A stretch of DNA of 63,800 nucleotides, counting the filler, from Octopus bimaculoides (Eukaryota), in the NCBI RefSeq assembly GCF_001194135.2. It is 5 parts of 5 records of this genome, joined end to end, with 100 filler letters (N's around TTAATTAATTAA, not from the genome) between each part and the next. Parts side by side here need not be neighbours in the genome. Positions count along the whole stretch, not along the records: positions 48,019 to 52,566 come from NC_068992.1; 4 more parts are not named here. One strand, given 5' to 3'. The position numbers were made by a program, and so were the translations under genes. Below, piece by piece: positions 1 through 63,800 of this stretch (positions within the stretch are counted from its first letter, which is position 1; each line of letters begins with the position of its first letter). The notes under the pieces are model-generated. The model was not told where the DNA came from. It worked only from the letters and a program-made list of their open reading frames with translations, and ran no database searches.

Positions 1-127
1 CCCATCCCCTCAAGTTTGGGAATTTTTTATTCACTCCTGGAAGAATGCATTAATTATTTCAGCCTGGCTGTGTTTGTAGACGGTTGAAAAGAATACTTTT
101 AACAGAAAAAAAATTAAATGATAGCAC

Positions 128-191
128 TGTAGTTGCGGGTGGGCCCCCTTGTAGTTGCGGGTGGGCCCCCTTGTAGTTGCGGGTGGGCCCC
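128..191. repeat. 22-bp GC-rich tandem repeat, ~3 copies
   Basis: tgtagttgcgggtgggccccct at 128, 150 and 172. Confidence 0.95.
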
Positions 192-644
192 ATTAGTCTC
201 CTGGCAACCACTGAATATAGTGTATAAAGACTCCCAAAGGATGAAAATGAAGATAAACCTTGGGGCAGAATTATAATTCAGATTGTTGGAGAGAATGAAC
301 AAAATACTGTAAATCCTTTTCGTTAGATTAATTAAGATTAATTAATATTAATTATTCATTCAAGACATTGAGTTGAAAGAATTGTTAGCATGCCAGGCAA
401 AATGTTTAGCTGTATTTCGTCCATTTTAACACCTTGAGTTCAAATTCTGCCAAGGTCACATTTGCCTTTCATCCTTTCAGGGTCAATAAATTAAGTACCA
501 GTTGAGTACTGGGGTCAATGTAATTTACTTACCACCCCCTCCACCTAAATTGCTGGCCTTGTGCCAAAATTTGAAATCATTATTAATTAACTATTTATTA
601 GGAATGCATATCTCTTCCATATAATCAGAAATATTTATACTTAC

Positions 645-739
645 CCCACAAACAGATGATTAAGGCAAAGTAAGGGGTTATATTATTATCAAAAGATTCC
701 CTGATCACCAGTAGGACATCATTCATAGTCCTTTTAATC
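645..739 (-). CDS. ANO: Anoctamin coding exon 7 (95 nt), start of TM2
   Basis: tttcacatttcag|GATTAA...TGGG|GTAAGT; (Q)IKRTMNDVLLVIRESFDNNITPYFALIICLW(G). Confidence 0.9.
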
Positions 740-3361
740 CTGAAATGTGAAAAAGGAAAAAAATCTAAAATTCACCCAAACATAGGTCAAAATATTTGGA
801 CATCATTATCATTTCAACCTTGTTCCCAGTTCAAAATATACTTGAAGCATATTCAAGCCTGCAAGAAAAGCCATTGGCTGTATTTTGTGATGGAGAAAAT
901 TTCTCGCTGTAGACAAATAGGTGTAAATACACAGAGTCAGTTCACAGCATTCCCTAACCAGACTGGGATACATGCTTTTCAGAGTAGTTATCACCTCTTC
1001 AACAACAGAGACAGAAAAGGAGGCACCGTGAACAAACATGAAAGACAGGTCCCTCTTATGATATTCCCGTCATCATTCAATGATTGGTTGTGCTATTCAG
1101 CGGCTTGCTGTATATAAAATACAGGGTGACAGCTTGCAAACTGATATGAGACACAGGTCTTTCTAACGATGTCATAAAATTAAAGTTGATGACAATGTAA
1201 TTGGATTTTGATGATAAAGAAATTGAGTCTGACACTGACGAATTTTATATTGATGTTGACAAGTTTGGGATTGATAATGCTGAATTTGAGAGGAAAACAG
1301 TACAATGAGAGGAGAGGTAAGGCAATGAGTATCTAACAACATGATGACGAGCTCAGACTTTGCGTTAACTGGCATTCTGTCAGTCACAACACTGAGGCTT
1401 CCAGTTGATCCAATCAATGGAACAGCCTGCTCACGAAATTAATGTGCAAGTGGCTGAGCATTCCACAGACATAAATATCCTTAAAGTAGTCCTCAAGGAG
1501 ATTTAGCATGACACAGAATGTGACAAGGCTGGCCCTTTTGAATTACAGGTACAACTAATTCTTGCCAACTGAATGGACTGGAACAGTAGGAAATGAAGTG
1601 TCTTGCTCAAGGACACAACATGCCACTGGGAATGGAACTCACGACATTATAACCATGAGCCAAATACCCTAACCACTGAGCCATGTTATACTCCACGACA
1701 AGGAACATAACATCTCAACTGCCTGGTTAACAACAAACTCCCTTCATAACTTGAAATAAAAGGGTCTAACAAGGGCCACCAAGATGCACAATAATTTCCT
1801 CTATAACAATATGCAAATGTCCAAAATTTCAAAAATCATCCCACCCATGCTCCCGACATTGTAATTATTATTAGTCTCTGATACTGTGGTGTTGTTGCTG
1901 TAATTGTTGTTGTTGTTGTTTTACATAAGTTGTTCCAAGTCTCATCCAGGGACCTCAAATATAGTGGAACCTCAGTTTACGAATTCAATTCATTCCTTTG
2001 GGCCATTCATCACCTGAAATGCTCATAAGCTGAAACTATTTTTCACCCCATAGAAAATTCAAGACAAGGCACAATGAAATCAAGCCGGGATGTGCACTGA
2101 ACAAAAGCTAGGCAGCAATTAATACTCTCCTCCTGTTATTCCCATCAGCTGCTGCTGGTGAGGGTGATTGAGATGGAACTGCGAGTGCAAAGACAGTAAT
2201 AACAACCTCAACAATTCTCAAAGTCTACTTACTGGTCAATTGTTGATGTTTCGTTATAAAAACCACTGCTGTTAGTGAGGCCAATACTGAAAAAGAAAAT
2301 TATTCATAATTAGATAAAAATTAATTAGATGATTATTTTCTGTTCAACTTAAACTAGAGATTTATCTCACACTCTTTCTTATGGAGTCACTTTATACAAC
2401 AAATGTTCAAATTGATGAAGCTTATGTTTAGTTGAGAAGCATCATATCATATATTGTCCAACAATGAACAGAAAGTCAGAAATAGTGAGAAATTTTTGCC
2501 ATCTATCACTTTTGGGATAAAAATAAAAGAGCACTGGTGATGCCATGCACCATTTAACACATTGCTATCTTGCCTTCTGTTTCAACAATTCATGTTTGTT
2601 TGTTTGTGTGTGTGTGTAAGTATGTGTGTGTTTGTGTGAGTGTGTGTGTGTGTGTACACAAATGCATACACATGTCCATTGCACAAATGTCGTTTCAACT
2701 CAAGCTGTTAATCCTTCTGCAATCAATTAAATATGTACCAGTCAAGAAATGGGACCTTCTTCAGCCTATTGCCAATGTTATAAATCATTATTATTCAGAC
2801 ATTTATTTATTAAAAGAAAAAAAACATAAAAGGCAATAAGAATTTTCAAAATCAAAAGTTTAAAAAAAACATGTTACCCAGTAATAAAAACACAAAGAGT
2901 TTGTGCATGCCAAGATATGTAGAGAAAAGGAGAAAACACTGATTCCAATGATTGAATATATTTATTTCAATTGTAAAATCAAAACAGCATTCCTATTACA
3001 CGATGCAAGTATAATGAAAGAGAAATCCTTTGATATTATTTTCAAAGATCTTATAATTAAAGAAATATGGTTTTTCTGTTTATATCTAAAGAATTCAAAG
3101 CTAAGGCGTCTCGCTTTTACAATCTGATAGAAAATATATGGAACTCAAGAACATGCTGCCTCATATAGGCAAGGATTATAGTGGCAAGAAGAATAAATAT
3201 TTCTAAGTTAAAAAAGGAATATTCAGAGTTAAATATAAAAAGTAAATGAATTCATTATGAAGTTGCTAATATTTGATACATGGAATTCAAAGAATAATTC
3301 CATAAATGGGTAATGTTTTGATGTTAGACTCAGGCACAATTTTTTTTTTACTTTCCATTTC

Positions 3362-3404
<43 letters not shown>

Positions 3405-3414
3405 NNNNNNNNNN

Positions 3415-3453
<39 letters not shown>

Positions 3454-3558
3454 ACATGTACATACATACAGATAGATAGATAGATAGATAGATAGATGGA
3501 TAGATAGATAGATAGATAGATAGATATTCATATATATTTAGATGTACATATACATAAT

Positions 3559-3597
<39 letters not shown>

Positions 3598-5230
3598 TTT
3601 TTAAAGTCCACTTTCCGCACTCACATCAATTGAATGGAATTCACTGAGGCAGATTTTTTGTGGCTAAATACTCTTCCTGTCACCAACCCTCGCCTGTTTC
3701 CAAGCACAGTAATATTTCCTCATAGTGAGACATACATGCTTTATGGGAGATCAGAAATGAAGGGCTATGCCTGTAAGATGGTGATGCTTGTTTGCAATTA
3801 CCACATGATGCCAAGACATTAATACACACATACAACTCCCACACACCACACACAGTCGTGTAGCAAGAGTGTGTCCCACCCCTCCACTCCAAAACAGGCT
3901 TATACAGCAGACCCAAAGATGCCATCCCCATAAAACTGACCCCCACCCAACCGTCCTTGATGTCTTTTGAATTACAGTCGCAAGAGTTTCACCATTGATA
4001 CTGTATCTCTTGGCGTAAAGCAGAGGCAAAGAATTCTCTGCATTTCTTCCTTGCAGCCACTGAACATCCTGATTCAATTCCTTCTCTTTGCTCCAAACTT
4101 TTCTTCAGAAGGAATCTCTGTCTTCCAGTGGAGGAGCTTCGATAATGTTTATTACTTGTCCTCTCTTGTCTCTGTACCATCAGTTCTCAACCACAGCTCT
4201 CCAATTTGTAATCAAGAATTCTTTCACTTGGGCATTTACTCACAAAATCAAGTGCATTAATTACCTCTACCTTAGCGAAAGGCAGAGTTATTGTTTTCAG
4301 TCATGTTTGTTTGTTTGTTTGTCCATGGACAAGATATCTCAAGAACTGCTGGATGGATTCGGATGAAACTTTCAGGGATGTTTGGCTTCATGACTAGCAC
4401 AAACTGATTAGATTTTGGGATTGATCTGATACCAGACAAGCATTCTGGATTATTTTTCCATTTTTTTAACTTAATTTTTGAGAGCAGTTGGGTTCATTTT
4501 CAGTATTCTCATTTTTGAGAGCACTTGGGTTTATTTCAGATATTCTCATTTTAAAAATCATCTTTGGCTAATCGTTGTGAGGACCATTGGTGTGGCCTTG
4601 GCAGAGGTTTGCGCTCTCTGAGTGCTCTTGTTATTAATTGCATTAATTGTGAATTTATAATCTAGGTATAAAGCCAGTGGTTTCAAAGCAGTTATCTAGA
4701 GTTACCCTCTTTCTCTTAGATTTTCAAAGAGAAAAATGTATGCATGTATATACAGTTACACGTGACTGTTGTCTGACAATGTGCAGTGGGTGAAAAATCC
4801 AACATACATTAAATCTGGTGTCAGAAAAACAGAAAGATTTCTGCCTTTTGCTCAGTGTCAAAATTATCGCTTAAAGTGTGTGCAATGTGCGCAGGTGCAT
4901 TGCATCATTTGATTCTAATGGCTAAACTAATTATCAGAGACATTTGCGTCATGTGAGGATCTAAATTAATAATAGTGAATCTAGATACATATATGTGGGT
5001 GTGTACAAATACAGCTGTATAAGATTACATATGTGTATATTTACCATATTGAAAATATATCAGTGCTTATGTTTGTTTACATAAATATGTTTATCAAGAT
5101 GTTTTTGCAACCCATTTGACTTGTATTTCATTTCATTCTGATAGATGCTTATATATATATGCTTATTTATGCATATATCATATATAAGTACACATATTTC
5201 TGTCTGTCTGTCTGTCTGTATGTATGTATG

Positions 5231-5261
<31 letters not shown>

Positions 5262-6569
5262 ATATAAAATCTGTTCGAAGGTTATAAAGGACACAGGTTT
5301 CGTGTGTCACATAGCTAGCTAGAGGCGATGGCTTCTTGGAGCTAATTCACGGCAGCTTTCGTCCTAATTTTGGGACTGCCATGTTGGCTTGGCGATAACT
5401 ATTAATTTCCAGTACCGCTGCCGTAGTCTCCTTTAGAGAGACTTAGAAATATTAATAACTCTATTTCTGAAAACCAGTGGATAGATTCCACTGAAATTAG
5501 ATAAATAACNNNNNNNNNNNNNNNNNNNNNNNNNNNNNNNNNNNNNNNNNNNNNNNNNNNNNNNNNNNNNNNNNNNNNNNNNNNNNNNNNNNNNNNNNNN
5601 NNNNNNNNNNNNNNNNNNNNNNNNNNNNNNNNNNNNNNNNNNNNNNNNNNNNNNNNNNNNNNNNNNNNNNNNNNNNNNNNNNNNNNNNNNNNNNNNNNNN
5701 NNNNNNNNNNNNNNNNNNNNNNNNNNNNNNNNNNNNNNNNNNNNNNNNNNNNNNNNNNNNNNNNNNNNNNNNNNNNNNNNNNNNNNNNNNNNNNNNNNNN
5801 NNNNNNNNNNNNNNNNNNNNNNNNNNNNNNNNNNNNNNNNNNNNNNNNNNNNNNNNNNNNNNNNNNNNNNNNNNNNNNNNNNNNNNNNNNNNNNNNNNNN
5901 NNNNNNNNNNNNNNNNNNNNNNNNNNNNNNNNNNNNNNNNNNNNNNNNNNNNNNNNNNNNNNNNNNNNNNNNNNNNNNNNNNNNNNNNNNNNNNNNNNNN
6001 NNNNNNNNNNNNNNNNNNNNNNNNNNNNNNNNNNNNNNNNNNNNNNNNNNNNNNNNNNNNNNNNNNNNNNNNNNNNNNNNNNNNNNNNNNNNNNNNNNNN
6101 NNNNNNNNNNNNNNNNNNNNNNNNNNNNNNNNNNNNNNNNNNNNNNNNNNNNNNNNNNNNNNNNNNNNNNNNNNNNNNNNNNNNNNNNNNNNNNNNNNNN
6201 NNNNNNNNNNNNNNNNNNNNNNNNNNNNNNNNNNNNNNNNNNNNNNNNNNNNNNNNNNNNNNNNNNNNNNNNNNNNNNNNNNNNNNNNNNNNNNNNNNNN
6301 NNNNNNNNNNNNNNNNNNNNNNNNNNNNNNNNNNNNNNNNNNNNNNNNNNNNNNNNNNNNNNNNNNNNNNNNNNNNNNNNNNNNNNNNNNNNNNNNNNNN
6401 NNNNNNNNNNNNNNNNNNNNNNNNNNNNNNNNNNNNNNNNNNNNNNNNNNNNNNNNNNNNTGATATTTTATTGGTCTCTTTTGCTGAACTGCTTGGGATG
6501 TAAACAAACCAACACCAGTCATCAAGAGGCAGGGCAGGTCAAACACAAACACACAGTCATACATACATG

Positions 6570-6617
<48 letters not shown>

Positions 6618-7559
6618 TGATAGGCTTCGACACAGTTCCCATCTACCAAATTTACTCATAAGGCATTGGTCGGTCCTGAGCTATAGTAAAAGAGATTTAG
6701 CCAAGGTGCCATGCACTGGGATTGAACCCAAAATCACGTGGTTGCAAAGCAAGCCATGCCTGCGCTGAGCAGTAGTAGTTTTTGTTGTTTTACTTGAAAC
6801 AATTCAGAAGCAAATATCAAAATTTTCAGAAATGCTCCTGTCCATGCTATTGAGGAGAAAGTAAGTAAAAGGGAGGAAAGAAACAGACTAATAGAGAGGA
6901 AAGAGTAATAGAGAGAAAAAGGCTAATAGGGAGGAAAAGGTAGTAGAGAGAAACAGAGGAAAGAGTAGTCGAGAGAAAAAGGCTAATAGGGAGGAAAGAG
7001 TAGTAGAGAGAAACAGAGGAAAGAGTAGTCGAGAGAAAAAGGCTAATAGGGAGGAAAGAGTAGTAGAGAGAAACAGACTAATAGAGAAAGAATTAGACTG
7101 ATAGAGAGGAAAGACTGATAGAGAGAAATAGACTGAGAGAGAAGAAGGCCTGAAAGAAAGGCAACAATAGTAAGGAAGAAGTTTTCTGTAAACCGTCTAC
7201 AGCTGAATCTGTTCAATTTACTGTTGCTCATTCAATTGATGTAGATATTACAACTACTCTTTTCCTCTCAACTATAATCTCAGGTCATCCATCAATGATC
7301 GAGACAGTAGGTTTCTTGCTCATAGTTGCGGTAACAGAAAGTCAGACTGGAGACTTTGCAGCTTCCACTCCGATACTTCAAACATGCTTCACCATTTATC
7401 CTCCTAAGAGTTAATTAAATTATTACCAATTATTCTCTGAAGTCATTTCATTGTAATATAATTCACTTACTATAAAATTTCCCTTGGACTTATTATAAAG
7501 AACCCGATTGTGTATATATGCTCCACAAACACTCTCATACACAAAAACTCACATATCTT

Positions 7560-7591
<32 letters not shown>

Positions 7592-10500
7592 TGCATAGAG
7601 TGAGGTTATTTACTACATTTATCTAGAACAAACAAAGGAAACTACAACAAAGCATGCAATGGAATGGAAGAGAGAGAATCAAACATCACTAAATACTAAT
7701 TTTCATGACCTGAAAGAAATCAACTTACCAGAGATCAGTCTGAGAACACCTGATGAACAAAAATTATTTGGTGCATTAAGTAATTAACCCTATTTGAGCC
7801 TTTAATCAGTTGAAGAAGAAATTCATCTGTTCCTGTATTTTTTTTTTTAAATAACTTTTATTACAAAAAGAGCCTACATTTGTAATAGCAAAGCACCTAA
7901 ATTTATAACAAAATGTACATATATTTACTATAAAACAGCTCCTAGATTTTTGATAAGTTAGAATCTATATTTATCATAAAATAGTACATACATTTACTAT
8001 AATCTCGTACCAGCACTTACTATAAGATAGCATTTATATTTACGATATAAATTGATTGACTATAAAGTAGTATTTAGATTTACCTTAACTCTTTCGTTAC
8101 TGTATTTATTTTGAGATGCTCTGTGTTTCTTTCAATTACTTTAAATATAACAAAGAATTTTGTAAAATAACTTGGTTATCATTCAGCTAGTGTTAGGAAC
8201 ATAAATTGCGACTAAGGTTTGGTGGAAGATTTTAAATCAATACTTATGAAAACAAGACATTTGTACTCAGAGCCAGAGCTGGTTTCAGCCAGGTTGGTAA
8301 TGAAAGGGTTAGAGTAGTTCCTACAATTTCTATAAGTACCACTTATGTTTACAGTAAAGTAGTACCTCAGTTTGCCATTAAGTATTAGTACCTTCATTTA
8401 CTATATAATGGTACCTTCATTTGTTATAAAGTAGTACCTGCATTTGCTATAAAATAGTACCCACCGTTAGTAAAAATAGTACCTATATTTACTGTTCAAT
8501 AACATCTAAATTTGCGTTGTGGGCTACATTCACAAAAAGGACTGATTAACATGAAGTCGCTCACAAGCAACACCCTTCAACCCAACCTGTTGTATGCAGA
8601 CCTGCTATCTCACTACTCTGCCATTCTTATCATTACTACAATAGCAGGTATTCTTCAAAGCCAGCTGACCTTGTATCACTGTTACTCAGGCCCACCTGAC
8701 TCTGCCATCTCCCCTCTTATTGCTACCCTTATAGTGTCGACAACCCTGTCAAAGTATTGCACTAACTTTACTATTCCCTTGTCCTTCCTCCAGAATACCC
8801 ACCACCACATCCTTGTCTTATGTTGCAGGCGTCAACTGACAGTTGTTCAAGAAGAACGTCAGTCACATCACCCGCATTGAAAACAAGAAAATGTATCAAA
8901 ATGAACAAGACCGTCATTAAGAAGAAAATTATTCAAAATGATATCAACACTCTTGGATATAATTACAAGAAAAAGAAAGAAGCATAAAGTGTCACTCTGA
9001 GAGATTGTTGAATAAAGATTAGGGATGAGATAGGGAAAAGAATCTACCCCAGAAAAGAATCTACCCCAGAAAAGAATCTACCCCAGAAAAGAATCTACCC
9101 CAGAAAAGAATCTACCCCAGAAAAGAATCTACCCCAGAAAAGAATCTACCCCAGAAAAGAATCTACTCCAGAAAAGAATCTACCCCAGAAAAGGATCAAA
9201 AATGGAGTCAGTTGTATGAAAGCAGTGACTAAAGTAATTAAGAATATGGAAATTAAGAAAGCTGTTTAATTATTAGAAACAGTTGCTGAGATGCTGTTAA
9301 AATTATTTTCAAGGGTGTGGCAATTAGGATTCTGAATAAAAAATTCAGAGTTAAAATTCCAATGTATTCATTTTAGTTAAGAAAAAAAAAATCAACAAAC
9401 AAATGAATAAATAAGATTTTATCAAAGATGCCTTACCTTAAGTTCAGACCATAACAAAATATAAAAATTCCAAATAAAGTTGGAAACCATAGCGAAGTCA
9501 TTAGCATACCAGTCCAAGCAAAATAGAATGCTATTTTCTCCCCAAAATAATTTCGAATTTTCCAAAGCGGTTGAAACTTCCAGAAAACTGTCCATCTTTT
9601 AGAAATGGTGTGACGAGAATCACAGACATGCCCATACGATTCACTTTTTGTATCACTGGATGTTTTGTCTTCTGAAGATTTCTGACTTTCAACTGTTTTC
9701 TGTTCCAGTTCATCGATGTCATCATGCAGGATAAAAGAATCATGATACACTTCATGTTTTAGTAAATAAAGCAAACCTAAATTTGAAGAATAAAACAGAA
9801 AAAGTAAGTAAAAAATACTCATCTAAAATAATAAACAAGCATCAACAATAATTACTATATATATATATACTCATGCAATCACTTATGAACATCAAATGAA
9901 ATGACTTTGCTGTCCTTGGATGGACCTAAACCAATAGCACTGAAGCCATAATTATCAAACTTCACCTCAAATGGCCAGTTCACATCCACCAGATGAATAG
10001 CACCAGAATTCCATCTCAAATTCTCAACAGCAAACTCAGTACCAGTAAGGGATCATGTGGCTACCCCATGCCACACTACAAAGATAAATGGAGACAGTAA
10101 AGAGCACCAACATCAACCCTAAATCTTGAGAGTAACTTGCAGAAGACAGAACAAAATGGTGTCACATCACAAAAGAAATAAAGACAGTTAACATTTATAA
10201 TGAACGACCTGACAACCCAAAACAAGACCTCTACCAGCCATCAGATATGACACTTGTGACCAGTCGTTCCTCGCAAAAATTGGTCTTGTCAGCAATTAGA
10301 GGCACCGGCATAAATGAGGAAGCACAAATGAAGAAGAAACAAGGAGGTCTAATGTTTAATGTGAATATGGTTGAAGAATGAACTCCAAAATTTCATTGAA
10401 ATACTTTGAAGAGACACACATTTTTTTCTATTTTTGTCTTCCTCTTAATTATCAGTATTACCAGCATTGGCTAATTACTCATCCAAATTCCTCATAAGCA

Positions 10501-13363
10501 AATAACACAGAAACAATTTCTTCTGGATGGGTAACAACACTGCAGCAGGTGAACATTACAGACGTAAAAATAAGTGAAGTAGTTCAGACAGTCAGAATCT
10601 ATTAAAGAATAATAAGCTTGAATTTGTCATGGGCAATATGGCAACAGAATTATTTTTGCATATGTAACACTGGCCCCCATGCCAGTGGCACGTAAAAAGC
10701 ACCAGCCAAATATGGCCAATGCCAGAACCCCCAGACTGGCCTCCATGCCGGTGGCACATAAAAAGCACCATCCGAACATGGCAATGCCAGTACCCACTGA
10801 CTGGCTCCCATGCCGGTAGCATGTAAAAAGCATCATCCAAGCATGGCAGATACCAGTACCCCCAGACTGGCGCTTGAAATGACTTTGTCTGTAATGCAAA
10901 TAACCTAACGATTTGTTGAATTAACTTCAACCAACTGACTGCTCATCCTATCAGTCAGACAAACAAACTGACCAGGATAGAAATACTAAGTCAGTCCTCG
11001 ATGAAGTATGCATCATCTGTTTGTCCGCAACAAGTGACAAGACACAGAGAGGGAGAAGACCCAGTCAACCCATGCAAGCTGATACGGGACTGGTGATGAT
11101 GATGATGATGATGATAGGGATGACCATGACGATAGAAATATTTCCTCAGTCGGCCTACATCATTAAATCGGGTAGAGCGATGATGAAGTATTACACGTGG
11201 GAATGAATGACAGCCACACCACACTTTTCTTTCTCTTCTTTCATAAATCGAACTTCATTTGAAAAATTCTCACCGTGTTCTAGGATATCGATACGGAATT
11301 TCATGGAAAACAACTCATTTACAAAAACAAGAGTTATTTCCCTTAGGCACTTTGCAAATTTTTTTACCTGAGCCTGGACAGCAATCGATACACACAAAAA
11401 CACGCCCAGTGGCACACACATTTATAATACAGATATGCACACAGATAATTATCTATGCACCAATTATATGTATAAGGCGCAGGCGTGGCTGTGTGGTAAA
11501 AATTTTGCTTCCCAACCACATAGTTGCAGGTTCAGTCCCACTGCATTACACCTTGGACAAGTGTCTTCTACTATAGCCTCAGACCAACCAAAGCGTTGTG
11601 AATGGATTTGGTAGACAGAAACTGAAAGAAGCCCGTCGTATATATATGTGTGTTTGTGTGTGTGTGTGTGTATGTGTGTGTGTGTGTGTGTGCGCGTTTA
11701 TGTGTGTGTATGTGTCTGTGTTTGTCCCCTAGCGAGCAAAAGGTGCATTTGTTGGGAGAGCATGTGTGAGCTCAGCACCGACTAGTGACCACTTGTATGA
11801 AACTTGTTCATACTGCAGATTTCCACTTATACTTTAAGATAAATTTTGCAATTATTATCATTATTAGATTTTTTTTTTGCATATACAGTGTGTGTGTGTG
11901 TGTGTGTGTGTGCATATATAAAACTATATCTTACCTCTTAAATCTTTCTCTGATTGGTCCTTCTCTGATTGGTCTTTCTCTGAATGGCTTTTCTCATCTC
12001 TATAATCCAGACTGATTAAAATAAGATGTGTCTATAAAAGACAGACAAGAATTGTAACAAATTATTACATTGCAAATTGCTAAACCATTACTGCTAAAAA
12101 ATTTTTTTTTTAAACTGTAAGTCTACATCTTTCATATAAACACTATGATAAACGTATTGTCCAAAAGCTATTAGACGCATCATAATACATTACAGGGGAA
12201 ATAAACATCAGAGACGTTTTGCCTCATTAAGAAACTACAGGAGCTATTTTTTAAAATATTGTAAGCTCTTCTCCTGATGATAACTGAAGCTATCACGAGC
12301 TCCTTTCAAGCATTGGGCCTCATAGGGACAATGACTGAGACATTTGTTAATTTATCATGCAAAGAAGAGCCATCAAGCCAAGTAAAATAGACTAGTAGCT
12401 GGTCGTCAAGAGAGGGTTGAGAGCTGAAGCATTGAAAGTTGACACTTCCACTTGGTGTCTAGTGGAACTATCAGCGATAGTAAGACAGAAGAAGTTAGTG
12501 TATTACTATTCTGGTATGAAGAGATACAACGGTATCCTATGACTAGTAACTATTGTGGCTACTAGCATAAAACAGCAACTACAGTACAACGGCAGTCACA
12601 CATCACACCAGTGGAAGGAACTCACTTTACAACAGTAAGGTTATCTTGAAATAGCAGTGGAACCAGAAGAAAATTTAAATACATTTGTTGGAATTATCAA
12701 AATATTACCAATGTATTGACAACATTCTTCACAGTAGAATGGCTGTTTAACCTCAAAATATGGAATATCTGAGAAATTTAAAACTCACAAATACAAGGAC
12801 AGTTTTCTTTGAATAATATTTGGCTTCTTTTGACTCGGCAGAAAACCAAATGTCTAAGCAAAGGTTCCTGAGTGTAATAATGGTTTTCCTTTTATGAAAC
12901 AAAGATCTGACAACTAAACATTGCAAGACATTTATCCTGATAAATTAACAGAATCTAATTAGAAATAAAACAAAAATTTCAGTTGTAAAACAATAACAAA
13001 ATAGAACTTGATTAGGTTTCGTTCTACTTACCAAAAGTGACCGAAGTGCTGGGCGGAAGAATTGGGATGGATCTTCATAGCAATAAAACCAATGAATTTT
13101 TTCCATGATGAATGGTGCACTCACGTAATCAACTAATGTGGAATATAAGAAACAAAGAGAAGAACATCTCACAATTCTACAAGATTTGTTATGAAGAAAT
13201 GTTAATTAATCAAAATGGACCATAGTTCATAACCATTACATATTTCAGTATTCCCAAAGGATGTGAATTAAAGATGCTCATGGTGAGATTTGGACTAAAA
13301 ATGTAGAAAAGTATTTAACATATAAAATGTGTTACCAATTCTTTAAAATAAAAAAGCAAGAAA

Positions 13364-13422
<59 letters not shown>

Positions 13423-13891
13423 ATTGTAAAATAANNNNNNNNNNNNNNNNNNNNNNNNNNNNNNNNNNNNNNNNNNNNNNNNNNNNNNNNNNNNNNNNNN
13501 NNNNNNNNNNNNNNNNNNNNNNNNNNNNNNNNNNNNNNNNNNNNNNNNNNNNNNNNNNNNNNNNNNNNNNNNNNNNNNNNNNNNNNNNNNNNNNNNNNNN
13601 NNNNNNNNNNNNNNNNNNNNNNNNNNNNNNNNNNNNNNNNNNNNNNNNNNNNNNNNNNNNNNNNNNNNNNNNNNNNNNNNNNNNNNNNNNNNNNNNNNNN
13701 NNNNNNNNNNNNNNNNNNNNNNNNNNNNNNNNNNNNNNNNNNNNNNNNNNNNNNNNNNNNNNNNNNNNNNNNNNNNNNNNNNNNNNNNNNNNNNNNNNNN
13801 NNNNNNNNNNNNNNNNNNNNNNNNNNNNNNNNNNNNNNNNNNNNNNNNNNNNNNNNNNNNNNNNNNNNNNNNNNNNNNNNNNNNNNNNNNN

Positions 13892-13975
<84 letters not shown>

Positions 13976-15772
13976 ATGATGATGGTGGTGATGATGATGA
14001 TGATGATGATAATAATTAATTTTAAATATAACAGAGGATTTAGTAAAATAACTTTATCATTAAGCTAGTGTTAGGAACAAAAATTGTAACTAAGGTTTGG
14101 TGGAAGATTTTAATTCAGAACTTATGAAAACAAGACATTTGTACTACAGAGAGCCAGAGGCAGTTTCAGCCAGGATAGTATCAAAAGGGTTAAACAGCAT
14201 TTCAGACCATTCCAGATAGATTTCATACTTTATGTTAGAAAATCAAAAAAGAAAGTCAGACAGCTTACCTGTATCATCAGTTGCAAAGTAATTGTACAAT
14301 GCAGTCGTTAAGCAATTTTGATCATCAAAATTTTCCAGTTTACCCTTAAAAGACAATGAAAATCCTCATGTAAATTATCAGCAATGTAAAGTAGCTACAT
14401 AAAAGTGGCAACAGGGGGGAAATGGCTTTGTATTTACAAATAAATCACAAGAACATACAGGCTGTTCATAAATTATCTTTACAACTTCCACAATTTATTG
14501 TAATGTATTGTCTAGATGTGTCTCATGCAACCAATGGAACCCACGTGCGAATGTTCTGATGTTTTTAATAAACTTTGCCAATAAATTCTGCTGACCTATC
14601 CTTATCTTAAATTTCTTTTCTGAATTTTTTCAATTATAAAGGTAAATTATGGACACCTTGTATATTTTTAGAGAATATATTTATGTGTTGAATGGAATAT
14701 GATTATGCATGGTTAGTCATATTAACATGTTTGCATACATTCATACATGGAAAGACATTATGGGTGTAAACATGACACTATGGGTGTAAACAAGTGTGTG
14801 GTTTTAGAATGGAACTACTAAATGCCATAGTTCCCTTTTTAAAGCACCGGTCCTGGTACTTTTTGGTTAGATGTTGTGCATCAGTAAAAAATATGGTTGG
14901 AGATAGTTTACCTTTTATTGCACAGTTTTTAATTAAGGATGCAATGTACACTTAACTTTAAAGTGGTTAAATAATTCTTTCTATTACAAGCACAAGGTCT
15001 GAAATTTGAGGGGAAGGGCAGTCAATTACATCGACCCTAGTGCTCAACTATTACTAATTTTATCAACTCTGAAAGGATGAAAGGCAAAGTCAACCATGGC
15101 AGAATTTGAACTCAGAACATAAAGATGGATGAAATGCTGCTAAGCATTTAATCTGATGCACTGAACAATTCTGCCAGCCTCCCTCTTTAAAATGGTTAAA
15201 TAATCCTTTCTGCTATAGGCACAAGGCCTGGAATTTATGGGGACGGAGACAGTCAATTACATCAACCCCAGAAAATGGTTAAATAATGAAGTAACTAATT
15301 AGAGGATACTTGCAGATAATCATAGACTTTAATATATTCCCCGAAAGACAAAGACTTTGAGGTAAGAACATTAAAAGATGCACCAAATTACCTGACTTAG
15401 CGGCATTTGAAGCCGCACCCTTTCAGCTTCGACACACAGCCTTTTGAACGAACATCGGATAATTTTGTATACATTGCCATTGATTACTTCCTTATCAATG
15501 TGAAAACCTTCTTCTAAAAGTTTGCATTCAAACTTCTGCCGACAATCCTCGTTACCGTTAACCAGTTCTGTCTCGGGGTGAACAAGAATGTAATCGATAA
15601 ACTTCTTTTCAGGAAGAAGCTTGTCACCTAATTTGGAATATTCCAACTCAAACGAACTCAATCGTTTCACATATTTTGGTTTGATGTGTTTTTTCAATGG
15701 ACGTTTCTTCTTCACTTTGTTGATAAATTTTACACCGAGTTGGGTTGTAGTTATGTCGGGTTGTTCTCCCAT
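645..15772 (-). CDS. ANO: Anoctamin (TMEM16) family gene, 5' part, 7 coding exons (1144 nt, about 381 aa); 3' exons lie left of the window
   Basis: Spliced translation contains family motifs FIDYILV, SAPF..., FFRPALRSLL, GLLYLLKHEVYHDSFILHD, FQPLWKIRNYFGEKIAFYFAW (TM1) and SFDNNITPYFALIICLWG (TM2). All 6 junctions are GT-AG with matching phases (0,1,0,1,2,2). The exact paralogue cannot be assigned by eye. Confidence 0.93.
2233..2286 (-). CDS. ANO: Anoctamin coding exon 6 (54 nt), extracellular loop
   Basis: ttttctttttcag|TATTGG...GACCA|GTAAGT; (S)IGLTNSSGFYNETSTID with two N-x-S/T sequons; phase 2 to 2. Confidence 0.8.
3900..4260 (-). mobile_element. Dong/R4-like LINE fragment (pre-RT region), decayed
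   Basis: Translation EAPPLEDRDSF*RKVWSKEKELNQDVQWLQ...INGETLATVIQKT resembles the P-xx-FW-xx-IW...N-xx-A-x-W block of R4/Dong ORFs. Confidence 0.5.
4261..4632 (+). mobile_element. Non-autonomous Helentron/DINE-1-like element
   Basis: Sub-terminal inverted motif acctctacc / ggcagaggt, a (TTTG)n tract near the 5' end, and a 3' gcgctctctgagtgctcttgtt end. Confidence 0.55.
6901..7080. repeat. 60-bp purine-rich tandem repeat, 3 copies
   Basis: Sequence lines starting 6901, 6961 and 7021 are near-identical. Confidence 0.95.
8085..8312. mobile_element. MITE with TTAA-CCCT-type ends (piggyBac-like); partial copies at 14025-14192 and 22022-22100
   Basis: ttaactctttcgttac ... ggtaatgaaagggttag; the interior is shared among the three copies. 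Confidence 0.5.
9036..9188. repeat. 17-bp minisatellite, 9 copies
   Basis: (aaaagaatctaccccag)x9 with one c>t variant in copy 8. Confidence 0.97.
9437..9776 (-). CDS. ANO: Anoctamin coding exon 5 (340 nt), includes TM1
   Basis: ttcaaatttag|GTTTG...TTAAG|GTAAGG; GLLYLLKHEVYHDSFILHD...KFQPLWKIRNYFGEKIAFYFAWTGMLMTSLWFPTLFGIFIFCYGLNL. Confidence 0.95.
9890..10320 (+). mobile_element. RTE-clade LINE 3' fragment
   Basis: LKWPVHIHQMNSTRIPSQILNSKLSTSKGSCGYPMPHYKD and CDQSFLAKIGLVSN*RHRH match the RTE C-terminal RWxGHxxRM...RIPKQIL...RYKD and CxRxFxSxIGLxSH motifs. Confidence 0.75.
10677..10872. repeat. ~65-bp imperfect tandem repeat, 3 copies
   Basis: ccatgcc...taaaaagca recurs at 10677, 10743 and 10808. 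Confidence 0.85.
11935..12031 (-). CDS. ANO: Anoctamin coding exon 4 (97 nt)
   Basis: tgtcttttatag|ACACAT...AGAG|GTAAGA; encodes THLILISLDYRDEKSHSEKDQSEKDQSEKDLR(G); phase 0 to 1 bridges exons 3 and 5. Confidence 0.85.
13032..13132 (-). CDS. ANO: Anoctamin coding exon 3 (101 nt)
   Basis: cacattag|TTGAT...TTTG|GTAAGT; encodes VDYVSAPFIMEKIHWFYCYEDPSQFFRPALRSLL; phase 1 to 0. Confidence 0.9.
14269..14344 (-). CDS. ANO: Anoctamin coding exon 2 (76 nt)
   Basis: gtcttttaag|GGTAAA...ACAG|GTAAGC; encodes GKLENFDDQNCLTTALYNYFATDDT; phase 0 to 1. Missed by the ORF track. Confidence 0.85.
15392..15772 (-). CDS. ANO: Anoctamin coding exon 1 (exon starts at 15790, ATG at 15772)
   Basis: Acceptor tttttttctttag at 15791-15792; AAA-ATG-G start context; MGEQPD...EKKFIDYILVHP...FKRLCVEAERVRLQMPLSQ; donor CAG|GTAATT at 15391. 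Confidence 0.9.
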
Positions 15773-16507
15773 TTTAAATATATTCTTTTCCTAAAGAAAA
15801 AAAAACAAACAAAAAAACATAACTATCGTTGATCATTACAGGTGTAAGTACCTGAAAGGAGCTTTTAAAAGTTGTTAGTGAATGAATAAACATGAAAAAG
15901 TTAGGTCCAACTGAACGTTCTATTTTCTGTCAGTGGAGAGGCGAGTTGCCAAGAGATTTTGGCAAAGTTCTCTCATCTCCACAACAAAAGCATAATACAA
16001 GCACAACACAGAAAACCCGTCATTAATATATTATTTTTACCAATCTGACGTATATCTGTAGCTGCATACTTGTGTGTGTGTGTGAGTGTGTGTCTGTGTG
16101 TGTCTGTGACACTTATCAATAAGTATGAACATATACAATGAAATTCATAGAGTTAAACGCGCACAAGGAAATATCTATATATACATGCTTATAATTATAT
16201 AATTTTGCTTACACACACATGTGCGCACGCACACACACGCACGAACACGCACACATGCATGTATACAAACATATATGCATACAATCATCATTCGATCGCA
16301 CGGCTTGTATGGATTCTTGTGACTCTCTGTTGCCATTCAATTCTGTTATTTGAATTGGAAGCTGGAGTCATAATGAATTTTTCATTAGTTTATTACACAA
16401 CCATGGCTGCAGGGTGGCTGCAGGTATTTTGAAAATCCCTCACAGAATGATGACCTTGCTCTGCATAGTTACAGGCTGACCTTTGGCAAGGTATAACATC
16501 CCATCAG

Positions 16508-16547
<40 letters not shown>

Positions 16548-16640
16548 NNNNNNNNNNNNNNNNNNNNNNNNNNNNNNNNNNNNNNNNNNNNNNNNNNNNN
16601 NNNNNNNNNNNNNNNNNNNNNNNNNNNNNNNNNNNNNNNN

Positions 16641-16690
<50 letters not shown>

Positions 16691-16814
16691 TGAGAGAAAG
16701 AAAGAAAGAGAGAGAGAGAGAGAGGGACATGATAATTTATTCTCAAGTGTAGAATAATGCATATATATATACACACAAACACATAATCCCATACTCAAAC
16801 ACACAAATATATAT

Positions 16815-16852
<38 letters not shown>

Positions 16853-16879
16853 TATCATCCTCATGATTTAACATCCGCC

Positions 16880-16925
<46 letters not shown>

Positions 16926-17360
16926 ACATTCTGATACATTTAAATTCATTCATCATACACATACAGAGACTTAGATATCATGTGTCAATGTATGTGATAG
17001 TACGCAAGTGTGTACATGTGTGATAGTGCACAAGTGTGTATGTGTGTGTCTAAATGTTTTGCCATCTGTAATGGAAAAAAGTTGGATATCTCCAGCAGGA
17101 TGCCACTTAAATGGCTGACTAAACATGGATAGGTTTATAACATCATAAATGGGAGACAGAAATGCTGGTAGGTCCTCAGTTTAATCTGAAAAACCTGAAA
17201 AAGCATTCAACTGAAATCGAAAGGATGCAGAGCTGAATTCTGGTCATCTCATTTACTGATATTGCTGTTTTTTCTAGCACCACTGCAATAATGAAGTTTA
17301 CACTATACATACATATGTACATGCATCCATGCATCCATCCATACATACACATATATACAC

Positions 17361-17423
<63 letters not shown>

Positions 17424-18393
17424 TTACATATATACATACAAATACATATTTATATATGCTTATATGTGTGTGTATATATATATATATATCCATGCTAGCA
17501 TGGCAGGCAGAATGTTAAATGATGAAGATGATGATGATATATATCAGAGAAGCATTATGCTTTCGACCAAATATTATTCTTGGGAATGTTTTCTTGGTAA
17601 CTTGATCATAATGTCAATACTGGACTAGGAACACAATCTCTTTTAGACATGAGATCATTACATCATGACATATTTTGAAGGATGTGCTTGTACTATACGA
17701 AAGTAAGACCATGCTACTAAATGCCTATTGAACAAAAGATCAACAATGATGCTGATAAATCTCGCCAAAATTTGACCAAAAATATTAAACATGACACATA
17801 TCAGTGAAAAGTCATGTAATACACATAGGAAACACTGCTTTAAGATAAATAGATTAAAAATATTCTTGATGTTCAGAACAGCCATATTATTCCTACACAG
17901 TGAATGTTGGTGAAATATTTATGTCAAATTTCTGCCAAATCCATCCTGCCGCAACAGACCTAATATAGTTGTTGTGATCATAAAATGAAAACTTTCATTC
18001 TGTTGTGGAGATCCACGGCTTAGTTACCGTATCCCTTATTTTATCATTTGCTTGTCTCAGTCATTGGACTGCAGCCATGCTGTGGCACTGCCTTGAAGGG
18101 TTTGGTCGAACAAATCGACCTCCGCCCACTCCAGTACTTTTTTTTTTTTTTTTTTTAGTCAGGTACATATTGGTCTCTTTTGCTGAACCACTAAGTTGCA
18201 GGAACATAAACAAACCAACACCAGTTGTCAAGTATATATGTCTGTGTATATATGTGTGTGTGTGTGTGTGTGCATATATATATATGTGTGTAGGCTTACA
18301 AAGAATAAGTCCTGGGGTCGATTTGTTTGACTAAAGGCAGTGCTCCAGCATGGCCACAGTCAAATGATTGAAACAAATAAAAGAATAAAAGAC

Positions 18394-18432
<39 letters not shown>

Positions 18433-18674
18433 CACATATATAGCACTCATGCTAGTGTCACGTATAAAGCGTTCATACTGGAGCCATGAAAGAAGCACTG
18501 TCGACAGTGCCCCATGAAAAGCACCCAGTACACTCTTGTAAAGAGGTTGGCACTAGGAAGGGCATCCAGCTATAGAAACGGTGGCAGAACAGTCAATTGG
18601 AGCCTGAAGCGGCTCTCCAGCCTTGCCAGCTCCTATCAAACCATCCGACCCATGCCAACACGGAAAACAGAGAA

Positions 18675-18706
<32 letters not shown>

Positions 18707-19084
18707 CAATGATGTGTGTGAGTGTATATGTGTAAGTGTGTGCACTTGTGTATGTGTGTGTCTAGAGCATTAGTACATTCCTGGCTGTCATTTGTATAAT
18801 GGAAGTTTGATATATTCTCTGTAAACCAGATTGGGTGTCTATCGTGTATTTGCTGAATAAATTGCCTGAGTGGCTGCATCATTATTCACTTGAATAGGCA
18901 ATTCTGAGAACAAACCTTCCTCTAAATCTACATATACACATATATATCCACTCATATATTACTGTATCAAACCATAACACCTTATGCCAGCAGGAAAATG
19001 GGACGTAAAATGAGAATGAAGATATTACAAGATATATCACAATCATGTAATATTACATACAAACCTATATGGTATGCATACATA

Positions 19085-19106
19085 TCACACATACATGAAA
19101 TGACAT

Positions 19107-19139
<33 letters not shown>

Positions 19140-19702
19140 AACACACATAGTATACTAACACATATCACACATGTATATTGCCTCTGTCTCTCTCTCTCCC
19201 TCTCTCTCTCTCCCCTCCCCCTCTCTCTCTCTCTCTGTTTCTCACACTCTCTCTCACACACACTCATACACAAACATTCACACAGACATGCAAACACATA
19301 CACACAAATATATATATATGCATACACACACGCACATAGATACACACATATATATACACACACATACACACACATTCACATACACATGCAAACACATACA
19401 CATACACACGTAAAGATACACACACACACATATACACACATGCATGCACATTCACATACAAACACATACACACACACATGTATACATACATATACACACA
19501 CGCACGACATTCACATACACATGCTATCACATACGCACACACATATGCATACACATACACACACAGATACACACACACACATATATACACACATACACAC
19601 ACATATACATGCATAAACATCCATATGCACGTACACACATACACACATATACACACATGTATACATACATACACACACACACACACATACACAGACACAC
19701 AC
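19085..19702. repeat. Long compound (CA)/(CT)/(TA) microsatellite tract
   Basis: Direct reading; one of many such tracts in the window. Confidence 0.9.
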
Positions 19703-22136
19703 GAGATTTTATGGATGCTAAATAGGGTATCCAAGTGTAAGTCTTCCATCACACGTGTTATTAAACATCCATAGAGACAGATGATGTATATAAACGAAAG
19801 CAAAACTAAGCTTCTCAACAATAAAAAATCCAATCTTATGCACAGCCCACCCACACACACAGAGTTAAGACGTTTATGAATGTATCATAATGTGAGGTCA
19901 TAAAATCATTTGTCATTTCATACCTCCATACCAAAAGATTTCCTGAATCACAGCCTCAGAAACAAGGCACCACAATTATAATTCAACAATTATATTTCTA
20001 CAAGCAATTAGTGAGACTTATTGGCCATGAAATTACATTATATCACTTTAACTCTTCTGCTGACTATTCTACTAGAATTACCAAACCTAGATGTTTTTCT
20101 TTGATGCTTTATTTCCAAAGACGCCACAAAGAATGAAATCTCTTTCTCCTATGTTAATGTGAATCACTGTTGGTTTTTGATTACACCTATCTTTAAGATC
20201 GGTGTATGTGTGTGTTCTCTTCAGAACCTGGATGTCTTTCAAGAAGGTCTATATTGAGAAAAGAATAATTAAATCGTATCTTTTGTCTTCTATCTGTTAT
20301 CTGTTTCAGTCAGTGGACTGTGGCCATGCTGGGGCTCTGCTTTGAAAGGTTTTTAGTCAAACAAATCGTCCTTGGTCCTTATTTTCGTTTTTTATTTTTT
20401 TGTTTGGCTTTGTTTTTGTTTTTAAAGTTTGGTACTTACTCTCCATTCTTCACACCCTGGAACCATTTGATAACAACTGCATTGCAGTTCCATTAGATTA
20501 ATCCAGTAATCCTCCTAATATCAGAATTAATGGCATTAAGGAAGAATGTGCTTACTTAGTCTGAAAACCTTAGTAAGGTTAATCAGTCTGCTTTTCTGGC
20601 TGGAAAGGAAATTAGATTAATGGTCCTCTTTGTTATTCTGTTTCTTCCCTCAGATAACCATTACATTTGATTATTTCATTCAATTTGCTTACGATTGAGG
20701 CAATATGAGTAACTTATAATAATAATAATTATGGATCTTTCACTTAATGATACTATTTTCTTCTCAGAAAAATACAGCAATTTCTATTTAGTATATCACA
20801 AAATGAGCATTTGAATTGATATTTGGGTCTCCTATATAGTTATACCCTCACTTCACAGAAAAACACAATCATTTCTCCCAGTAAATCTCAAAGAATCTAC
20901 AGAACAAAGAATTTGAACTTTTAAATTTCTAGTCATCAACCTTTTAATTATGTCCTTACTGAAAATGTATTATCTCCAGTTTAAAATTAGAGATTGAATG
21001 CATAACCAAATGCTGTTGATGAGAACTTGCTAATGTTAGCTTACAGTCCTATGAAAATATTTTTCCATGCAATGTTAAATAATTTGCTATAATTAGGAAA
21101 GGTCACATGAATTATTAACTGTTCAAATTTATGTCTGTCGCATTGACCTAAACTGATCAGAACCAATTATACTCACAAGCCAACTAACTATCCATAAAAT
21201 CATATTCTAAACTGACCAATCAAATACATGGAAAAACAATATATATATATATACCACACAGCCACTCCTGCAGGCACGGGAGTGGCTGTGTGGTAAAAAG
21301 CTTGCTTCCCAACCACATGGTTCCGGGTTCAAGTGGCTTGCCTTGTAAGTGGATTTGGTAGACAGAAACTGAAAGAAGCCCGTCGTGTGTGTATGTTAGT
21401 ATTTGTGTATCTGTGTTTGTTCCCCTCCTTACCATTGCTTGACAACCAATGTTGGTGTGTTTTATTGGCAAAAAAGACCAATAAAATAAGTCCTAGGCAT
21501 AGAAAGAGTAAGTCCTGGGGTCGATTTGTTTGGCTAAAGGCAGTGCTCCAGTGTGGCCACAGTCAAATGACTGAAACAAGTAAGAGAATAGAAGAGTATA
21601 CACACGTGTGAATGAATGTGTTACTTTGACTGTGTCAGTTTACGTCTCTGGATGTGTATGTAATTATGTGTGTGGTCGTATGTGTGTCTATGCTGGAAGA
21701 ATTTCAAGATTAAATTGGGTTTTTTATAAATATGCATCAGCTATTGTTTTCGATGCAATCTCAATTCATACTGTCTCAGATGATGAAATATTTTTAAAAC
21801 ATTTACATTTCCCCAATTGCAAAATTCTATGGTCATAAAAATTAACGATTTTTCTAAAAACAAATGTCATCCCATGGAGGATAACAGAAATTACAATGAC
21901 AATATATGCTAACAGCATTCCAGAAATATCAGTGAGTCTATGTATAATTCTATTTCTATTGTATCATGGTTCAATACAGGAATTGTAATTTCCAAGCAAG
22001 CTACTGAATAAAGTTAAGATGCTGTTTCACCCTTTTGTTACTATATTTCTTTTGAGATGCTCTATGTTTCTTTCAATTAATTTTAAATATAACAAAGAAT
22101 TTAGAATGTGGGCATTGTTTTTAAAAAAACCGTTAT

Positions 22137-22186
<50 letters not shown>

Positions 22187-23160
22187 TTAAACAAATACGT
22201 TTGATATATTCATGCGCATTCATGTGTAACACATGATGGTTTTTATTGATGGTGGTGTGGTAGTTAGGGTGAAAAAAATGTTATAGGGAGAGAGAGAGAG
22301 ATTAAAGTGAGTGAGAGAGAAAGATGGCAGAGAGAGAGAGTGAGTGAGAGAGAGGGAGGTAACATTCATCCAGTAGTTATGCCTGTGATTGTTAAAATAC
22401 TGAAGATGACAAAACAAAAATGACACATCAGAATTGCTTGCTAATTACCAAATAATTGTGTTGCGTCATCAATATTTGTGCATGAATCTGCGGTCAATAT
22501 AAACTTTGTAAACAAAAGCAAAAACTAGACATTACCAGAAGACTATTTATAGATAATTTATATTAAAACTAAGTACACTAAAGTTGTAATTACTATTAAG
22601 GTAATATGTTTTATCTCAAATTTAGTTTTATAAATTATTATAAGAATTTCGATGATGTATATTTATGAGAAATGTGCGTAATTGAATCTTTAGTAAAATA
22701 TCAATACATTGCCATATATAGAAAACATAATGTCCTACTAAGAGACCAATAAAATACATACCAGGCTTTAAAAAAAACAAGAAACAAGTACTGGGTTCAT
22801 TCATTCAACTAAAAATTCTTCAAGGCGGTGCCCCAACATGGCCATGGTCCAACGATTGAAACAGATAAAATAGACAATAAAAAAATATTTCCTATTTTCC
22901 CTTCAACTTCTTAACATCCTGCCCCTTTCCTTTTGCCCCAATCTCATACTTATATCTTGAGTTTTACAACATTTATTTATGGAGTCTTCTCCAGCTATTA
23001 CACATATTTTCTCTGTTGCTTAATCTCCCATCAATCTTATTACATTTCATTGCCTGTAATAAAAATACTCTCTTCGTTTTAGCATCCAGTTATTTTCATT
23101 TTAATATTCAGCTCCAATTTCAGCCACTCCTTGTTCATCAAAACTGAGGTCTACAACAAA

Positions 23161-23380
23161 ATGTCATTATTTACATTATTTACATTTGACAGATATTTGT
23201 CTCCATCTTGTTATAATAATAATAACATCGAAAAATACCTTAGGAATGTGAACCCACATTCAAAATTTCCCCAAGACACCTGATGAAGGCTGGAGGGTAT
23301 ATCAGCTGAAACATTGTGTTAACAACAAACAAGATGAGGACAAATATCCATCAAATATAAATAATGTAAATAATGTACAT
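23161..23380. mobile_element. Small Penelope-like or foldback element: ~50 bp inverted arms around a hammerhead-like core
   Basis: 23163-23212 is the reverse complement (few mismatches) of 23328-23378; CTGATGA at 23280-23286 and GAAA at 23308-23311. Confidence 0.6.
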
Positions 23381-24508
23381 AATCTCTTAAATGTCATGTA
23401 TAATAAGCATAAAGAATCGCAGAATTCTGCTCTCCAAGAAATGAAGGATCTACAAGAGAAGATTGTCTCAGCTTTTGGAATAAAAACCAAATTAAAATAA
23501 ATCCTTGTACATGGATATTAACTGATGAGTAGAATATCGTTAACTGTATCTACCAAGATCATATAACTATTTCTTAATTAGACATAAGCTTTTTATCTTT
23601 TACTTGTTTCAGTCTTTAGACTGCGGCCATGCTGGGGCGCCATCTTGAAGAATTTTAGTTGAATGAATCAACACCAGTAATTTTTATTTTTTTAAGCCTA
23701 GTACTTATACTATTGGCCTTTTTTGCTAAAATGCTTAGTTACTGGGATGTAAACACACCAACACCAGTTGTCAATTGGTCGCAGAGGACAAACACAGCCA
23801 CAAACACACACAAACACATACAAACACACACACACATACACATATACACAATGGGCTTCTTTTAGTTTCCATCTACCAAATCCACTTACAAGGCTTTGGT
23901 TAGTCTGAGGCTACAGTAGAAGAAACTCGCCCAAGGTGCTATGCAGTGGGATTGAACCCAGAACCATATAGTTGGGAAGCAAACTTCTTACCACACAGCC
24001 ATGGGGTAACAGAGACAGAATAGTTGCAAGGTTAAGAAGCTTCTGGACAACTAATCTCATGGTTATCAGTTCAAAACTTGTTACCCCTATTGAGTTCTTC
24101 TTCTGGGTCGGTCACATGACTCTGATTGTCACAGTCAAAATAACCTAACATCTTAACCAAGATATAATAATGTAATCGTCATCATCACCATCATCATCAT
24201 CATCATCATCATCACCATCCTCACCACCACCACTGTCACTACCCACCACTACCACCACTACCATCATTACCACCACACCACCACTATCACCACCATCACC
24301 CTACCGCTACACCCATCACCACCTTATCAGTACCCCCATCACTACCACCACTACTACATTCATCATCACCACCACCACCACCATCACCACCATCATCATC
24401 ACCACCACCACCACCACCACCACCACCACCACCATCATCATCACCACAACTAACACCATCACTGACATCACCACCACCACCACCACCACCTCCACTACCA
24501 CCACCATC

Positions 24509-24700
24509 TTAATAGCATTTTTCTTTTTCCATGCTGCCGTGGGTTCAGTATATCTGCTGTACAGCATAATATCGCTCTTCTGTGTGGTCCAAAATGCTGT
24601 GATCTGACCTCAGCACTTTTTCCCATGTCTTCCCAGGTCTCCATCTGCTGCAGATAGCATCTAGCAACAGCACACAGCCCTCAATTCTCACCCAGCCCTC
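24509..24700 (-). mobile_element. RTE-clade LINE 3' end with (GTG/ATG)n tail at 24178-24508
   Basis: RWRPGKTWEKVLRSD resembles RGRPKKTWxEVVxxD; followed by a microsatellite tail. Confidence 0.6.
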
Positions 24701-25279
24701 ATCACTGATTTTATCTAAATGTTTATACTTGAAATGCAGAGGAATTGTTAAATATTTTATAAACACTGATAGACTTTGTAGAAAATGTATTTACCTTAAG
24801 GTCAGATATCATTCTGAACGGTAACTGTTACTGCTAAGTGAAGATTTTGTGTTTAGCTGTTTTTAAATGATGAAGGAACTTGGATCAAAAATGGAGAAGT
24901 CTGCATTCGGAACAGGATGAGAATATTGTATAATTGGTTTTTAAAGAGAACAAGTAAAAATGGCAGTTTTCTTTGCTTTTTTTTTTTTATCACAGATAAA
25001 ACAAATATAAAAAAAACAGATATAAATGTATTAAATATAGAAGTATCTCTTTTTTTTTCTCTCCCCTAAATAAAAATTTTGTCTTCATTAGGTTTACTTT
25101 TAAGACCCCTTAATTCTTTGTTTTGCTTGCACATTTGTAACTTTATACAAAGACACAGCTCTATGAACTGGGTCTTTGGTATACAGGGGTTTGTGTGACT
25201 TGATATTATGTTTGCATATCGCTTTCTCTTTGGAATTTTCTGGAAAGAAAAAATAATAATAATAATAATTCTGACTTAC

Positions 25280-25432
25280 AGAGTTGCAGTTGCAGTGAGT
25301 TCAAGAGATCCATCATAGATTCAGACATTGAGAAAGAGAAAGGTAGTCCATATACTAAATTCTAGCTTATGTTAGAGATCATTGAATGAAGTGTGTGATG
25401 TTATCTCAGGGTTAATATGAATAAACCGGTAC
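25280..25432 (-). other. Candidate non-coding 5' UTR exon of the anoctamin gene (153 nt)
   Basis: Strong acceptor ttttctacttttgttctctcttcag and donor CT|GTAAGTCAG; stops in all three frames; same strand as and upstream of coding exon 1. Not confirmed by transcripts. Confidence 0.4.
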
Positions 25433-27662
25433 CTGAAGAGAGAACAAAAGTAGAAAAAAAAAACACTCATTAGACCATTGAAGCATTAAAGAAAATTTAG
25501 ACATGAAAATGATAAATATATATATATACATACATATATATATATTCACCATGATAGATCGCTAACCACTACATTTATATTTTTTTTCTCCTTGTTTCTC
25601 TCCTTATTTCTTTCTGTGTTCCTTTCAGTTGAAGACTTTCTCTATTCCCGAGTGTTATACTAATACATCCATTTGTTGTTTACACCACCTGTCTTCGTCT
25701 GTTGTTTTTTCGTAAATTCTCCCATATATATATATATATATATATATAAAGTTAAATTAAATAGAGAAATACTATTGACAAGCAAATAATTTATTTATAC
25801 TATTACATGATATACTATGAATATAATATAACATTATATTATATAACATAAACTGTTATTATTAAAAAAAACAAGAAGGCCAACAAATTGTTTCAACTTA
25901 TATACAATAAATTTTTGGATTGTCAATAGTATCTCTCTATTTAATTTATCCTTGTAATTGCATTATACACATGTTTATATGGTATTCAACTGATGTACCA
26001 GTGAAGTGGATGTTTAACACATCCCTTTGAAGGAACTCTTTTCCTCAGTTTGTTGCTTTATATATATGTGTGTCTGNNNNNNNNNNGGGAAAAAAAATAG
26101 GGAAAATGAGAATGGTATATATTAATAAGATGACGACATGAAGGAAGGGAGTGAAAGAATAAGGAGATGGAAAGAAAGAAGAAAAAACTTTTATGGAAAG
26201 GAGGAAATAGGAAATATAGAGAGAAATAAGGGAATGAAAGTAGAAATAAAATATATAAAGATATTGTAGTTGCAGTTCCATTATGCGAGGAAAGAGGTGT
26301 ATAGAAGTGGTAAAAAAAGGTTTCCTGTGCATGGTATGTAAGTTCCAATAGTAGTTCATGGTTAGTCATTTCAAAGTATGGAGCTGTGGATTTTGTGTTG
26401 CTCATTTGAAAGGGTCTTGTGGTGTGTATATATATATACACATATATATACATCTAGCATCAGTATCATTATCATTGTTTTATTTAATGCTCACTTCTCC
26501 CTGTTTGCTTGGGGAGGATGAAATTTATTGAGATGGATCTTTTTTACTTGTATGTCCTTCTTATGACAAGCCCTTAACTGTTTCCAAGCAAAGTAAAATT
26601 TCCCCTTGACCAAACGTTTACACAGAATATTGGAAATGAAGAACACTGCCAGATATCATGAGACGCCGAGGTGAGGAGACAGTAACATGCATATGCACAC
26701 AGACACACAGACACACAGACACACATATGCAAAAGGCTTCTTTCAGTTTCCATCTACCAGATATCCACTCACAAGGTTTAGTTGACCCCATGACTGTAGT
26801 AAAAGACACTTGTCCTAAGTGTCACACTGGTATTGAACCCAGATTCATCTGATTGGGAAACAAACTTCTTACCACATAGCTATGCCTGCACCTATACACA
26901 CACACAAACACACACCCACAAACACACACACACACACAAACACATATATATAGTTACATACACATACACACACACACATATATACAGCATTCAAGACCCT
27001 GTGACTACTTCCATATCCATGGTTCCACAAAAAAAAATCCCACAAAATTTGACAGAGCTGAAACAGATAGTATGCAGCACATACTCACACTCACACATGC
27101 ACACACACACAAACCCACATACACATGTGTGCACATGCAAGCACATACACACACACACACATACACATCTTGGATATTGTTATTTGGAATAAAATGAAAC
27201 ATAGGAAACAGATTATTCTGTGCAATTCAGCTTTCCGCTTGACGTCAATATGGTAAAAAAAAAACAGGGCTAAGTAGACATTGATGAATGACTGATACAA
27301 ACCCCTCTACCCCAATATACCCTTTTAGTATGAAACCAGTTTCTGTGAAAGCAATCGGGTATTTACCAATCCATCTCGATCAAAGCATGACTCAACTCCC
27401 ATTTTCATACAACACAGATTTACTTCATCTGAAACAAACAAGTTTTTAATGCAAACAACTGTCCCTCCGTTTTCCTTCTAATTAATTTATTTTCTCTTAA
27501 TTATCACTGATCTGGCAGCTGATAAAACTAAACATTCATATATATATATATATATATATATANNNNNNNNNNNNNNNNNNNNNNNNNNNNNNNNNNNNNN
27601 NNNNNNTTAATTAATTAANNNNNNNNNNNNNNNNNNNNNNNNNNNNNNNNNNNNNNNNNNNN

Positions 27663-28150
27663 AACCCCACCTCCCAGCCTGGTTCGTTTCCCTGCTCCTG
27701 CATACGCTGTTGTACTTGCCCCTACCTCTCCAGCACCACCATCCCCACAGGCACCCATCAACGTTCCTATCACATCATCCACCCCTTTACCTGCACTTCT
27801 AGTAACGTCATTTACTGCATCTCCTGCTCTTTCTACTCTTCTCTGTACATCGGTTAAACGGACGCCGCATGGCTGACCGGTTCGCGGAGCACCTCCGAGA
27901 CATCAAACTCGGCAGTGACACCTCGGTCTCGTGTCAGTTCCTCTCTATCGGTCATTCAATACATCTGTTTCGGACTGTCTTTGCACAAGGACTACCCGGA
28001 CTACCCGGACTACCCGGACTACCCGGACTCCCTCCTTCGCTGTGAACGGGAATTAATGGGTTCTACACACCTCCTGTCTTCATCTGACAGCAACTTCCTT
28101 TCATCACTCCTACCTACCTCCTCTTTTCATTGATACCAACCCATGCCACC
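27663..28150 (+). mobile_element. Penelope-like element, GIY-YIG endonuclease fragment
   Basis: TCTSSNVIYCISC...SLYIG*T...ADRFAEHLRDIK...GHS; contains a 9-bp tandem (ggactaccc)x4 at 27989-28024. Confidence 0.75.
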
Positions 28151-28435
28151 CCTCACCACTCCACACACTGACCACTTCCCATCACCCACCCCACAGACAC
28201 CATCATCCACACATCCAGACGCAATCTTCAATAGCGTCACCACACCTATCACTATATGAGTAGTCACACATTACAGATGCACACACGCACACACGCACAC
28301 ACTTACACACGCACACACTTACACACTTACACACTTACACACTTACACACGCACACACGCACACACGCACACACCTGCACATGCGCACACTCACATCAGA
28401 GTCACTAGCCCCTATTCACACACATACACATTCAC

Positions 28436-28660
28436 GAACTGGCAGAAACGTTAGCACGCCGGGCGAAATGCTTAGCGGTATTTCGTCTGCCGCTACGTTC
28501 TGAGTTCAAATTCCGCCGAGGTCGACTTTGCCTTTCATCCTTTCGGGGTCGATCAAATAAGTACCAGTTACGCACTGGGGTCGGTATAATCGACTTAATC
28601 CGTTTGTCTGTCCTTGTTTGTCCCCTCTGTGTGTAGCCCCTTGTGGGTAGTAAAGAAATA
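28436..28660 (+). mobile_element. tRNA-like SINE family 3 (CpG-intact); other copies at 370-580 (decayed), 14985-15180, 43665-43810 and 60722-60920
   Basis: Shared core gttagcacgccgggcgaaatgcttagcgg...gagttcaaattccgccgaggtcgactttgcctttcatcc. Confidence 0.85.
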
Positions 28661-28699
28661 ACACACATACACATTCACACACACCATTCTCACATACAC

Positions 28700-28980
28700 A
28701 CGCACGCGCACGTTCATTTGGAATCACCAGTACTTTATTATCTCCCCTTCTTTCAACCTCTTCTTTCAAACGTTTTTCCTGGTCATTTGCCAAGCTTGAC
28801 CGCTAAATTTACAAGGTCTTTTATTCTCTCTCTGTTTATTTTCTCTTATTCCTTTCTGCTGAAGAGCGTAGGCTCGAAACGTAACAGACTTTTTCATTTT
28901 CCCGAGCGTCAAACTAATACACCTGTTTGTTGTTCATACAACTGTCTTCGTCTTTTGTTTTGCTATACATTTCAACGACA
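28700..28980 (+). mobile_element. Penelope-like pseudo-LTR with a minimal hammerhead-like core
   Basis: ctgaaga-gcgtaggctc-gaaacgta at 28859-28883; a related copy lacking the core lies at 25560-25720. Confidence 0.55.
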
Positions 28981-29140
28981 TACACACACATATATATGCA
29001 TATGTATGTATGTATGTGGATATATATAATGATTTAAGAGATGATACCAGTACAAAGAAAATCAAAAGCGTAACGTGAATATTCATCAACTACCATTAAG
29101 ATATATTTCTTTTGCGGTTAGGGACGGTTTACATTTCACA

Positions 29141-29187
<47 letters not shown>

Positions 29188-29680
29188 AATGAATAACCTT
29201 TACGATATTTGCTACAAGTCAACATCTAATTTAATTTAGGTATAGAATTTGCTCATTACGAAGTGCGAAAAAGATTCGTCTGGCAATAGGGAAGTTTTTT
29301 TTTTACTGGATTAGAAATACTTATACACGTGCAGACATCAACTAAATGTTTCATGTTTTCTGTTTAAGCAATTCTCCGAGTTATTTTTTGGGCGGTTGAC
29401 TGATACCCACAGCCGTTCTAGGTTTAGATCCCTTTGACTGATATTGTAGGTAGCGTTCCATTCACGTAATTTTCTAATGTGGGCAGCCGGCGTCGTGTAA
29501 CTCAACATTCGTCAGACGACTGTTGAATTAACCTTCGACACTAGGAAGGATTGTTAACACGAAACATTTGGTAATATGAAACAGCTGTTACGAGGCTAAA
29601 TTTATGTTTTATAAATGATATATTTCTATTACCCAATATACGAGAGTCTGATCTTTTTATGACTTGTGAAGACTTGATAA

Positions 29681-29722
<42 letters not shown>

Positions 29723-31103
29723 NNNNNNNNNNNNNNNNNNNNNNNNNNNNNNNNNNNNNNNNNNNNNNNNNNNNNNNNNNNNNNNNNNNNNNNNNNNNNN
29801 NNNNNNNNNNNNNNNNNNNNNNNNNNNNNNNNNNNNNNNNNNNNNNNNNNNNNNNNNNNNNNNNNNNNNNNNNNNNNNNNNNNNNNNNNNNNNNNNNNNN
29901 NNNNNNNNNNNNNNNNNNNNNNNNNNNNNNNNNNNNNNNNNNNNNNNNNNNNNNNNNNNNNNNNNNNNNNNNNNNNNNNNNNNNNNNNNNNNNNNNNNNN
30001 NNNNNNNNNNNNNNNNNNNNNNNNNNNNNNNNNNNNNNNNNNNNNNNNNNNNNNNNNNNNNNNNNNNNNNNNNNNNNNNNNNNNNNNNNNNNNNNNNNNN
30101 NNNNNNNATGCTGAGTAAAAAGTAAGGAAGGTTTGAAACATGAAATTTATCACACTATATTTCAATAATGCGGAAATTTTATTCTTCAAAGTAAGTACCA
30201 TATATACATGTACAACAGAAACAGGAAGAAAGAGTGAGCGAAAACTGTGGTGAAAGAGTACAGCAGGGTTCGCCACCATCCCCTGCCAGAGCCTCGTGGA
30301 GCTTTAGATGCTTTTGTTCAATAAACACTCGTAACGCCTGGTCTGGGAATCAAAACCGCGATCCCACGACCGCGAGTCCGCTGCCCCAACCACTGGGCCA
30401 TTGCGCCTCCACATATAGCTATACTTATTTATGGTTCAGAAATATAGAATATAAGATATGAAACCTCGTTTAGGAATTCTGATTGAAAACAAATACGGTT
30501 AAATCATGCAATATGGGATTGAAACGTATAACGCGTAATAAAGGTTGCGATTCGTGGGCATTAATACATATAAAGCAGATTATAGGATACGGAGCATGGG
30601 TTTTTAGTACAGAATTCCAGATATATTGGAGGGTAGATAATATCGGTGTTAGTTGGTTTGAAGATCTTCGGTAGTTCTTTAGGTCTGTACATATAAAAGA
30701 TACCCAGATTTGCAGAGAAGATGACCATATTTTTCCATAGCAGATCAACCCTGAACTTAAAACTCAGTCTGCTCGGTAACTAATATACATAATTCTGGTG
30801 GCTCCCCGTCACACCTAACAAGAAGTAAGTCGATCTTTCCTGCGTCATGAATTTCTTTCAATCAAAGCACGGCATTCTTTATGAATGAAAGCCGATATAT
30901 TTACCAACTAAATTCAACTGTATCTTACCGATTATCTGTTCGTAACTAGGGTGACTATTTCATGAAATTCGCACCCCATGAGTAACAGATTCGCCTAATA
31001 GTCATATGTTATTATTGTATGTGATTATAAAATTGTGTATTTACGAATTTTCATTCTCACTCTGTGTGTGTGTGTGTGTGTTTTGTTTGTGTGTGTATGT
31101 GTG

Positions 31104-31155
<52 letters not shown>

Positions 31156-31462
31156 NNNNNNNNNNNNNNNNNNNNNNNNNNNNNNNNNNNNNNNNNNNNN
31201 NNNNNNNNNNNNNNNNNNNNNNNNNNNNNNNNNNNNNNNNNNNNNAAAAATCGACGAATAGGGGAGAAGCACTGCAAAACAAAGACGCACCACGTAGCAG
31301 TACGACCTCACCCGACGACGCCGGTCGAGAGACTGATGCCTGAGGGTCGCATCAAGTAGCTTGTAACAGCGGAAGACTGAACTACATGGGTTTGTCCCAC
31401 AGAGAACGTTTCTGCTTATTTTAGGGTACCCCCGCGTATGTGTGTGTGTATATATGTATAAA

Positions 31463-31531
<69 letters not shown>

Positions 31532-32779
31532 ATATATATATATCTATATATCTATATCTATATATATATATCTATATATATATATATATATCTATNNNNN
31601 NNNNNNNNNNNNNNNNNNNNNNNNNNNNNNNNNNNNNNNNNNNNNNNNNNNNNNNNNNNNNNNNNNNNNNNNNNNNNNNNNNNNNNNNNNNNNNNNNNNN
31701 NNNNNNNNNNNNNNNNNNNNNNNNNNNNNNNNNNNNNNNNNNNNNNNNNNNNNNNNNNNNNNNNNNNNNNNNNNNNNNNNNNNNNNNNNNNNNNNNNNNN
31801 NNNNNNNNNNNNNNNNNNNNNNNNNNNNNNNNNNNNNNNNNNNNNNNNNNNNNNNNNNNNNNNNNNNNNNNNNNNNNNNNNNNNNNNNNNNNNNNNNNNN
31901 NNNNNNNNNNNNNNNNNNNNNNNNNNNNNNNNNNNNNNNNNNNNNNNNNNNNNNNNNNNNNNNNNNNNNNNNNNNNNNNNNNNNNNNNNNNNNNNNNNNN
32001 NNNNNNNNNNNNNNNNNNNNNNNNNNNNNNNNNNNNNNNNNNNNNNNNNNNNNNNNNNNNNNNNNNNNNNNNNNNNNNNNNNNNNNNNNNNNNNNNNNNN
32101 NNNNNNNNNNNNNNNNNNNNNNNNNNNNNNNNNNNNNNNNNNNNNNNNNNNNNNNNNNNNNNNNNNNNNNNNNNNNNNNNNNNNNNNNNNNNNNNNNNNN
32201 NNNNNNNNNNNNNNNNNNNNNNNNNNNNNNNNNNNNNNNNNNNNNNNNNNNNNNNNNNNNNNNNNNNNNNNNNNNNNNNNNNNNNNNNNNNNNNNNNNNN
32301 NNNNNNNNNNNNNNNNNNNNNNNNNNNNNNNNNNNNNNNNNNNNNNNNNNNNNNNNNNNNNNNNNNNNNNNNNNNNNNNNNNNNNNNNNNNNNNNNNNNN
32401 NNNNNNNNNNATATATATATGCGTGTGTGACTGTGTGTGTTTCTCCCCTTCTGTATACATATTTATGCTCCTAACTCAGTTGTCGACTTACTGCTTTAAC
32501 CATTTATATTGAAATATTTCCATCAATTTCTTCGTATTTTGAAACATCTTAACTGAAAATGTATTTCCTAATAATATTACACAAACCTGAAACTTAGAGA
32601 GAGATTGTGTGTGTGTGTAAATTTCGAAATCACTGTCACTCTTACAAAAGTTAAATAATTTAATAAACATGTTCTCTACGAAAATGTACAGCTTAATATT
32701 AAATTGTTTATTTATTTAAGAACTTGACACCTTTACCCCAAAGTCGACCGTCATACTAATTCTGATAAATATCTGAGGC

Positions 32780-34520
32780 GTTCTACGAAACAAATGCAAG
32801 CGCAAAATTGCGTACCTGAGGAATTCTTCTGCAGGCAATCACGCAATATGCATTGCACTTGTGGAGATACATCCGTTTGCAGTCATAAATGATGCAGAGA
32901 TACACATACCAATGTATGCTGTATTTTGTACGGACAGAAGAGAAAGAAGTCACGGTGGAGTTGCGTTTACATCCGTGAAGATGTCACTCCATTAAGTCTG
33001 TTATCATATTCAAAATCGGTATGTAACACTCTCAGTGCGTTTAAAGCAATGTAATGTGGAAATATGCACATTATATCGCCCATCCGATGCTTCAAATTGC
33101 GGTGGTAAATTTGAGGAAAGCCTCACAATGATAAAAGAAGTACTAACAAAAACTGAATCAATGCATTAATGTACTTCTGATGGGTGGCTTCAACTTCCTC
33201 AACATCAGATGGCCGTAAAGCTACATTGTCTCTGGAATGAAGCAGAATCTTACTTGATCTCACGAAAATACTGTTCATGGAGCAAAACATGCCAGAAACA
33301 ACATATTAGAGCTCTGCTCCACCTACAGTGTGTTGGCACTCCGTCGCTTACGACGTCGAGGGTTCCAGTTGATCCGATCAACGGAACAGCCTGCTCGTGA
33401 AATTAACGTGCAAGTGGCTGAGCACTCCACAGACACGTGTACCCTTAACGTAGTTCTCGGGGATATTCAGCGTGACACAGAGTATGACAAGGCTGGCCCT
33501 TTGAATTACAGGCACAACAGAAACAGGAAGTAAGAGTGAGAGAAAGTTGTAGTGAAAGAGTGCAGCAGAGTTCTCCACCATCCTCTGCCGAAGCCTGGTG
33601 GAGCTTTAGGCGTTTTCGCTCAATAAACACTCACAATGCCCGGTCTGGGAATCGAAACCGTGATCTTATGACCGCAAGTCCGCTGCCCTAACCACTGGGC
33701 CATTGCGCCTCCACGCTTCACCNNNNNNNNNNNNNNNNNNNNNNNNNNNNNNNNNNNNNNNNNNNNNNNNNNNNNNNNNNNNNNNNNNNNNNNNNNNNNN
33801 NNNNNNNNNNNNNNNNNNNNNNNNNNNNNNNNNNNNNNNNNNNNNNNNNNNNNNNNNNNNNNNNNNNNNNNNNNNNNNNNNNNNNNNNNNNNNNNNNNNN
33901 NNNNNNNNNNNNNNNNNNATGAAACTTAATGAATTCGTGTCAATAATGCGAGCCATATGCATTAAATTTGTCGCAGGGAAGTGTTCCACTACATACAAAA
34001 GCATCGTTCCCCCAGAAAAGAGAGCCCTTATGAGATGGAAAATAAAGTTCTCCAGTCGCTTAAATAATCAACTTAATGACAGCAAGTAATCATCCCTCAA
34101 AGAGACACTTTAAAAGATCAAAAATAAACTTTTCATTTCTATGAAAAAGAAAAGATAAGAAGAGAAACCAGGGTGGTGGAAAATACAAAAGTATGAATCC
34201 AAAAGCCTTCTTACAAGTTTGTGAAAGCATTTGCCACTATGCACTACAAGAAAGGGCCACTTTTTGAAGAAGATGGCCCATTAACTACGGACCTCAGGAT
34301 GATAAATGAAATGAATTGGGGAAGAGTATTCAGATGAGTATTCCTATTCCCATCTGAATACACCCCACACACCCAATCCCCTCCCTCTAACACAGCTCTC
34401 CAAATTCAATCATTCCATCTTCAAACTTCTTTCCTTAACATGTCAAATGTAAGATCTTTTCCATGAAGACGGCGGCTCGTCTCATCCTATGATGGAATCA
34501 ATCAACAAACATTATTATGG
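32780..34520 (+). mobile_element. CR1-like LINE remnant (APE endonuclease and linker) interrupted by a SINE and an assembly gap
   Basis: IALVEIH...DAEIHIP.Y...TDRRERSHGGVAF.IRED...CTLYRP...GGFNFLNIRW at 32850-33215; NPKAF...KGPLFEEDGPLTTDLRMINE at 34195-34320. Confidence 0.7.
33330..33712 (-). mobile_element. tRNA-derived SINE family 2 (CpG-intact); other copies at 1355-1685 (decayed), 30210-30410 and 42240-42545
   Basis: Minus-strand head ggaggcgcaatggcccagtgg...ggtttcgattccc with A/B boxes; the body aligns between copies. Confidence 0.85.
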
Positions 34521-34631
34521 ACTACCGAGCCCCCAGAAACAGCTGTTAGATTTGTAATACTTCTCCTCCACCCCTTTTCTATATCATTTGTTTTCTGTAT
34601 AAGTTGGAACTTTTTATATGTATGTATATGA

Positions 34632-34824
34632 CCTCTACTTCACTGCTATACCCTTCTGTCCCTTCCTCCTTGTTCCACTTCCTCCCTCCACCATCCTCTC
34701 TATCTATTTATCTATCTGTCTTCCTCTATCTTCCTATCTATCCCTCTGTCCTGGCCTCTACTTCACTGCTATACCCTTCTGTCCCTTCCTCCTTGTTCCA
34801 CTTCCTCCCTCCACCATCCTCTCT
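34632..34824. repeat. 70-bp direct duplication, period 123 bp
   Basis: cctctacttcactgctataccc...ccatcctctct at 34632 and 34755. Confidence 0.9.
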
Positions 34825-35350
34825 GCTCTCGTGTGACCTGTGGTCAACTTTCTTTTCACTCCAGCCGCTGTGAAGGCAAGACGAACTACTAGCGTTCTAC
34901 CTCAGATTTGCGTTTGGCCGTACGGCTTTTGAATGTTGTTTTCACTGTCCATTTTTTCCTGTCTTGGTTTGTGTTTGCCACCTNNNNNNNNNNNNNNNNN
35001 NNNNNNNNNNNNNNNNNNNNNNNNNNNNNNNNNNNNNNNNNNNNNNNNNNNNNNNNNNNNNNNNNNNNNNNNNNNNNNNNNNNNNNNNNNNNNNNNNNNN
35101 NNNNNNNNNNNNNNNNNNNNNNNNNNNNNNNNNNNNNNNNNNNNNNNNNNNNNNNNNNNNNNNNNNNNNNNNNNNNNNNNNNNNNNNNNNNNNNNNNNNN
35201 NNNNNNNNNNNNNNNNNNNNNNNNNNNNNNNNNNNNNNNNNNNNNNNNNNNNNNNNNNNNNNNNNNNNNNNNNNNNNNNNNNNNNNNNNNNNNNNNNNNN
35301 NNNNNNNNNNNNNNNNNNNNNNNNNNNNNNNNNNNNNNNNNNNNNNNNNN

Positions 35351-35401
<51 letters not shown>

Positions 35402-35701
35402 CGAACAATGAAAATAAATACTCTACACTGCAAAGTACTTTATTTGTGGATTTTCGCCACTACATCAGGTTTCATACATTACAATTTCCAAGTGTTCCAC
35501 TTACGGAATGACGGTAACCCAGCTCCATTTTGCGTTTGCCGTATGTATGTATGTATGTATGTATGTATGTATGTAGGTTAGTTACAGGATTCATTTGAAT
35601 CTCTCTATCTATCTGTTCTGTCTGTCACTCTGTCTATAGACATACGCATATATGCATACATACCCAATCCAATATAAACCGTAGATCCAACTATAGCGTA
35701 T

Positions 35702-35995
35702 GTATAAAAGAAAGGCACAAATCGGGTTTAGAATTCACAACAGCTGTTTCGGCAGCATTTTATCGATGAATTCATAAATAACATCATGGCAAAAACATGC
35801 CATCATTAAGAAGCAATTTTCGCCATGGTAGTGGTGAACTAGTCATCTATTTCTACCTTACTTGTTTATGTATTTAATATCAATATTTACTCGATGATGG
35901 TGGAGTTTTGCCATTATGTAATCTAAGAATTCATCAATAAAATGCTGCTGAAACAGCTGTTGTGAACTTTAAACCCCGTTTGTGTTCTTTTATAT
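35702..35995. repeat. Foldback element with ~105 bp imperfect inverted arms
   Basis: ttcacaacagctgtttcggcagcattttatcgatgaattc (left) mirrors gaattcatcaataaaatgctgctgaaacagctgttgtgaa (right). Confidence 0.85.
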
Positions 35996-36474
35996 AGTAA
36001 TTTGTGTGTCTGGATGTGTACATATATTTGTATGTATTTACGTGTATTATGAGTATGCTTTCATATCTGCTGAGATGGATATATCTATAATACACTGTTG
36101 AACGGACAGCACGTACCTGTCACCAAATTTTATGGTATTCTAACTAACCTTAACATAAAACGAAACCAACAGCATAGGAAGAAACAATAAACTGTTAGAA
36201 AATGACCATATGTATTTCTTAGACGATCTAAATAACACTCTTTCTTCTTTCTGTCTCACCCGACTCTATCTTACGATAGTTTTTTTTTTATCTCTGATGT
36301 TGTCTATATAGCATCCTACCGGTTGGAGATAAGTATAGTCACAAGCCACCTCCATGATGGTGACTACTGTCACCTTTTCACCCCAACAATTTTACGTTTA
36401 ATAATTATAATTACATCTGACTGGCAATTTGACAGTAAGGGTTGATTATGTAATTTGCATTATGTAACCACTTA

Positions 36475-38833
36475 TTCTGGTCAACAAGTATTTTTCATCA
36501 AGCGTATGTCAAGGTGTACTTAGTGTAGTTTTTAATGCTGATTTCAAATATACAATTAGTTTATTGACATCAAGTACAGTTTTCAAGATGAGAAAGTTTT
36601 TGGGTTTTAGCTCATGTATTATATAGAAATTCCAATTAATGACGTGTATGCATGTATTTCATTTACATCATGGAAACTTACCTTTAAAATAAACTACATT
36701 ATTCATTGCTGCACAGTTCAGATGCAATATTCCATCATCTTAAATTAACCAATCAAATTTTGTCTGATGAAATAGGTATTTCAACATCTAAAATTGTTCA
36801 GTCATAATTGGTCTAATGAAATATTTCATCATCTCAGATTCAATATAAGTATAACTGTTTGTACCTATTTCCTTACTTGTATCTATTTCCTTACTTGTCA
36901 AGACAGCGTAGAAATCGTCCTGATGTGTCTTGTTATGTCTGTGGACAATTTACTGCGAAAGATAAAAAACGTACAATAACACCAGAGATCAAGAAGATTT
37001 ATAAGCTATACTTTGACTGTCCTTTTGGAGACCAGGACAAGTTATGGACACTACATTTTATCTCTTCAGCTTGCTCAAATGGCTTACGTGACTGGTTCAA
37101 TAAGAAGTCGTCCATGCCTTTTGTCATTCCAATGATATGGAGGAAGCCGAAAGACCATTTTAATGATAGTCATTTTTGCAAAGTAAATGTCACTGAATTG
37201 TCTATGAAGAATAAACACAAAATTGTGTATCCCAATTTGGATTCTGCAATGAGACCTGTGCATCAGAATAGAAGTCTGCCAATTCCAGTTCCATCAGATG
37301 ATGGTATCAAAACATCAGATGATGATGCTGACTGTCACGATAGTGCTGCTGAGGAAGATTACGCGACTGATGACGACAGCTTTGAACCTCAGAAATTTTC
37401 CTAAGCTGAAGTGAATGACCTTGTCAGAGACCTACCCCTCTCAAAAGATAAAGCAAAACTGTTGGCTTCAAGACTGAAGGAGAAGTATCTGCTAGAGCAT
37501 GGTGTTCGTATAACTTATTTTCGGCAGAGAAATGTGGTTCTACAATCGTGTTTTTTCTGATCTGCTTTGCTTTTGCAGCAACATCGATGGACTTTTTGAA
37601 TGTTTATCACAAAATCATGATCCTGCAGAGTGGCGTTTGTTTATTAAACGAAATTTAAAAGCTGTACTTCTCTATAATGATAATTTGAAGCCCTCCATTC
37701 CTATTGCACACTCCGTTCATCTTCATGATCGTATGAGAATATGGAACTTTTGTTTCATGCCATTGCTATGAAAGATACTCATGGAAAATATGTGGAGATT
37801 TAAAAGTCATTGGAATGTTAATGGGAATGCAGTCAGGTTTCAAAAAATACTGTTGTTTCTTGTGTCTATGGGATAATCGGGCAACTGACAGACATTATTC
37901 GGACTCAAACTGGTAGACAAGAACATCATACCAGCCAGGATTGCCTAGCGTCAAGAATACACCTCTTGTAGATCCATGTAATGTTCTATTCCCTCCTTTG
38001 CACATAAAGCTTGGGCTGATGAAACAGTTTGTAAAGACACTAGGGAAGAGAAATGCCAGAGGGTTTGAGTATATTGTAGAAAGGTTTCCCAAAATCACAA
38101 AGACGACGTTGAAAGAAGTTATCTTTGTCGGACCCCGAATTAGAGAAGTACTCATAGATGTCAGCTTCAGGATAATACTGGATGAACTGGAACTGCCTGC
38201 CTGGAATGCCTTCAGTTGGATCTGTAAGAATTTATTGGGCAACAAGAAGGCAATGGACTACAAAAATAGCTTCAAGAATCTTATGAAATGTTACTCAGCA
38301 ATGGGTTGTCGCATGTCACTGAAGATTCACTTCTTGGACTCCCATCTGGATTTCTTCGCAGATAACCTTGGAGCAGTATCTGATGAACGATTTCACCAGG
38401 ACATTAGTGCTATGGAGAAACGGTACCAAGGCTTCTGGAACGACAGTATGCTGGCTGACTACTGCTGGACACTTTACCGTAACAGCCAGATCAGGAACAC
38501 TGCAGGAAATCCAAATCACAATGTTTCTAACTCTGATGCTCTAGCTTTCTCTGTTTTGTCTGACCTATTTTTTGTGTATTCACTCCTTGTAGAATGATAA
38601 TGATGATTTTTAACTCAATAAACTCATTTACTTTCTAAAAATAATATGTCCTTATGTATTATGCTAATGATTTCATATATACAAATATGCAAATATTTGC
38701 ATGTATCTACTGAAACACTGATACGTGTTGCGTACAAATGGAGTGAAATTTTGAATTCAGCATGAAAAATTAATCTAAAAAGGTTGCTTTGCATTCATAA
38801 TGAGTATAATACATTTAATTTTGTTGACCAGTG
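36475..38833 (+). mobile_element. Chapaev3-type (CMC superfamily) DNA transposon, near full length, transposase disrupted
   Basis: Terminal inverted match CTGGTCAACAA (36477-36487) / TTGTTGACCAG(TG) (38821-38833); flanks tta/tca. Transposase motifs RPDVSCYVCG, GDQDKLW, PMIWRKPKDH, YPNLDSAMRP, PPLHIKLGLMKQFVK, SDERFHQDISAMEKRYQG, MLADYCW are split by stops and frameshifts. Confidence 0.85.
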
Positions 38834-39143
38834 TCATCACCTCATGTTAATAAAAGGTACTTAAGAGGGTGTAATTAAATATCTAATAAACACTTCCTCT
38901 AGTTTCATTTTATTTTCTACATCGACTCTGTGAAACACGTTAACCCAGATTTTATAGCAAACGATAAAATTACGGAACTCGAACGGAGCACACGTTGAGT
39001 TCTAAATACTGACCATTTGTCAAGCAGTTTAAGTCTCAAATTACAGTCAACGAATGTATTAAGATACATAATAACGACAATAACAACGACGACGACAACA
39101 ACAACAGAAACAACAACAATAATAATAATAATAATAATAATAA

Positions 39144-40670
39144 CACTCATGTTTATGGTAAAGATGAATCCTAAGTCAGCTCCCTCGTTGATACGGTGTA
39201 CCAGTGCTGATATCAGAATGGAGTTCGGACTGAAAAAGTGTGGGGTGTTAGTCTTGAAGAGAGGCAACGTCAAATGTGTGGACGAGCTAACGATACCGTC
39301 GGGGGAGGTTATGAAGCAAATAGAAGAGACGGTCTATAAGTATTTGGGGTTATTGGAAATGGATAAATTGATGGAGAAAGAAATGACAGAAAAATTTAAG
39401 GTGGAGTACTTGCGCAGTCTAAGACTGATCCTTAAGTCGAAATTAAACGGACGGAATAAGATTGAAGCTATCAACACTTGGGCGGTTTCACTCCTTAGAT
39501 ATGGAGCAGGGGTAATCGCATGGCCAGTAGACGAACTAAACAAATTAGACAGAAAGACAAGGAAGTTGCTGACTAGATATGGGGTACTCCACCCAAAAAG
39601 TGATACAGAGTGTATATACCAAGAAAAAGAGGGGAAGAGGACTGATTGGATGCGAACACAGCATTAAGGCAGAAAAAACAACATAGCATGGTAGGTAAAA
39701 AAAATGCCACAGAACCACTATTATTAGAAGTAAGAAGGTCAGACTTGTGTAGGATGGAAAATTGCTAAGATAAGCACTTGAGAAAGAATGGAACTGAAAA
39801 TAGGTGTATAAAGAAAGAATGCATGGACAATTTCATAAGGATGTCGGAGATAAGACAGACAGAGAAAAAGCTGGCTGTGGATGACTAAAAGTGATTTAAA
39901 ACCGGAAACGGAGGCTCTAATCTGTGCTGCCCAAAAGCAAGCATTAAGAACCAATTAGATTAAATACAGAATAGACAACACATCAGAAAGTGATAAGTGC
40001 AGAATTTGTGGACAAAATGGTGAAACTGAATGGCATATTACCAGTCAATGTACGCCACTTGCCCAGAAAGAATATGAGGCGTGATGACAATGTAGCAAGG
40101 ATTGTCTGTTGGACACTTTCCAACAAGTATGGACTTGACAGAGAAAAAGAGTGATACAAACATAAACCCGAAGGTGTAATCGAAAATGACAATGCAAATA
40201 TCCTGTGGGATTTTATGGTTCAGTGCGACCACGAGATAGAGAATAGGAAGCCAGACATAGTCTTAATTGAGAGAAATCAAACTAGGCTGGATCATAGATA
40301 TAACATGCCCAGCTGACAACAAGGTATGCAATAAAGAAGACAGAGAAGTCGATAGATATGACAGGTTAATCAGTTGTGGTCGATGAAAAAGGTAGTAGTA
40401 GTACCAATAATTGTCGGAGTCCTGGGAACAGTGAGTAAAAATCTTGAGAAGTACATGGAACAAATAGGGGCTGCAATAATGGTGGAGCACTTGCAGAGAA
40501 CAGCACCGCTTGGAACCGCTCGAATACTCCGGAAGGTGCTCGAAAAATAAGAGGTGTTACCTTAGTTCACTGGTAGTGAACAGCTGACACCGTAGTACAT
40601 CTCCAGCGTTAGAAGCTGGAGATATACTACTACTACTACTATATTAATGATGATGATAATAATAATAATA
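39144..40670 (+). mobile_element. 5'-truncated Dong/R4-clade non-LTR retrotransposon (RT C-terminus plus restriction-like endonuclease), decayed
   Basis: MEFGLKKC, YKYLGLLE, SKLNGRNKIEAINTWAV, CRICGQNGET..HI...C, KPDIVL, VVPIIVGVLG, GTARILRKVLE; (ACT)/(AAT)n tail. Confidence 0.9.
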
Positions 40671-40907
40671 ATTCAGTCTTTTATTAGCCACAAGGGGTCG
40701 CATAAAACAATAGTGATATGAGCACAAACTGCAGAGAGTTGCGGAGTCGGAGACTATCAAAATACTCTGGGATTTCCCAATCCAAACTAATTAGGTGCAA
40801 GAGCATAACAGACCGGACCTAGTAGTGGTGCACCACATATGCTATATAGTTGATGTTGCATACCCCTTTAACTCACCAATAGTCAAGAAGGAAGGCGGAA
40901 AGATAGA

Positions 40908-41330
40908 TATGAGGTCTGATCAAGAAGTATCCGGACTGTTGCTGTAGTAAGCAGAGGAGTGTATGAGCCGCACACCAGTGTACCAGTGGTTCAGGCTTTT
41001 CCAAGAAGGCCGAAAAATGTCGATATTGACGAACGTTCTGGGAGACTCGCAACCAGCTGAACCGAGAAAAACACCGCAGATGTGCGTGCAGCTGTGAGAG
41101 AAAATCATTGAATCATCATCCGTGAATTATCAGAGGATGTGAGATTAGTTACGGTTCAGTTCAGTCAATTATCACTGAAGATTTGGGTGTGAGACGCGTG
41201 TCTGCCAAGTGTGTACCAAAATTGCTTTAAGCTGACTAAAATGACACTCGGCCTTTAGTTGTAAAAGATCTTGATTGTGTCGAGAACGATGAAAACTTTT
41301 TGAAAACTTTGCGTAGTCCTCTGAACAGGT
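40908..41330 (+). mobile_element. Mariner (Tc1/mariner) 5' fragment, decayed
   Basis: TIR-like tatgaggtctgatcaagaagtatccgga; FQEGRK..DIDERSGR...IRELSED...VQSIITEDLGVRRVSAKCVPKLL. Confidence 0.8.
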
Positions 41331-42610
41331 ATCGCCAAGCTTTTGGCAAAATTGGATGCATTTTAAGTTAGTGCTGAATTTGTTGTAGCTGTGTGAATGA
41401 ATTTGTTCAGTGACCTGGTCTACTGATTTATCAGGGTTTGTGATAGATATAGACGAACAAGCTGAAGATCTTGAAAATATTTTTGTCTTTACATTTACAA
41501 TCCAACAATTCTTGAGCATAAATTCTGTCCGAAACCACACTGCCCTTAAATATAAAGAATAACACACAGTCCATCAGTTTACGACACCATCCCCCTACAT
41601 AAAGAAATGCTTATGTATGCATGAAGATTAGCAAGTGTCCCTCAGATACAAAAAAATTATCAGTAGTAAAATCTCTCCTAAGACGAGTTGATATAGTTTC
41701 ATCCATTAAATAAGCTTTAAGGAAATCTTTCACGAAAAACAAACATTAGTTAATAATAGACACTATAAAAGATTAGTAGATCAGGCTATTAGGACAATAC
41801 AAGAACAAATCCGCTCATATTGCCACCAAACTTATTATTATAAACTTATTTACTACACAAGCCAAAAACATTCTGGTAACAAAATGGATGAATGCGTCGA
41901 TCAGTAAAGGTCATTAAATAGAACATAACATGTACCACAATGATACACAGATGGCATTTATAATTTAATGCCGTTTCGATTGCGTGCACCGAATTTATTT
42001 TAGCCCGATAAGCTTTCCGCAATATCCGTGAATGTATTATTCACTGTTCGTTAATATATCAGAGGTAACAGATTTCATTTAGGTATGTTGTTACAGATTA
42101 TATGTCAAGAAGGGCGAAACGTGAGTTGCTATTGGGACGACGGTTGTCTCACTCCAATATGTGCTGTTATTGACACAACATGTCCATGTAGGGAATTTCT
42201 CTCAGAAAATGACCACAACATCGTGCCTGTCAATGGGGTATAATGAGAAGACGTGTGACTTAGTGGCTAGGGTATACGGCTCACGGTCATAACACCTTGA
42301 GTTTGATTCCAGGCGATGCGTTGTATCCTTAAGTAAGACATTTTATTTCTCGTTGTTTCAGTTCACTCAGCTGGTAAAAATCAGTTGCACTTTTGATTTA
42401 AAGGTACAGCCATGTCACACTTTGTGTCACGCTGAATTTCCCTGAAAATCACGTGAAGGGTATGCGTGTCTGTGGAATACTCAGCCACTTGTACGCTAAT
42501 ATCACGAACAGGCTGTTCGGTTGATTGTATCAACTGGAACCCTCGTTGTCGTAACCGACGTAGTGCCAGTGTGTATGTGTGTGTACGTAAGTAAAAGAAA
42601 AATATACATA

Positions 42611-43020
42611 GGCGCAGGAGTGGCTGTGTGGTATGTAGCTTGCTTACCAACCACATGGTTCCAGGTTCAGTCCCACTGCGTGGCACCTTGGGCAAGTGTC
42701 TTCTACTATAGCCTCGGACCGACCAAAGCCTTGTGAGTGGATTTGGTAGACGGAAACTGAAAGAAGCCCGTCGTATATATGTATATACGTGTGTGTGTGT
42801 GTGTGTATGTTTGTGTGTCTGTGTTTGTCCCCTAGCATTGCTTGACAACCTTTGCTGGTGTGTTTATGTCCCCGTAACTTAGCGGTTCGGCAAAAGAGAC
42901 CGATAGAATAAGTACTAGGCTTACAAAGAATAAGTCCCGGGGTCGATTTGCTCGACTAAAAGGCGGTGCTCCAGCATGGCCGCAGTCAAACGACTGAAAC
43001 AAGTAAAAGAGTAAAAGAGA
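42611..43020 (+). mobile_element. tRNA-derived SINE family 1 (composite, CpG-intact copy); other copies near 6600-6770, 11476-11645, 21270-21590, 23849-24002, 26723-26892, 59210-59380
   Basis: A-box TGGCTGTGTGG and B-box GGTTCAGTCCC; many dispersed near-identical copies in the window. Confidence 0.85.
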
Positions 43021-44260
43021 ATACATACATACGTACGTACGTACGTATGTATGCATGTATATTTTTCTTCGACTTTTATCTAGGTTCTTAAGAGTTCAAG
43101 TCGGTCGCTAACAAAGCGATAAGAATTTTTAAGTTGAAAGAGTTCCCGGTGTTAGTAAACATGTGGTTGAGTTGGCGTGTTGGTTTAACTGTCGAAAGTT
43201 AAAATCGTCCATCTGAGATTCTTATGTGAATAGATGCACACACTTCTGTGGAGGATATAGCTGATTTATCAAACCTATTGCTTGACTGATGCTTATTTTA
43301 TTGACCTTTCTTCTAAAGCAAAATAACCTCGGCAGGATTTGAACTCAGAATGTAAAATAATAAAGCAATTTAATCCCTCGCTGAACTGATGATATCTGAA
43401 TACGTGTGGCCACAAAGTCACACATATTTGGAGGTGGGTTTCGCAAGTTCTTTGCCTTCTCTTATAATTTCATTCACATCTAAGATGCGTTATAATAGTA
43501 ATAAATCGACCGCCGTACCTAACTGGTACTTTATTTTATCGAACCCGCAAGGGTGAATGGCTAAGTTGACTCCCATCGAGATTTAAATGAGGAAATTCCG
43601 CAAAGGTTGACTTGGCGTTTAAGTTGTAGCTGTGGTAGAGATTCATTATTTTCCGTGAAAAAGGCGACGAGCAGGTAGAATTGTTAGTAGGCCGGGCGAA
43701 ATGCTTAGCGGTATTTCGTCCGTCTTTATGTTCTGAGCTCAAATTCCGCCGAAGTCGACTTTGCCTTTCTTTCTTTTGAGATCGATGAAATAAGTACCAG
43801 TTACGCACCAAAATTTCAGGCCTTGTGCCTATTGTAGAAAGGATTATTTTCCGTAAAAGAATCACAGAAGGGATACAATATTTTTTAACATTGGCTCAAA
43901 GTTACATTTCAGAAACGAAGAGTTCCATTTCATTTTGTCAACCCAGTTTACTACAAGCACTTGTTTTATTATCAAATTCTAAATGATGACTCAAGCGGGA
44001 ATTGAACCCAAAAGTTAAACAGTTGTAAATAGCAGTTGTAATAATGGTGTCAGGAGCAGTAGCAGGGGAAATAGCTGTCGTAGAAGTAGTAAAAACAGGA
44101 GGTGCAATAACAACAGCGAAAGTAGTCGTAGGAGCAGCTTGTGAAGCAGTAGTAGGAACGGTAGCACTGACATCAGCATCATTATTAGCAGCAGCAGATA
44201 CAGTAGTGTCAGTAGTAGAAGTAGGAGGAGAAAGAGTGCAGCAGTGGCAGCAGTAGTAAA

Positions 44261-44614
44261 AGTAGTAGCAGTTAGCATGCAGTAGTAGTTGTAGTGGCGG
44301 TAGCAGTACAAGTAGTAGCAGTGAGCATGCAGTAGTAGTTGTAGTGGCGGCAGCAGTAGAAGTAGTAGCAGTTAGCATGCAGTAGTAGTTGTAGTGGCGG
44401 CAGCAGTAGAAGTAGTAGCAGTTAGCATGCAGTAGTAGTTGTAGTGGCGGTAGCAGTAGAAGTAGTAGCAGTTAGCATGCAGTAGTAGTTGTAGTGGCGG
44501 TAGCAGTAGAAGTAGTAGTAGTTAGCATGCAGTAGTAGTTGTAGTGGCGGCAGCAGTAGAAGTAGTAGCAGTGAGCATGCAGTAGTAGTTGTAGTGGCGG
44601 TAGCAGTAGAAGTA
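44261..44614. repeat. 50-bp minisatellite, ~7 copies
   Basis: gtagtggcgg recurs at 44291, 44341, 44391, 44441, 44491, 44541 and 44591. Confidence 0.95.
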
Positions 44615-45583
44615 GCCTCGAAAAAAAATGAGCACTTGGAAGAAGGTAAAGAAGAATGAAAGAGTAAGAGTGGAGGACAGTAGCAGTAGTTGCTGTAGGT
44701 AGAAGTAGGAGGCAGCAAAGTAAAGAGAAATAGGATTAAAAAACAGATAGAGTAGGAGTAGTGGTTATAACAGCAGTGCTGTGTATAAGCAGTGGTGGAG
44801 GCGGAGGCAGCAGCAGTAGTAGTTGTAGCTGAATGAGTGCGAGAAAGTGGAAGGGGGTGCGAAGAGGTAATATGTGCAGGAGATGGAGGAGCAACAGAGG
44901 TGAGGTCGGGTGGATGGGTAGGCAGGGCCATCGCGGAAATGGTGGAGGGGAAGCTGGATGAGCAGCAGTTAGAATAGTGGTAGTAGTATCTGCAGCAGCA
45001 GCAGCAGCAGTAGAAGTGGTATCAGTGAAAAGCAGTAGTAGCAGTTCAGTGTTTTCGTCGGGTGGTGTTGGTAGGGCAGCCCCAGGTCGAGAGACGAAGC
45101 AACTGCCGGCGGTTGTTTTCGTCGGCTGGCGGCGAAACAACAAACACAAAATATCATATATATATATGTATATATATACATATATGTATATATAAATATT
45201 ATATATTTGTAATAAAGGAGAACAAAACAAAAACAAAATAACAAAACAAAACTATGCTGAGCCAGGACGACGGGCGAAAGATGCGAGATAATCGGCATTT
45301 GCTGATCCACACGGATTACCAGGGACCTCACAATTGGCGACAGTACCTCAGACACGTTCGATCTCTGTCACCGACCGTCGCTGCGGCTTCGTCCGCGGCC
45401 GACCATGGCGACACCCAGACGCGATCTACTGTTGATAATACAACCACAACCACCAACACCACCACTACCACCATCACCAAGAATAACAATAACAAGATCA
45501 ATACAGACAGGTTGGCCAAAGATTTGTTCTGTTCTGTTGTTCTTGTCTCCATGTGTCCGTCCATCTCTGCTTGTGTATGCATG

Positions 45584-45624
<41 letters not shown>

Positions 45625-45793
45625 NNNNNNNNNNNNNNNNNNNNNNNNNNNNNNNNNNNNNNNNNNNNNNNNNNNNNNNNNNNNNNNNNNNNNNNNNNNN
45701 NNNNNNNNNNNNNNNNNNNNNNNNNNNNNNNNNNNNNNNNNNNNNNNNNNNNNNNNNNNNNNNNNNNNNNNNNNNNNNNNNNNNNNNNNNNNN

Positions 45794-45837
<44 letters not shown>

Positions 45838-45977
45838 TTATATGTGTGAGTGTGTGGGTGTATATTTATGTACGTTTATATAGACTTATGTGTATCTGTA
45901 TTTTTGTGTCTCTTTGTGATAAGTTTCCTTTTCCTCTTCAGAAAGTCGATCGAAGGGTTTAAGATGTTTTGTTATGG

Positions 45978-46023
<46 letters not shown>

Positions 46024-47291
46024 GAGAGAAGGATGATCATGTGTAAAAAAAAAAAGACGGAGAGGTAGTTGACTAAATTGGTTGATTATGTTTGGTCGCC
46101 CTCAGGCGATCATCTTTCAAACAATCCCTTCCACATCCAGAGAGACCGATAAAAAAAGAAAGCAAAGAAAAGTAAAGAAGAGGAAAAAAAACCAACAGTA
46201 AATACCCAACAAATATGTGGGTTCGATTCTGTTCCTTCACTATTGAACCAGTATTTGGTAATCACTAGCACCGACCGCCTTTAAATATTTGGAGGAGATT
46301 AGTTATATTCGTCTTCCACGACCTGAGTTCAATTCTCACAGTGGACAACTTCGTTTTATATCGATCTGGCGAGCAGATCTATAATAATAAAGTCGATGAT
46401 TACCAGTCAAAGACTGGCGGAAGGTTTTCTCGATCCGTCGGAACCTTTTCCACAACATTTTATGACCTTTGTAAATTACTTTTGTTTCGCTTCTACAGTA
46501 TTAACTTCCTTGTTTATTGTTTTATATTGCTTTTTCTTCCTTCACGCTTCGAATTACTTAGCGGGTATTTAACACAAAACCTTTATATATCAACTCTATT
46601 TTCTTGATGTGTTATTTTCGTTTTGTTTGTATGATTAAAATACAAGAAAGCCTTTGAATATTTCTCCCTCTACACGTTCGTCATTTGCTTTGTGTTAAAA
46701 TACATCAAACCATTTGATTATCTTTTATATTGACTCCTTTTATGAATCAATAATAATTTTTTTCTTCTGAATCTGTAGCTGAAACACTAGAAACATTGAT
46801 ATTCCACGTCTGACATATCTTTTTGTGTTGTCTTACTTATCTAGTTTACACAGTTAAAATATAACTTCATTTACTTTGATTGCCATTTTCTCTTCTTTTT
46901 ATTTACTCATTCGTTTCCGTGATTAAAATACTGTTATCAAAGTTTTTTTATTTTTCAGATATGTTGTGGTAGTTAGTGAGGTTTATCTAACCTTTCTTAA
47001 TATATCAATCCATCTTCCTAATCATTTCCCCATTTTTATTTATGTCTCTGTGTCTTTATCTCTTTAGCGATCTATCTAATTTCTGTCTGTATTTTGTCTA
47101 TAGATCTATCCGTATTTCTCTACCGATCTATCTATCTATCTATCTATCTATCTACCTATCTATTTATCTATCTATCTACCTATCTACCTATCTATTTATC
47201 TATCTATCTACCTATCTGCCTATCTATTTATCTATCTATCTACCTATCTACCTATCTATTTATCTATCTATCCGTATTTCTCTACCGACCG

Positions 47292-47330
<39 letters not shown>

Positions 47331-47707
47331 GGTCTAGCTGTCTATCTGCCTTTCTCTCTCTAACTTTATACCAATACTAAAATATAAACTTTATATCAAA
47401 GTTAGCTTTAAAAGTAAAGTTTATAAGTTTATATTGATCATTTGCTATCTAGTGTTATTGGCGGTGTTGATGTTATTTAGCTCTAATCAGTTTCATCGAG
47501 CTGACTTATGACTAGAGGCTTTCCAGCAACGACCATTCCAAATAGTTTTCAACAATGGTGTATCTAAGACTACATTATGCAATATGTCCTTCCTTTTTTT
47601 CTTTAAAAACGGCCGAGTGTGATTTGAGAGAACTTTGGTATTCATTTCTAGTAGGTCGAACGACTCGTGTTGATGTTCTTAGGACTTCATGTTATGAAAA
47701 TATTTGT

Positions 47708-47742
<35 letters not shown>

Positions 47743-47874
47743 ATCACTTTCCCTTTCTTTATCAGACCGTCTATCTATCTATATGTTTGTCTATCTATCT
47801 ATCTATCTATTTGTCTGTCTGTCTATCTGTCTGTCTGTCTGTTATTGCTGTTTTACTGTATTTCTTTCTCCCCC

Positions 47875-47918
<44 letters not shown>

Positions 47919-48094
47919 NNNNNNNNNNNNNNNNNNNNNNNNNNNNNNNNNNNNNNNNNNNNTTAATTAATTAANNNNNNNNNNNNNNNNNNNNNNNNNN
48001 NNNNNNNNNNNNNNNNNNATATATATATATATGTATGTATATACATAATCTTTGTTGCTTTCTCGTATACAAGCAGAACCATTACTTGAAAGAA

Positions 48095-48544
48095 TCATTG
48101 AAACGAATCAATGATGATGCAACGTGAGGCCCTCGTATATCTTGAGCCAGGCGAAAGTTTTGCACATTCTATTACATAATGCACAGCTGCGCTGGGTGCC
48201 GCAGTATGAACTATTTTGACATACCTTTTCAATCGTCCAACTGAGAGGTGCACCTTTCCGCATGTTACACATGCTCTGTTGTGAACAATAGCCATATCAC
48301 AATTTACCATTGGTTGATTCCTCTGAGTTCTCTGATGGCTGACCAGCTCCTCATGACTCAAGCACCTCCTCTCAAAAACTACACACACTAAAAGCAACAC
48401 TTCCTCATTCTCCGCAGATCTATTCCTTCTAAGCCTTCTATTCTTCTTGTGCTTCATTCTCTCTCCCTCAAATCTCGAACAACAACTGTGCACTCTCTTC
48501 CTCCAATCCATCTCGGTCTTATGCCCCCTTCTCCCAATCAACAA
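48095..48544 (-). mobile_element. RTE-like LINE 3' fragment with degenerate C2H2 zinc fingers
   Basis: DWRKRVHSCCSRFEGER...RRLRR followed by CxxxxRxCxSxxxLxSHQR and CVTCGKVHLSVGRLKRYVKIVH. Confidence 0.6.
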
Positions 48545-48668
48545 CTGAAATTCCTATCTGTGTCAGAGCAATTCTGAGGCAGTCATTGAATCTCATTTTG
48601 AGTTTATGTGCTGGTTTCTTACCATATTCCTGCTCACCATATATAATGTACTGTTCCATGATAGAAAT

Positions 48669-49397
48669 AAATAAAATCATTTGCAAGGCGAAGTTCTCAT
48701 CAGCAGATACGCCAAAACATTAACATATTAATTAGAGACGAAATAACACGTGTCTCATCCTTATATATTATAATTTTTTCAAATCCTCCTCGTAAGCGCA
48801 GATTCAATCGGCAGCAAATAAAAATTCCGATTAAACTTCAGAAATTGCTAAAATCATTTCTTAAAATTAATATAGGGAAGGAAAAAAATTATAGAAATTT
48901 TTTCTACCAGTGGCCTAGTATGTATACAAAGTCAATAGACATATTTTTCATATAAAAATTAGTGTACACAAAGAGGCGAGCCTTAAGCAGGTTGTCTAAC
49001 ATACTAGAAAGAACAGTCAAAAAGTCCAAACCACAGTTTAAGAGCAATTTCGAAGGGAATGAAAAATAAAAAAAAAGAAAGAAAAAAAACATTCACAATG
49101 CGCGGAGGATTTGAAAAATTATAATGTATAAGGATGAGACACGAGTTATTTAGTCTCTAGTTTATATGTTAATGTTTTGGTGTATCCGCTGATAAGAACT
49201 TTGCCTTACAAATTATTTTATTTGCTAATTTAAGTTCGAAACCTGAGTTCCGGGTGTAAAACATGGTAAATGTTTTTAGTTTTCGTTCCCTTCGAAATTG
49301 CTCTTAATCTGTGGTTTGGACTTTTTGACTGGTCTTTCTAGTATGTTAAGCAACCTGCTTAAGGCTCGCCTCTTTGTGTTTAAATGTACACTAATTT
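48669..49397. repeat. Two interleaved inverted repeats (A, B, A', B')
   Basis: 48669-48789 is the reverse complement of 49104-49223; 48956-49065 is the reverse complement of 49278-49397. Confidence 0.85.
49181..49258 (+). ncRNA. Type I hammerhead-ribozyme-like motif (two deviations from consensus)
   Basis: Stem I TGTATCCG/CGGGTGTA, core CTGATAA, stem II GAACTT/AAGTTC, GAAA, stem III AC-ctga-GT(T), cleavage-site C at 49250. Folded by eye. Confidence 0.55.
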
Positions 49398-50040
49398 ACT
49401 ACAGCTTAGATAACTGCTCACAATAGTGTTCCTTGGAGCTAAGTAGTCAGACCTTCCGAGCTCAAGTGTCTCTCTTTCTCTTGTCGGTTACATAGTATCC
49501 ACTACCATACACTCTCCACTAGCCGCTATCCAAGCTTGCTTCTCCCATAACGTCATAATCCTTTCACTGCTCATACTTTTCCCACAACGGTAGACTTGCA
49601 CTTGTTCAAAAGAAAAGTTAAACATGTTGATCTCACCGAAGAATGCGGCTATAATTCCTTCCTCCAAGCAATCCCTCATCAAAAGTAAAGTAAAGTTAAT
49701 TTGCTGTGTATCTTCGCTGTCGTATTGTGTTTAAGTTACGTTTTAATATAAAGTTTAATATGGAGTCAGGGTACCATTAAGTCTACAGTTTAGTACATAC
49801 TTTAGAGTTTAGTACTGAGTTAAATACACGTTTTAGGAGAGAGAATTAAGTTATAGGTCGATGTAGAACGTATTAGTTCTTTCAGGTTGAATCTCTGGAG
49901 CACTGGAAATAAAATTATCATTTTCATTATTGTTAATTTTCGTATAAAATTTTAATTGGTGAACCAAGTTGGGCAACTAATTAATATTTCAAATGTACAA
50001 TATTTCAGAATCTTTTTGCTATTTCACAGCAAAATATTTA

Positions 50041-50046
50041 TTTATT
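50041..50046 (-). terminator. Candidate polyadenylation signal AATAAA of the 701-aa ORF
   Basis: tttatt on the + strand, about 50 nt downstream of the TGA; the hexamer is common in AT-rich DNA. Confidence 0.4.
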
Positions 50047-50096
50047 GGCCTGAAAAAACTTAAAAACATAACCCTGCGAATCCATCTCGAAGAATC

Positions 50097-52202
50097 TCAT
50101 ATTTCGAAAGAAGAATTTTCAAAATCGTATGGTATGTCTATTACGTTGTCTGGAGAGTTAAAAGCAACTCGGCGAATTGATTTATCACTCGAGAACGAGT
50201 TGCGTGCTGCAGGTATATACTCATCGGCAACTGGAGACCTAAAAGTAACTCGGTGAATTGGATTATCAGTCGAGAACGAGTTGTGTGCTGCAGGTATATA
50301 CTCATCGATAACTGGAGACCTAAAAGTAACTCGGCGAATTGGATTATCAGTCGAGAACGGGTTGAATGCGTCAGATGCATCCTCATCGATAACTGGAGAC
50401 ATAAAAGTAACTTGGCGAATTGGATTAACAGGCGAGATCGAGTAGTCTGCCTCAGGTGCAGCCTTACCGGTAGCCGACATCGAGTAGCATGTTTCAGGTG
50501 TAGGATCCACATTAATATTCGACATCGAATGGTATGTCTCAGGTGTAGCATCCTCATCAAGAGTCGACATCGAGCAGTATGTCTCGGATGTATCCTCATC
50601 AAGTGTCGAGATCGAGTAGAATGATTCAGATGTATCATCATCGCCAATAATATCATCATCACCAATAATAACATCATCGCCAATAACATCATTATCACCA
50701 ATAATATCATCATCGCCAATAATAGGAGTAGGTTGACTTGACGTTGAAGGGCTGCTTACATGGAAAAGTGATTCAGGAGATGTATATTCCTCGGCAATCG
50801 AATAAAGAAATGATTTCTCGCCTGGCAAGGTTTCCCGGTCTGCCATTCTATTGAAATAGGCTTCTTGGGCTGGATGAAACGGTGTACTCTGCCACATTGC
50901 ACCGCTTATTGTAGGATCTTGACTTACCAAAATTGGTCCTTCAGATGACGGGACTATGTCAATATCGTACTCAGGTTTTTGGTTCGATTTGTAATGTGGA
51001 TTATAAAACATATCATAAATTAGATATGCACCACGATTTTGAAACCTATTTAAGTCATCATTGATTGATAAAACATTTCTTTCGCCACCTTTGATTGATT
51101 TCTTCTTATTCGTGACATCGTCTGCTTCATTCAATTTTCCATGTTGAAATTTGTTATTTTCATAAACATCCTTATTGTCTGTTTCTTTATGCGTACCATA
51201 TTTCTCCGTGTCTACGTCTGAGGAATCTTCGTTTAACTGGTCGTTGTTTTGACTTCCGTTCACGTCAACAGTACCACAGCCTTCAGTGTTTCCATGATCA
51301 ATGCTTTGAGAATATTTATCATCATCATTATTTCCTGTACTTTCCACATCATCACTGCTATCCTCTTCAATATTTTCATGATCAATGCTTTGAGAATATA
51401 TATTATCATCATTATTTCCTGCACTTTTCACATTATTAGCACCACCCCCTTTAATACTCTTATGATCACTGCTTTGAGAATATATATCGTCATTATAATC
51501 ACCTGTAGTGTTCACACTATCAGTACCACCCCCTTTATTATTCTTATGATCCCTGCTTTGAGAATATATATCATCATTATAACCTCCTGTACTTTTCACA
51601 TTATTAGCACCACCCCCTTTATTATTCTTATGATCCCTGCTTTGAGAATATATATCATCATTATAACCTCCTGTACTTTTCACATTATCAGCACCACCCC
51701 CTTTATTATTCTTATGATCCCTGCTTTGAGAATATATATCATTATAACCTACTGTACTTTTCACGTCATCAGTACCATTCCCTTCAACATTCTCACAATC
51801 ACTGCTTTGTGAATATGTATCGTCATTATAACTGCCTGTAGTTTTCACATCCTCAGTAACGTCCTCTTCAATAGTTCCATCATCACTATCGTGAGAGTAT
51901 ATATCGTCATTAGAACCTACTGTAGTTTTCACATCATTAGTACTCTCCTCTTCGATATTCTCGTGATCATTGGTTTGAGAATATATATCGTCATTATAAC
52001 CTCCTGTAGTTTTCACAGTACCATTCTCTGCACTATTTTCATATTCACTATCTTCAGAATAAACATCGTCTTCATTATCTCCTGTAGTTTTGTCATCTTC
52101 CTCATTTGCTTCGTCTCGATCTTGTGACTGGTCGGCCATTTGTTTACGCTGGGAGCAGAGGCGTTCATAAGACGAAACACTTTCATTCTCTGTGGAATCC
52201 AT
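50097..52202 (-). CDS. Uncharacterised acidic, repeat-built 701-aa protein (probably single-exon), candidate phosphatase-docking scaffold
   Basis: 2.1 kb stop-free frame in an AT-rich genome. All internal repeat periods and indels are multiples of 3 (84, 18, 42-45, 81 nt). In-frame stop 8 codons upstream of the ATG; AATAAA at 50046-50041. No recognisable folded domain, signal peptide or TM segment. Confidence 0.8.
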   Translation of the reverse strand: MDSTENESVSSYERLCSQRKQMADQSQDRDEANEEDDKTTGDNEDDVYSEDSEYENSAENGTVKTTGGYNDDIYSQTNDHENIEEESTNDVKTTVGSNDDIYSHDSDDGTIEEDVTEDVKTTGSYNDDTYSQSSDCENVEGNGTDDVKSTVGYNDIYSQSRDHKNNKGGGADNVKSTGGYNDDIYSQSRDHKNNKGGGANNVKSTGGYNDDIYSQSRDHKNNKGGGTDSVNTTGDYNDDIYSQSSDHKSIKGGGANNVKSAGNNDDNIYSQSIDHENIEEDSSDDVESTGNNDDDKYSQSIDHGNTEGCGTVDVNGSQNNDQLNEDSSDVDTEKYGTHKETDNKDVYENNKFQHGKLNEADDVTNKKKSIKGGERNVLSINDDLNRFQNRGAYLIYDMFYNPHYKSNQKPEYDIDIVPSSEGPILVSQDPTISGAMWQSTPFHPAQEAYFNRMADRETLPGEKSFLYSIAEEYTSPESLFHVSSPSTSSQPTPIIGDDDIIGDNDVIGDDVIIGDDDIIGDDDTSESFYSISTLDEDTSETYCSMSTLDEDATPETYHSMSNINVDPTPETCYSMSATGKAAPEADYSISPVNPIRQVTFMSPVIDEDASDAFNPFSTDNPIRRVTFRSPVIDEYIPAAHNSFSTDNPIHRVTFRSPVADEYIPAARNSFSSDKSIRRVAFNSPDNVIDIPYDFENSSFEI
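50140..50440 (-). repeat. Coding tandem array, ~4 x 81 bp (27 aa), each unit carrying an RVxF motif
   Basis: gagaac recurs at 50191, 50272 and 50353 (period 81); motifs RQVTF, RRVTF, HRVTF, RRVAF. Confidence 0.92.
50634..50723 (-). repeat. Coding tandem array, 5 x 18 bp (IIGDDD hexapeptide)
   Basis: IIGDDD IIGDND VIGDDV IIGDDD IIGDDD in the translation. Confidence 0.9.
51258..52089 (-). repeat. Coding tandem array, 10 x ~84 bp (28 aa, consensus STGGYNDDIYSQSRDHKNxxGGGxxxVK)
   Basis: ccctgc recurs at 51551 and 51635 (period 84); the units are visible in the translation. Confidence 0.92.
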
Positions 52203-52254
52203 GCCGGTCACCTCAAATAATTCTCAATGGACAGAAATTGTTTTACTTTCAACT

Positions 52255-52268
52255 GTGACGTCACCAAT
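52255..52268. promoter_or_regulatory. Palindromic CRE (GTGACGTCAC) overlapping a CCAAT box, about 55 bp upstream of the ATG of the 701-aa ORF
   Basis: TGACGTCA at 52256-52263; CCAAT at 52264-52268 (+ strand). Function is inferred from position only. Confidence 0.45.
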
Positions 52269-52308
52269 GGAATGTAACAGAAATTCTGGATTCTAGCAGC
52301 AGCAACAG

Positions 52309-52357
<49 letters not shown>

Positions 52358-53222
52358 GTCATCATCATCATCATCATCATCATCAACAGCAGCAGCAGCG
52401 GCGGCGGCGGCGGCGGCGACAGCATCAATGGTGCTGCTGTCGCCATATTACTATTGCCGTTAATACGAATATTACGTTGAACCTATAGCGGCTACTGGAG
52501 GAATGCGTCAAGAGTTAAATCACAGGGACAAACAACAAAACTATGCTTGCATACACACACACACACNNNNNNNNNNNNNNNNNNNNNNNNNNNNNNNNNN
52601 NNNNNNNNNNTTAATTAATTAANNNNNNNNNNNNNNNNNNNNNNNNNNNNNNNNNNNNNNNNNNNNATATATATATATACACACACACACTTATATACAT
52701 ATATACATATATATATAGGCGAGAATAAAATGGAGGACAAATGACAAACAGAAGTGTGTCTTTTGTGCTAGTAAGCCATTACTTCTCAGTCTCACCTTTA
52801 TTTGCTAATTAAATAATAGCTTACTAGTGCAAAAGACACACCTGGTTGTTATTTCTCCTCCATTTTCTTATCGCCTATATAAATTAAACTACGGTTACCC
52901 ACTATATTACCTGCTGCTGTATACCTTTTACCAAGGAATATACCTACTGAGGTAATTACCAGTAGTGCCTGTGGATATATCTATCGTTTAGAGGCTTTAA
53001 ACACCTCTAACTTATACCTACTCTTTTACTTGTTTCAGTCATTTGACTGCGACCATGCTGGAGCACCGCCTTTAGTCGAGCAAATCGACCCCAGGACTTA
53101 TTCTTTGTAGGCCTAGTACTTATTCTATCGGTCTCTTTTTGCCGAATTGCTAATTGACGGGAACATAAACACACCAGCATTAGTTGTCAAGCAATCCTAG
53201 GGGGACAAACACAGACACACAA

Positions 53223-53255
<33 letters not shown>

Positions 53256-53412
53256 CATATATACATATATATATATGTATATGTATTCATATATATGGCT
53301 GTGTGGTAAGAAGTTTGCTTCCCAACTACATGGTTCCAGATTTAGTCCTTCTGCATGGAACAGTCCTTCTGTATATCATTAGCATTAGAAAGAAGATCAA
53401 CACATATATACA

Positions 53413-53446
<34 letters not shown>

Positions 53447-54619
53447 CATATATATATANNNNNNNNNNNNNNNNNNNNNNNNNNNNNNNNNNNNNNNNNN
53501 NNNNNNNNNNNNNNNNNNNNNNNNNNNNNNNNNNNNNNNNNNNNNNNNNNNNNNNNNNNNNNNNNNNNNNNNNNNNNNNNNNNNNNNNNNNNNNNNNNNN
53601 NNNNNNNNNNNNNNNNNNNNNNNNNNNNNNNNNNNNNNNNNNNNNNNNNNNNNNNNNNNNNNNNNNNNNNNNNNNNNNNNNNNNNNNNNNNNNNNNNNNN
53701 NNNNNNNNNNNNNNNNNNNNNNNNNNNNNNNNNNNNNNNNNNNNNNNNNNNNNNNNNNNNNNNNNNNNNNNNNNNNNNNNNNNNNNNNNNNNNNNNNNNN
53801 NNNNNNNNNNNNNNNNNNNNNNNNNNNNNNNNNNNNNNNNNNNNNNNNNNNNNNNNNNNNNNNNNNNNNNNNNNNNNNNNNNNNNNNNNNNNNNNNNNNN
53901 TATATATATATATATATATATATTCGTATATTTTGCCTTTATTGCTCTTCTTTCTAATACTAATGATATACAGAACTGTTTTTAACAAATGAGAGAAAGA
54001 GAAAATAGAATTCAGGAAATTCTTTATTAATCATTACAAGAATAAATCGACCCAGTGTGCACCAGTCCCTTGCAGGTGAGATAGTTGATGGCTGATAGTG
54101 GGAGATTAGAAGGTAAAGAGATTAAGACACAAGGTCCCTTTTGATAAGTCACCTGATGAAACACATCTGCACCAAATGATGCACTACCACTGTTTGTACA
54201 GGGACCGATGCATGATGGATCAAATTGACCATAGTGGTTAATTACGGAACTCCTGAATTCCAATTTCTTTCTCTTTCTTTCATATTTTATAAACTCTATA
54301 GACACGAAGGAATTCCTGAAGTGAATCCAGTGGCATTTAAATGATTTCATGCTGTTAATGACATGAGGTACCCAAATACAGTGAACAGGCTTTAAATGGC
54401 ATACTACCAGGTGTAAACCCAAATCTAAAATTATTAGTTATCTAAAAAAGTGCCAAGCTCCAAATGTGGAGGGCATCTGTGGAAGAGCTAGACAGGAAGA
54501 CGTGAGATGAAGTGGTAAGAAAAGATCTTCATAGATTAGGCCTCACTGAAGAAATGAAAAGGGAACGGAAGAGGGAGCAATTAGCTGTACTTGATAAGAT
54601 GTGTCAAGCTAAGTAAAAC

Positions 54620-55090
54620 TGCTGTCTTCCACACATACAGGCTTGTCTTTTCAGGTGCCGGTGTCACTTAAGAAGCCCCTATGCTGGTGCTGCATAAAGA
54701 AGCCCCTATGCTGGTGCTGCATAAACACACTCGTGCCAGGACTGCAGTAAGCACCACTTGTGCCAGTGGCGCATAAGAAGTATCCGGCCCACTCTGTTAA
54801 TTGGTTGGCATTAGGACAGGCATCCAGTCATATAAGCTATGCCACAACAGACAATTGGAGTCTAAACAGTTCCTTGCTAGCCATGTCCATATCAAATCAT
54901 CCAACCCATGCCAGCATGGTAAGCAGACAGTAAATGAAACAAACTGCAGAGTGGTTGGTGTTTGGAAGGGCATCCAGCCATAAAAACCATGCCAAAATAG
55001 ACGCTCCTGCCTGGCCAGCTCCTATCAAACCGTCCAACCCATGCCAGCATGGAAGGAGGATGTTAAACGAAGATGATGATGATGATGATA
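54620..55090 (+). mobile_element. Dispersed retroposon 3' end with (GAT)n tail; related copies at 18460-18710 and 3545-3820
   Basis: Shared ggaagggcatccagc...ccagctcctatcaaaccgtccaacccatgccagcatgga followed by (gat)n. Confidence 0.55.
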
Positions 55091-55092
55091 TA

Positions 55093-55142
<50 letters not shown>

Positions 55143-55205
55143 CTATATATATGTATGGATATATGTGTATATAAATATGTGTATCTATATATATGTATAT
55201 TTATG

Positions 55206-55244
<39 letters not shown>

Positions 55245-55640
55245 TTATATGCATATATAAGTGTATGAATATACATATGTGTTTATATATGTAAGTATAT
55301 ATATATACATATATATATATCTTTGTGTGCGTGTGCGCATGCACGTATGTATGTTTGTTTCTTTGTGCCTGTATTGCTCCTCCACTGCCCCTGCTTGACA
55401 ACCGGTGTTGGTGTGTTTATGTCCCTGTAACTTAGCAGTTCAGCAAAAAATAATGACTGAATAAGTATGAGGCTTCGTACAAAAAATAAGTACAGGGTTT
55501 CGTTCGTTTGACTAAAATAACGATAGTATTTAAAATGAACGACTATGATAATTAAAAAATGGTAATTATAATAGGTACGTCGTTATTTTCCCAGTAATAA
55601 CAGTAGCTGTTAACACCAAGTAATCACCGTGAAGTGTCAC

Positions 55641-55680
<40 letters not shown>

Positions 55681-55872
55681 TGTGTGTGAGGCAATACCTA
55701 CAATTATGCAACCAGCTGCTAAGAATGTCATGTGAATCTTGTTGCACTGAATTGCACTTATTTGTTTGTTCATATATTCACACTGATACATTCATGCACA
55801 CACACACACGTGCACACACACACATACATACACTCATGTTTGTGTATATGTATGTTGCATATGTATATGTAA

Positions 55873-55913
<41 letters not shown>

Positions 55914-55967
55914 AATATATATATTGATATATATGTATAATACTCCACACACTTGTATGTGTGTTTC

Positions 55968-56002
<35 letters not shown>

Positions 56003-56123
56003 GTATGTAGGCATGTATGTATGTACATATGGATAGATAGATAGACAAACAGACAGACAGACAAAAACAGAGAGACATAGATAGAAGGATAGATAGACAG
56101 ATACACAAACAGACAGAGATAGG

Positions 56124-56176
<53 letters not shown>

Positions 56177-56515
56177 GGACAGACAGACAGACAGGCAGAC
56201 AGATAGATAGATGGATAGATAGATAGACAGACATAGATACATAGACAGACAGGCAGACAGATAGATATACATACTGGGCCAAAAGTCACAGACTTTCAAT
56301 GTACACAGATAGATACATACAACACACACACACGCATATATGTATATACACACAAACACACACACATATGTATACACACACACACAGATGTGCGTATAAA
56401 TACACACAAAAATGTGCTGTCAGTGAGATATATATTTTATTTATTATAATTTCCTGCCTTTTCGCCCATCCTGTGAGTATAATATATGTATCTGCATATG
56501 TATGTGTGTATGTGA

Positions 56516-56551
<36 letters not shown>

Positions 56552-56992
56552 NNNNNNNNNNNNNNNNNNNNNNNNNNNNNNNNNNNNNNNNNNNNTTAAT
56601 TAATTAANNNNNNNNNNNNNNNNNNNNNNNNNNNNNNNNNNNNNNNNNNNNCACCACGGACCGGTTTTCATGAAAATAATGAAATAACTTTGTCTGATGT
56701 TTGGAACATAATAATAACTTTAAAATTAAACCTTGGGAGAGGCATTATGCCGGTAATAAACACACGCACTGGTTCAGTCCTTTATTAATTTATATAGTTT
56801 TTTGTTAAATTATTTCATTGGACTCTTGCAATCTCAAGTAAGCAACCAATCAATCAAATACTCAGTCAGTCGATGAACAAGTAACAAATCCAACTAAGTA
56901 ACAAATCAAACGATCAATCAGTCGCTCAAACAACAAATCAATCAACTAATCATTTATCGATCTCATGAATCTATCAAGGCCGAGAGACTTAC

Positions 56993-57112
56993 CTAAACAG
57001 GAACCGTTTTCTAACAAGGAATATCCTGGCCGACATTTGCAGTTGAAACCACCGACAGTGTTCTCGCAGATATGCTGGCATCCACCATTGGCCAATTGGC
57101 ATTCGTTGATGT
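56993..57112 (-). CDS. Calcium-binding EGF-like exon (120 nt, phase 1-1)
   Basis: tacctttacag|ACATCAAC...TTAG|GTAAGT; [40 protein letters not shown]. Confidence 0.93.
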
Positions 57113-57534
57113 CTGTAAAGGTAGCAATGATAGTAGGAACTGAACAAGCATCATAACGATTGCAACAAAATCGTTTTTTTTTCAATTATGTTATGAATAA
57201 TTTCCCTTGAAATTCTGTATAAATATATTGGATTTAACCCTTAATACGTGTTTTTGAAGAGTCTAACAGGGAAAGAAAGCGCTTACACACAGCGAGAAAA
57301 CTTTAAGGTTCGTGCTGTTCTTCTGTTTTCCACTTTTGTTTTAAATATTGAACAATTTTTAAGAAAATCTTTCTTTAACTATTGTGCCTGTATCAAGTAT
57401 TTTTAGCAAAACCTTTTAAATGTGTGTGTGTGCGTGTATGTGCGTGCGTGTATGTGCGTGCGTGTATGTGCGTGCGTGTATGTGCGTGCGTGTATGTCTC
57501 TGAGTGTGTTGTGCGCGCGTGTGTGTGTGGAAGG

Positions 57535-57627
<93 letters not shown>

Positions 57628-57917
57628 TAAATGTACATACACACAAACTATATTCAAAACAATGTTTTTGTTCCAGTTTTTGCCATTTTTTCATTTTATT
57701 TTCATGTTTTTTTTTGTTTTTTTTATGAGTTGCTTCCATTTTGGTTGAAATTAATTCCTAAACCTAGATTTAGCAGCTCTAATGATCAGGCCGGTTGCCA
57801 TAAATTTATAGGTAAAAACTGGAAAAAAAAATCAATATAAAAAGACGAAACCAGAATACGTATTTTCGGCGCATAGTTTAAAAGAACAGTTGTTCCTCAC
57901 ACACACACACAGACACA

Positions 57918-57961
<44 letters not shown>

Positions 57962-57984
57962 CACATACATACATACATATATAT

Positions 57985-58480
57985 ATATATCACCTGTATC
58001 ACCAATGTCGACCAGGCTATCTGATGCCGTCATGCACCGCTGGTTACAATGCGCTTCCAATTCTTTCTTGATGGAGCCTTTCTTCTCTACATTACCTCAA
58101 ATCGTTAAGCTAAATCATCTTCCCTTCATCGTGGAGGCCCTTCGAGTGGGCTTTTCCGGTCCCTTGGATACTACTTAGAAACTGCACGGGTCCTGATTGA
58201 TGTCAGTAAACGTTGCAACAGGGTCCGACCCAGTGGAACTTGTTCATTCAATTATCTACAACCATGTCGATCATTCTGTTCCGTTTTCAAATGACCTCAT
58301 TTCAGATATGATTTCGAATTGATTTTCCATGGTCTTTTGCGTCATAGCCAATCAACGGTCTCTCATTGTATCAGACTCAGATAGATGCGGGTTTCCGAAA
58401 TTTGTGTGTGTAGCAGAAGTACTTTCTAGATATGAAAGCAATGATTCACAGTAAACCTCACCTCATCTATGGTTCTATTT
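57985..58480 (-). mobile_element. Decayed RTE-like LINE 3' fragment
   Basis: Broken frame with a ...RKSPLEGPPR*REDDL...NWKRIV ending before a microsatellite tail. Confidence 0.4.
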
Positions 58481-59893
58481 ATGTTTATGTTGTGCTTTCA
58501 TCGAAAGAGAACCTCGTGAGGCTCAACTTCTGTGTGTAAGTGTGTATGTGTAGATGAATGTGTTTGTATATATGTATATGTGTGTGTGTATATATGAGGT
58601 GAGAATTCTGTTTATTTATATATATTTTTGGGACAATACTGTGCTGATGAACGAAATCTAGATTCATTCTAGTAATCGCGAAATCGGCCGATACACAGTT
58701 AAGTTTATTTAAAAGAAAGTTGGTCGTCTTCTGTTGGTTGTTTTTCCTCGCATTAGGTACTAAATTGTGGTTATTTTGAGAAGTCCACTGTGTGGCGTTA
58801 TTATTTTCTGTAATAATGCCCTTTATATAAATATAAACGAATAATTATATTCTTGGGAATAGAAATTTCCCTTATGAATTTTTTTACACACTGGCTTCTT
58901 GATAAAATTCTTGTAAAAGAGTTTTATCCCCTTTTGAATTCATATATATATATATATATATATATATTCTTTTATTCTTTCACTTGTTTTAGTCACTTGA
59001 CTGCGGCCATGCTGGGGCACCGCCTTAAAGGGTTTTAGTCGAAGAAATCGACCCCAGAAATTATTATTTGTAAGCCTAGTACTTATTCTATCGGTCACTT
59101 TTGTCGAACCGCTAAGTTACGGGGGCATAAACACACCACCATCGGATGTCAAGTGGGGGTGAAAAACACACACACACACACACACACACATAAATATATA
59201 CATATATACATTATACGACGGATTCCTTTCAGCTTCCGTCTACCCAATTCACTCACATGGCTTTGGTCAGCCCGAGATTATAATAGAAGACACTAGCCCA
59301 AGGTGTCACACAGTGGGACTGAACCTGAAACCATATGGTTTGGAAGCAAGCTTTTTACCACACAGTCATGCCTGCGCCTAAAATATATCTATGTATATGG
59401 AGAGTGAGAGGAAGAGAGACGGGCACATGCATAAATCCACAAATTTCAGCCGCAGGCGTCTTATTCACTTTCAATATAGATGTAATTTAACACGAATATT
59501 CTATACTTACTATAATAAACCTATAATAACTTCATCAACATTTCAATTTAGTCTTCCAAGTTTAAATGTTTCTAAATACTAGTTTCAAATTGCTAAGCAG
59601 TCAGAGAAGAGTTGTTGATTACCTAACAAAATTCCTTGCGGTATTTAATGCAATATAGTTTCAGGGTGAAATCCGAGAACTCAGTTTCGTAATGATGTCA
59701 GTTTAAGTCTTCCTTACATGGCTTCGAATCAAGTCAAATCAACTTGGGAATTTTTTCCCACCCTTGAAGAGTTCTTTTCTGGGTCAGAAGCACTGTGAAT
59801 TCAGTGGAAGACACTCAACTGTCTGAGAACTAAAACGGGACGATCTCAAAATTTGTTTTGGTTATATGGGGCTGCAAGACCGGCCCAATCACC

Positions 59894-60113
59894 TACGAGG
59901 GGGTGTTAAAAGTTTCTGGCTTTAAGGGTATCGCGAAAGACCTGGTTAGAGGCCCAAATTTCCGAATTCTTTTACAAGGATTAGAAAAACTGAAGGGCCG
60001 CTGCAATAACTGTGTGAATCTGCGAGGGGAATATTTTGAATAAAACCTTAATTAACTGATCCTTCTGTATTTTCTTTTACCCCAAACCAGGAACTTTTCA
60101 GCACCCTCTCGTA
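59894..60113. mobile_element. Mariner-derived MITE (220 bp)
   Basis: TIRs tacgagggggtgttaaaagtttctgg / ccaggaacttttcagcaccctctcgta with TA ends; the interior encodes the mariner C-terminus GLEKLKGRCNNCVNLRGEYFE. Confidence 0.85.
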
Positions 60114-61346
60114 CGAATGTGGAGAAACAGATTATGCTATGAAGCGCTGCCTTGTTTGCCCTGTGCTACAAAACCGTGCGACTCAAAAGACCTGGGTAAA
60201 GATCTGTGTAAAGAAATGGGAGATAATCAGGTGCATACGTGACTGTGTGTTAAGATGTTCACCTCACAACNNNNNNNNNNNNNNNNNNNNNNNNNNNNNN
60301 NNNNNNNNNNNNNNNNNNNNNNNNNNNNNNNNNNNNNNNNNNNNNNNNNNNNNNNNNNNNNNNNNNNNNNNNNNNNNNNNNNNNNNNNNNNNNNNNNNNN
60401 NNNNNNNNNNNNNNNNNNNNNNNNNNNNNNNNNNNNNNNNNNNNNNNNNNNNNNNNNNNNNNNNNNNNNNNNNNNNNNNNNNNNNNNNNNNNNNNNNNNN
60501 NNNNNNNNNNNNNNNNNNNNNNNNNNNNNNNNNNNNNNNNNNNNNNNNNNNNNNNNNNNNNNNNNNNNNNNNNNNNNNNNNNNNNNNNNNNNNNNNNNNN
60601 NNNNNNNNNNNNNNNNNNNNNNNNNNNNNNNNCCCTTCAAATTGGTAACTCCCCACCACCCAGCAAGACTGCAAGTGAAAGTTAAAAACTATTAAACTTC
60701 GAGGAAGTGAAAGAAGATACAAGTAATCCTTTGTACTATAAGCACAAGGCCTGAAGTTTGGGGGAAGGGGTTAAGTCGATTACATTGACCCCAGTACTCA
60801 TCGACCCCGAAAGAATGAAAGGCAGAGTCGACCCCGGCAGAATTTGAACTCAGAACGTAGCGGCAGACGAAATACCGCTAAGCATTTCACCCAGCGTGCC
60901 AACGATTCTGTCAGCTCGCCAACCTGGAGAAGGTACAAATAATGTTAAGCTTTCAGGCAGGTCAAAGGTGTTGGTAACAGAATACATTCAAGTACTTAGT
61001 TATTGCCTGTTACGTTCTGAATTCAGACTCTGACGTGAATTACGAATTTATTTATACATCAACGCTTGTTTGCAATTAGTTTCTTGTCAAATTAATTAAA
61101 CTGTTCCAATAAAAATGTGTGACCTTGAGCTAATGTTAGAAATCATTAGATGCAATTAATTTTTGTTTTTATCTAATTCCACTCTGCATAATTAATTAGT
61201 AATATTACTAAAAGAACGGCTTAGTTCTATAGTTAATTTGAATCTGTTCAACTTTAAGGCATGTATAGATGTGCGTGTATGTTTATATGTATCTATATAA
61301 GTGTGTATGTGTATATTTAAACGTGTGCCAGTATGCGTGAGTGTGA

Positions 61347-61407
<61 letters not shown>

Positions 61408-61489
61408 GCTGTGGTGAAAAAAATACTTTTTCTCAGAATATTTTGCACAATATGCATGTAGTTGCATATGTAGACATGCTCATATATAT

Positions 61490-61805
61490 TTAAATGATAA
61501 ACTTCTGGGAAGTTTTACAGTGACGGCTTAGATCTGTAGTTTTCGAATCAGTTTTCTCCTTTCTGGTTTTGAGAAGCCTAATTTCTCAAGATTGTTATTC
61601 AGGTAGTGTGTTACATATTCAAGTGCCCCCCAATATTTACAGATTTAAACCTGAACTTATAATCTGAATAGAGTACCTGTAGATTCCTCAATAGTTCAGC
61701 ATAGGTATTTTCTTTTTCGCTGATCTTTAGCTTTATGTTAACATCCTCTGAGCAACTGATTTCCATAACTGTACTCTGCTTCTCTTCTCTATCCGAAATT
61801 ACCAT
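61490..61805 (-). mobile_element. Dong/R4-like LINE 3' fragment (endonuclease region) in an EGF-gene intron
   Basis: DREEKQSTVMEISCSEDVNIKLKISEKENTYAELLRNLQVLY...IG(G)AL fits the restriction-like endonuclease tail. Confidence 0.7.
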
Positions 61806-61854
61806 GTATGTATGTATGTATGTTGTGTTGCTTCAATAAGTTTGAATTATATAC

Positions 61855-61977
61855 CTTTACAGGTCCGCTTGTCAGTTTCCAAGAAATATCCCGATTGGCA
61901 TTTACAGATGTACGACCCTTTTGTGTTTATACAGATATGAAGGCAACCGCCTTTGCCATCATCACATTCGTTGACGT
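61855..61977 (-). CDS. Calcium-binding EGF-like exon (123 nt, phase 1-1)
   Basis: ttctttcttaacatgaag|ACGTCAAC...AAAG|GTATAT; DVNECDDGKGGCLHICINTKGSYICKCQSGYFLETDKRTCK. Confidence 0.92.
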
Positions 61978-62277
61978 CTTCATGTTAAGAAAGAATAAAG
62001 GAATAGTGGAATAGATGAATGACGGAATGATACGGAAATGAGATTCAAAAGAAATCATTAAAAAACAGAGAGAATAACAATATTATTATTAAGTAGAAAT
62101 ATAAGAAAACATTAGAATAACAAAATTTAACTGATATCAGAATAAAGGAATATCAGTATAGAAGTTATAGGAATACAGAATGAAGAAGTGAAAAAAAAGA
62201 AGTCACGTGATTGAAAACTGTTGCAATACGCGAAAAAATTTCGAAAGAAAGTGATCCACCGTCTCAAGGAGAAACAG

Positions 62278-62336
<59 letters not shown>

Positions 62337-62857
62337 GGTGGTGGTGCAATGATGTTATCCTAAGCTCTAAGCGCACGGGAAAGTTATGGGCTTAATTTCT
62401 CCCCGTGTTTTAGCCATAAAAATGGTTATCCACTTCAAACTTCCATTTCGAAAGAGATGGATAAAAAATAACATTGAATAAACCATCTTAAGTGAGAAAA
62501 TTATAAATCTTAGTGTAAAATAGAATTTACGAATATAATTTTAAGAAAGTTAAACACGGAAGAATATAAAAGGGAAAATGAAAATAAATATATTAATTTT
62601 AGAAGAGAAAATGTGAACAAAACAAAGATCAAAAGAAAATATGTGTTGTAATCCCGTGTAAAGTATGTGGGTGATAAAAGTGGTAAAACCTCCATATAAT
62701 AGCGATTTCGATCTAACTGAGTTTCATCAGATTTGATATCGTTAAAAGCAAGTACAAATCATTCCGTTCAAATAAAACATTTGATGACGTACTGTTTGTA
62801 GATTACCAAATGACCGATTCTGCATAATTACCTATATTCAGACGGCGACAATTTATA

Positions 62858-63300
62858 GATGGTGGTATCAAAAAGTTCCCGGACTAGTTTTGTAGCGCAC
62901 CAACAGATGACAGCACAAGGTTGCATGCACAGTGAGAGCTAGTAGTGACCTTTGTGAGACAGTGTACCGAATGTTTACTTCACAACTTGTGATCACGTGT
63001 ATACAGTAGTCTGCGATTTTTATAATAGACAGGAAGTTGGAACAGAAGGTCGACGAAAAATTTTGCGTTAAACTTGGGCAGTCTGCTACAAAGACATTGG
63101 GCATGCTTCGGTAAGCTTACGATGACGAGGCAATGGGTCGTGCGCAATGTCTCGAGTGGCACAGGTGCACGAAATGGCCGTAGCTCAACCAAGAGCATGC
63201 TCGTCGGTTTATCCGACATCCGCGATATTTTGCATAAAGAATTCGTCTCCTACGGTCAGACTGTCAACCGAGAGTTGCTCTACGACATTTTTAAGCGTTT
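62858..63300 (+). mobile_element. Mariner internal-deletion derivative
   Basis: TIR-like ggtggtatcaaaaagttcccggac; FCVKLGQSATKTLGMLR*AYDDEAM fused to KSMLVG..DIRDILHKEFV..GQTVN. Confidence 0.75.
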
Positions 63301-63528
63301 AGATAATTACGTATTTAACATAATTAAACTATTTATTTAAATGTAACGAGTTACTCAGTTGGTCACAAAAGATGCATATGCGTGTGTATGCATGTATATA
63401 TGCATGTGTTTGCATGTATGTATACGAGCATGTATGTATCTGTGAATGTGTGTGGCTATATGAATGTTTGCCTGTCTGCATGTACGTGTGCATGCGTAGT
63501 GGATGTCGTTAAAATAAAGGAGACTCAC

Positions 63529-63651
63529 CTGCGCATGTCTTCTTGTCTTTATTAAGAACGTACCCTTTCCGACACGAACATACGACGTTGCCATGTACGT
63601 TTGTACACACATGTTCACACCCACCGTTGGCTATTACACACTCGTTGATGT
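63529..63651 (-). CDS. Calcium-binding EGF-like exon (123 nt, phase 1-1)
   Basis: tttgatcag|ACATCAAC...GCAG|GTGAGT; DINECVIANGGCEHVCTNVHGNVVCSCRKGYVLNKDKKTCA; six Cys and the D-I-N-E-C consensus. Not in the ORF track. Confidence 0.92.
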
Positions 63652-63800
63652 CTGATCAAATATAGTAATTGTAAAGGTGTGAAAGAATAATTGGTAGAAA
63701 GGAGCAGGAGGAGGAGGAGGAGGAGGAGGAGGAGGAGAAGAAGAAGAAGAAGAAGAAGAAGAAGAAGAAGAAGAAGAAGAAGAAGAAGAAGAAGAAGAAA

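What the first reader, a model, noticed from the sequence alone, without database searches (positions are those of the whole stretch)
50041..52268. Self-contained 701-aa acidic repeat gene combining PP1-type, PP2A-B56-type and Tyr motifs: candidate multivalent phosphatase scaffold
Seen: a 2.1 kb stop-free ORF made of four different in-frame repeat arrays, no folded domain, signal peptide or TM segment, CRE+CCAAT 55-65 bp upstream and AATAAA 50 bp downstream. From N to C it carries 10 DDIYSQ-type units, a short unique core with LYSIAEE, and four RVxF units. Known: RVxF docks PP1, LxxIxE docks PP2A-B56, and the two co-occur in disordered mitotic scaffolds such as Repo-Man/CDCA2. Inference: a lineage-specific disordered protein that recruits several phosphatase copies. 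I do not recognise it as a described family.
Basis: partly seen in the sequence, partly recalled or inferred. Interest (0 to 1): 0.82.

Follow-up and report, generated by a model that had tools for sequence, protein, structure and literature searches.

The report
Fast-evolving octopus acidic repeat gene
This is a real, intron-free gene for a very acidic, mostly unstructured repeat protein from an undescribed, rapidly evolving gene family so far found only in octopuses; its phosphatase-docking motifs look like species-specific by-products of repeat expansion, not conserved features.

Summary
A 701-codon ORF lies on the minus strand (ATG 52202, stop 50097-50099). It has four in-frame tandem arrays, ten DDIYSQ-type units, one LYSIAEE, four RVxF units, a CRE at -61 and AATAAA 50 nt after the stop.

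The gene is real. A syntenic orthologue (Logan contigs L001/L002) keeps 467 codons open at about 22% neutral divergence (simulated P about 2-4e-5). Weak but specific relatives exist as "hypothetical proteins" in Octopus vulgaris, O. sinensis and Argonauta hians. In Octopus they form at least 5 tandem single-ORF paralogues.

The best-conserved part is the proximal promoter, with a palindromic TGACGTCA block (82-93% identity). The protein evolves near-neutrally (dN/dS 0.99 in the unique parts). Only an N-terminal peptide and a roughly 35-aa core motif are shared.

- LYSIAEE is LYPIVDQ in the orthologue, and one such match is expected by chance (P about 0.21).
- The RVxF unit exists in the orthologue only as one dead copy behind a stop codon, and is absent from all paralogues.

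PP1 binding stays biochemically plausible but has no evolutionary support. Verdict: an ordinary taxon-restricted disordered repeat-protein gene, of modest interest.

The parts
52309..52418 (.). Trinucleotide microsatellites, (CAT)~26 then (GCG)7 on the + strand, immediately upstream of the promoter block
   Evidence: TRF. A trinucleotide microsatellite sits at the same place in L001 and upstream of one O. vulgaris paralogue.
52245..52269 (-). Conserved proximal promoter block CATTGGTGACGTCACAGTTGAAAGT. It holds the palindromic CRE TGACGTCA (52256-52263, -61) and ATTGG (inverted CCAAT, 52264-52268).
   Evidence: The 30-nt window from 8 nt upstream of the CRE (52242-52271), which contains this block, is 29/30 identical to L001 and 25-27/29 to the four O. 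sinensis paralogues. The flanks of the palindrome change symmetrically (GTGACGTCAC vs ATGACGTCAT). The CCAAT itself is not kept in Octopus (ATTGA).
52203..52229 (-). Conserved block just before the start codon: CATTGAG..TTTGAGGTGACCGGC-ATG. It includes the in-frame upstream stop TGA (52224-52226).
   Evidence: 28/30 identical to L001 and 22-24/30 to the O. sinensis paralogues.
50097..52202 (-). Single-exon coding sequence: 701 codons plus stop. pI 4.1, 21% D+E.
   Evidence: The orthologous ORF is P0001/L001.
52074..52202 (-). N-terminal peptide shared by the family: MDSTENESVSSYERLCSQRKQMADQSQ...
   Evidence: tblastn to the O. vulgaris and O. sinensis paralogues: 44% over 52 aa, E 3e-4, and 36% over 123 aa, E 8e-5.
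51258..52097 (-). 28-aa acidic array: 10 units of [DN]VK[ST]TGGYNDDIYSQS.DH... Units 6 and 7 are 98% identical at the DNA level.
   Evidence: Eight units in the orthologue. Absent from the Octopus and Argonauta relatives. AF2 models beta-hairpins with pLDDT 60-79 in 1 of 5 models, but only 37 when the array is modelled alone.
50721..51257 (-). Unique core, aa 316-494
   Evidence: 57% identical to the orthologue. dN/dS 0.95-0.98. pLDDT below 50.
50991..51095 (-). Family-defining core motif IKGGERNVLSINDDLNRFQNRGAYLIYDMFYNPHY. It contains an FxNPxY match.
   Evidence: This is the most conserved stretch against the orthologue, 13 of 15 identical. It is shared with Argonauta hians P0004 and a second A. 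hians ORF, and in degenerate form with Octopus P0003/P0005.
50787..50807 (-). LYSIAEE, the only LxxIxE-type match
   Evidence: It reads LYPIVDQ in the orthologue. Chance P about 0.21.
50631..50720 (-). 6-aa array (IGDDDI) x5
   Evidence: Absent from the orthologue.
50454..50630 (-). 15-aa array (S/T-E-T-Y-x-S-M-S-T-L-D-E-D) x about 4
   Evidence: The orthologue has about one unit (ADESQYFAADEDASWSY*).
50100..50453 (-). 27-aa array x about 4 carrying the RVxF units: RQVTF 50403-50417, RRVTF 50322-50336, HRVTF 50241-50255, RRVAF 50160-50174
   Evidence: The orthologue has a single disabled copy after its stop codon.
50037..50046 (-). Poly(A) signal AATAAATAAA, 50 nt after the stop
   Evidence: Kept in L001 (AAATAAA).
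49551..50058 (-). 3' flank conserved with the orthologous locus. It includes a block at 49877-49927 that also matches two places in the O. sinensis cluster.
   Evidence: 79.5% identity over 512 nt to L001. 88% over 51 nt to L005 46318-46368.

Best explanation
This is a genuine, intron-free, protein-coding gene of an octopod-restricted, tandemly duplicating, very fast-evolving family of acidic, intrinsically disordered repeat proteins.

Shown:
- The reading frame is kept open by selection.
- A 25-nt promoter block with a perfect palindromic CRE, the start-codon context, a roughly 40-aa N-terminal peptide and a roughly 35-aa core motif (IKGG..DLNRFQN.GAYLIYD.FYNP) are the only parts shared across the family.
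- The rest of the protein changes at the neutral rate.
- Each lineage or paralogue has grown its own internal tandem arrays.

Inferred:
- Transcription is driven by a CREB/ATF-type bZIP dimer on the invariant CRE of a TATA-less promoter.
- The product is a cytosolic or nuclear polyanion. Its length, charge and disorder matter more than its exact sequence.
- Its sequence-specific contacts are made by the N-terminal peptide and the core motif.
- The arrays arise by replication slippage or unequal crossing-over. This multiplies whatever short motif a unit happens to carry, here an acidic Tyr unit x10 and an RRVTF unit x4.
- The PP1/B56-type motifs are therefore most likely incidental, recent and dispensable. 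They are not the gene's conserved function.
For: A real gene:
- The 222 non-repeat codons were stop-free in 0 of 5000 shuffles.
- The orthologue P0001 (L001/L002, two independent assemblies, identical sequence) keeps 467 codons open. About 10 stops are expected at 22% divergence, P about 2-4e-5, and the core indels are multiples of 3.
- Synteny with L001 holds on both sides.

Family:
- A profile search of 1.84 billion representatives finds only O. vulgaris P0003 and A. hians P0004 beyond the orthologue.
- All are named hypothetical or uncharacterized.
- O. sinensis has at least 5 tandem paralogues, each one long ORF of 432-1388 aa.
- A LITAF-like neighbour is present in both Octopus and Argonauta.

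Promoter conservation exceeds protein conservation:
- Promoter 64/69 identical to L001 and 56-58/68 to the O. sinensis paralogues.
- By comparison, about 75% CDS identity to L001, and 26-31% protein identity to the Octopus and Argonauta proteins.

Near-neutral protein evolution:
- dN/dS 0.99 (bootstrap CI 0.64-1.65) in the unique parts and 0.82 in the array.
- dS about 0.24-0.26 in those unique parts, about equal to the flank divergence.
- 0.66-1.05 among the O. sinensis paralogues.

Disorder and no known fold:
- No Pfam match and no PDB sequence match.
- AF2 mean pLDDT 45 for the full protein and 37 for the array alone.
- Best Foldseek E-value 0.3.
- Every segment lies on the disordered side of the charge-hydropathy boundary.

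Lineage-specific arrays:
- The three C-terminal arrays (678 bp) correspond to 186 bp in the orthologue.
- Units 6 and 7 are 98% identical.

Motifs not conserved.
Against: - No transcription or protein evidence could be obtained here.
- dN/dS about 1 is also what a non-functional sequence would show. Only the open frame and the conserved promoter argue otherwise.
- Orthology rests on one other, unidentified species.
- The window's own species is unknown, and the piece is too short to test linkage to the LITAF-like cluster.
- The RefSeq model of the O. sinensis relative has spliced isoforms spanning 30-40 kb, so 'single exon' is not proven for the family.
- One AF2 model gives the 28-aa array a beta-hairpin repeat at pLDDT 60-79, so a conditionally folded array is not excluded.
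- The RRVTF units are good matches to the strict PP1 consensus (chance 0.3% per unit), so a lineage-specific PP1 function cannot be dismissed.
- The role of the CRE and the binding role of the core motif are inferences.
Confidence: 0.62

Rival explanations
1. One reading: a multivalent phosphatase scaffold. The four RVxF units dock several PP1 catalytic subunits, LYSIAEE docks PP2A-B56, and the acidic Tyr units are phospho-regulated, as in Repo-Man-type scaffolds.
For: - Three of the four units match the strict Meiselbach RVxF pattern, with chance 0.3% per shuffled unit.
- RRVTF combines a basophilic-kinase (R-R-x-T) site at the x position with the dock, followed by an S-P. This is the regulatory logic described for KNL1 and Repo-Man (PMC6363451).
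- The region is predicted disordered, hence accessible.
- The protein has no signal peptide, so it would meet cytosolic phosphatases.
Against: - The orthologue has only one dead copy of the unit, behind TAG, TAG and a +1 frameshift, identical in two assemblies.
- No paralogue in O. sinensis, O. vulgaris or A. hians has a strict (Meiselbach-type) RVxF or an acidic-Tyr array. The only loose ELM-pattern matches are KLRW and KIKF, at non-homologous positions.
- LYSIAEE reads LYPIVDQ in the orthologue while GEKSFLY before it is kept. A single match is expected by chance at P about 0.21.
- No SILK motif.
- No match to any Pfam family at E up to 10, so none to a Repo-Man/Ki-67 PP1-binding-domain model if Pfam holds one.
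- The valency comes from one tandem amplification.
Confidence: 0.1
2. It is not a functional gene. It is a neutrally drifting minisatellite-rich stretch or a dying gene copy whose frame is open only because repeat units without stops were amplified.
For: - dN/dS is indistinguishable from 1.
- CDS identity to the orthologue (about 75%) is lower than that of the 3' flank (79.5%).
- Other frames and the antisense strand also hold 120-190-aa ORFs inside the arrays.
- The protein is absent from the protein collection.
Against: - The 222 non-repeat codons are open, against 0 of 5000 shuffles.
- The orthologue's 467 codons are open, at P about 2-4e-5 under neutrality.
- Core indels are multiples of 3.
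- The promoter block, start context and poly(A) signal are conserved.
- At least 5 Octopus paralogues also keep 432-1388-codon frames at dN/dS 0.66-1.05.
Confidence: 0.08
3. The 28-aa array is a folded beta-hairpin or beta-solenoid repeat domain, possibly cation-dependent given its D/N/G-rich turns. In that case the protein is structural or ion-binding rather than a motif carrier.
For: - AF2 places two strands per unit across aa 47-303, with pLDDT 60-79 in the best full-length model.
- The same strand pattern recurs in the array-only run.
- The Foldseek hit list consists mostly of beta-helix, RTX and antifreeze folds.
- V, I, Y and I/V positions recur in each unit and in the orthologue.
Against: - Only 1 of 5 models reaches that confidence; the other four average 35-39.
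- The array alone gives pLDDT 37.
- The best Foldseek E-value is 0.3, with TM at most 0.17.
- GRAVY is -1.49 with 23% D+E, on the disordered side.
- dN/dS is 0.82 in the array.
- The array is absent from the Octopus and Argonauta relatives.
Confidence: 0.08
4. The ORF is an internal or terminal exon of a larger, possibly secreted, protein, and the 'promoter' is intronic.
For: - A weak polypyrimidine-AG lies just upstream of the ATG.
- The RefSeq model of the O. sinensis relative joins exons over 30-40 kb.
- A conserved polypyrimidine-AG block lies 170-220 nt downstream of the stop.
Against: - An in-frame TGA lies 8 codons before the ATG, and is also present in L001.
- The ATG and its context are invariant across all family members, each preceded by the CRE block.
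- Each paralogue is one uninterrupted ORF starting at that ATG.
- The O. sinensis 'second exon' lies right behind a fifth copy of the promoter block, so that model probably joins paralogues.
Confidence: 0.04

Closest known systems
Uncharacterized octopod proteins: O. sinensis LOC118763368 (XP_036358764.1), O. vulgaris CAI9723197.1 and CAI9723198.1, Argonauta hians Ahia01_000150100 (GAB1598729.1)
   Same: These are true homologues. They share the CRE promoter block and start context (the Octopus copies), the N-terminal peptide M..TE..Y..LCS..KMAD.SQ, and the core motif (IKGG..L.RFQ..AY.IY..FYNP / FYIPK). Each is one long ORF, acidic, with no Pfam domain, internal tandem repeats and dN/dS 0.66-1.05.
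   Different: Only 25-31% protein identity. None has the DDIYSQ array, the IGDDDI array or the RVxF units. They carry other repeats instead, such as 50-aa SRSQQYSQLGDLKLT... units and about 113-aa units in a 1388-aa ORF. Whether the window gene sits in the same LITAF-linked cluster is unknown.
Repo-Man/CDCA2, Ki-67, KNL1 (disordered PP1 and PP2A-B56 scaffolds)
   Same: They also have an RV[ST]F dock preceded by basic residues in a disordered region, with a phosphorylatable x position. Repo-Man also carries an LxxIxE (PMC6363451).
   Different: There is no sequence homology (no Pfam hit at E up to 10). The motifs are not conserved in the orthologue or paralogues. There are four identical-by-descent docks instead of one dock with extended PP1 contacts. 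No SILK or KiR-type extension is present.
Taxonomically restricted, rapidly evolving acidic repeat IDPs in general, for example the acidic tandem-repeat disordered region of GCNA/ACRC (named from my own knowledge, not tested here)
   Same: Acidic, repeat-rich and disordered. Repeat number and sequence change quickly between species while the frame is maintained.
   Different: There is no homology. GCNA has a conserved SprT-type protease domain in most species, whereas here nothing but two short motifs is conserved.
Beta-solenoid / RTX-type repeat proteins
   Same: Short G/D/N-rich repeats that AF2 models as stacked beta-hairpins. The Foldseek list is dominated by beta-helices.
   Different: No significant structural match (E at least 0.3). 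The model confidence is low and unstable. The period is 28 aa rather than 9 or 18-22 aa. The protein is cytosolic-type and eukaryotic.

Membership tests
Octopod LOC118763368-like family (undescribed; defined here) | Proximal promoter block CATTGRTGACGTCAYAGTTGAAAG and ..TTGAGGTGACCRGM-ATG | tested here: met
   Alignment A6. The window is 56-58/68 identical to the four O. sinensis paralogues, with 25-27/29 in a 30-nt window around the CRE. The block is degenerate in A. hians.
Octopod LOC118763368-like family (undescribed; defined here) | N-terminal peptide M-x-[ST]-TE ... Y-E-x-LCS ... K-MAD-x-SQ | tested here: met
   tblastn of window aa 1-51 against L004 18569-18724: 44% identity, E 3e-4. Window aa 1-121 against L005 1435-1749: E 8e-5.
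Octopod LOC118763368-like family (undescribed; defined here) | Core motif IKGG..(D)L.RFQ..AY.IY..[FH]Y[NI]P..PE[YF] | tested here: met
   HMM hits P0003 E 2e-5 and P0004 E 8e-5 against 1.84 billion proteins. tblastn E 9e-9 to 3e-8. Alignment A2.
Octopod LOC118763368-like family (undescribed; defined here) | Location in a tandem cluster beside a zf-LITAF-like gene | not testable with these tools
   This is seen in L003, L004 and L005. The window piece has only 355 nt upstream of the gene, and no eukaryotic genome search is available.
RVxF-type PP1-interacting proteins | RVxF consensus in an accessible, disordered segment | tested here: met
   RQVTF, RRVTF and HRVTF match [HKR][ACHKMNQRSTV]V[CHKNQRST][FW]. 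RRVAF matches only the looser ELM pattern. pLDDT is below 50.
RVxF-type PP1-interacting proteins | Motif conserved in orthologues | tested here: not met
   The orthologue reads DEDASWSY*QLITDKSA*, then a +1 frameshift, then SRVTFRSM*. That is one disabled copy. No strict (Meiselbach-type) RVxF occurs in 7 other family ORFs. The only loose ELM-pattern matches are KLRW and KIKF at non-homologous positions.
RVxF-type PP1-interacting proteins | Auxiliary PP1 motifs (SILK, phi-phi) and physical binding to PP1 | tested here: inconclusive
   No SILK motif. V-I lies 4-5 residues after the F, closer than my recollection of the usual phi-phi spacing. Binding cannot be tested in silico.
PP2A-B56 LxxIxE interactors | LxxIxE match beyond chance and conserved | tested here: not met
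   There is one match, LYSIAE at aa 466. At least one match occurs in 21% of shuffles of the unique part. The orthologue has LYPIVD-Q with conserved flanks.
Repo-Man/CDCA2 - Ki-67 family | Sequence homology to the PP1-binding domain | tested here: not met
   The Pfam scan at E up to 10 returns only a spurious UL74A hit. The PDB profile search returns nothing at E up to 10.
Secreted acidic matrix / biomineralisation proteins | N-terminal signal peptide | tested here: not met
   The N-terminal 30 aa have mean hydropathy -1.67. The maximum 19-residue hydropathy anywhere is 0.53. No dedicated signal-peptide predictor was available.
Beta-solenoid repeat proteins | Confident repeat fold with a structural match | tested here: not met
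   pLDDT 60-79 in 1 of 5 models only, and 37 for the array alone. The best Foldseek E-value is 0.3.

The most novel reading that the evidence does not exclude
The case: the window's lineage shows a multivalent PP1-docking array being born within an octopod-only, CRE-driven family of neutrally evolving acidic disordered proteins. Tandem amplification of a single C-terminal RRVTF-SP unit, which is dead in the sister species, would have created a four-site, kinase-gated PP1 sponge or scaffold. Amplification of a DDIY unit would have created a ten-site tyrosine-kinase substrate. More broadly, the family would be an example of genes whose regulation (an invariant palindromic CRE) is under far stronger constraint than their product.
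Probability: 0.1. Interest if true: 0.6.

Novelty: new member of a known kind. Interest (0 to 1): 0.3.

Why it matters
If the main reading is right, this is one more taxon-restricted, repeat-expanding disordered-protein gene. That is useful for octopod genome annotation. The window protein itself is not in the protein collection searched here, and its relatives are only 'hypothetical'.

It is also a warning about motif-based inference. Short docking motifs inside tandem repeats multiply by descent, so counting them overstates the evidence.

Two points are mildly interesting. First, the CRE-containing promoter is much better conserved than the protein across the family. Second, different paralogues and lineages have each expanded different internal repeats. 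That makes the family a possible model for how multivalent motif arrays arise.

It does not open a long-standing question.

Tried and rejected
- Homologue searches. The full-length search and the six-sequence profile search in the word-indexed 5.8-billion collection returned only the orthologue. Low-complexity words filled the 8000-candidate limit, so the third search was wasted. The 5-sequence core profile recovered only P0001 and P0004.
- Identifying the species of the Logan runs from the literature failed. SRR11869394 gave no paper, and the prefix hit was an unrelated plant study.
- Searches for LOC118763368 and for general octopus orphan-gene literature found nothing relevant.
- Pfam on the window protein, the orthologue, the Octopus and Argonauta relatives and three flank ORFs gave nothing credible. 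A CCDC85 hit (E 1e-5) in the 771-aa O. sinensis paralogue has no single passing stretch. It stems from repeated LTRSQWEAIVRRLR units, so I rejected it as repeat-inflated.
- The PDB sequence profile found nothing, Foldseek found nothing significant, and Rfam found nothing.
- I considered that the Octopus C-terminal tail KSTDPAVLKTFKRIN is homologous to the window unit STDNPIRRVTFRSP. I rejected this because 1536 of 5000 shuffles reach the same alignment score.
- I considered a folded beta-repeat domain. It was not upheld.


Full report
**1. What is there**

The piece (48019-52566) holds one long ORF on the minus strand. It runs 50097..52211 from a GTG, or 701 codons from the first ATG at 52202, with an in-frame TGA 8 codons upstream of that ATG.

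Tandem Repeats Finder confirms four separate in-frame arrays:
- 84 bp x9.1 (51259-52017)
- 18 bp x5.1 (50633-50724)
- 45 bp x3.7 (50475-50639)
- 81 bp x3.6 (50150-50443)

The product has pI 4.1, 21% D+E and GRAVY -1.10. It has no hydrophobic segment: the maximum 19-residue hydropathy is 0.53, and the N-terminus is strongly hydrophilic.

- ten DDIYSQ-type units, 26-28 aa apart
- LYSIAEE at aa 466-472
- RQVTF, RRVTF, HRVTF and RRVAF, 27 aa apart

TGACGTCA lies at -61 (52256-52263) and is abutted by ATTGG. AATAAATAAA lies 50 nt after the stop. Pfam finds nothing. One caveat applies: the 4 RVxF and 10 Tyr units are copies by descent, not independent events.

**2. Is it a real gene?**

A search of 5.8 billion proteins found one clear relative, P0001 (467 aa, 48% identity). 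It is encoded on short Logan contigs from at least two runs, L001 and L002.

L001 is the same locus in another, unidentified genome.
- The upstream microsatellite, the CRE block and the start context are all present.
- The poly(A) signal is present, and 512 nt of 3' flank (window 49551-50058) align at 79.5% identity.
- The CDS aligns at about 75%.

Nei-Gojobori estimates for the unique N-terminus plus core give dS 0.24, dN 0.24 and omega 0.99 (bootstrap CI 0.64-1.65). The 28-aa array gives omega 0.82. Amino-acid change is therefore about as fast as silent change and flank change.

The frame is nevertheless maintained.
- The 222 non-repeat codons were never stop-free in 5000 shuffles.
- Mutating the shared 467 codons to the observed divergence creates about 10 stops, so P(stop-free) is about 2-4e-5.
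- The core indels are 21 and 3 nt.

Selection thus preserves an open, acidic frame but hardly its exact sequence.

**3. A family, and what is conserved in it**

A profile of the core region, run against 1.84 billion representative proteins, gave two weak but specific hits besides the orthologue:
- P0003 (E 2e-5), Octopus vulgaris CAI9723197.1
- P0004 (E 8e-5), Argonauta hians GAB1598729.1, "hypothetical protein"

A fourth hit, a bacterial surface-repeat protein, is spurious.

Fetching their loci shows tandem paralogues.
- A. hians has two ORFs 1.7 kb apart.
- O. vulgaris has two within 8.5 kb.
- O. sinensis has at least five within 45 kb: 432, 597, 771 and 643 aa, plus a copy with a 1388-aa ORF made of about 113-aa repeats.
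- A zf-LITAF-like gene lies upstream in both Octopus and Argonauta.

The O. sinensis gene is RefSeq LOC118763368, "uncharacterized".

Three things are shared with the window gene:
- the N-terminal peptide: MDSTENESVSSYERLCSQRKQMADQSQ versus MNTTETYVFSKCYENLCSETEKMADHSQ
- a core motif, IKGGERNVLSINDDLNRFQNRGAYLIYDMFYNPHY. This is the best-conserved stretch against the orthologue, 13 of 15 residues
- the proximal promoter, which is the best conserved of the three

The promoter reads CATTGGTGACGTCACAGTTGAAAGT in the window and CATTGATGACGTCATAGTTGAAAGT in O. sinensis. Both also have ...CATTGAG..TTTGAGGTGACCRGM-ATG.
- Promoter identity is 64/69 to L001 and 56-58/68 to the O. sinensis paralogues.
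- Protein identity to the Octopus and Argonauta proteins is only 25-31%.
- The 10-bp palindrome changes symmetrically, GTGACGTCAC to ATGACGTCAT.

The O. sinensis paralogues also evolve at omega 0.66-1.05. No Pfam or PDB relative exists for any member.

**4. Structure**

AlphaFold2 with the six-sequence alignment gives mean pLDDT 45. The N-terminus, the core and all three C-terminal arrays fall below 50.

The 28-aa array is drawn as two strands per unit at pLDDT 60-79, but only in one of five models. Modelled alone, the array drops to pLDDT 37. Foldseek finds nothing better than E = 0.3.

All segments lie on the disordered side of the charge-hydropathy boundary. "No folded domain" is therefore the better-supported reading. 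A conditionally folded beta-repeat is a minor rival.

**5. The phosphatase-scaffold hypothesis**

The background facts are correct: RVxF docks PP1, LxxIxE docks B56, both occur in Repo-Man, and phosphorylation of the x residue blocks PP1 (PMC6363451). The RRVTF-R-S-P units are good matches. Three of the four fit the strict consensus, which a shuffled unit does 0.3% of the time.

(a) LYSIAEE is LYPIVDQ in the orthologue, while the preceding GEKSFLY is identical. A single LxxIxE-type match arises in 21% of shuffles of the unique region.

(b) The three C-terminal arrays (678 bp) correspond to 186 bp in the orthologue.
- There, the frame ends at ...DEDASWSY*.
- The sequence homologous to the 27-aa unit follows in the same register, but it carries TAG, a second TAG and a +1 frameshift before ..SRVTFRSM*.
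- This is identical in the two independent assemblies.

(c) None of seven other family ORFs has a strict (Meiselbach-type) RVxF or an acidic-Tyr array at a homologous place. The looser ELM pattern gives only KLRW and KIKF matches elsewhere.

Which state is ancestral cannot be settled with two species. Either way, the RVxF module is dispensable for the family, and its fourfold valency is one amplification event. The middle 81-bp units are 90% identical, and 84-bp units 6 and 7 are 98% identical. PP1 binding in this one lineage remains possible but untested.

**6. Best explanation**

It is a real, single-ORF gene of an octopod-restricted, tandemly duplicating family of acidic disordered proteins.

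The following are inferences. The invariant CRE points to control by a CREB/ATF-type factor. The protein's charge, length and disorder, together with two short conserved motifs, carry whatever function it has. The internal arrays come and go by slippage or unequal crossing-over, and they multiply incidental short motifs as they do so.

Expression, localisation and partners are unknown.

**7. Novelty and score**

Homologues are already in databases as hypothetical proteins. The family is undescribed, but it is of a familiar kind: taxon-restricted, fast-evolving, repeat-rich disordered proteins. The contrast between conserved promoter and neutral protein, and the repeated independent array expansions, are modestly interesting. 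Interest is 0.3. The scaffold-birth reading has probability about 0.1.

Noticed in passing
window 52309-52418; L001 1-30; L004 about 18290-18360: A trinucleotide microsatellite sits directly upstream of the CRE promoter block in the window ((CAT)~26 + (GCG)7), in the orthologue ((GAC)n(GAT)n) and upstream of one O. vulgaris paralogue ((TAC)n). Its position is conserved but its repeat motif is not.
   Followed up: partly
window 49877-50004; L005 46318-46368 and 17634-17725; L001 about 1780-1865: A downstream non-coding block..ATGAAAATGATAATTTT.TT.CCAGTGCTCCAG..ATTCAACCTGAAAGAA.., is 88% identical over 51 nt to a site 1.3 kb downstream of the fifth O. sinensis paralogue, and more weakly to another site in the cluster, in the same orientation. 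It resembles a polypyrimidine-AG acceptor followed by a short ORF (NDNF..S.P.IQPE). It could be an exon, a regulatory element or a mobile-element fragment; this is unresolved.
   Followed up: partly
window 48669-49379: Two interleaved, not nested, inverted-repeat pairs: 48669-48778/49114-49223 (110 nt, 90%) and 48966-49072/49273-49379 (107 nt, 94%). They look like a rearranged foldback or MITE-like insertion. Similarity to the orthologous contig stops at 49551.
   Followed up: partly
window about 50060-50096 (minus strand, just after the stop codon): Reading on in frame past the stop gives ...SSFEI*DSSRWIRRVMFLSFF. This is another RVxF-like string (IRRVMF) in the 3' UTR, possibly a decayed further unit.
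   Followed up: no
window 50991-51008 (aa 399-404): The conserved core motif ends in FYNPHY (FYNPQY in the orthologue), a literal FxNPxY (PTB-domain / endocytic type) match. It is not kept in Octopus (FYIPK) or Argonauta (HYNPHS, FHIPKF).
   Followed up: partly
L005 40505-45027 (O. sinensis CM016863.1): A fifth family copy has a promoter block at 40554-40669 and a truncated N-terminal peptide (only TTE...MAD.SQ kept, the middle stretch missing) in a 148-aa ORF. A different frame then carries a 1388-aa ORF of about ten 113-aa repeats, each holding a core-like LNRVWD.AFYRQY..RPEMP motif. The RefSeq LOC118763368 isoforms (484 and 526 aa) splice from upstream paralogues into this copy over 30-40 kb, which looks like a model joining paralogues.
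   Followed up: partly
L005 21740-24052 (minus strand): The 771-aa O. sinensis paralogue gives a Pfam CCDC85 hit (E 1e-5, 25.8 bits) with no single passing stretch. It comes from repeated LTRSQWEAIVRRLR units. The same faint label is attached to the O. vulgaris counterpart. It is probably repeat-inflated.
   Followed up: partly
window 48095-48544 (minus strand): A 149-aa ORF with Cys/His-rich stretches has no Pfam match. It lies beyond the region conserved with L001.
   Followed up: partly
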